A stretch of DNA of 32,661 bases from a virus (IMGVR_UViG_3300048593_000385), one strand, 5' to 3'; numbered from the stretch's first letter, positions 1 through 32,661 are shown. Notes: generated by a model not told the origin, from the sequence alone. Program-made: numbers and translations.

Positions 1-186
1 GGCATGCCGCAACGTGTCGCCGTAGTATTTCGAGAGAGGCTTAAATTTATCAGTTTCTTCCAGGAACAGATTCCCGAACTGATCTTCCTTGATGATGTAA
101 TTGCCTGCAGGAAGAGTCTCATGCAGATCAAGAGCAGCCTCATCCGAGACGCGATACGTGTTACCAGAACGAAGAAAATAAGTCAT
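1..186 (-). CDS. N-terminal part of a probable AAA-family ATPase (runs off the window edge)
   Basis: Manual translation from ATG at 186 (TAATG overlap with the upstream stop): MTYFLRSGNTYRVSDEAALDLHETLPAGNYIIKEDQFGNLFLEE..., open to position 1. It resembles N-termini of phage AAA ATPases as I recall them; no Walker motifs lie inside the window. Confidence 0.55.
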   Translation of the reverse strand, partial: MTYFLRSGNTYRVSDEAALDLHETLPAGNYIIKEDQFGNLFLEETDKFKPLSKYYGDTLRHA

Positions 187-605
187 TACGCAACCTTCCA
201 ATCATAATTATCTTGAGTCATTACAGACTCGCTTCCATCATACTCATCAATACGATATAGTGTGCCAGCACGAAGTTCAAAAATACGCAACTTAGCATGC
301 TTACCATTAGCCTTGTCACCAAGTTCCTCTACGACCTGAGCCAAAACAGGATCAGCACGGTCGATATCACGGTCACTAAAATACATAGCGTTTGATCGAG
401 CGTAACGATCTGGACCCACAGGCGCAGCACTTTCTTCAGCATTAATCTGCTCCCATTCTTCAGGAGAACAGAGATAGTAGTTGGTAAATCCAAACTTACT
501 AGTAGAGGAATGCAGAGTGATGCCCTTAATTTCAGCATAGCGCAAAATCGCTTCATCCGAAAGGCTGAAACCACCATAGCAAGCATTATATACAATCTTA
601 GCCAT
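186..605 (-). CDS. conserved phage hypothetical protein (KIVYNACYGGFSLS ... YRIDEYDGSE)
   Basis: ORF 186..611; the RBS TAAGGATATTTGATT favours the ATG at 605 (MAKIV). Confidence 0.75.
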   Translation of the reverse strand: MAKIVYNACYGGFSLSDEAILRYAEIKGITLHSSTSKFGFTNYYLCSPEEWEQINAEESAAPVGPDRYARSNAMYFSDRDIDRADPVLAQVVEELGDKANGKHAKLRIFELRAGTLYRIDEYDGSESVMTQDNYDWKVA

Positions 606-617
606 AATCAAATATCC

Positions 618-812
618 TTATTCACCAAGTTCAACAAAGGTGAAACCTTCTGGCATATTCCAATCATCAGGAAATTCACCATCTTCTACAATACGAACAT
701 TGGCATAACCGATACCAACAATTCGATCCATATCTGTATAATGCAACACTTCAATATCACCATGCTCTGCGCGGATAGCTTCAAGATTAGCAATTAGTTC
801 ATTAATGGTCAT
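618..812 (-). CDS. small hypothetical protein
   Basis: ORF 618..818; an identical RBS (TAAGGATATTTGATT) precedes ATG 812 (MTINELIANLE). Confidence 0.7.
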   Translation of the reverse strand: MTINELIANLEAIRAEHGDIEVLHYTDMDRIVGIGYANVRIVEDGEFPDDWNMPEGFTFVELGE

Positions 813-824
813 AATCAAATATCC

Positions 825-1154
825 TTAGATAGCAGTGAAGCCAAAAGAGGCACAGCGATAGAGAGTACCATCGTGGTCTGCAACAATGTCGCCAACCGAC
901 ATTGAAGAGCAACGACCGAGACGTTTGACACGAACGGTGTCGAGGTCGGCTTCCCAGAGGTTCATTGCACGGAAGGCTTGCTCGAAGCCATCGACATCGA
1001 CGTCAGCAACGTGGGTGTAATATTGGAAATTCTCAGCTTTGAAGGTGCTTTCGAAGCTGCGATCAAAGTAAGCCTTGATTTTGGGGCTGGTTTCATCGCG
1101 GTTAGCAGCGGCGATTTCGGCGTCGGTCAGCTGGATTTGGTAAACCTTGATCAT
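825..1154 (-). CDS. hypothetical protein, YodL-like C-terminal motif (SMSVGDIV)
   Basis: 109-aa ORF directly downstream of a sigma70 promoter, with an AAGGA RBS. Confidence 0.7.
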   Translation of the reverse strand: MIKVYQIQLTDAEIAAANRDETSPKIKAYFDRSFESTFKAENFQYYTHVADVDVDGFEQAFRAMNLWEADLDTVRVKRLGRCSSMSVGDIVADHDGTLYRCASFGFTAI

Positions 1155-1161
1155 TTCAAAT

Positions 1162-1217
1162 TTCCTTTTTCATTTCCTATTATTCACTCTAACCTATTTT
1201 TAAAAATAAAGCAAGAA
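1162..1217 (-). repeat. 56-bp promoter+RBS cassette, copy 1 (-35 TTGCTT 1209-1214, 17-bp spacer, -10 TAGAGT 1186-1191)
   Basis: 55/56 identical to 4213-4268; sigma70 spacing of 17 bp; ends in an AAAAAGGAA RBS. Confidence 0.85.
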
Positions 1218-1237
1218 TTATTTTCAGAAAAAAGAAA

Positions 1238-1456
1238 TTATTTTTCGGTCGCCTTACGGCTGAGTATGACTGCTCGTTCTAGAGCCTCTTCTCCATAATC
1301 ATGGGCATATGGGGTGAATATGTTTTTTGCACCATCAAACAGAACTGTTGCCAGCAAAAGGAGATCGGCATGGTCATCACACATACCGATCTCTGCTTCG
1401 ATACTTTGTCTTATTCTGCGCTTGATTTCTTTTTGGTTTTGAGTCAGGCTAATCAA
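1238..1456 (-). CDS. hypothetical protein (TTG start)
   Basis: 72-aa ORF with GGAGG just upstream of the TTG. Confidence 0.6.
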   Translation of the reverse strand: MISLTQNQKEIKRRIRQSIEAEIGMCDDHADLLLLATVLFDGAKNIFTPYAHDYGEEALERAVILSRKATEK

Positions 1457-1497
1457 TGATGCCTCCTATAAGGTTGGCCGAAATGGCTCATTACAAT

Positions 1498-1653
1498 TTA
1501 GGATTTCTCGGAATCTTGAAGTTCTTGTTTGCGCTCAAGATCTAGAACCCAACCCTTCACAGGGTCATAGAAACTGACATTCCTACTGTATTCTTCATTG
1601 CTTGCAACACGATTAAACTCAGAATATTCTTTAAATGTCAAAATCTTTTTCAT
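1498..1653 (-). CDS. 51-aa protein absent from the ORF track; N-terminus MKKILTFKEY resembles a T4 internal-protein capsid-targeting sequence
   Basis: Manual translation MKKILTFKEYSEFNRVASNEEYSRNVSFYDPVKGWVLDLERKQELQDSEKS*; AAGGA RBS; fills an intergenic gap. Confidence 0.55.
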   Translation of the reverse strand: MKKILTFKEYSEFNRVASNEEYSRNVSFYDPVKGWVLDLERKQELQDSEKS

Positions 1654-1663
1654 TACGAATCCT

Positions 1664-1822
1664 TTATACTTCATCCCAATTTATTTCGTCAAGCTTACTC
1701 AATTGTGTTTTGACGTAGTGGTATGCCGCAAAAGCAGCAACTCCTGTCACGCCAAACACAGCTAAGAAGGCTACTTTCTTAGCGGAATTTAAATTTAACT
1801 TTTGCTTCGATATTTTCCACAT
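1664..1822 (-). CDS. 52-aa single-pass membrane protein absent from the ORF track
   Basis: MWKISKQKLNLNSAKKVAFLAVFGVTGVAAFAAYHYVKTQLSKLDEINWDEV*; basic N-terminus plus a hydrophobic helix; overlaps the 3' end of the nuclease gene; start uncertain. Confidence 0.45.
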   Translation of the reverse strand: MWKISKQKLNLNSAKKVAFLAVFGVTGVAAFAAYHYVKTQLSKLDEINWDEV

Positions 1823-2423
1823 TTGTCGTAGTCACCTTTCCTCCCTTAACGTTGTCAGCAATATATGCAATCATCGTGCCATCCTGAAGGTATACAATCT
1901 TATAGAGTTGGGTAGGAACAGGAACCTTGCGAATTCCAATGACCTTATTGTAATTTTCGTAGATAGCACCAGTGACAACATATTTGAATTTCATATCGCG
2001 AACAGCAACCTCAAGCAGACGCCAAGGTGTGCGGTTGACAGTTGGCTCCTGTGGAGTCATGTTCGTCATGAAGAAGGTGTCAGACATTTGCTGGTCGTCA
2101 TTCGAGTTAGCAGCAGGAACCATGTGGCCACGGTCATATCCAGTGTTTGTATAATCATCTGGAGTAGTAGGATCAGGGTCACGCTTGTCTGGGCGGAAGT
2201 CGTTCTTACGAACTGGCTTCCCAGTGCGAGGAGTTGCGATCTCAGTCGAGAACACATTGGCTTCTCGAGCAGGATCGTATACTACAGCATAGAATGAGTT
2301 ACAAAGAACATTTGTTCCAGGAACTACGATTTCTTTGCCATTAGGGAAGAACTGATCGCATGGTGATGCGAATGCAGCGGTAGGGAACAGCATAAATGCT
2401 GCTGCTAAGAATGCTTTTTTCAT
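1779..2423 (-). CDS. DNA/RNA non-specific endonuclease (NucA/EndoG, beta-beta-alpha-Me) with a Sec signal peptide
   Basis: GYDRGHMVPA catalytic motif, TFFMTNMTPQ...VNR..WRLLE, VTG, VPVP..LYK; N-terminal MKKAFLAAAFMLFPTAAFA|S signal peptide. Confidence 0.9.
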   Translation of the reverse strand: MKKAFLAAAFMLFPTAAFASPCDQFFPNGKEIVVPGTNVLCNSFYAVVYDPAREANVFSTEIATPRTGKPVRKNDFRPDKRDPDPTTPDDYTNTGYDRGHMVPAANSNDDQQMSDTFFMTNMTPQEPTVNRTPWRLLEVAVRDMKFKYVVTGAIYENYNKVIGIRKVPVPTQLYKIVYLQDGTMIAYIADNVKGGKVTTTNVENIEAKVKFKFR

Positions 2424-2454
2424 TATTGTTTCCTCGAGGTAGTTTACTCTGCAG

Positions 2455-2462
2455 TATTTAGG
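2455..2462 (-). promoter_or_regulatory. candidate gp55-type late promoter (CCTAAATA) upstream of the nuclease
   Basis: TAAATA core about 30 nt upstream of the start; the same 8-mer occurs at 3902-3909. Confidence 0.45.
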
Positions 2463-2465
2463 ATA

Positions 2466-2870
2466 CTAACCTCGACGCATTCTGGAGATTTCTTCTGCCT
2501 GTTCCTGATTGATTACTGGAACAGCATTGCTTTTGTGCATCGTAGCGATGCCTTTGATGAGAGAACCTGTATAGGTGTTTTCTTTACGAGCAAAGGTGAC
2601 ACCGATACCAGACTGAGAAGGATACTTCTCGCGATGGTCCGAAACATATCGCTCGGGCATGGCGACGCCACGAAGTTGTGGCTTATAGTTGCCCTGACGA
2701 TATGCGATGTATTCGTCCATGGTCTTAGCTTTGATGCCGAGACGTTTACAATCTTTCTTGTGCGCAATCCAATCCATACAATACTGGCTGTATTTACCGC
2801 TGGTGAGTTTGGCTTTGCGCTTGCGAGTGTTCGTGGTCGTGTACGCATGAGACATCAGGTGCATCGTCAT
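2466..2870 (-). CDS. conserved T4-like phage hypothetical protein (YTG..IKGIATMHKSNAVPV)
   Basis: 134-aa basic ORF behind its own sigma70 promoter, with a GGAG RBS. Confidence 0.75.
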   Translation of the reverse strand: MTMHLMSHAYTTTNTRKRKAKLTSGKYSQYCMDWIAHKKDCKRLGIKAKTMDEYIAYRQGNYKPQLRGVAMPERYVSDHREKYPSQSGIGVTFARKENTYTGSLIKGIATMHKSNAVPVINQEQAEEISRMRRG

Positions 2871-2890
2871 AATTTATCTCCTTATTATTC

Positions 2891-2919
2891 ACTCTAACGC
2901 GAATAGGAAAAAAAGTCAA
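2891..2919 (-). promoter_or_regulatory. sigma70-type early promoter (TTGACT-17-TAGAGT)
   Basis: Shares the TAGAGTGAATAATA block with the 56-bp repeats. Confidence 0.75.
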
Positions 2920-3545
2920 ACACTTTTACGGTTAACTGTAACTTTTCCTGTGATAGGATTATGCTGCACATGGTGAGCATGAAACACCACATCAGGATGA
3001 TGCTGTTTGAGAGCAAGGAGATGGTCAAGATTTTCCGTAGAGTCATCATAGAGATGGACTTCTTTGTATCCATTCTCCTTGACCAGATTGGATATCATCT
3101 GTGCTTTATTGACAGCAGCAGAACCACGAGGATTTAGATTACCAGAACGACGAACATGGATCTGGCCAATGTCAACGCCGAACTTCTTCAGGTGATCACC
3201 AAACTTTTTCTTGTCATCCAGATCAGAACGAGCAGTAACAATTTCAACCTTACCACCATTGCGATGGATTGCCTTCATCTTGGCTAGCATCGGACGGATA
3301 GGATAGGCTGATCTTTTGAACACGCTGGCCGACTTAAAGTCAGCAAAATCATATTCGTGATTAGGATGCAGTTTATGCGTATTAAACTGGGTATTTGACA
3401 GGGACATAACCCTGCGACCAGACTTCTTGTCTTTCACATGAACACGAAGCTTGTCATGGTCATGACCAAAGATCGTCTCATCCATGTCGAACGCATGGTA
3501 AGTGTTCGAGCTTTCTTGGAGATATTCTGAAAAAGTTTTGATCAT
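2916..3545 (-). CDS. HAD-superfamily phosphatase with a capsid-targeting-like N-terminus (MIKTFSEYLQE)
   Basis: HAD motifs FDMDET (I), VTAR (II), K (III), LYDDS (IV); start 3545 supported by an AAGGA RBS; TATAAATG at 3569-3576. Confidence 0.75.
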   Translation of the reverse strand: MIKTFSEYLQESSNTYHAFDMDETIFGHDHDKLRVHVKDKKSGRRVMSLSNTQFNTHKLHPNHEYDFADFKSASVFKRSAYPIRPMLAKMKAIHRNGGKVEIVTARSDLDDKKKFGDHLKKFGVDIGQIHVRRSGNLNPRGSAAVNKAQMISNLVKENGYKEVHLYDDSTENLDHLLALKQHHPDVVFHAHHVQHNPITGKVTVNRKSV

Positions 3546-3552
3546 ATATTCC

Positions 3553-3882
3553 TTAGCGATAACAATCGCATTTATAGTCATAGACATAAGTGCGAGGAGC
3601 AGGTTGACGGTATACTTCGTCTTGGTTGGTAGGACGAGGATCCTGATTCTGACGAGTAGAACTTACAACAGTAGCACCGACGATTAGTCCAACAAGAGCA
3701 GGAACGACCCAACGATTGCCTTGACGTTCGCGACGTTCATGGCGAGGACGACGGTCGTATCCGCGATGATCTCCACGATCGTAGTTGTGGTAAACATTCC
3801 GACCTTGATAGTCATATGGTCCAGCCACTGCGGCAGTCGGCAGAACAAGAGAAGCAATCAATGCACAAGCTATAATTTTCAT
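3553..3882 (-). CDS. exported/membrane protein with signal peptide, Arg/His/Tyr-rich segment and a second hydrophobic stretch
   Basis: MKIIACALIASLVLPTAAVA|G; WVVPALVGLIVGATVV; CCTAAATA at 3902-3909; GGAG RBS. Confidence 0.7.
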   Translation of the reverse strand: MKIIACALIASLVLPTAAVAGPYDYQGRNVYHNYDRGDHRGYDRRPRHERRERQGNRWVVPALVGLIVGATVVSSTRQNQDPRPTNQDEVYRQPAPRTYVYDYKCDCYR

Positions 3883-3909
3883 AACACGTCTCCTTTTTTT
3901 ATATTTAGG

Positions 3910-4206
3910 TTAGATGACTTTACCATCGAGGATGAAGCAAGAACGACCACGCTCGTCACGGTCAAACACCAGAATGTTATCATTCATGAGGATTTGAAGA
4001 GGAGCCTCACCTTGGGCGTTGTAGGCACCGCCGAGACGAGCGAAGTAGGACTCAACCGAATAATGCTTGATCAAGGTCTTGACGAACTTAGCTTTGGTAA
4101 CTGGACCACGGTGCTTGAAACGAGCAACGAACTTGCGTTCGCCACCAGTGTTATAGTGAAGGTAACCACCGTGGTATTCGAAGTTAGCAGATTCAAACTT
4201 GGTCAT
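3910..4206 (-). CDS. hypothetical early protein (KFVARFKH)
   Basis: ORF 3910..4224; the RBS in the promoter cassette favours ATG 4206 (MTKFESANF). Confidence 0.7.
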   Translation of the reverse strand: MTKFESANFEYHGGYLHYNTGGERKFVARFKHRGPVTKAKFVKTLIKHYSVESYFARLGGAYNAQGEAPLQILMNDNILVFDRDERGRSCFILDGKVI

Positions 4207-4212
4207 AATCAA

Positions 4213-4268
4213 TTCCTTTTTCATTTCCTATTATTCACTCTAACCTAATTTTAAAAATAAAGCAAGAA
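4213..4268 (-). repeat. 56-bp promoter+RBS cassette, copy 2
   Basis: 55/56 identical to 1162-1217. Confidence 0.85.
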
Positions 4269-4292
4269 GTTTTTTTCGGAAACAGAAAAAAA

Positions 4293-5672
4293 TTACTCCA
4301 GCTTGAGTTTACTGAAGTCCCGTTTCGCCGTTTCTGGCTTAGGAGTCTGCCCCTTCTGGAAACCAGACTCGTGGACGTTTTCCTGCTGCGAGTTGTCTAG
4401 ATCATGCAGCTTCATCTTTGACCTCTCAATCCCAACCACAAACCTGCGATGTGCGCTCAGGTCATTATACCGATTCTTGAGTTGCTTAATCATAATCTGC
4501 TTGCTGTCTTCAAGTTCCTCGGTGCTGATCAAAGCAAGGATAAGATCGGCAGTATGGGTGATGCCCATAGACTCGGAGGTGTTGGTCAGGTCAACGTCAC
4601 TGTTGCCGTAGCCATCACGATTGTATTGAGTTGCCGAAACGATAGGAACATTAAACTCAACAGCCAAGGCACGTAGTTCCTCAGCAATTGCCTTGATATA
4701 TCCATAGCTGTTCATCGATCCGCCCAGCTTGACACGAGCAGACGAACAGATGTTGAGATAGTCGATATACACAACATCAGGCTCAAAGTTCTTCTTCAGC
4801 TTCAACTCGTTCATGAGATGGCGGAAGTGACCAGAACCTGCAGATGAAGTAGGATATTCTTTGATGATCAGCTTGCCCATCACCTTGGTATTCATCTTCT
4901 CAATCTTCTTGATATAAGTTTCTTTCGGAAGCAAATCAAGATCGTCCATCGAGATGTTCAACAGATTGCAGTCAACACGCTTGGCTGTTTCTTCTTCCGA
5001 CATTTCCATGGTGATATACAGAACGTTCTTGCCTTGGGCAATATTCGCAGCTGCAAAGTGACACATGAACAGAGACTTACCGATACCAGTCGCAGCCATC
5101 AGGATGTTGAAAGTCTTGCGCTTCAGACCACCCTTGGTAATGGTGTTCATCAGCTCAAGATCGAAAGGCAGCTTCGACTCTGTACGGTGGTAGTATTCAT
5201 AACGATCGGCAGCATTTTCGATGAAGTCATGGCCGATATCCGTATCGAACGAAACTGATAATGCAGTCGACAACAGTTCTGGGATTGCTCCTCGACCGAT
5301 GTCTTTCTTCTTGTTGTCGATAATCTGAATTGAATCCATAATCGCATTATAGATTGCTCGATCCTGACAATGCTTTTCGGTTTCCTCAAGAAGCCAAGCA
5401 CTGTTCTCAGACTTGAGATTTTCTAGAGTCTCGACACGATCAGTCAGAGCCTTGTATTGGTCTTCGGTAAGACCCTTTAACTTTTCAATCGAAACTCCAA
5501 GAACTTCCTTAGTCGGCAACTTGTTGTAAGTCTCGACAAATGCATTGATAATCTTATAGAGCTGTTTCTCCGTGTCAGAAGTGAAGTAGTCGAGCTGCAA
5601 GAAGGGCAGAGCCTTTCGGCTATACTCTTCATTGCAGATCAGGTTGTTTACGATTGTTTCTTCAAGTTTCAT
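4293..5672 (-). CDS. 41: replicative DnaB-like helicase (T4 gp41)
   Basis: Walker A ATGIGKS, YITMEM, YIDYLNI, SATQ, KQLKNRY; position downstream of uvsX. Confidence 0.95.
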   Translation of the reverse strand: MKLEETIVNNLICNEEYSRKALPFLQLDYFTSDTEKQLYKIINAFVETYNKLPTKEVLGVSIEKLKGLTEDQYKALTDRVETLENLKSENSAWLLEETEKHCQDRAIYNAIMDSIQIIDNKKKDIGRGAIPELLSTALSVSFDTDIGHDFIENAADRYEYYHRTESKLPFDLELMNTITKGGLKRKTFNILMAATGIGKSLFMCHFAAANIAQGKNVLYITMEMSEEETAKRVDCNLLNISMDDLDLLPKETYIKKIEKMNTKVMGKLIIKEYPTSSAGSGHFRHLMNELKLKKNFEPDVVYIDYLNICSSARVKLGGSMNSYGYIKAIAEELRALAVEFNVPIVSATQYNRDGYGNSDVDLTNTSESMGITHTADLILALISTEELEDSKQIMIKQLKNRYNDLSAHRRFVVGIERSKMKLHDLDNSQQENVHESGFQKGQTPKPETAKRDFSKLKLE

Positions 5673-6751
5673 TCATCATCCATTGTTTCGAGTTCTTCAT
5701 CCAGATCAACATGAACCTGATCTTCGCTCATCATTGCGCCAGAGCCAATACAATACTTGTCTTCAATATACTTCTTGAAAGACTTAGACGACAGGATCGG
5801 GAGCCAGAAGTCAGCAGTGTACGTATCTTTCTCGCGATAGTTCTTGTCGAAGATCTCGCCAGTTTCCATATCAACCTTCTGATACCAGCCAATCTTCGGC
5901 TTGATCACGTGACCAGACGCAAGAGCCATGTCAAGCAGACCCGACCACTTGCTGATGCCATCTTCCCATGTTACTTCAACAGGAATCTTTGACTTTTCTT
6001 TGACGAAACGAGACTTCTCGACATTGATGATGAAGTTATAACCAACGATCTCAGTGCCAGTCTTTTCTTGCTGACGACCGATGATGAAGATATTATCAGC
6101 AGAGTAGTAGATACCTGTGCCGCCCGAGACGATTGCCTTCGGGAACATACCCTGTTCCATGTAGATGTGGTTGACAACAATCATCGGGATATCCTTCAGA
6201 TTGAGATGCGGAGTAACCATACGGAACAGAGACTTGAGCTGCTTGGCACGAGTCATATCAGCAACCGACTTCTCGTTCAGAGCATCTTCTACTTCCTTCT
6301 TAGAAGCCAAGTTGCCGACCGAGTCAATCACGATGATCACACGATCGCCACGAGCAATGGTATTGATCTGAGACATAATGTCAAACTTCAATTGTTCAAT
6401 GTCAGTGATAGGAGTATGCAGAACACGATCCGTATCAATCTTGAATGATTCGAAATATGCTTGAGGAGTGCCGAACTCCGAGTCATAGAACATCATCACA
6501 GCATCAGGATACTTGTCCATATATGCCTTGGCCATCATAAGACTAAATGAAGTCTTGAAGTGCTTAGATGGACCAGCCCAAATTGTCAGACCTGGAGTCA
6601 GGCCACCGTCAATCTTACCCGACAGAGCAATATTGATAGCAGGAACACTGGTAGGAATCATGTCCTTCTTGTTGAAGAACTTGGATCCGGAAAGGATATC
6701 GCTATCCTTGATGGTGGAATTCTTTTTTAGTTTTGAGAGTAATTCAGACAT
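5669..6751 (-). CDS. uvsX: RecA-like recombinase UvsX
   Basis: GPSKHFKT, YDSEFG, IDSVGNLASKKE, SGGTGIYYSAD, EKSRFVKEKSKIP. Confidence 0.96.
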   Translation of the reverse strand: MSELLSKLKKNSTIKDSDILSGSKFFNKKDMIPTSVPAINIALSGKIDGGLTPGLTIWAGPSKHFKTSFSLMMAKAYMDKYPDAVMMFYDSEFGTPQAYFESFKIDTDRVLHTPITDIEQLKFDIMSQINTIARGDRVIIVIDSVGNLASKKEVEDALNEKSVADMTRAKQLKSLFRMVTPHLNLKDIPMIVVNHIYMEQGMFPKAIVSGGTGIYYSADNIFIIGRQQEKTGTEIVGYNFIINVEKSRFVKEKSKIPVEVTWEDGISKWSGLLDMALASGHVIKPKIGWYQKVDMETGEIFDKNYREKDTYTADFWLPILSSKSFKKYIEDKYCIGSGAMMSEDQVHVDLDEELETMDDE

Positions 6752-6939
6752 TAATCAACCTTTGGCATTGAGAGGATAGTTTCGATTAGCTCCAAAACTT
6801 CAGTTGGAGTGTTGGCCACAGTTCTAGAAACTGCCCAGTCATCTGCAGCATCACGACCATTAACTTCAACCATGAAGCCATTGTCATACATATTCACAGT
6901 AAAGGACATATCTACTTTGGCAAGATTATCAATTTTCAT
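6751..6939 (-). CDS. small hypothetical protein
   Basis: 62-aa ORF with a GGAG RBS, TAATG-coupled to uvsX. Confidence 0.7.
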   Translation of the reverse strand: MKIDNLAKVDMSFTVNMYDNGFMVEVNGRDAADDWAVSRTVANTPTEVLELIETILSMPKVD

Positions 6940-6950
6940 ATATTATTCTC

Positions 6951-9449
6951 CTAGGCAAAAAAATCATCGAGGGTTGCGACTTCTTCAGTTTTCCAACTGA
7001 TGGCGTCGCAGATTAAAGTCAGTGGCTTTAGAAACGCAGCATTAAACTGACGGTCGTAGTCAATATGTTGTTCCAAATTAAATTGTTTGGGCAATACATT
7101 TAGGACGGCAAATACATCCTCGTGCAGAGGATTGGGAACTTTCATGTAACAATACTTGATTTTATCTCCGTCCGTAATTGCATTATACTTCTTTTCTAAA
7201 TTATTGTCAAGCAGTAATTTGTTAAAAAGTAGAGCACCACGAACATGGATTGGTGTTCCGCCACGATAGATATGAGTATCTGACTTGTAGTCAGTGAGAC
7301 TCGAGCATCCACGAGGCGAAGCGATTTCTTCAAAGGACAGCTTGCCAAATTCTTCACGGAAACCGTCAATGAATTGAATCAATTCAAGTTGAGTTCCACG
7401 AATAATAATCTGCAACGCTTGCCTAATTTTATTGCGACAGACTTCAGGAGTCGAGGATTTGACAGCCTCAATACCCATAATCTTCAGATCAGGTTCTTTA
7501 TACCGAACACCCTCATTGTCCCAGACATTCAGAATGTATCGTTTCTTGGCAGTCCAGATACCACGGTCGGCAATCGCTTCGCGCTTCATCTTCATGTTCT
7601 GCATGTAGGCATTGGTATTGTCAGCTAATTCCTGAAACTTCTGATCGATAAAAGGTTCGAGCTTTTGTTGGCAGACTTTGTCGAGGAAGTTGACAGTTGT
7701 TTCTTTGTCTTTGTTTGGGCAAGCCATGTCAACCAAATCGCCGAGACGAAGATAGATCGAGTCAGTATCCGAAGCAATAACGAAACGCTTCTCTTTGCCT
7801 GTCAGCTTCGCAAGATAGGCATCCATCGCATCACCAACATACCGAATACCATACTGACCAGAGAAGGTGATAGCTTCAGCAAACTGCAGCTTATACCAAC
7901 GGAAGTAGACGTTACCAACTGCACCGAACAGAGAGTTGAGAATAATCTTCTTGGCCATCTGCATGTTATTACAGCGAGAGATCTCTGCTTCAATCGCCTT
8001 AGACTTACCTTCAGACTGCTTGCGCTTTTTCGCATCAGTCATCTTGTTCTTCCACATCGTTCGGTCGGCATACATCTTTTCGACCAGCTGCGGGAACATA
8101 CCTTTCTCGTTCTTGTTCCAGACTGTTCCGTTGGCAGCAATCGCAAGATTTTCTTCTCGAGCATCCTCAAGTATGCTTGGTTTGATTCCATCCTTGAGTA
8201 GATTGTCGATTGAAGGGAAGTTAGGCAGCATACCAGCATAAGTCTCAGGAGACATATTATATTGAACAATCAGGCTGGGATACAGAGAGTTAACGTCAAA
8301 CGAAGCCACCCAATCGTGCATGCCAGTGACAGGCTCAAGAACGAATGCGCCTTCAAACTGATTCTTCTTTTCTCCACGCTTGATCTGATTGACAACCATC
8401 TTCTGCTCGAGCATGAAGTTATGAATGATCACATCCCAGAGCAACACAGAAGTAAAGGAATCTTCAAGATTGACCTTGGCATCATACGCGATCGCATACG
8501 CGAGCTCGATGAGAGCCATCTTCTCGTCAAGTTTCTTGACCAGTTCTACATCTCGAATGTTGTATTCGATGAACCGCTGGGGATCCTGCTTATACATACC
8601 AGCAAGAGTCTCAAATTCACTGTAGTCAATCTTACGTTCGCCAAGTTCGACATAAGCAATATGGTCGAGGCGATAGTTTTCTTGCTTGGTATATGTAAAC
8701 TTGGTGTAGAGACGTTGATAGTCTAGAGCAGATATGCCCATGATGTCATACGACTGTTGCTCGCGACCCCACATCTCAACCGACTTTTCTTTGAGCCAAC
8801 CCCAAGGCGAAAACCCAGCAGCATACTCATCGCCGAACAGCTTCTTGTAACGATTGACCAGATACGGAATATCGAAGAACTCAATATACCAGCCAGTCAT
8901 GACATCAAAGTCAAACTGTTTCCAGAACTTCATGAATGCACGAAGCATACTCAGTTCGTCATCGTAGAGGAGCGCTTCTACATCATCGCGATGCTTCTTA
9001 TATTGTAGAGTGGTGAACACATAATACTTGCCGCGAAACTCAACGGTGATGGCGTTGATAGCCTTGTCCGCTTTGTCAGGATTTGGGAATCCATCATCAG
9101 ACTCGACCTCGATATCCAGATCGGCAACACGAATCTGATCACGATCGTATTGAATTTCTCCTGGATAATAATCGTTCAAGAATGCATAGACCCACTTGTC
9201 CATGCCATAGATCTCGAATCCTGAGACTTCGTCATAAGTTTTGGTAAATTCTCTGGCTTCCTTGATAGAATCAAATTCTATCTTGTCGACCATAGCTCCA
9301 GAGATTGTTCTGTATTCTGGATCTGGCTTCCTTGACGGAACGAACAGATATGGGTTGTATGGAATTTTGGTCGAAACCCTGCGACCATCTTCATATCCAC
9401 GAAGAAAAATAAAATTACCACGCAATGCTGCGTTGGTGTAGAATCGCAT
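6951..9449 (-). CDS. 43: family B DNA polymerase (T4 gp43)
   Basis: Exo I DIE, FDIPY, YNIRD; polymerase motifs FDVNSLYPS, KIILNSLFG, SDTDS, KKRY; C-terminal clamp-binding TLDDFF. Confidence 0.97.
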   Translation of the reverse strand: MRFYTNAALRGNFIFLRGYEDGRRVSTKIPYNPYLFVPSRKPDPEYRTISGAMVDKIEFDSIKEAREFTKTYDEVSGFEIYGMDKWVYAFLNDYYPGEIQYDRDQIRVADLDIEVESDDGFPNPDKADKAINAITVEFRGKYYVFTTLQYKKHRDDVEALLYDDELSMLRAFMKFWKQFDFDVMTGWYIEFFDIPYLVNRYKKLFGDEYAAGFSPWGWLKEKSVEMWGREQQSYDIMGISALDYQRLYTKFTYTKQENYRLDHIAYVELGERKIDYSEFETLAGMYKQDPQRFIEYNIRDVELVKKLDEKMALIELAYAIAYDAKVNLEDSFTSVLLWDVIIHNFMLEQKMVVNQIKRGEKKNQFEGAFVLEPVTGMHDWVASFDVNSLYPSLIVQYNMSPETYAGMLPNFPSIDNLLKDGIKPSILEDAREENLAIAANGTVWNKNEKGMFPQLVEKMYADRTMWKNKMTDAKKRKQSEGKSKAIEAEISRCNNMQMAKKIILNSLFGAVGNVYFRWYKLQFAEAITFSGQYGIRYVGDAMDAYLAKLTGKEKRFVIASDTDSIYLRLGDLVDMACPNKDKETTVNFLDKVCQQKLEPFIDQKFQELADNTNAYMQNMKMKREAIADRGIWTAKKRYILNVWDNEGVRYKEPDLKIMGIEAVKSSTPEVCRNKIRQALQIIIRGTQLELIQFIDGFREEFGKLSFEEIASPRGCSSLTDYKSDTHIYRGGTPIHVRGALLFNKLLLDNNLEKKYNAITDGDKIKYCYMKVPNPLHEDVFAVLNVLPKQFNLEQHIDYDRQFNAAFLKPLTLICDAISWKTEEVATLDDFFA

Positions 9450-9481
9450 TCGATCACCTCATAGTTAAAGAGCCAATTCTC

Positions 9482-9510
9482 AATATACCCTAGAAAGGAA
9501 AAAATAGCAA
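9482..9510 (-). promoter_or_regulatory. sigma70-type promoter for gp43 (TTGCTA-17-TATATT)
   Basis: Correct 17-bp spacing in the intergenic region upstream of gp43. Confidence 0.65.
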
Positions 9511-9521
9511 GAACTATTTCC

Positions 9522-10274
9522 TCAATCGACGGAATATTCTTTGTCTTCAAAATTGGTCAAGTAGTCATTCAATTGGTTGATTTTTCCGAGATTGCGCAGA
9601 GCCTTATAGACCAGATTCTCTTGCGCAAATTCTCCAGCTTTCTGGATTCCTGAAGATCTCATCTGGTGGAGTCTACCCTTCAGCTTTTTAATTTGCTGTG
9701 CCTTCTCTTTTGTTCCGTAGGCAAAGTCGCTTGTCATATGATCAATCTGTTTCGCATAATACTTAATCTTGCGAATTAGATTCGGATTTGAATACATCTG
9801 TTTCACATCGTGCTTCGATGGCTTCGAGATCCACTTGTTGGTGATCAGAGAGTAAATTCCTTGAGCATCTTTTGGTTCTTGTTTTTCATCCTGAGCATAC
9901 AACTCAACAGGATATCCTTTGATTCGGATATTGGGATGGTACTTTGCCCAGAGAATCTTCTTGTCGTATAACCAGTCGTCGAGAATGTCTGGGTCTTTGA
10001 TGATGTTTTCCATATCAACAACAAGATGCAGGTCGATGTCCGAGAAGTCGGTATAGTTGTAGTTACAGTTCCCGCCAATCAGAATGATGTCTTTGATGAC
10101 ACTGAACGGAATACGAGAGAAGTCTGCCCAGTCATGTGCGATTCGAATCAGAGCAGCATGAATCTTTGGGTCTAGCTTTTCTTTCTGCCAGATCGCAGGA
10201 TTGAGCTGATCATGATACTGCAGAGTAGTATCGAATTTAGATCTTTCGTTCAGGAATTCTGTAAATTTGAGCAT
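9522..10274 (-). CDS. Pol-beta-superfamily nucleotidyltransferase with a capsid-targeting-like N-terminus (MLKFTEFLNE)
   Basis: hGG...SDIDLH motif (LIGGNCNYNYTDFSDIDLHLVVD), third acidic residue in VELYAQ; late promoter 28 nt upstream. Confidence 0.8.
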   Translation of the reverse strand: MLKFTEFLNERSKFDTTLQYHDQLNPAIWQKEKLDPKIHAALIRIAHDWADFSRIPFSVIKDIILIGGNCNYNYTDFSDIDLHLVVDMENIIKDPDILDDWLYDKKILWAKYHPNIRIKGYPVELYAQDEKQEPKDAQGIYSLITNKWISKPSKHDVKQMYSNPNLIRKIKYYAKQIDHMTSDFAYGTKEKAQQIKKLKGRLHQMRSSGIQKAGEFAQENLVYKALRNLGKINQLNDYLTNFEDKEYSVD

Positions 10275-10299
10275 GGGGATCTTTCGTGTTAGAACTCGT

Positions 10300-10315
10300 T
10301 ATATTTATAAATATA
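10300..10315. promoter_or_regulatory. bidirectional T4 late promoter: perfect 16-bp palindrome TATATTTATAAATATA
   Basis: TATAAATA on + (10306-10313) and on - (10302-10309), between the divergent nucleotidyltransferase and lysis genes. Confidence 0.8.
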
Positions 10316-10347
10316 TGAGAATTGAAATTAACAAGAAGGCTTGTCTC

Positions 10348-10863
10348 ATGTTTAGTATGATCCCTTTTCCTGTCAAAATTATGGCAATCATATTCATTGT
10401 TTTAGGTGCTGCTGGTTGGGGCTATATGAAAGGCTCTGCTCATGCAGAAGTCGAACTGGCCAACTACCAAGCCAAAGCCGAAAAACAAATCTCAGAATTA
10501 AAAACAGAAAACACTACCATCTCTAGTCAGGTCACGACAGAATTTGTCGATCGGGTCAATACCATTCACGACAAAGAAACAGTCTATCGCGATCGTCTGG
10601 TAAACCTCGGCGAGAGCACCAACAACCTTTCCAATGGTTGGGTTGAGCTTCATGATGCCGCTGCTAAACTTGCTGATCCAGATGCGCAACTAGCTGGTGA
10701 CAAATCTCCATCTGGCATCATGGACAACTCGGCGCTTGCTGTTGTGATGGGCAACTATTCAGTATGCCATCAAAACAAACAGCAGTTGATTTCTCTTCAG
10801 AAATGGATCACAGACAACAAGGCAGCTGTCGATAAAGTAAATGCAGAGGGAGCGAAAAAATGA
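10348..10863 (+). CDS. probable inner-membrane spanin (Rz-like)
   Basis: N-terminal TM (IMAIIFIVLGAAGWGY), coiled-coil, late Cys (NYSVCHQN); ATGA-coupled to a lipoprotein; start 10348 chosen over 10267. Confidence 0.7.
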   Translation: MFSMIPFPVKIMAIIFIVLGAAGWGYMKGSAHAEVELANYQAKAEKQISELKTENTTISSQVTTEFVDRVNTIHDKETVYRDRLVNLGESTNNLSNGWVELHDAAAKLADPDAQLAGDKSPSGIMDNSALAVVMGNYSVCHQNKQQLISLQKWITDNKAAVDKVNAEGAKK

Positions 10864-11033
10864 AGAAGCTGATTTATATTATTCCTTTGGTAATTGCTTT
10901 GTCGGGATGCGCAGGAAAAACCAGACTTGTACCTCAAGCATATATGCCAGAGCCACCAGAGATTCTGATGAAGTCTCCTAAAGAATTATCCACAATCAAA
11001 CAACCAACAAAAACAGAAGGAACTCCAAAATGA
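10860..11033 (+). CDS. probable outer-membrane spanin lipoprotein (Rz1-like), absent from the ORF track
   Basis: MKKLIYIIPLVIALSG|CAGKTRLVPQAYMPEPPEILMKSPKELSTIKQPTKTEGTPK*; lipobox LSGC, Pro-rich, ATGA overlaps at both ends. Confidence 0.75.
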   Translation: MKKLIYIIPLVIALSGCAGKTRLVPQAYMPEPPEILMKSPKELSTIKQPTKTEGTPK

Positions 11034-11239
11034 AAACTCTCTTAGAAAAAATTAAGAGCTTCTTTATCTTCTTAGATGTCAATCATGACGGCAAAGTTTC
11101 AGCCGAAGATGCTGAAATTGCGAAGGCATTGGCAGAAAAGAAATTCAAAGAAGCCAACGAAATTATTAATGATGTGAAGGCAGAAGTTGCTGTTGTGAAA
11201 GAGAAAGTTAAAAAAGCAACAAAAAAGAAAGCAAAATAA
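11030..11239 (+). CDS. small EF-hand-motif protein with a Lys-rich tail
   Basis: DVNHDGKVSAED matches the 12-residue EF-hand loop. Confidence 0.65.
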   Translation: MKTLLEKIKSFFIFLDVNHDGKVSAEDAEIAKALAEKKFKEANEIINDVKAEVAVVKEKVKKATKKKAK

Positions 11240-11688
11240 TGAACCCTCTATCATTTTTTTCAACACCACCCATTACTTCATTCGAGCAGTTAGAGCTTGA
11301 AAAGGGCAAGATTCAGCTAACCATCATGAAGATGGCTGCTACAATCCTTGGTATTATCATGCTAGCGGTTGTATTCATTTTTCTCATCGGTATGTTCATG
11401 CCAAACGAACTTATCGACAACAACGAAATCTTCAAAATCATTGGACCTGCATTCTCTACTATCGTAGGTGCTTTTGTCGGTGCGTTTGCTACTATGATGG
11501 GTATGAAGGTGACTGAGCTTGATACAAATGTCAAGACTCAAGAACTTGGCAAGACTGATCACAAGGCACTAGCAGAAGCGCATGTGATTAATGCACAAGC
11601 AGAGTCGATTGAAGCTGATACTGAAATTAAGCTAATGGCTGCTATTGACAAGTATCAAGATTCAGATGAAGACCACGGTCCATTCTAA
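11239..11688 (+). CDS. probable holin (two TM helices, acidic C-terminal tail)
   Basis: TMs ILGIIMLAVVFIFLIGMFM and IIGPAFSTIVGAFVGAFATMMG; immediately upstream of the endolysin. Confidence 0.6.
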   Translation: MNPLSFFSTPPITSFEQLELEKGKIQLTIMKMAATILGIIMLAVVFIFLIGMFMPNELIDNNEIFKIIGPAFSTIVGAFVGAFATMMGMKVTELDTNVKTQELGKTDHKALAEAHVINAQAESIEADTEIKLMAAIDKYQDSDEDHGPF

Positions 11689-11698
11689 GGAACAGCAC

Positions 11699-12883
11699 AT
11701 GACAAAACTAACAGAACATTTCGCTCTAGAAGAGATGACCGTCTCTCCAACTGCAAAGAAGTTGGGGATCCCTAATACGCCTACTGCTGAACACATCGAG
11801 AACATGCGCTATTGCTGCGAAAAGATTCTCGAACCTGTTCGTGCTAAGTTTGGTCCAGTCACAATCAACTCTTCGTATCGTGCTCCTCTTGTCAACAAAG
11901 CAGTTGGCGGTTCGAAGACTTCACAACACGTCAATGGCCAAGCTATCGACTTTGAAGTCAAAGGTGTTGACAACAAGAAGGTCGCTGACTGGGTTGCAGA
12001 CAATCTTGAATTCGACCAAGTCATCCTTGAGTTCTACACTGCTGGTGATAAGAACTCTGGCTGGGTTCACGCTTCGATCAAGAAGGAAGGCGGAAACCGC
12101 AAGCAGCGTCTGATTGCTAAGAAGTCGAAGGCTGGCGGGACTCAGTACGTTCCAGTTGCGGACTTTGATCCATCAACGACTCGCGAAGCAGGAGCTCCTC
12201 AAGTAGCTGGTCCAGCAATTGCGAAGCAGTCGGCTGCTCCTCTAAAGGCAGCTGTGGCTGTTGCGGGTCTTGGTCCATTAGCTGCTCTCCAAACTAAATG
12301 CGGCATTGGTGCCGATGGTAAATGGGGTCCAGGTACTTATAAGGCTGCACGCGACTTCTTCAAACTGACCAATGGTCAAGCAGCTCACTTCTTCGGACAG
12401 TGCGCTCACGAGTCAGGTGGCTTTAAAGTCTTCTCAGAAAATCTTAACTATTCGGATAAGGGTCTCAATGGAATATTTAAAAAGTATTTTCCAACGATTG
12501 CGTCAACAGCTGGTTACGCTCGTAAGCCTGAAAAGATTGCGAACAAAGTCTATGCCAACAGGATGGGCAATGGACCTGAAAGTTCGGGCGATGGTTTTAA
12601 ATATCGAGGTCGAGGTCCGATCCAGTTAACTGGCAAGGATAACTACACTGCATTTGCTGCTTCGGTAGGCAGACCTGATGTTCTAACAAATCCAGATATT
12701 GTTGCTGGCGAGTTGGCTTTCGAATCAGCTCTGTGGTTCTTCAAAAAGAACAATCTGTTTGCGATTGCAGACAAAGGTGTATCCGACGCTGTCATTACTC
12801 AGATTACAAAACGAGTAAATGGTGGGACGCACGGTCTAGATGATAGACTTAAGAAAACCAAACAATACTTTGCTTGGGGATAA
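11699..12883 (+). CDS. modular endolysin: Peptidase M15A + Ala-rich linker/PG-binding-like segment + GH19 glycosidase
   Basis: SSYR..VNKAVGGSKTSQHVNGQAID...WVH (M15 Zn site); ADGKWGPGT; HFFGQCAHESGGF, YRGRGPIQLTGKDNY, RVNGGTHGLDDR (GH19); AAGGA RBS before ATG 11699. Confidence 0.9.
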   Translation: MTKLTEHFALEEMTVSPTAKKLGIPNTPTAEHIENMRYCCEKILEPVRAKFGPVTINSSYRAPLVNKAVGGSKTSQHVNGQAIDFEVKGVDNKKVADWVADNLEFDQVILEFYTAGDKNSGWVHASIKKEGGNRKQRLIAKKSKAGGTQYVPVADFDPSTTREAGAPQVAGPAIAKQSAAPLKAAVAVAGLGPLAALQTKCGIGADGKWGPGTYKAARDFFKLTNGQAAHFFGQCAHESGGFKVFSENLNYSDKGLNGIFKKYFPTIASTAGYARKPEKIANKVYANRMGNGPESSGDGFKYRGRGPIQLTGKDNYTAFAASVGRPDVLTNPDIVAGELAFESALWFFKKNNLFAIADKGVSDAVITQITKRVNGGTHGLDDRLKKTKQYFAWG

Positions 12884-12890
12884 ATGATGA

Positions 12891-12913
12891 AGGGGGAGCC
12901 AAAAACTCCCCCT
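12891..12913. terminator. hairpin between convergent endolysin and hsp20 genes
   Basis: AGGGGGAG-ccaaaaa-CTCCCCCT perfect 8-bp stem; U-tracts are weak. Confidence 0.65.
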
Positions 12914-12923
12914 CCACTTTATG

Positions 12924-13400
12924 TCACTTAGTTTTAGTTTCTGCTAAGAATTCTGCAGGATCTGTAATTTCAATTTTCTTTGGCTTATTAGCCTCAGGAA
13001 TAATTGCTTCCAGACCAACACGCAGAATGCCATTGAGAAGCTGAGCACCATTAACTTCGACATTATCTGCCAAAGTAAACGTGCGAGTAAACGGACGTTG
13101 GGCAAGACCTCTGAACACAAATTCGCCTTCATCGGTTGATTGTGTGTTCCCTTTGATAACCAGTTTATCACCAGCCAACTCAAGTTCGATATCCTGCTTG
13201 CAGAAACCTGCAACAGCCATCTCGATGACATAACGATTGTCATCAATCTTCTTGATATTGTATGGGGGATATTTGATTTCTTGGGCCATCTTAACTGATT
13301 GCTCAGCAGCTTCAGAGAGTTTCTTGACGATTGGATCGAAACCGACTAGATAACGATCGAATGGAAATTGTAGGAATGTGTTCCCAAATTCAAATGCCAT
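12924..13400 (-). CDS. hsp20: small heat-shock protein (Hsp20/IbpA family)
   Basis: YPPYNIKK, IEMAVAGF, RGLAQRPFTRTFTLAD, NGIL, PEANKPKKIEI. Confidence 0.95.
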   Translation of the reverse strand: MAFEFGNTFLQFPFDRYLVGFDPIVKKLSEAAEQSVKMAQEIKYPPYNIKKIDDNRYVIEMAVAGFCKQDIELELAGDKLVIKGNTQSTDEGEFVFRGLAQRPFTRTFTLADNVEVNGAQLLNGILRVGLEAIIPEANKPKKIEITDPAEFLAETKTK

Positions 13401-13412
13401 AGTTACCTCCTC

Positions 13413-13730
13413 TTACTTGCAGCGCGAAAATAGTGCGCGATTTGAAAAGAATTCGTTCTTTGACAGAGCTGAGCTTTTGTCAGCATCAGCAACAGCAAAA
13501 AACTTTTTCTTGACAGTGCAACCAGTTTGCTCTAGTTCTAGAGTAGAGATTGTGCCATTTGCGTTTGTATCGAGACGAGCAAACAATTGTGTTCTCCAAG
13601 AACCAGCAACTGGAGTTACAACTTGAGTTGCAGCAATTTGTTTTAGTTCTGAGGCAGAGAGTTCGCCGTTTGCAAAGGCAGGGGTTGCAAGCAGAGTTGC
13701 GGCAATAATGCCGATAAGAGTATTTTTCAT
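13413..13730 (-). CDS. exported EF-hand pair protein
   Basis: Signal peptide MKNTLIGIIAATLLATPAFA|N; loops DTNANGTISTLE and DADKSSALSKNE; two Cys. Confidence 0.75.
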   Translation of the reverse strand: MKNTLIGIIAATLLATPAFANGELSASELKQIAATQVVTPVAGSWRTQLFARLDTNANGTISTLELEQTGCTVKKKFFAVADADKSSALSKNEFFSNRALFSRCK

Positions 13731-13796
13731 TATGTGCTCCTTATTAAGCGAGTTTTTAATTTTGATGTCCCATTAGGCGACATCGTTTTATTTAGT
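13731..13796 (-). promoter_or_regulatory. late-type promoter (ACTAAATA 13789-13796) plus structured leader with a ROSE-like RNA thermometer hairpin
   Basis: Leader: GATGTC-gcctaatgg-GACATC hairpin, then CTCGCTTAATAAGGAG, where the U(U/C)GCU motif pairs with the SD. Confidence 0.6.
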
Positions 13797-13800
13797 GGAA

Positions 13801-14625
13801 TTAACCAAAAAATGAATCTAGTGCATTTTCAGCAGCCTGAATCTTGTTCGGCTTTACCATACGGCTATCGCGCAGCTTGAGTTCGGCGTGTCCTGTTGTT
13901 TCACGAATATACATCTTACAATATTCAGGGAAGGCATCGGCAATAATCTGAATGCTCTTCTGGACATATTCCTTGGTGCGAATATCCTGAAGACCACCTT
14001 CTTCTTTGTAGTAGCGAGACTTGACAGTATACTTGTCTAGACGAACGACAGCTTCATTCTTGATGTATTGACGAATAGAATATTCATAATCTTCGCCGTG
14101 GTTAGTGATACGTTCAAGGAAGTCGGCGTGTTCAACAATGACACCAAACATAGAAGCGATGATGTAGCAGAGCTCTGTATAAACACGATCCTTCATAAAG
14201 TATGCGTTGGCAGCTGCATAGATACCGAAGGTTTTGGCCCCAGCTTTTTCGCAAGCCTCGAAACCCTGGATGATAATTTCTTTTTCAAGATCCTCAACCC
14301 GACCAAGCTTCTGTTCGCTGATCTTTACCTGCACTTCTTCGATGTCATCATCAAACATCATCAGCTTTGTGCCTTCAGGATACCAACGCTCAATAAAGTT
14401 GCGCTGCGCACCAATAGTAGGAACACCTCGAACAATCTCAATATCCTTGGCGTAAGGATTATCCTTCAACGCATTCGCATATCGATCATACTCGCCTTCT
14501 TCCTGATCATTGACAAAGATCTTAATCTTGGCAGGGTCAATATTATACGACTCAAGAACTTTCAGAGTCTTGTTCTGAACAGTCTTTTCGCGATGATAAG
14601 AAGGGATAGCAATACAATAATCCAT
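13801..14625 (-). CDS. GT-A fold glycosyltransferase of the TET/JBP-associated type
   Basis: IAIPSYHR, QRNFI, MMFDDDI (DxD), GEDYEYS, EEGGLQ; adjacent to the dioxygenase; C-terminal ALDSFFG. Confidence 0.8.
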   Translation of the reverse strand: MDYCIAIPSYHREKTVQNKTLKVLESYNIDPAKIKIFVNDQEEGEYDRYANALKDNPYAKDIEIVRGVPTIGAQRNFIERWYPEGTKLMMFDDDIEEVQVKISEQKLGRVEDLEKEIIIQGFEACEKAGAKTFGIYAAANAYFMKDRVYTELCYIIASMFGVIVEHADFLERITNHGEDYEYSIRQYIKNEAVVRLDKYTVKSRYYKEEGGLQDIRTKEYVQKSIQIIADAFPEYCKMYIRETTGHAELKLRDSRMVKPNKIQAAENALDSFFG

Positions 14626-14635
14626 AATATATCCT

Positions 14636-15970
14636 TTAGAAGAAATTCTCTAGAGAGTTTTCCATAACCTGATTGACGATTCCGTCCTCATCTTCAAGAC
14701 CTTTCGAGGCCAAGAAGTCACCCCACTCTTGGCTTTCCCACATCGAAGGCGAGACACCGTTCCAGAGTGGACGCTGCATAGGATGGTCTTTGTTTGTTCG
14801 ACGAGTCTCAACGAACTCGCGACGAGCCGACTCATACTGCCAAGATCTTAGATCTAGCATTTTTTCGCGGAAGTAGCAGACCAAAGAGATACGCTCAGCT
14901 TCTGCATTAGTTAGAACGATTGGGGTGTTCCCGTGAATAATTTCGTGATTGTTTACCAAAAGTAGATCTCCAGGACGGACGTTGACTGCAATCCTGAGTT
15001 CTGGAAAAACCAGATAGCCACCTGTATAATCACCCGATCCAACGACCAGCAGATTACTCAGACCACTATCAAGATCGCCAGCATCACGGTGCGCAGCAGT
15101 GCGGAATGATTTATTGACTGTGATTGTTGTAAAGACAGTCTCAGGAACAAGGAAGCGAGGGTCAATTTTATCTGCAGCTGCACGCTGATTGCTCCACTTC
15201 AAGGGAAGCAGTTCTTTGTAACCACGATTAAGTGACTGTAGAAACGGAAATGATTTTTCGAAAGTTTCGAAGTTCTTCTCGGTGAAAGAAGTGGCGCGAC
15301 CCCAAGGAATACGAGGATAGCGATCGTACCAGCCAGCAACACCAGAGAACACAGACTTAGCATAGTTCGTCACGCTGATCCACTGATCATGAACCAGTTT
15401 GGCCTGACGAATCTGTTCATCGTCAGATTGCTTGACCAGTTCGTAAGCCCACTTGTCGAACCAACCAAAATACTCTGGATACTTTTCGCAGACTTTGCTA
15501 CGAAGCCAGACCCGACCACGAGTTTCGTCGGACGGAGCATTGTTGCCATATTTGAGTTTGATTGTTTCAAGAGTTTCGTCGGCAACGATTGCGTTGCGAG
15601 GACGGAGAAACCAGCTAAGAACTTCTTCTTCGTAGTCAGTCACCCACTCGCGACCGCCACGATGTTCAGTCGACAGCATTTCGCCACGAGGTCCAGCTGC
15701 CAGTCCACGATTCTGACTTTCTACTGCAGCTTCGCGTAGACCAGCGTAAGCGCCATCCTGTTCTTCTTGACTGAAGAAGTTCTTGCGGAACTTAAATGCG
15801 ATGCGATTTTCATCTACACCATCTTCGGTGGAACCAGTAAGGGCAGAACCTGACGGAAAGTAACCATCATAATCTTCTTCAACTAGAAGATCGTAATGAC
15901 TCTCATCAAGAAACTGACCAAGTAAATGCTCGCAGTTGTGTTTTTCTGTGGCAACAATTACCTTTACCAT
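14636..15970 (-). CDS. TET/JBP-family 2OG-Fe(II) 5-methylpyrimidine dioxygenase
   Basis: FTTITVNKSFRTAAHRDAGD (HxD), GGYLVFPE, PGDLLL, IIHGNTPI (distal His), RISLVCYFRE (2OG-binding Arg); C-terminal SLENFF. Confidence 0.85.
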   Translation of the reverse strand: MVKVIVATEKHNCEHLLGQFLDESHYDLLVEEDYDGYFPSGSALTGSTEDGVDENRIAFKFRKNFFSQEEQDGAYAGLREAAVESQNRGLAAGPRGEMLSTEHRGGREWVTDYEEEVLSWFLRPRNAIVADETLETIKLKYGNNAPSDETRGRVWLRSKVCEKYPEYFGWFDKWAYELVKQSDDEQIRQAKLVHDQWISVTNYAKSVFSGVAGWYDRYPRIPWGRATSFTEKNFETFEKSFPFLQSLNRGYKELLPLKWSNQRAAADKIDPRFLVPETVFTTITVNKSFRTAAHRDAGDLDSGLSNLLVVGSGDYTGGYLVFPELRIAVNVRPGDLLLVNNHEIIHGNTPIVLTNAEAERISLVCYFREKMLDLRSWQYESARREFVETRRTNKDHPMQRPLWNGVSPSMWESQEWGDFLASKGLEDEDGIVNQVMENSLENFF

Positions 15971-15999
15971 AAATGTATATCTCCTTATTCAATTTACTC

Positions 16000-16028
16000 A
16001 TTATATATGCAAAGAGAAAAAATGTCAA
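16000..16028 (-). promoter_or_regulatory. perfect-consensus sigma70 promoter for the dioxygenase-GT pair (TTGACA-17-TATAAT)
   Basis: -35 at 16023-16028, -10 at 16000-16005; TAAGGAG RBS downstream. Confidence 0.85.
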
Positions 16029-16441
16029 GCACTTTCTTCATTTATAAATGAAGAATACGAAGTATCCCAAGGAAAGAGAACAGACTTCAAGTTAGGTTCC
16101 TCGTAGTTTGGACCCTTTTTAATTTTGCCATCTTCTCGGTAAAGTGGCTTCCCGTCTTCACCAAGCTTGGTCATATTTGACCGCTGGACTTCAGCAAAGC
16201 ATTTATCTAAATCAATACCGAATGCCAGACCAGCACCATAAGTGACATAGAGAATATCTGTAAGAGCATCAGCCACTTCAACAATATCATTGTCCTTGAG
16301 AGCTTCGCGAAGTTCTTTTAGTTCTTCGGCAATCAATTTTACTCTTAGAGCTTGAACATTTCGTTTGGGAAGTTTTGGAGTATCCTTTACTTCTTGTCCA
16401 AACACACTCATAAATTCACGAACCATATTAAAATTTGTCAT
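16025..16441 (-). CDS. MazG-like / PRA-PH-family all-alpha NTP pyrophosphohydrolase
   Basis: LIAEELKEL...EVADALTDILYVTYG, EVQRSNMTK, REDGKIKKG; start 16441 TAATG-coupled to regA. Confidence 0.85.
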   Translation of the reverse strand: MTNFNMVREFMSVFGQEVKDTPKLPKRNVQALRVKLIAEELKELREALKDNDIVEVADALTDILYVTYGAGLAFGIDLDKCFAEVQRSNMTKLGEDGKPLYREDGKIKKGPNYEEPNLKSVLFPWDTSYSSFINEESA

Positions 16442-16833
16442 TATTTCTTGTTTCCGATACTGTATTTCGCCAAGCACTGCCAATCACCCTTTTCCTTGTA
16501 GGAGATGATTTTAATGTGCGACACAGGAACAACAGGTTCCTTTGTCTTTTCTTTGTCAACAACCTCAATCAGACCCCATTCTTCAAGTAGATTGGCAATA
16601 GTATTTCTACGAGCCTCATCATTTTCACAGAAGTCTGTGTTCTTTTTACCATCAAGCAGGAACAATTCCTTGAAGTGCATGATGTAGTATTTGCCTTGTT
16701 TGTGTAGGATATGACAAGATTGATAGAGAGTGTTGTTCTTTTTTGAAGCAACCCCAATGCGTGTCAGTGTTTCCTTAACGAGAAGGAAATTATCTGGGTC
16801 TATGAGTTTAACCTCTACTAAATCTTCAATCAT
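16441..16833 (-). CDS. regA: translational repressor RegA
   Basis: FLLVKETLTRIGVAS, LYQSCHILHKQGKYYIMHFKELF. Confidence 0.96.
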   Translation of the reverse strand: MIEDLVEVKLIDPDNFLLVKETLTRIGVASKKNNTLYQSCHILHKQGKYYIMHFKELFLLDGKKNTDFCENDEARRNTIANLLEEWGLIEVVDKEKTKEPVVPVSHIKIISYKEKGDWQCLAKYSIGNKK

Positions 16834-16837
16834 ATTT

Positions 16838-17224
16838 TTATCCGCCAGTTTCGAGTTTCTTTTTTATATTCTGGATTTGTTCAACAGTAAGAACAGAGAG
16901 GGCTTCCTCAGCTCTCTTGATGCTGTACCCATAATATTGGGCAATATCTTTAGCATCTTGAGAAACAACTGTTTTTGCTTGCTTCGAAAACCTTTTCCTT
17001 CTATTTATTGAATTCAGAAAGTAGTCAAACTGTTGGATATTGGATAGATGGAAGTTCTTATTCATCTCGTTTGCATAAAGAACAGAGTCTTCAAAATAAG
17101 AAAGAGTCTTATTTGTTATCCAAGGATTATAATCCTTCTCTGCCAATTCTGGATTAGCTGAATTACGAATAATATCTTTCTTATTGTAAGAAACGTCAGT
17201 TATGTAGTCAAAGGGATTGCTCAT
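16838..17224 (-). CDS. 62: clamp loader small subunit (T4 gp62)
   Basis: YANEMN, QFDYFLNSI..RKRFSK, YYGYS; synteny 45-44-62-regA. Confidence 0.92.
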   Translation of the reverse strand: MSNPFDYITDVSYNKKDIIRNSANPELAEKDYNPWITNKTLSYFEDSVLYANEMNKNFHLSNIQQFDYFLNSINRRKRFSKQAKTVVSQDAKDIAQYYGYSIKRAEEALSVLTVEQIQNIKKKLETGG

Positions 17225-18159
17225 TTGAAGGAGCAGGTTGACATAATTTCCAGGAATGCTGCTGCCAGATTGATTTCTGCATTAGCAACAAACGCTGCCT
17301 GATACTGATATTTTGCCAGAATCAAAATAAGATCAGGAATACTGGATGGCACCATCAAGTCATAGGCTGCATCATATAGACTCTTGAAGAGAACATCAGA
17401 GTCGATGTCAGAGTTCTCGCCGACCCACTTACGAACAGCAGGGAAATCGCCATTCTTCATGAACCCGATGAGAGTCTTGAACGCTTCTTCCGAGAAGTTG
17501 GCTAGGATACCTTCATCGATGGCACCAGTAACCGAATAACGCTGAAGTTCGTTTAGAACACGACGCCAGTCTGGATAATGGCTGGTGATGACAGCAGCAA
17601 CAACCTTCTTGTCAAAGGGAACACCCTCGCCTTCAAGAATACCGCATGCACGCTTGAGGAACTGCGCAGCTAGGCTGGGCAGGTCGGCTTTCTTAATCTT
17701 GAAGTCGACAACCGAACAACGAGACTGAAGCGGATCAATGATACGATTCTTGAAGTTGCAGGTCATAATGAACCCACAGTTCGCCGAATATTCTTCCATG
17801 AAATTGCGGAGAGCTGGTTGGGTTGAGTTGGCATTCAGATAGTCAGCCTCGTCGAGAATGACATACTTGCGACCGCCAGTGAAACTGACAGCCGATGCAT
17901 AGTTACGAATTTCGTTTCGAAGAACGTCAATGTTACCATTCATTGAGCCATTGATCACGATATAATCGCAACCAAGTTCTTCGAGCATAGCCTTGGCTAT
18001 CGTAGTCTTACCGCAACCAGCAGGGCCAGAAAGAAGAAGATTAGGTACATTTTTTTGGTTTACAAACTCCTGGAAAGTTTTCTTCAGTGTATCGGGAAGG
18101 ATACAGTCGTCAACGGTCTTAGGGCGATACTTCTCGACCCAAAGGAAATCTTCGCTCAT
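17221..18159 (-). CDS. 44: clamp loader large subunit (T4 gp44)
   Basis: LWVEKYRP, GPAGCGKTT, ILDEAD, LQSRC. Confidence 0.96.
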   Translation of the reverse strand: MSEDFLWVEKYRPKTVDDCILPDTLKKTFQEFVNQKNVPNLLLSGPAGCGKTTIAKAMLEELGCDYIVINGSMNGNIDVLRNEIRNYASAVSFTGGRKYVILDEADYLNANSTQPALRNFMEEYSANCGFIMTCNFKNRIIDPLQSRCSVVDFKIKKADLPSLAAQFLKRACGILEGEGVPFDKKVVAAVITSHYPDWRRVLNELQRYSVTGAIDEGILANFSEEAFKTLIGFMKNGDFPAVRKWVGENSDIDSDVLFKSLYDAAYDLMVPSSIPDLILILAKYQYQAAFVANAEINLAAAFLEIMSTCSFK

Positions 18160-18184
18160 AATATATCTCCATCACAAAAAATAA

Positions 18185-18246
18185 TCCCGATCGGGAAGTT
18201 TTAGTCCAGATTTTCTTGCATGGACCAAAATATTCCCGATCGGGAA
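18185..18246. repeat. ~62-bp inverted-repeat element bounded by two TCCCGATCGGGA palindromes
   Basis: TCCCGATCGGGA at 18185-18196 and TTCCCGATCGGGAA at 18233-18246, with an internal GTCCA...TGGAC pair. Confidence 0.85.
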
Positions 18247-18255
18247 GGTTCACAA

Positions 18256-18915
18256 TTAAGCGAAAGTTGAATTGCTCTCAGTTGCAATCCAATAAACTAC
18301 GCTGTCAGAAGAGAAGCGAGAGATCTTCTTGCTCGATACTTCAACGCTATAGTTGCCAGGAAGAATCTTCGAAAGATATTCAGGCTTAAACACAGCGGTA
18401 AATTCTCTATCGCAAGTTCCAAGTTCTTCATTGAATTGATCACAACCAACATCCTTGCTCGCAAAGGCACGCATATACAGCTTTCCACCTTCGCCAACGA
18501 TGGCAATTTCAGGAAGCTGAAGAACACCAGTTGCCTTGACCACCGAGCTAAGAGCTTCTTGCGTCAGATTAAAGACAACCTCTGCTTCAGGAAACTGAAT
18601 TTCCTTGGCAGGTGCAGCAACGATGACATTTTCTTGGCAGAAGCGATACACAACCTTCTGCTTGCCACCCTTGATGATCACAGCGCTGTCATCAAATTCC
18701 AGTTCTGGATCCTTAAACAAAGAAATAACTGACAGGAATCGGTTGAGATCATAGATACAGAAGGACTTTTCGAAATTATCTGAGATAGTTGCCTTCGAGA
18801 GCAGAGTCTTGAGTGGCGAGATAGTCGAAAGAGTATTTCCTTCTGTAATCTTGATGCCTTGGTTAATAGAGGCAAAGTTCTTAAGAACAGACAGGGTATT
18901 TTCACTTAACTTCAT
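18256..18915 (-). CDS. 45: sliding clamp (T4 gp45)
   Basis: MKLSENTLSVLKNFASINQ, IYDLNRFL, YWIATE; a GGAG RBS favours ATG 18915. Confidence 0.95.
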   Translation of the reverse strand: MKLSENTLSVLKNFASINQGIKITEGNTLSTISPLKTLLSKATISDNFEKSFCIYDLNRFLSVISLFKDPELEFDDSAVIIKGGKQKVVYRFCQENVIVAAPAKEIQFPEAEVVFNLTQEALSSVVKATGVLQLPEIAIVGEGGKLYMRAFASKDVGCDQFNEELGTCDREFTAVFKPEYLSKILPGNYSVEVSSKKISRFSSDSVVYWIATESNSTFA

Positions 18916-18950
18916 AATATTATTCTCCATAATTAATCAACGGTAAAATC

Positions 18951-18979
18951 ACTATACTATACTTTTATTAAAATGTCAA
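18951..18979 (-). promoter_or_regulatory. sigma70-type promoter for gp45 (TTGACA-17-TATAGT)
   Basis: Near-consensus hexamers with 17-bp spacing. Confidence 0.8.
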
Positions 18980-19938
18980 GCCTTTTTTCCTAGCTTGGCA
19001 GGATCAGCTGTTGCCGAAACACCGATCGAGGCAATGTCAGCAAGCGAGCCACCGAAGGTATACGAACCAGTGTGAGCCAACTTGATCCATGGGCAGAGCC
19101 AGACCTTAATTCCAACGCGACGTGCCCATTGACAGAACATATAGTCTTCAGACAGATAACGCTTGGAATACTTATGGCCAAAGACAGAATTCTCAACATC
19201 ATCGATGAAGTCAATAACATCCTGGGGCTTGGCCTTTGGATTCTGCTTGAAGAACTCGCGAATTTCTGTACGGATCTGAGCATGCTTATTATCAACCAGA
19301 GCATCAAAGAACACGTGGATTTCACGGCTACCATCAAACGCAGCAGTGCGAACGTGGTCAGGCTTGTATGTCAGTTCTGGGTACGAATCGCGGAACTTTT
19401 CGAGAGCCGAACGGCGAATCATCATAAAGCCAGTGCCCGACTCGAGAACTTCTTCAGGCTGGTCGAGACGGATTTCGCCCTTGCCATTGGCAGGATTGAA
19501 AACATAATCACCAACAAATTTCTCAAGAACATTAGGATCTTGATCAGCAGCACCGAGGTCACAAGCAGCCTTAATCTTTTCCCAGCTGATGCACTTCTTG
19601 GGGTAAGGTGCACACATAATGTCATATTCGGATTCTTCTGCCATCAGAGCAAGCATACCGATAACATCATTGGCATCAAAAGTAATATCCGAGTCAATAA
19701 ACAGCATATGGCTGCAATCAGAACGGAGAAACTCATCTGCGCAGTAGTTACGAGCGCGAGTGATCAACGATTCGTTGAAGAGATAATAGAATCGAACTTG
19801 GATTCCATAATGAGCAGCAAGAGCTGTCAAGTCATTTGAGGATTTGGCGAAGTTGCCGTAGCACATGCCGCCATACATTGGGACAGCAACCAGAAGTGAT
19901 CGCTGGCGTAATTGATTGATATCAACTGAAATTTCCAT
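18976..19938 (-). CDS. GT-A-fold putative glycosyltransferase
   Basis: VAVPMYGG, ESLITRARN, MLFIDSDI (DxD), GTGFMMI, YLSEDYMFC, LAHTG. Confidence 0.7.
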   Translation of the reverse strand: MEISVDINQLRQRSLLVAVPMYGGMCYGNFAKSSNDLTALAAHYGIQVRFYYLFNESLITRARNYCADEFLRSDCSHMLFIDSDITFDANDVIGMLALMAEESEYDIMCAPYPKKCISWEKIKAACDLGAADQDPNVLEKFVGDYVFNPANGKGEIRLDQPEEVLESGTGFMMIRRSALEKFRDSYPELTYKPDHVRTAAFDGSREIHVFFDALVDNKHAQIRTEIREFFKQNPKAKPQDVIDFIDDVENSVFGHKYSKRYLSEDYMFCQWARRVGIKVWLCPWIKLAHTGSYTFGGSLADIASIGVSATADPAKLGKKA

Positions 19939-19944
19939 ATTTTA

Positions 19945-20574
19945 TTATACCTTTAAATTAACGTCGACGTTGAGATTGATAGCTTGGCCAGCTTTTGCAT
20001 AAGCTACAGTTGAGCTTGTGAGATCTGCTTGCATAGCAGTACGTTGTATTTGATTAGAGAAGTCTACGTTACGCATCTTAGTAGATGCGAGACCAGAACC
20101 TGCTGTGTATTGAGATACGTCGAAGTTTGCACCAAGGAACACTACTTCCCACTTTAGCTTTTCAAGTAGCTTGACCTTTTCCTTGATCTTGGCTTGGTTG
20201 TATTCCTTTGAAGAGTTTTCTTTGCCGTCAGTCATGATAACAACGACAGTACGCTCGGCGTTGTTTTCGAGTGCTCGATCCATCACATTCGCTGCAGCAT
20301 CGAACAGTGGTGTCATACCTGAAGGCGAGACTACATCGTGCGCCAGAGGCTCGTAGTATGCGATAGACTGGTTTTCTACCAGCTCTTCGAGACGCACCGA
20401 AGTGCCGTTCGTATCGAAAGCGGTCACGTTAACGTTGCCTTCGATCTTTTCTTTCTTTAGACCATTAATATATTCATTGATAGAATCGATAGCATGTGTC
20501 CATCGTTCGCCAGACATAGAGCCTGAGCGATCGAGTGCGACATATACCGATAGAGGCTTATTCTTTTTTGCCAT
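19945..20574 (-). CDS. stand-alone von Willebrand factor A domain protein
   Basis: MIDAS DRSGSM, GMTPLFDA, IMTDGKENSS, FLGAN. Confidence 0.88.
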   Translation of the reverse strand: MAKKNKPLSVYVALDRSGSMSGERWTHAIDSINEYINGLKKEKIEGNVNVTAFDTNGTSVRLEELVENQSIAYYEPLAHDVVSPSGMTPLFDAAANVMDRALENNAERTVVVIMTDGKENSSKEYNQAKIKEKVKLLEKLKWEVVFLGANFDVSQYTAGSGLASTKMRNVDFSNQIQRTAMQADLTSSTVAYAKAGQAINLNVDVNLKV

Positions 20575-20576
20575 AA

Positions 20577-20900
20577 TTAATCCTTATGTTCAGTGTCGTG
20601 TACGTGGAGTTGCATGATGGCGTAGTGAATAACCTTCATAAGATCTTTTCGCCATTCTTTTGGGTCGCCCTTGCGACCATATCGTTGCGTGTACTTCATC
20701 ATGTTCCCGATATTGAAACCAGTGCCATGACCAGCATCAATAATGAATTCTGTTGCTTGGAATTTATTTCGGGAATAATGCTGAGCGTAAGTAGCATCGA
20801 CGTAAGACTTAATCTCTTTGAGAGTTTCGCCTTCGTTGTATTTATAGTTTGTTGGAGGAAGAGCATCCACCAAATTCAATGTAGTTTTCAATTTATCCAT
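20577..20900 (-). CDS. DUF3310-like conserved T4-like phage protein (possible nucleotide-handling enzyme)
   Basis: TYAQHYS, GFNIGNMMKYTQRYGRKG, DLMKVIHYA. Confidence 0.65.
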   Translation of the reverse strand: MDKLKTTLNLVDALPPTNYKYNEGETLKEIKSYVDATYAQHYSRNKFQATEFIIDAGHGTGFNIGNMMKYTQRYGRKGDPKEWRKDLMKVIHYAIMQLHVHDTEHKD

Positions 20901-21381
20901 TATTCGCTTTCTTCATCTTCTTTTTGAAATACATTTCACGTTTCAACTTAGACAAATGATCGAACATGTTCTTGCCCATCATATGGTCATATTCATGTTG
21001 AAACACCCGAGCAGTCATACCCTCAAACCTTTGAGTATGACCTTTACCATTAACCTGAATAAATCGAGCAATAATCCAAACAGGACGCTTGACCTTTACT
21101 AGATCTCCAGGAAAAGAGAGACACCCTTCTTCCAACTCAATTGTTTCTTCTGAAACTTCGAGAATCTTTGGATTGATGATGACAACAGGAGTTTCTGTGA
21201 ACATCGTAAAGATTTGAAGGGGAATGCCAACCTGATTGGCAGAGAGACCTAACCCACGATTCTCATGCATGGTTTCGATTAGGTCGTTGGAAAATTGTTG
21301 AATATCTAATTGCGGACTTATGAAGTTAAACTTCTCGCATTCTTGTCTCAAAACTGGATCATTACTATCAACCAATTTCAT
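20893..21381 (-). CDS. def: peptide deformylase
   Basis: GLGLSANQVG, EGCLS, QHEYDH. Confidence 0.95.
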   Translation of the reverse strand: MKLVDSNDPVLRQECEKFNFISPQLDIQQFSNDLIETMHENRGLGLSANQVGIPLQIFTMFTETPVVIINPKILEVSEETIELEEGCLSFPGDLVKVKRPVWIIARFIQVNGKGHTQRFEGMTARVFQHEYDHMMGKNMFDHLSKLKREMYFKKKMKKANNG

Positions 21382-21518
21382 TTTATAATCCTATCAAAGT
21401 TTAGTTTTGTCATTCTACTGATTGCCACGCGATACTTTCTGAGTAGTACCATTTCTTCTTTTGAATACTGCTGGAACCAATACCACTTGTCGTCTTTTTT
21501 CTCGACCCATTGGTTCAT
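21378..21518 (-). CDS. 46-aa hypothetical protein absent from the ORF track
   Basis: MNQWVEKKDDKWYWFQQYSKEEMVLLRKYRVAISRMTKLNFDRIIK*; ATGA overlaps with gp46 and def exactly bridge the gap. Confidence 0.65.
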   Translation of the reverse strand: MNQWVEKKDDKWYWFQQYSKEEMVLLRKYRVAISRMTKLNFDRIIK

Positions 21519-23227
21519 GCGGCAATCCTACTAAAGTCCTTCACCTTCTCGAATCGAATGATATTGGTGAATTTGTCCATCATACTTTCTTTGTGGCTGA
21601 TGATGAAAACATTGCTGTCGCCAGAGATGCTCTCAATAATTGTAGCCAGCTGTTCAATACCATTCACATCAAGAGACGAGTCAAAGATTTCATCCATGAT
21701 CAAGAGATTGGCATTAGAACTGTTGCGCATCTTAGCAATTGCTCTCCATGTGAAGAGGATGGCCAGATCGAGTTTCTGCTTTTCGCCCTCAGAGAAGGAA
21801 GCATAAGAGAACACATCACGAAACCTTGAGCGGATTGTTTCATCGAAGTTTTCATCCAGTTCGAATCCGACTGGGAGTTCCATAATCGCAAGATACTTGT
21901 TGATCAACTTATTGATAACTGGAATATATTGCTTGATGATTTTGGCTTTGATTCCACCATCCTTCAGGAGAACAGCCGCAACATCAAAGACTTCCTTATC
22001 AATAAGGAGTTCTTCGCGAAGCTTCTCTTTCTGTTTCCATTCAGCCTTAAGATTCTCGAGTTCTGCAACCTCAAAAGAATCGTCAGTGTTTTTGTTTTGG
22101 AGGAGAGCGAGTTCTTTCTTCGCACCATTTATATAGGAGTTTCCGCTGGAAATATGTCCATTATATTCAGATATTTTTCTCTGAATGGCAGCAATATCTA
22201 AAAGAATTCCACCAATAACAGTGACTCGCGCATCTACTTCTGCTAGCTGAGTTTCTAGAAGAGCACGTGCATCCTGAGTCTCAACCAAAGATTTGCGCTT
22301 GGCTTCAACAGTCTCGTCTTTAAACTCATGCGCGATGCCTTGCTTGCAAGTTGGACAGCTGTCGTTGTCATGATAGAACGAGATCTCAGTAGTCAGCTTC
22401 TTAATCTTGTCATTCAATGCTCGCACCAGCCCAACTGCTGTTTCGCGCTTTTTGGTAGCAGATTCTTGGTCTGCGATAGAGTTGCGCAGCTCAATTTCTT
22501 CGCGCATCTTATCTTGAATAAGAGCTTCGTAGTCATTAATCTTAATCTCTGCTTCGGCAATCTTGTTCTCAAGTTCTTTGACTTGATCATCATTACTCTT
22601 GCGAATTCGCTTCAGCATGTCACGATGAAGAACAATCTTCTCTTGGATCAAATCAATTTGATACTTGACTTCCTGAACATCAGCCTTGTTCTTAGTCACC
22701 TTCTCTTTGAGTAGAGTATTCATTGTCGAGAAGATCTGAATATCGAGCAGGTCTTCGATAATCTCACGACGCTGCCAAGTCGGCAGCTGCATGAACGGAA
22801 CAAAGGTTGACGAGCCAAGAATAATAATCTGACAGAAACTCTTGTGGTTCAACTTCAGAATAGTTTTCTCGAGGACTTCTTGATAGTCCCGAGCAGCTGC
22901 ATCCTGATTGAGCAGCACTTCATCCTGCCAGATTTCGAAGATTGTTGGTTTGATACCACGACGAATCAGATATTGCTTGGTGCCAACAGCAAACTCAACC
23001 TCGACATGAAGATTCTTGCTGTTGATGGTGTTGATCAGCTGTGGCTTGTTGATCTTGCGAAATGGTTTCCCAAACAATGCGAACGACAAGGCATCAAGGA
23101 ATGTTGACTTGCCGCTACCATTTTGTCCAATAACCAAAGTGGTTGGATTTTGGAGCAGGTCGATCTCGGTAAATGTATTACCTGTCGATAGAATGTTTTT
23201 ATATCTTATCTTTTTAAATAGGATCAT
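21515..23227 (-). CDS. 46: Rad50/SbcC-like recombination ATPase (T4 gp46)
   Basis: GQNGSGKST, Zn hook CPTC, FSEGEK, IMDEIFD, ISH. Confidence 0.96.
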   Translation of the reverse strand: MILFKKIRYKNILSTGNTFTEIDLLQNPTTLVIGQNGSGKSTFLDALSFALFGKPFRKINKPQLINTINSKNLHVEVEFAVGTKQYLIRRGIKPTIFEIWQDEVLLNQDAAARDYQEVLEKTILKLNHKSFCQIIILGSSTFVPFMQLPTWQRREIIEDLLDIQIFSTMNTLLKEKVTKNKADVQEVKYQIDLIQEKIVLHRDMLKRIRKSNDDQVKELENKIAEAEIKINDYEALIQDKMREEIELRNSIADQESATKKRETAVGLVRALNDKIKKLTTEISFYHDNDSCPTCKQGIAHEFKDETVEAKRKSLVETQDARALLETQLAEVDARVTVIGGILLDIAAIQRKISEYNGHISSGNSYINGAKKELALLQNKNTDDSFEVAELENLKAEWKQKEKLREELLIDKEVFDVAAVLLKDGGIKAKIIKQYIPVINKLINKYLAIMELPVGFELDENFDETIRSRFRDVFSYASFSEGEKQKLDLAILFTWRAIAKMRNSSNANLLIMDEIFDSSLDVNGIEQLATIIESISGDSNVFIISHKESMMDKFTNIIRFEKVKDFSRIAA

Positions 23228-24294
23228 GCCAAATTCAGCGCCTCATTATATAGAGATTTGATTAGAGCATCAAGTCTCGTCTTATCTACTTCTACTTGCA
23301 TACTGTCGATAGACTTGTGTAGCATTGTCATCGTATCGTCTAGATTCTCAAGGATCTCTTCATCATCAACCATATCCAGATTCAAGTTGTCATCAACAAT
23401 CTGAACATGAGCAGGGTTGGCCTTCTCGATTTTATCCATAAACAGATCAAACCAATAGGGATTGTTCTTATTGGTGACGATGACCTTGACGAACGTATCC
23501 TTCAGATTAGAGAAGTCGAATGCATTTAGTTCTTCTGCATCTTTCCACTTAATATCATTATACTGTACTTTGTGAAATAAAGCAAGAGGATTCGGAATAA
23601 AAGTTAATTCAGTTGTCTCGGTGTCGAAAATATGGAAACCCTTTTGGTCACCATAGTCCGACCATGTCATCTCATACGGGCATCCGAGATAGTGAATATT
23701 GCCACGGCTGGATTTGTGGTGGAAGTGACCTGACATTACCACATCAAACTTAGAGAACACTTCAGCAGTCATACCACCTTGGTGGACAGCCCCCCGATGC
23801 ATTTCGAAACCACTGAGTTCGAGATGACCCATCAGAACCGAAGCATCCGAATTGTCAATCACATTCATAGCAGCATCAAAATTGTCAGAGCAAATCCAAG
23901 GCATGAATGCAATTTTGCGACCACCAATAGTCACATCGGTAGGGTCAGAATAAACTCCCATATACTTCTCGTATTCTCCGAGCAATAAGTTAGGAGAATT
24001 TACATCGTTGGTATTCTTGAAGTAGGTGTCATGATTGCCTACGATCTCGTGCAGAAACAGATTGTTCTTGACCAGATGGTCATAGAAATACTTCTTGCAT
24101 CGAGACAGAGACTGGAAGTTGATGTATTTGCGGCGATCAAAGGCATCACCAAGATGGATGATTTCCTTGATACCATTGTCAACCAGATAAGGGAAAAATA
24201 CTTCAGAGTAAAAACGATCAAAGAAATTTGCAAGAACTTCACTGTCGTTGCGAGCACCAAAATGGGTGTCAGTAATTAATGCAATTTTAGCCAC
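23224..24294 (-). CDS. 47: Mre11/SbcD-like nuclease (T4 gp47)
   Basis: DTHFG, GDAFD, GNHD, GHLE, SGHFH. Confidence 0.96.
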   Translation of the reverse strand: MAKIALITDTHFGARNDSEVLANFFDRFYSEVFFPYLVDNGIKEIIHLGDAFDRRKYINFQSLSRCKKYFYDHLVKNNLFLHEIVGNHDTYFKNTNDVNSPNLLLGEYEKYMGVYSDPTDVTIGGRKIAFMPWICSDNFDAAMNVIDNSDASVLMGHLELSGFEMHRGAVHQGGMTAEVFSKFDVVMSGHFHHKSSRGNIHYLGCPYEMTWSDYGDQKGFHIFDTETTELTFIPNPLALFHKVQYNDIKWKDAEELNAFDFSNLKDTFVKVIVTNKNNPYWFDLFMDKIEKANPAHVQIVDDNLNLDMVDDEEILENLDDTMTMLHKSIDSMQVEVDKTRLDALIKSLYNEALNLA

Positions 24295-24297
24295 AAA

Positions 24298-24846
24298 TCA
24301 ATCCTCAATAAAGTTTTCAAGAGCCTTCTTCTCTTTCTTCTTCTTGTTCTTTTCAATATTGTCTTCGAAGGTAGAGATGAACCTCTGAGTATTCTCATGA
24401 ACCTCAGGAGTAATTGCATGGAATGCTTCGTCAGCGCCATGGATGAAGTGCTGATTGTTTATGATCATATTGTCCATAGCTTTGTATTTGATATACTGCT
24501 GTTTCTTTTCCTTCTGAATTCTATGAATGAAGGCATGCCAGACAACCTGAGTAAAATACGAGAATGGATTGGTAGATTTCTCTGGTTTGAAACTGCGAAT
24601 ATATTGAATGCAGTTTTCGATAGCATCTCCAATCATTTCTTCCTTGTAGGAATAGTTCATGAAGTTTGGTTTGTTGGATAATTTAGTGGCGATCTTGTAG
24701 AAACATTCGCCGATGTAGTTAGGGATGCGAGGATACTCATCACCAGATTCTTCTGCTTCATTGCAGAGATCTTTGTATTTCTTCATTTCTTCGAAGAAAC
24801 GCTTATTATCAATGTAGTACGCACCTGTGCGTCTTTTGCCTGCCAT
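24298..24846 (-). CDS. 55: late transcription sigma factor (T4 gp55)
   Basis: YIGECFYKIA, PNFMNYSYKEEMIGDAIENC, NPFSYFTQ, RIQKEKKQ; C-terminal LENF. Confidence 0.95.
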   Translation of the reverse strand: MAGKRRTGAYYIDNKRFFEEMKKYKDLCNEAEESGDEYPRIPNYIGECFYKIATKLSNKPNFMNYSYKEEMIGDAIENCIQYIRSFKPEKSTNPFSYFTQVVWHAFIHRIQKEKKQQYIKYKAMDNMIINNQHFIHGADEAFHAITPEVHENTQRFISTFEDNIEKNKKKKEKKALENFIED

Positions 24847-24879
24847 AATCAATCCTTATATTGCGGAGATCCAATTATC

Positions 24880-24908
24880 ACTATACCTCTATATTGATAA
24901 AATAGCAA
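24880..24908 (-). promoter_or_regulatory. sigma70-type promoter for gp55 (TTGCTA-17-TATAGT)
   Basis: 17-bp spacing; A/T-tract upstream (UP-like). Confidence 0.7.
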
Positions 24909-24989
24909 GAAAAAAATATCGTCAAACTCTAAAAATAAGACTTGACATTTGGACTGTTTCGAGTTATAAGAGGGTGTAGCCCTTTAAAA

Positions 24990-25418
24990 CTAATTGAGTT
25001 TCTTCTTGTTGATTGGCACTGAGTCGCTGAGTATGCTTTTGAACATCTCTTGGAGCATATCCAAATCCAGGAACTCCTCGGTTTCTTTAGATCTCTTCTC
25101 CATCATTTTCTTTCTTACATCCCCGATGCTCGGATAGAACGCAAGCCAAGAATCATCATATTGCTGCAGTATACTTTCTTTCGGGACTGTCACTGTCATA
25201 ATAAGATCATGGCTCATGAGCGCCATAACTGTGCTTGACAGAGGATCATATGGCGAAAACACATAATCAATGTTGCCTTCGACAGTTTTGATTTCAATTA
25301 ACATTGGAGCATAGATAGCTATCATATCTTTGTCGGCATTGATAACCTGACCGATGATTCTATCATTGTTGGTCAACCGTAACAGAACGGTGTCCATTTC
25401 TTCTTCAAATTCTAACAT
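24990..25418 (-). CDS. conserved hypothetical protein between uvsW and gp55 (possible Sm-like fold)
   Basis: LLRLTNNDRIIG; probable start ATG 25418 overlapping the uvsW end. Confidence 0.65.
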   Translation of the reverse strand: MLEFEEEMDTVLLRLTNNDRIIGQVINADKDMIAIYAPMLIEIKTVEGNIDYVFSPYDPLSSTVMALMSHDLIMTVTVPKESILQQYDDSWLAFYPSIGDVRKKMMEKRSKETEEFLDLDMLQEMFKSILSDSVPINKKKLN

Positions 25419-26859
25419 TATATACCTTGTGATTAAACTTCTCTGAGCCGTAGATCTTGAGTCTTTCCTCAAAATGCTTCAGAGTATAATTTTTATGGGA
25501 CTTGATACTTAGGTCATCCACAATGTCGTATAATACAGCATGTTCTTTGGTTTCATGCTGACGAAGCATACGACCGATTGACTGTAGAACTTTAATTTTC
25601 GACTTGGAAGGAGATGCAGCAACCATATGATGCAGCTTTTTGATACTCACTCCTGTCGACGTAGTGCCGAGTGAAGCCACGATAGTAGCGTCCTCTTCAT
25701 CCTCGATAGCGATGCGAATTGCTTCTCTGTCCATTCCCGAAACCCCACCATCAATATAGAACACATTAGTAGTCCCACTATCGCGTATGGAATCAAATAT
25801 GGCTTGGCCGTGACTAATAACCCTAAAGAATACAAGTTTGTTACCTTTCAGCGAGAGCGTCAGGTTCTTGATGAATTCATTCCTCGGCTCGTAGGTGGTA
25901 AGAAAATCAATTTCCTCTTGATAAGTCTTTCCCTTTAACTGTTTAGCGATTTCCTCAGGATACTTCAGAGTGATGCATTTAATCTTGATATCAGCCACGT
26001 GCCCTTGATCAATCAAAGATCGAGTCGTAGTTGTTTTATATTGTGCTCCGAACAGCCCTTCAATCGTAGCTTTGTTCAGTTCGATATTATCTAGGGTTCC
26101 TGTTGTGCCGAATCTGTATGGCGTATTCTCCATAGCCGAGAGAATCTTGATCAGAGTCGTAGCCTTAGCGCCATGACATTCATCGCCGATTACGACCTGG
26201 AACTGGTCATACCATTTCTTATTGACTTTGCTCTTGCCGTTGTCCAGCGACTGCCATGTTGTGATGACAATATCTGCAGGAATGTCTAATTCTTTTGAGA
26301 GTCCGCCTGTAGAAACATGGATCTCGCCCTTGTATCCGTAGCTTTCGAAATCGCTTTTCATCTGAGAAACCAGACCAATGGTCGGAACAATTATCAGTGT
26401 CTTTTTCTTGTACCACTGCATGATGAAATAAATCATCAGCGATTTTCCTGAGCTGGTTGGAGAAACAAGTGTTCTCCTGCGCGAGCGAAGAGATTTTACT
26501 ACAGCATCAATCTGATAATCTCTGGTCTCCACCCAAGATGGCAGATCAAGAGTCTCGATCATTTCTTCTACTTCTTTGACAGAAATATTGTCGTGATATA
26601 GTTCTGGGTCAAAGGTGAAGTTGTATTGACGCTGGTCGCAGAATTTCTTAATTCTCTGGGCTAGTCCGACATAGCAAACTCCAGTAATGCGATTGACCAG
26701 AGAGATATTACCATCCCAAATTTTAGCTCTGTATTTCGGGTGGAACCGATAGTTCTCCGCCTTCCATGTCAGCGCATCCGCGAGTTCCATCAGTGTTCCC
26801 TTGTCGGTGACAACCTGACAGTGCGTATGATTTAAAAATTTGAGATGGATGTTGCTCAT
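25405..26859 (-). CDS. uvsW: SF2 helicase UvsW
   Basis: RDYQ, SPTSSGKS, TWQS, GDECH, TTGT, QSIGRMLR. Confidence 0.95.
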   Translation of the reverse strand: MSNIHLKFLNHTHCQVVTDKGTLMELADALTWKAENYRFHPKYRAKIWDGNISLVNRITGVCYVGLAQRIKKFCDQRQYNFTFDPELYHDNISVKEVEEMIETLDLPSWVETRDYQIDAVVKSLRSRRRTLVSPTSSGKSLMIYFIMQWYKKKTLIIVPTIGLVSQMKSDFESYGYKGEIHVSTGGLSKELDIPADIVITTWQSLDNGKSKVNKKWYDQFQVVIGDECHGAKATTLIKILSAMENTPYRFGTTGTLDNIELNKATIEGLFGAQYKTTTTRSLIDQGHVADIKIKCITLKYPEEIAKQLKGKTYQEEIDFLTTYEPRNEFIKNLTLSLKGNKLVFFRVISHGQAIFDSIRDSGTTNVFYIDGGVSGMDREAIRIAIEDEEDATIVASLGTTSTGVSIKKLHHMVAASPSKSKIKVLQSIGRMLRQHETKEHAVLYDIVDDLSIKSHKNYTLKHFEERLKIYGSEKFNHKVYNVRI

Positions 26860-27293
26860 TAAATACCGTTCATAAGTTTCATATAATTAATTGCATTGGA
26901 TATCTGGAATCCACGATTAATAATGTTCTTGATGATTGAATCAAGGGTTGATACTTTTTCGCGCTGCAATCCAATCTTCAGTGATAATCTTTGAATTTGT
27001 GCATCAGCTTCGATATGCATATTTAGGTCGCTCTTCAGGATGAGTTTGGGATTAGGTTCCCATTCATTCTCTCTGATTGTATCCATATCAAGAGATCCTG
27101 AAAAGTATTCGCTTTTCAGTTTGAACAGAGTCTTATACTCTGCTTCGAGACGCATGAGAACCATACGTTCTGTAGTGTAGAATTTAAGGTATTTGCTGTG
27201 TAGAAGAGGAATCTTCAGGGATTCATCGTCAAGGTCGGTCTTACTGATTTTAGAATCTTCAGACCAATTTTCAAAAACATCATCAAGAGTCAT
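26859..27293 (-). CDS. uvsY: recombination mediator UvsY
   Basis: ESLKIPLLHSKY, RGFQISNAI; synteny 3-uvsY-uvsW. Confidence 0.9.
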   Translation of the reverse strand: MTLDDVFENWSEDSKISKTDLDDESLKIPLLHSKYLKFYTTERMVLMRLEAEYKTLFKLKSEYFSGSLDMDTIRENEWEPNPKLILKSDLNMHIEADAQIQRLSLKIGLQREKVSTLDSIIKNIINRGFQISNAINYMKLMNGI

Positions 27294-27314
27294 AATATAC
27301 CTTTTTGGTTAAAG

Positions 27315-27839
27315 TTAATTCAGATATTCGTATTTATACAGCAGATAATTGAATTGCACGGAAGCTGAGATATAGTTGATATTGTTAGAATCGGTTTCTA
27401 ACGTGAACCCAGATAGTTTTTCTGGCACCATATCTTGAAATACAACCTGGATATTTGGAGTCATTTTGTTGTTTAGAATGATCAGATTGCCTTGTGAATA
27501 CACCGAATCTTTGTCCCATGCAGGTCTGCGGTAGATTGCGGCAGATTGATCAAAATTCTCTGGGAAACCTAAAGCAGTGATCCAATCATACAATTCAAAA
27601 TATCCACGAAGATCTTCGTCCAATTTGAAATGGATCGTCAGACTATCATATGATATTTGATCACCAGGAACCGTGTCCCTGACGAATGGGTTAGGTCTGA
27701 ATACAGTAGGAAGAGTGACTCCAGGAAAGTCCACTTTCTGAATAAAATAGTTGAAGCTCGGTGCGCGAGCAATCTCAAACTTAAATCCAACTTCGGATAA
27801 GAAATTCAGATTTTGTGGTCTATTATCTGTAGCAGACAT
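27315..27839 (-). CDS. 3: tail tube terminator / sheath stabiliser (T4 gp3)
   Basis: NFLS..GFKF, PGD.ISY..L, F.LDEDL..Y.ELYDW; position after gp23. Confidence 0.85.
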   Translation of the reverse strand: MSATDNRPQNLNFLSEVGFKFEIARAPSFNYFIQKVDFPGVTLPTVFRPNPFVRDTVPGDQISYDSLTIHFKLDEDLRGYFELYDWITALGFPENFDQSAAIYRRPAWDKDSVYSQGNLIILNNKMTPNIQVVFQDMVPEKLSGFTLETDSNNINYISASVQFNYLLYKYEYLN

Positions 27840-27860
27840 TATGCGGTTTCTCCAATTATC

Positions 27861-27889
27861 AGTATACTATTTATTAGAAAAAAAGTCAA
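27861..27889 (-). promoter_or_regulatory. sigma70 promoter (TTGACT-17-TATACT) with a late-type AATAAATA nested in its spacer
   Basis: -35 at 27884-27889, -10 at 27861-27866, AATAAATA at 27868-27875. Confidence 0.7.
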
Positions 27890-27892
27890 GCC

Positions 27893-27925
27893 CAAAAGAA
27901 ATGGGCGAGGATTTCTCCCCGCCCA
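27893..27925 (-). terminator. intrinsic terminator after gp23
   Basis: TGGGCGGGGA-GAAA-TCCTCGCCCA followed by TTTCTTTT on the - strand. Confidence 0.85.
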
Positions 27926-27951
27926 AATCGAAATTAAACTTGAAACAACCC

Positions 27952-29298
27952 TTAGAGGATGTTGTTTACAAGCACGCGACGGTAGTACACGTTTGTGTTC
28001 TGGACGAGAGTGCCGTCCGAACCGTTTGCACCACGTGAGAATGGGTTCGCGACAACGCCGTAACGAGTCTTGAAACCAATCTTAGGCTGGAAGGAATCTT
28101 GACCAACCGCACGAACCATCTGTAGTGGAACGTATGGGCAGTAGAACAGACCAGCGTCGAATGCAGAAGCACCCTTGTAGCCAACTGTCATAAAGTTACC
28201 AGCAGCATATGGATCGATGTAAACGCGAATACGTCCGTTAAGAACACCAGCAAAAGTATTGCCTGTGTCATCAACTTGGAGGTTGTTCGAGTTAAGAGCA
28301 GGAGCGTAATCCAGAACGCCAGCCATCTGAAGAGCCGAAGCAACGTCAGAAGAGCAGATCAGGATGTTACCCTTACCACGACGGGTATTCTTTGCGATTG
28401 CGTTAGCTTCACGCTCGATTTGGAACATCAGACCCTTGAATTTTTCAACTGACCAACGACCGTTGGAATCGATGTCAAGATCGAAAGTACCAGCAACCGA
28501 AGTATCAGCAGCACCTTGAGTAGCTGTGAGGTTGATAGTACGAACGATTTCGCGGTTGATTTCAGCAAGGATTTCAGCCGACAGAATTGTTGACAATTCT
28601 GTTTCAGCGTCCAGACCGTGAATTGCTTTCAGATCTTGTGCGAGTTCGATTGTGTATTCAGCCTTCAGCGCACGTGACTTAGCAGTAACAGTTACCTTGT
28701 CAATGCTGAATGCCATTTGGTTGAAGTCGCTGTTGCCAGTTGAACCAAGAGCTTCAGCCTGTGCAGTGTTTGCGCCACCAGCGAAGTTATAAGTTGCAGA
28801 GTTACCTGAAACTGTAACAGCAGTGTTAACACCGTAGATGCCACCCCAGTTACCGCCCGAGTTGCCGAGGGTAGTATTACCAACAGCGCCTGTGCCGTAT
28901 GTCGAGTGACCTGTGTTAGCTTCGTAGTAGAATGCGTTAGCACCCGACTGCGAGTCATACTGTGGACGCAGAGCGAAGATAAGACCAGTTGGACCAGTCA
29001 TTGGCTGAACGCCGCAGATGTCGTAAGCGATCAGGTTTGGCATCGCACGACGAACGAGCGAGATAAGAACTGGGTCGTAGTTCTGTACGCCACCAGCAAG
29101 CGAAGTAGCCAGAGCACCTGAAGTTTCTGTCATCAGAGAGGTTTGTCCGCCCTGAGCGCCTTCTTCGATCAAAGCCTTTTCGGTGTTCTCAAGAAGCTGA
29201 GCAACAACTGCACGCTTGTTCTTGTCGGCGATTGTTGGAAGAGCGTCGTGCTCGAGAATAGCACTCCACTTTTCTTGGATTTCGTGATTAAAGTTCAT
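27952..29298 (-). CDS. 23: major capsid protein (T4 gp23)
   Basis: DPVLISLVRRAMPNLIAYDICGVQPMTGPTGLIFA, KSRALKAEYTIELAQDLKAIHGLDAE, FYCPYVPL, FQPKIGFKTRYG. Confidence 0.98.
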   Translation of the reverse strand: MNFNHEIQEKWSAILEHDALPTIADKNKRAVVAQLLENTEKALIEEGAQGGQTSLMTETSGALATSLAGGVQNYDPVLISLVRRAMPNLIAYDICGVQPMTGPTGLIFALRPQYDSQSGANAFYYEANTGHSTYGTGAVGNTTLGNSGGNWGGIYGVNTAVTVSGNSATYNFAGGANTAQAEALGSTGNSDFNQMAFSIDKVTVTAKSRALKAEYTIELAQDLKAIHGLDAETELSTILSAEILAEINREIVRTINLTATQGAADTSVAGTFDLDIDSNGRWSVEKFKGLMFQIEREANAIAKNTRRGKGNILICSSDVASALQMAGVLDYAPALNSNNLQVDDTGNTFAGVLNGRIRVYIDPYAAGNFMTVGYKGASAFDAGLFYCPYVPLQMVRAVGQDSFQPKIGFKTRYGVVANPFSRGANGSDGTLVQNTNVYYRRVLVNNIL

Positions 29299-29334
29299 CG
29301 GTAAACTCCCTATTTCTTTATTTGGGTTGTATAT

Positions 29335-29349
29335 TATTTATTATTTAGA
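29335..29349 (-). promoter_or_regulatory. late promoter(s) for gp23 (tandem TAAATA)
   Basis: TCTAAATA and AATAAATA overlapping the gp22 stop codon. Confidence 0.65.
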
Positions 29350-30423
29350 AATTCTTGAAAGCGAATCAACGTATGCTTTCATGTGAGCAGGAACTGCCTT
29401 TACTTCTGCATCATCATTAAAATCTTCAGTCAGAGGTTCGGCTGCAGCATTGCTGATAGTCTTGCCTGAGAAGTAGGTTTCTTTGATGGTTTCAACCTTG
29501 CTTGCAAATTCATCGGCATCTGAGAAACTGATATTTTCAGCAAGAGAAACAAACTTCTCTTTCTGTGAAACAGTCATGCCTTCGGTCATTTCAGCAACAA
29601 GATCGGTGATACGAGATTCTTCAAGCTTGTCTTCGAGAGAAATTCTGATGTCAACTTCTTCAGATAGACGAGCTTTTAGATTTTCGATTTCTTCTGCCAT
29701 ATCAGCCAGCACATCAGACTTTTCTTCCGAAACAGTGATGTAGTTGGATTCAAATGTTTCCTTCAGAGAAAGAAGGAGTTCTTCAGCCATTTCGGCTTTC
29801 AGACCATTGTCGACTGCCAGTTGGTTTGTTTCCATCCATTCTTTGGCGACATATGACATATATTTGTCAACTGATTCAACGACTTCTTCGTGAACCAGAT
29901 CGATAGCTTCTTGTAGAGCTTCTGTGAATTGTTCTTCCAGACGAGCTTCAACAATCGAGATGCGAGAATTGACAGCAGCTTCATAAACTGTAGCAGCCTT
30001 TGTCATCAGTTCTTCTGATAGTTCTTCACCATCAAAGATTTCTGATACATCTTCTTTAGCATTGATTGCTTGAGTGTGTGGAGTTGTTGATTGGAAAGTA
30101 GGCTTAACTGCTGTTGGTGTATGAGTAGTTGTAGCATAAGTTTCGCCAGCATTGCCCTTGTCAGCAGGACGAGAATTGTCCGCACTTGTGTGAGCTTTGT
30201 AGATATCGAATAGTTCGTCTTTGCCACGAGCCTGGAGATCGTGCATCAGAGCAGCGAGAACTTCAGCTTTGGTTGACATCGAGTAAGATGTTTCGCCTGT
30301 GCTTTTGTCAGCTGGACGTGACGACGTTCCTGCAGATGTTGGTCCTGGTAGGACATCGTTGTGCGAAGAAGATGTAAACTCGTCGAGTTGTTCATCTTCA
30401 ACAATGTTTTTTCTTGTTGCCAT
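29341..30423 (-). CDS. 22: prohead core scaffold protein (T4 gp22)
   Basis: Acidic coiled-coil; KAATVYEAAV, VDKYMSYVAKEWM, IKETYF, MKAYV; lies between gp21 and gp23. Confidence 0.92.
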   Translation of the reverse strand: MATRKNIVEDEQLDEFTSSSHNDVLPGPTSAGTSSRPADKSTGETSYSMSTKAEVLAALMHDLQARGKDELFDIYKAHTSADNSRPADKGNAGETYATTTHTPTAVKPTFQSTTPHTQAINAKEDVSEIFDGEELSEELMTKAATVYEAAVNSRISIVEARLEEQFTEALQEAIDLVHEEVVESVDKYMSYVAKEWMETNQLAVDNGLKAEMAEELLLSLKETFESNYITVSEEKSDVLADMAEEIENLKARLSEEVDIRISLEDKLEESRITDLVAEMTEGMTVSQKEKFVSLAENISFSDADEFASKVETIKETYFSGKTISNAAAEPLTEDFNDDAEVKAVPAHMKAYVDSLSRISK

Positions 30424-30456
30424 TGTTAAACTCCTTTGAGAGAAATTCTTATTTCT

Positions 30457-30464
30457 TATTTATA
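30457..30464 (-). promoter_or_regulatory. T4 late promoter TATAAATA upstream of gp22
   Basis: Exact consensus about 33 nt upstream of the start. Confidence 0.75.
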
Positions 30465-30469
30465 TTTTA

Positions 30470-31138
30470 CTATTTTCTAGACAATTTGTTTAAAAACTGG
30501 CTGAAAAGTGCAATACTATTTTCATTGATGGTAGCGATAGAAGATCTATGTAATTCTTTTTTCGTATCTTCAATAAACTCTTGTGCTCTCCAGTTATTAC
30601 CAGCAGCGTCATATACCCAACTGACATTTTCCATAATGCCTTTGACGAACGCTGTTGGAGCTGAAGGATCAGCAACAACGTCAGCTGCAGTTGCCAGCAT
30701 AAAATCTGGACCAACAACAGCAACACCATTGCTATTTTTTGCGACGGAACCCATGCCTCTTGAGGACATACCAAGTTCAAATCCGTCTTCGATTAAACCT
30801 TTAACGATCTCTCCCATAGGAGTGCTCGCGACTTTGGCGCGACCAATAACATGATCGCCATCCCATGTCAGAGATTCGTGCTTGATGCAAACTCTATCGA
30901 GGTTGATAGTTGGACCTTGTGGATGCCCGAGTTCGCCATAAGCGCGATTGTTGTTTACATATTGCTCGACATATTTGTCAACAGCAGGACGGAGGACTTT
31001 ATCTTCGTAGATGCGACCATTTCTGTTAGGAGAATTTGCCATCATGAAGATACCTTCAAGATACATGTTCTTCTTGCCGTCTTCGCGAGCCTCTTTGATA
31101 ATACGAATATCTTGAACAGTTTCGGTGATAAGATACAT
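30470..31138 (-). CDS. 21: prohead protease (T4 gp21)
   Basis: MYLITE, NRNGRIY, GELGHP, GMSSRGMGS, DVVADPSAP; a GGAG RBS favours 31138. Confidence 0.96.
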   Translation of the reverse strand: MYLITETVQDIRIIKEAREDGKKNMYLEGIFMMANSPNRNGRIYEDKVLRPAVDKYVEQYVNNNRAYGELGHPQGPTINLDRVCIKHESLTWDGDHVIGRAKVASTPMGEIVKGLIEDGFELGMSSRGMGSVAKNSNGVAVVGPDFMLATAADVVADPSAPTAFVKGIMENVSWVYDAAGNNWRAQEFIEDTKKELHRSSIATINENSIALFSQFLNKLSRK

Positions 31139-31139
31139 A

Positions 31140-31484
31140 TTAGACTCCTGCTGTATTATATGCATACTTGGTAAGTCTCAACGAAAGAGTTGAGGTAGTA
31201 CCAGCAGTATTAGCTGTAATATTTGCGGCTGCGTTTGCACCCTGGAAAATGACACCTTGAGAAGTTAGATCCCAGAAACCAGCAGTATTTGCTGGTGATT
31301 GGAAAAGAACAGTAGCGCCTTGTTTGATCACCCAATCGCCTGTCCACATAATGCCAGCAACGCCCATAGTGGTCACTGTTTCAACAGAAGTATTTGGTGA
31401 TGCTAGATTTGCTGTGGTATAAGTGACATTGGCAAGATCCAATGTTCCTACATGTCCGCCGATTTGATTTTTAATGATTGCCAT
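31140..31484 (-). CDS. hypothetical structural protein upstream of gp21
   Basis: 114-aa ORF, TAATG-coupled, in the head gene cluster. Confidence 0.7.
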   Translation of the reverse strand: MAIIKNQIGGHVGTLDLANVTYTTANLASPNTSVETVTTMGVAGIMWTGDWVIKQGATVLFQSPANTAGFWDLTSQGVIFQGANAAANITANTAGTTSTLSLRLTKYAYNTAGV

Positions 31485-32410
31485 TATTCAGCACCTTCGT
31501 TAATTAGGTGGTTAAAAACGCCAACTACAGCTTCTTGCATTTTGCGTTTTGCGCGAAGAGTCGCAAGATCAGCAGCGTCGATTTTGTTTTTGTCGCCAGC
31601 AACAGAAGCAATTTCTTTTTGCTTGGATGAGAGTTTCATTTCTACGAAAGAATAAGCATTAGATTGGATCATGTCATCCACAATCTCATTGGCTTCTTCT
31701 TCTGTCATTGGTTCTGTTTCAAATCTCTCGCCTGTGGCAGAAGATTCAGCTCTAATGCAGAATAATTCTTCGCTCACTTCTGTTTCCTCTCTGCGAACTG
31801 GCATTGTTGCTGGATCCTTTTCAACTGGAGCTGTGCCAGTTTGTGGATTGTTCTTTAGGTCTTGAGTAGCATACTCATACAATCTATCGATCACTTTGCT
31901 GCACTGATCAAGTTCGCTGGCTAGTGCATCAGGAACTTCGTTGTTTTCGTCAAGGATTTCAAATGCCTCAGCAGATTGTAGGGCGATAGTTTCCAACATA
32001 CTTTTGACATTAGCTTTAGATTGCTTGAAGTCAGAGTTGTTGACAGAATACATTCCTAATGAAGGATTGTCTGAAGTGGAAGGAGAAGAAGCGACACCTG
32101 GATTTTCGCTTTCGTCTAGACCAAAACGAGATGATAGAACTTTTCTGAATGGCGATTCGTTTTCTTCGCCCATACTTCCTTCGGTCCCAGTAGTATTTTG
32201 GTCAGCTTGACGGCGACCTTGTTTTGCTTTTGTGTTGCCTTTGAACACATCATCGCCATTACCGTTACGATCCTTAGAATGAGCGTCGTCATTTGGACCT
32301 TCTACTTCGGATTGACTATCGTATGCAGTTTGTCTCTCCGACTCAGGAGCCGATGTTGAGCTTCTATATCTGCTTCCGTCTTTATCGATTGTCGCTTTAT
32401 GCCCAGCCAT
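31484..32410 (-). CDS. acidic probable prohead core/internal protein
   Basis: 308 aa, Glu/Ser-rich, several (L/V/M)xE candidate gp21 cleavage sites; gp67/68 position. Confidence 0.65.
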   Translation of the reverse strand: MAGHKATIDKDGSRYRSSTSAPESERQTAYDSQSEVEGPNDDAHSKDRNGNGDDVFKGNTKAKQGRRQADQNTTGTEGSMGEENESPFRKVLSSRFGLDESENPGVASSPSTSDNPSLGMYSVNNSDFKQSKANVKSMLETIALQSAEAFEILDENNEVPDALASELDQCSKVIDRLYEYATQDLKNNPQTGTAPVEKDPATMPVRREETEVSEELFCIRAESSATGERFETEPMTEEEANEIVDDMIQSNAYSFVEMKLSSKQKEIASVAGDKNKIDAADLATLRAKRKMQEAVVGVFNHLINEGAE

Positions 32411-32413
32411 CAG

Positions 32414-32575
32414 TTATTCCTCTTCGGTTGCTCCAATGCTTTGACCAATTTCTTGTTTTCTGGTTTCAAAAGCATTATTGATTTTATCTTTCATCACTGA
32501 ATCAAATGCCTTTTCTAAATCAGCAATATCTCCATTGATTGCGTAATTCACGACATCTTGTGTACCATATTCCAT
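32414..32575 (-). CDS. 53-aa gp67-like prohead core protein, absent from the ORF track
   Basis: MEYGTQDVVNYAINGDIADLEKAFDSVMKDKINNAFETRKQEIGQSIGATEEE*; GGAG RBS and TATAAATA (32589-32596) upstream. Confidence 0.65.
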   Translation of the reverse strand: MEYGTQDVVNYAINGDIADLEKAFDSVMKDKINNAFETRKQEIGQSIGATEEE

Positions 32576-32591
32576 AATTCTCAACTCCTAT

Positions 32592-32661
32592 TTATAAAAC
32601 AAAATTGCTTGGCAGGTCATCATCGGAAGATTTCTTTTTAACAGGCATCTTTCTTGTGAAT
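32592..32661 (-). CDS. C-terminal fragment of an upstream gene, probably portal gp20 by synteny
   Basis: Open frame ...FTRKMPVKKKSSDDDLPSNFVL*; identity rests on position only. Confidence 0.35.
   Translation of the reverse strand, partial: FTRKMPVKKKSSDDDLPSNFVL

Follow-up and report, generated by a model that had tools for sequence, protein, structure and literature searches.

Predicted sliding clamp-binding tails on the TET/JBP dioxygenase and the associated glycosyltransferase of a T4-like phage

Clamp clients and base modification in described systems

In T4, the clamp loader gp44/62 loads the sliding clamp gp45. Known clients of gp45 are gp43, gp55 and gp33 of T4 and RB69 and an internal LDFLF loop of T4 ligase (PMC2988020, PMC6212786, PMC7892883, each as far as accessible; PDB 1B8H, 6DRT). 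T4 alpha-glucosyltransferase binds gp45 as well and is proposed to act along with replication; in the split between alpha- and beta-glucosylation, expression and activity outweigh gp45 binding (accessible part of PMC13216743).

Modification of DNA by a dioxygenase and then a glycosyltransferase is described for the C5-MT/TET/GT cytosine hypermodification clusters (PMC8256090; bioRxiv 10.1101/2023.12.21.572611) and for trypanosome JBP and base J; the accessible parts of the two cluster papers mention clamp or gp45 genes as neighbours only. Closer to the present enzyme are the thymine dioxygenases (5mYOX) of clade C1. These related enzymes are activated by ParB, whose proposed role is to keep the enzyme bound to DNA; some ParB-less members of the clade were inactive, which was left unexplained, and the rationale of post-replicative modification was called a mystery (PMC13229309, partial text). 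The term gp45 is absent from the main text and the SI PDF of that study.

The two modification enzymes and their C-termini

The DNA analysed here (IMGVR_UViG_3300048593_000385; 32,661 nucleotides, hereafter the window) comes from the genome of a T4-like phage, with profile matches to gp23, UvsY/W, gp55, gp47/46, gp45, gp44/62, RegA, gp43, UvsX and gp41. The runs containing this locus are for the most part lake and freshwater metagenomes; no RNA run was among those listed. The dioxygenase and glycosyltransferase genes are located behind RegA and a MazG-like gene, the latter often being the dioxygenase's upstream neighbour. The features discussed below are:

6951-9449, minus strand: gp43 DNA polymerase (PF00136, phrog_262)
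6954-6974, minus strand: gp43 tail TLDDFFA, the reference clamp-binding motif of this phage (T4 gp43 ends SLDFLFG)
13801-14625, minus strand: TET-associated glycosyltransferase (TAGT), 274 aa (PF20691, 45.7 bits, cut-off 27.5)
13804-13824, minus strand: TAGT tail ALDSFFG, residues 268-274, predicted gp45-binding motif (homologue conservation)
14636-15970, minus strand: TET/JBP (5-methylpyrimidine) dioxygenase, long T4-like form, 444 aa (PF12851, 91.6 bits, cut-off 34.9)
14639-14656, minus strand: dioxygenase tail SLENFF (aa 439-444), putative gp45-binding motif preceded by a coil linker (homologue conservation and models)
16025-16483, minus strand: MazG-like nucleotide pyrophosphohydrolase, tail-less, negative control (PF01503, phrog_671)
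16838-17224, minus strand: clamp loader gp62 (PF21328/PF16790 and phrog_168/phrog_225, given jointly for gp44 and gp62)
17221-18159, minus strand: clamp loader gp44 (same joint matches)
18256-18930, minus strand: gp45 sliding clamp, predicted receptor (PF09116, phrog_223)
24298-24852, minus strand: gp55 late sigma factor (phrog_234)
24301-24324, minus strand: gp55 tail ALENFIED (reading of the C-terminus)

In the dioxygenase, H294, D296, H346 and R360 (HxD...H...R) are invariant across 78 aligned sequences, and its AlphaFold2 model resembles NgTET1, CcTet and TET2, i. e. a TET-like fold. The TAGT, whose family was reportedly defined by Iyer et al. in 2013, has a DxD-type acidic motif: D92-D93-D94 and G177-E178-D179 are invariant across 60 aligned sequences. 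According to the profile matches in the window, the cognate gp45 and gp44/62 are encoded in the same genome as the tailed enzymes, and a gp45 profile from 30 relatives matches RB69 1B77/1B8H, T4 1CZD and 6DRT at E values of about 1e-34 to 1e-36.

An earlier note on this DNA had quoted four similar C-termini and had seen no such ending on other proteins of the window. Both observations were confirmed. The dioxygenase (...VMENSLENFF), the TAGT (...AAENALDSFFG), gp43 (...EVATLDDFFA) and gp55 (...KKALENFIED) each contain the pattern [STAN][LI][DE]xF[FLI] once, at the C-terminus, and exactly four of the 48 non-overlapping ATG ORFs (at least 50 aa) of the window end with it. The coordinates in that note comprise the whole TAGT gene but, of the dioxygenase gene, no more than the final 25 bases. 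Random internal cut points in the window proteins gave no match in any of 1000 draws, a null that flatters the motif because the pattern was drawn up after the motif had been seen; the real evidence is provided by the tests with homologues and control phages rather than by this null.

Two trivial origins of the tails were rejected. A contig from a sequencing run that is not listed as a possible source of this DNA covers 13700-15616 with 49 substitutions and no gaps, thus an assembly frameshift at the gene ends is unlikely. Duplication of the tail between the two genes does not agree with the tail codons, which differ.

Three hand-made patterns (strict, tight or core, and loose) were used, hence the small differences in counts between analyses. 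ORFs clipped by locus ends were excluded from the counts, and proteins shorter than 380-400 aa and the last 12-30 residues were left out of the trees. In five related contigs (65-162 kb, 81-233 ORFs each), 2, 3, 2, 2 and 5 ORFs end with the core pattern, where the null means are 0.04-0.34. Thirteen of these 14 ORFs are gp43, dioxygenase, TAGT, amino-acid:DNA transferase (ADDT) or gp55; one is a baseplate protein. The gp55 proteins of relatives carry a looser form, [GAS][VIL]ExF with an acidic run, in 35 of 36 cases and the terminal pattern in only two of 36.

The tails resemble those of the T4/RB69 clients in that a short hydrophobic-acidic motif sits on a variable linker, is shared by the polymerase and occurs in a genome with gp45, gp44/62, gp43 and gp55. 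They differ in that their carriers here are base-modifying enzymes and the binding is a prediction, whereas for the T4 ligase peptide a Kd of 10.7 uM is given in the accessible text. None of the tails here follows the exact T4 consensus L-D-F-L-[F/Y/L], as seen in T4 gp43 (SLDFLFG) and gp55 (SLDFLY); the spacing, in this phage's own gp43 too, is L-x-x-F-F.

With T4 alpha-glucosyltransferase the locus would share a DNA glycosyltransferase, here a predicted one, on the clamp. The T4 enzyme, however, is a GT-B fold protein that acts on pre-replicative hydroxymethylcytosine. Its sequence ends EQFDIITK without a terminal motif, and the protein used in the pull-down bore its His tag at the C-terminus. 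In the present phage even the first step, the activation of the base, would be post-replicative, and a tailed enzyme would catalyse it. Like the clade C1 5mYOX, as far as the partial text describes them, the dioxygenase is a TET/JBP enzyme without a C5-methylase and adjoins a glycosyltransferase gene, the C1 genes having GT or kinase/AADT neighbours. Unlike them, it has no ParB in the window or in four relatives, and it is of a long form (430-480 aa) with a clamp-type tail; the 5mYOX rows seen of Dataset S11 (PMC13229309) are about 210-340 aa long and none ends in the motif.

Conservation and distribution of the tail

The earlier note had held that its proposal would fail if the tails were not conserved. 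The tail is kept in 118 of the 120 best dioxygenase homologues (of 2733 matches) and in 114 of the 120 best TAGT homologues (of 398 matches). The exceptions in these two sets include four TAGT homologues with basic tails and one dioxygenase with an unrelated end. Entropy is low at the leucine and the last phenylalanine (0.2-0.4 bits) and high across linker positions -5 to -2 (1.8-3.4 bits at these four), and the linker length varies from 14 to 21 aa in the dioxygenase and from 8 to 16 aa in the TAGT. In the AlphaFold2 model of the dioxygenase, residues 423-439 are coil and residues 440-443 form a short helix (pLDDT about 65). The T4 gp55 motif is described as having the same build, a motif on a linker (accessible part of PMC2988020). 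Among 150 representatives at 50% identity the tight motif was found in 15 of 23 with the WNG extension of the long form and in seven of 127 others, the latter being a mixture of short forms, fragments and long forms missed by the filter.

In a survey of 80 viral loci plus the window, the tail was present on 74 of 78 dioxygenases (strict pattern), 14 of 14 TAGTs, four of four gp43 proteins and, by the loose pattern, 37 of 46 ADDTs. It was further found on all four GT-B transferases and on all four members of a 190-260 aa family without assignment. In 77 TAGT-centred loci it was carried by the TAGT (74/77), the dioxygenase (72/75) and gp43 (9/10). A protein of phage C48C1 that we take to be Dam-like, named after its LRYPGGKS motif, is tailed as well. 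In the 80 loci and the window the small-molecule enzymes alongside lack the tail (GATase 0/26, MazG 0/45), as does a 290-aa family without assignment (0/21). DNA-acting enzymes of the same cassettes can lack it too: it was found on none of 45 P-loop kinases, none of 38 DenV-like glycosylases and, in 71 Melnitz-type loci, none of 64 C5-methylases. Inspection of T6 TAGT, T4 alpha-GT and T4 beta-GT showed no such motif at their C-termini. The GLDLF-like tails of GNAT proteins fitted in only two of 20 cases and were rejected as clamp clients.

The terminal pattern alone is not specific for the clamp because gp26-like baseplate proteins end similarly. This was the case in all four relatives holding the gene, and in proteins of Cr30 and C48C1 that were named gp26-like by likeness, not by profile. 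Hence the terminal string alone is no proof of clamp binding or of action on DNA. The tail had been offered as independent evidence that the two enzymes act on DNA; used as proof this was rejected, and the Pfam and fold matches carry that conclusion better. The gp26-like tails remain of the F-F type in both genomes in which the other tails end in L-F (G001 and Cr30), which suggests a separate origin of the baseplate string.

The earlier note had further suggested comparing T4-like phages with phages that have no gp45. The tail is kept together with gp45 and is absent from the TETs of gp45-less phages. Among cultured T4-like phages, DLP6, C48C1 and Melnitz have a tailed TET, and in Cr30 the TET tail is degenerate (GATLF). 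In another TET clade of T4-like phages, one associated with a C5-methylase and sampled by 71 loci of the Melnitz type, the tail is present on TET (64/65), gp43 (53/54) and TAGT (10/12). No match to phrog_223 was found in S-CBWM1, HTVC112P, P12024L, Cinna, Indlovu, Altadena and Lilmac1015 by a search that was positive in three of three T4-like genomes, and the TETs of all seven phages are tail-less. So are the ParB-linked TETs of 36 loci (0/33) and the TAGTs of those loci (0/7). The long TET of S-CBWM1 is sister, on a long branch, to the clade of the present dioxygenase; this control consists of one genome, since long TETs of that type were found in S-CBWM1 alone, and the S-CBWM1 TAGT ends ELEDLLP although no gp45 match was found there. 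In the gp45-less P12024L group Q-x-x-L-F, a string resembling the bacterial beta-clamp motif, forms the end of the TAGT and of a P-loop protein; the clamp-type pattern ends none of the 228 ORFs in these loci. In a quick tree the two tailed TET clades stand apart with tail-less lineages in between; the branches are long, and the tail may have been gained twice or lost repeatedly.

In some genomes L-F replaces F-F in the TET and in an unrelated partner together. Among 43 pairs there were 37 FF/FF and six LF/LF (Fisher p 1.6e-7, which overstates the co-variation because the pairs are related); among 45 TET/TAGT pairs, a set that overlaps the former, there were 37 FF/FF, seven LF/LF and one discordant pair. 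The tail subtype of gp43 follows that of the TET in G001 and G008, and in Cr30 gp43 and TAGT have a common DLSxLF tail. The L-F TETs fall at just five places of a 92-leaf FastTree, with a concordant partner at four, thus the independent switch events are few. On the sequence level this co-variation points to one shared receptor that would serve the polymerase too. In the clamps themselves, comparison of the four L-F clamps among 54 gave nothing convincing as a pocket change matching the subtype.

A structural model of gp45 with the tails had been proposed as a further check. For the gp45 trimer combined with the 30 C-terminal residues of the dioxygenase the score was 0.55, against 0.16 for the best of three controls, which lends weak support to the complex. 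The runs had at least 67% contact agreement and a partner pLDDT of at least 45, and gave no interface. The scoring mark is reached by 116 of 157 solved and two of 215 mismatched pairs, and the scores at the mark but not above 0.60 comprise only 18 solved pairs and both mismatches. The pass may moreover be due to memory, since similar complexes have been solved (RB69 1B8H, T4 6DRT).

Taken as a feature, the tail is real, conserved and probably functional. The proposal that both enzymes ride gp45 is supported by sequence comparison: by linker-borne conservation, co-distribution with gp45 and subtype switching with gp43 and partners, the tails behave as gp45-binding motifs would. We consider docking of the dioxygenase and TAGT tails on gp45 likely.

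Possible roles of clamp docking

A possible mechanism is as follows. The tails ([S/T]-L-[E/D]-x-F-F, on linkers) would dock in the hydrophobic pockets of the gp45 trimer. The dioxygenase would oxidise thymine, likely to hydroxymethyluracil, and TAGT would then add a sugar to give a base-J-like product, so that the two-step modification would take place on DNA with gp45 loaded. Tethering could increase processivity, favour the hand-off between the enzymes and bias them towards replicating phage DNA, the last only if clamps are loaded mainly there, which is speculative. By this, gp45 would play the targeting part that a ParB-like partner has for related enzymes in gp45-less phages; a cognate ParB gene was found neither in the window nor in the relatives G001, G002, G003 and G005 by a search that matched the positive control HTVC112P.

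The earlier note had seen the modification coupled to the fork, with self/non-self discrimination as a result; this is conceivable, though less likely than not. Its further assumption of action without sequence specificity is called into question because related phage thymine dioxygenases prefer NTC or NTG (accessible part of PMC13229309). A stronger version, in which post-replicative thymine hypermodification in T4-like phages requires gp45 as its activator and as an address label, and dioxygenase, glycosyl- and amino-acid transferase ride it as a tool-belt that replaces ParB, appears unlikely at present. Catalysis need not require the clamp, since related enzymes work without it: phage TETs with the gene order polymerase-methylase-TET, likened to the tailed C5-methylase clade by this order only, are reported as active in E. 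coli without gp45 in the text accessible to us, and thymine dioxygenases act on naked DNA in vitro with the NTC/NTG preference (PMC13229309, seen in part).

Alternatively, the tails bind gp45 but only make the enzymes more processive or locally more concentrated wherever DNA carries a clamp, as at nicks or with the clamps left for late transcription, with neither confinement to the fork nor self/non-self discrimination. This would leave the binding untouched and replace only its extension, and we give it not quite an even chance. It agrees with the activity of related enzymes in E. coli and on naked DNA, and with the loading of gp45 at nicks and junctions and its tracking of DNA for late transcription, as far as the accessible sources go. 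In T4, beta-GT glucosylates about 40% of the sites without binding gp45, and expression governs the alpha/beta split (PMC13216743, in part). The near-absence of tail loss in this dioxygenase clade (among the best 120 of 2733 homologues) is less easily explained in this way, and the presence of the tail on consecutive steps of a pathway in which ParB is absent fits a targeting role.

As to the substrate, the enzyme family and its neighbours make the route from thymine through hydroxymethyluracil to a glycoside likely. No C5-methylase (PF00145) was found in the window or in four relatives that are 82-98% complete, whereas the positive control Melnitz was matched; thus thymine is likely, and the locus differs in this from the C5-MT/TET/GT clusters. 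In relatives P-loop kinase 3 and ADDT take the place of TAGT beside this dioxygenase, an arrangement that the accessible part of PMC8989533 reads as thymine modification by the thymidine route, and which therefore argues for thymine here. The dioxygenase groups with the ParB-type enzymes and not with the C5-methylase-linked ones (SH-aLRT 89, quick tree). Docking could still take place as proposed with 5-methylcytosine as the substrate, made by a methylase of the host or one encoded elsewhere: the methylase search covers the window, which is a part of this phage's genome, and four relatives; the best fold matches of the dioxygenase are 5-methylcytosine enzymes; and the tested thymine dioxygenases oxidise 5-methylcytosine too, in vitro (PMC13229309, as far as accessible). 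Against the methylase-free near-complete relatives, their kinase/ADDT neighbours and the separate tree position, we hold this to be improbable.

The peptide could also be a structural end-cap or the ligand of another phage protein, its likeness to the gp43 end being incidental. The gp26-like baseplate proteins with their similar string, the weak complex score (0.55) and the DNA-acting enzymes without a tail are in favour of this. Yet the tail is found on at least four unrelated folds, with linkers that vary in length, its subtype goes with that of gp43 in G001, G008 and Cr30, which is not true of the gp26 tail, and the TETs of gp45-less phages have no tail, so that we regard this explanation as quite improbable. 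Engagement of the host beta clamp instead of gp45 is very improbable. The L-F subtype SLEDLF does resemble the end of QL[S/D]LF (motif according to the accessible part of PMC9690074), and TAGT and a P-loop protein of the gp45-less P12024L group end in Q-x-x-L-F. The motif itself, however, has no glutamine, and across the homologues this residue ranks below the five commonest at every position from -4 to +5, apart from 4/83 at -3 in TAGT; the tail agrees with that of gp43 of the same phage and occurs only in phages that encode gp45, and gp45-less phages use another, glutamine-bearing string or none. An accidental likeness due to AT-rich codons close to the gene ends could be argued from the short, post hoc pattern, which in a looser version is matched at random by 0.4-1.6 ORFs in each contig of the relatives. 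It is ruled out by the near-invariance across homologues despite variable flanks, and neither the different codons in the four tails nor the 0/228 ORFs in P12024L loci agree with it.

That such a tail had not been described for phage TET/JBP enzymes holds for TET/JBP and TAGT within the literature searched; binding of T4 alpha-GT to gp45, however, is published. Our literature search, conducted mainly outside subscription papers, found no published clamp motif on TET/JBP, TAGT or ADDT, and no such tail is described in the accessible parts of Burke 2021, Pyle, Lee 2021 and PMC13326640. What is new here is therefore probably that base-modifying enzymes join, as a further class, the clients of a clamp-docking system that is already known. 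If this is true, the list of gp45 clients widens from replication and transcription to base modification.

For a thymine oxidase that acts after replication and has no guiding methyl mark, how phage DNA is found is an open problem. If gp45 were the required activator, only DNA on which the phage's own gp44/62 has placed a clamp would receive the base-J-like mark, and this could account for the failure of some clade C1 enzymes without ParB in E. coli. The tail could also help to pick out, among genes of no known function, candidates for steps that act on DNA (e. g. cluster 66, or the 295 aa protein of L011), with false positives such as gp26 to be expected, and it may show a way to activate TET/JBP enzymes that are silent in screens.

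Clamp-motif-like ends on other proteins

Two sets of C-termini resemble clamp-binding motifs. Those of the gp26-like baseplate proteins (PF12322), strings of the [ST]LxDFF or GVESFF kind, are mimics of the clamp motif; the switch from F-F to L-F, concordant in TET, partner enzymes and gp43, is not mirrored by these strings. Among phages of the P12024L group that lack gp45, Q-x-x-L-F or QLEIF, strings resembling the host beta-clamp motif, are found at the C-terminus of the TAGT, of a methylase and of two further proteins, one with a P-loop and one of 154 aa. The TET of these phages has no such C-terminus.

gp26-like baseplate proteins: L214:4285-4965; G002:127745-128458; G003:42131-42841; G005:32192-32917; L275:15641-16342
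Proteins ending in Q-x-x-L-F or QLEIF, P12024L group: L249:2671-3432, L253:7401-7952, L256:3196-3660; L086:17279-18674

Other genes in the window

9522-10274, - strand: 250-aa protein (phrog_36119), adjoining gp43 on the upstream side
10267-12883, + strand: lysis block, opposite in strand to its neighbours
12924-13730 and 19945-21381, - strand: Hsp20, secreted-looking EF-hand protein, vWA protein, DUF3310 and peptide deformylase, amid replication genes

The 250-aa protein gave no match in a Pfam search and contains a GGNCNYNY...SDIDLH string, which we take to recall a nucleotidyltransferase motif. Besides spanin-like genes, the lysis block contains an EF-hand-like 69-aa ORF and a membrane protein; its endolysin has two domains (peptidase M15 and glycoside hydrolase 19).

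TET loci and further tail carriers

In two contigs near the TET match (L066, L068) the dioxygenase frame is broken, and its C-terminal part, tail included, stands as an ORF of 76 aa, which may reflect a frameshift, an intron or an assembly error. GenBank labels the TET/JBP genes of KU682439, KF301602, MG450654 and MN698246 as 'SNF2 DNA repair protein'; for the B5 mycobacteriophage gene and for some from Microbacterium phages the label is queuine tRNA-ribosyltransferase.

In L022, L023, L026 and L083 (Cr30), TET occurs together with a tail-less ADDT and myo-inositol-1-phosphate synthase. Possibly, thymine modification in these loci is inositol-bearing.

Tailed, unassigned proteins in or near TET loci:
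L064:2008-2781, L071:1551-2333, L038:11524-12099: 190-260 aa family, faint methyltransferase match
L011:8946-9833; L150:2328-3953; L155:5241-6125: proteins of 295, 541 and 294 aa
Also tailed, C48C1 (W08) 33480-34364: 294-aa protein, directly after gp43

The C48C1 protein, presumably Dam-like from its LRYPGGKS motif, ends in STLDAFFG; thus the tail is possible on methylases too. The unassigned tailed proteins in or near TET loci are candidate new DNA-acting steps.
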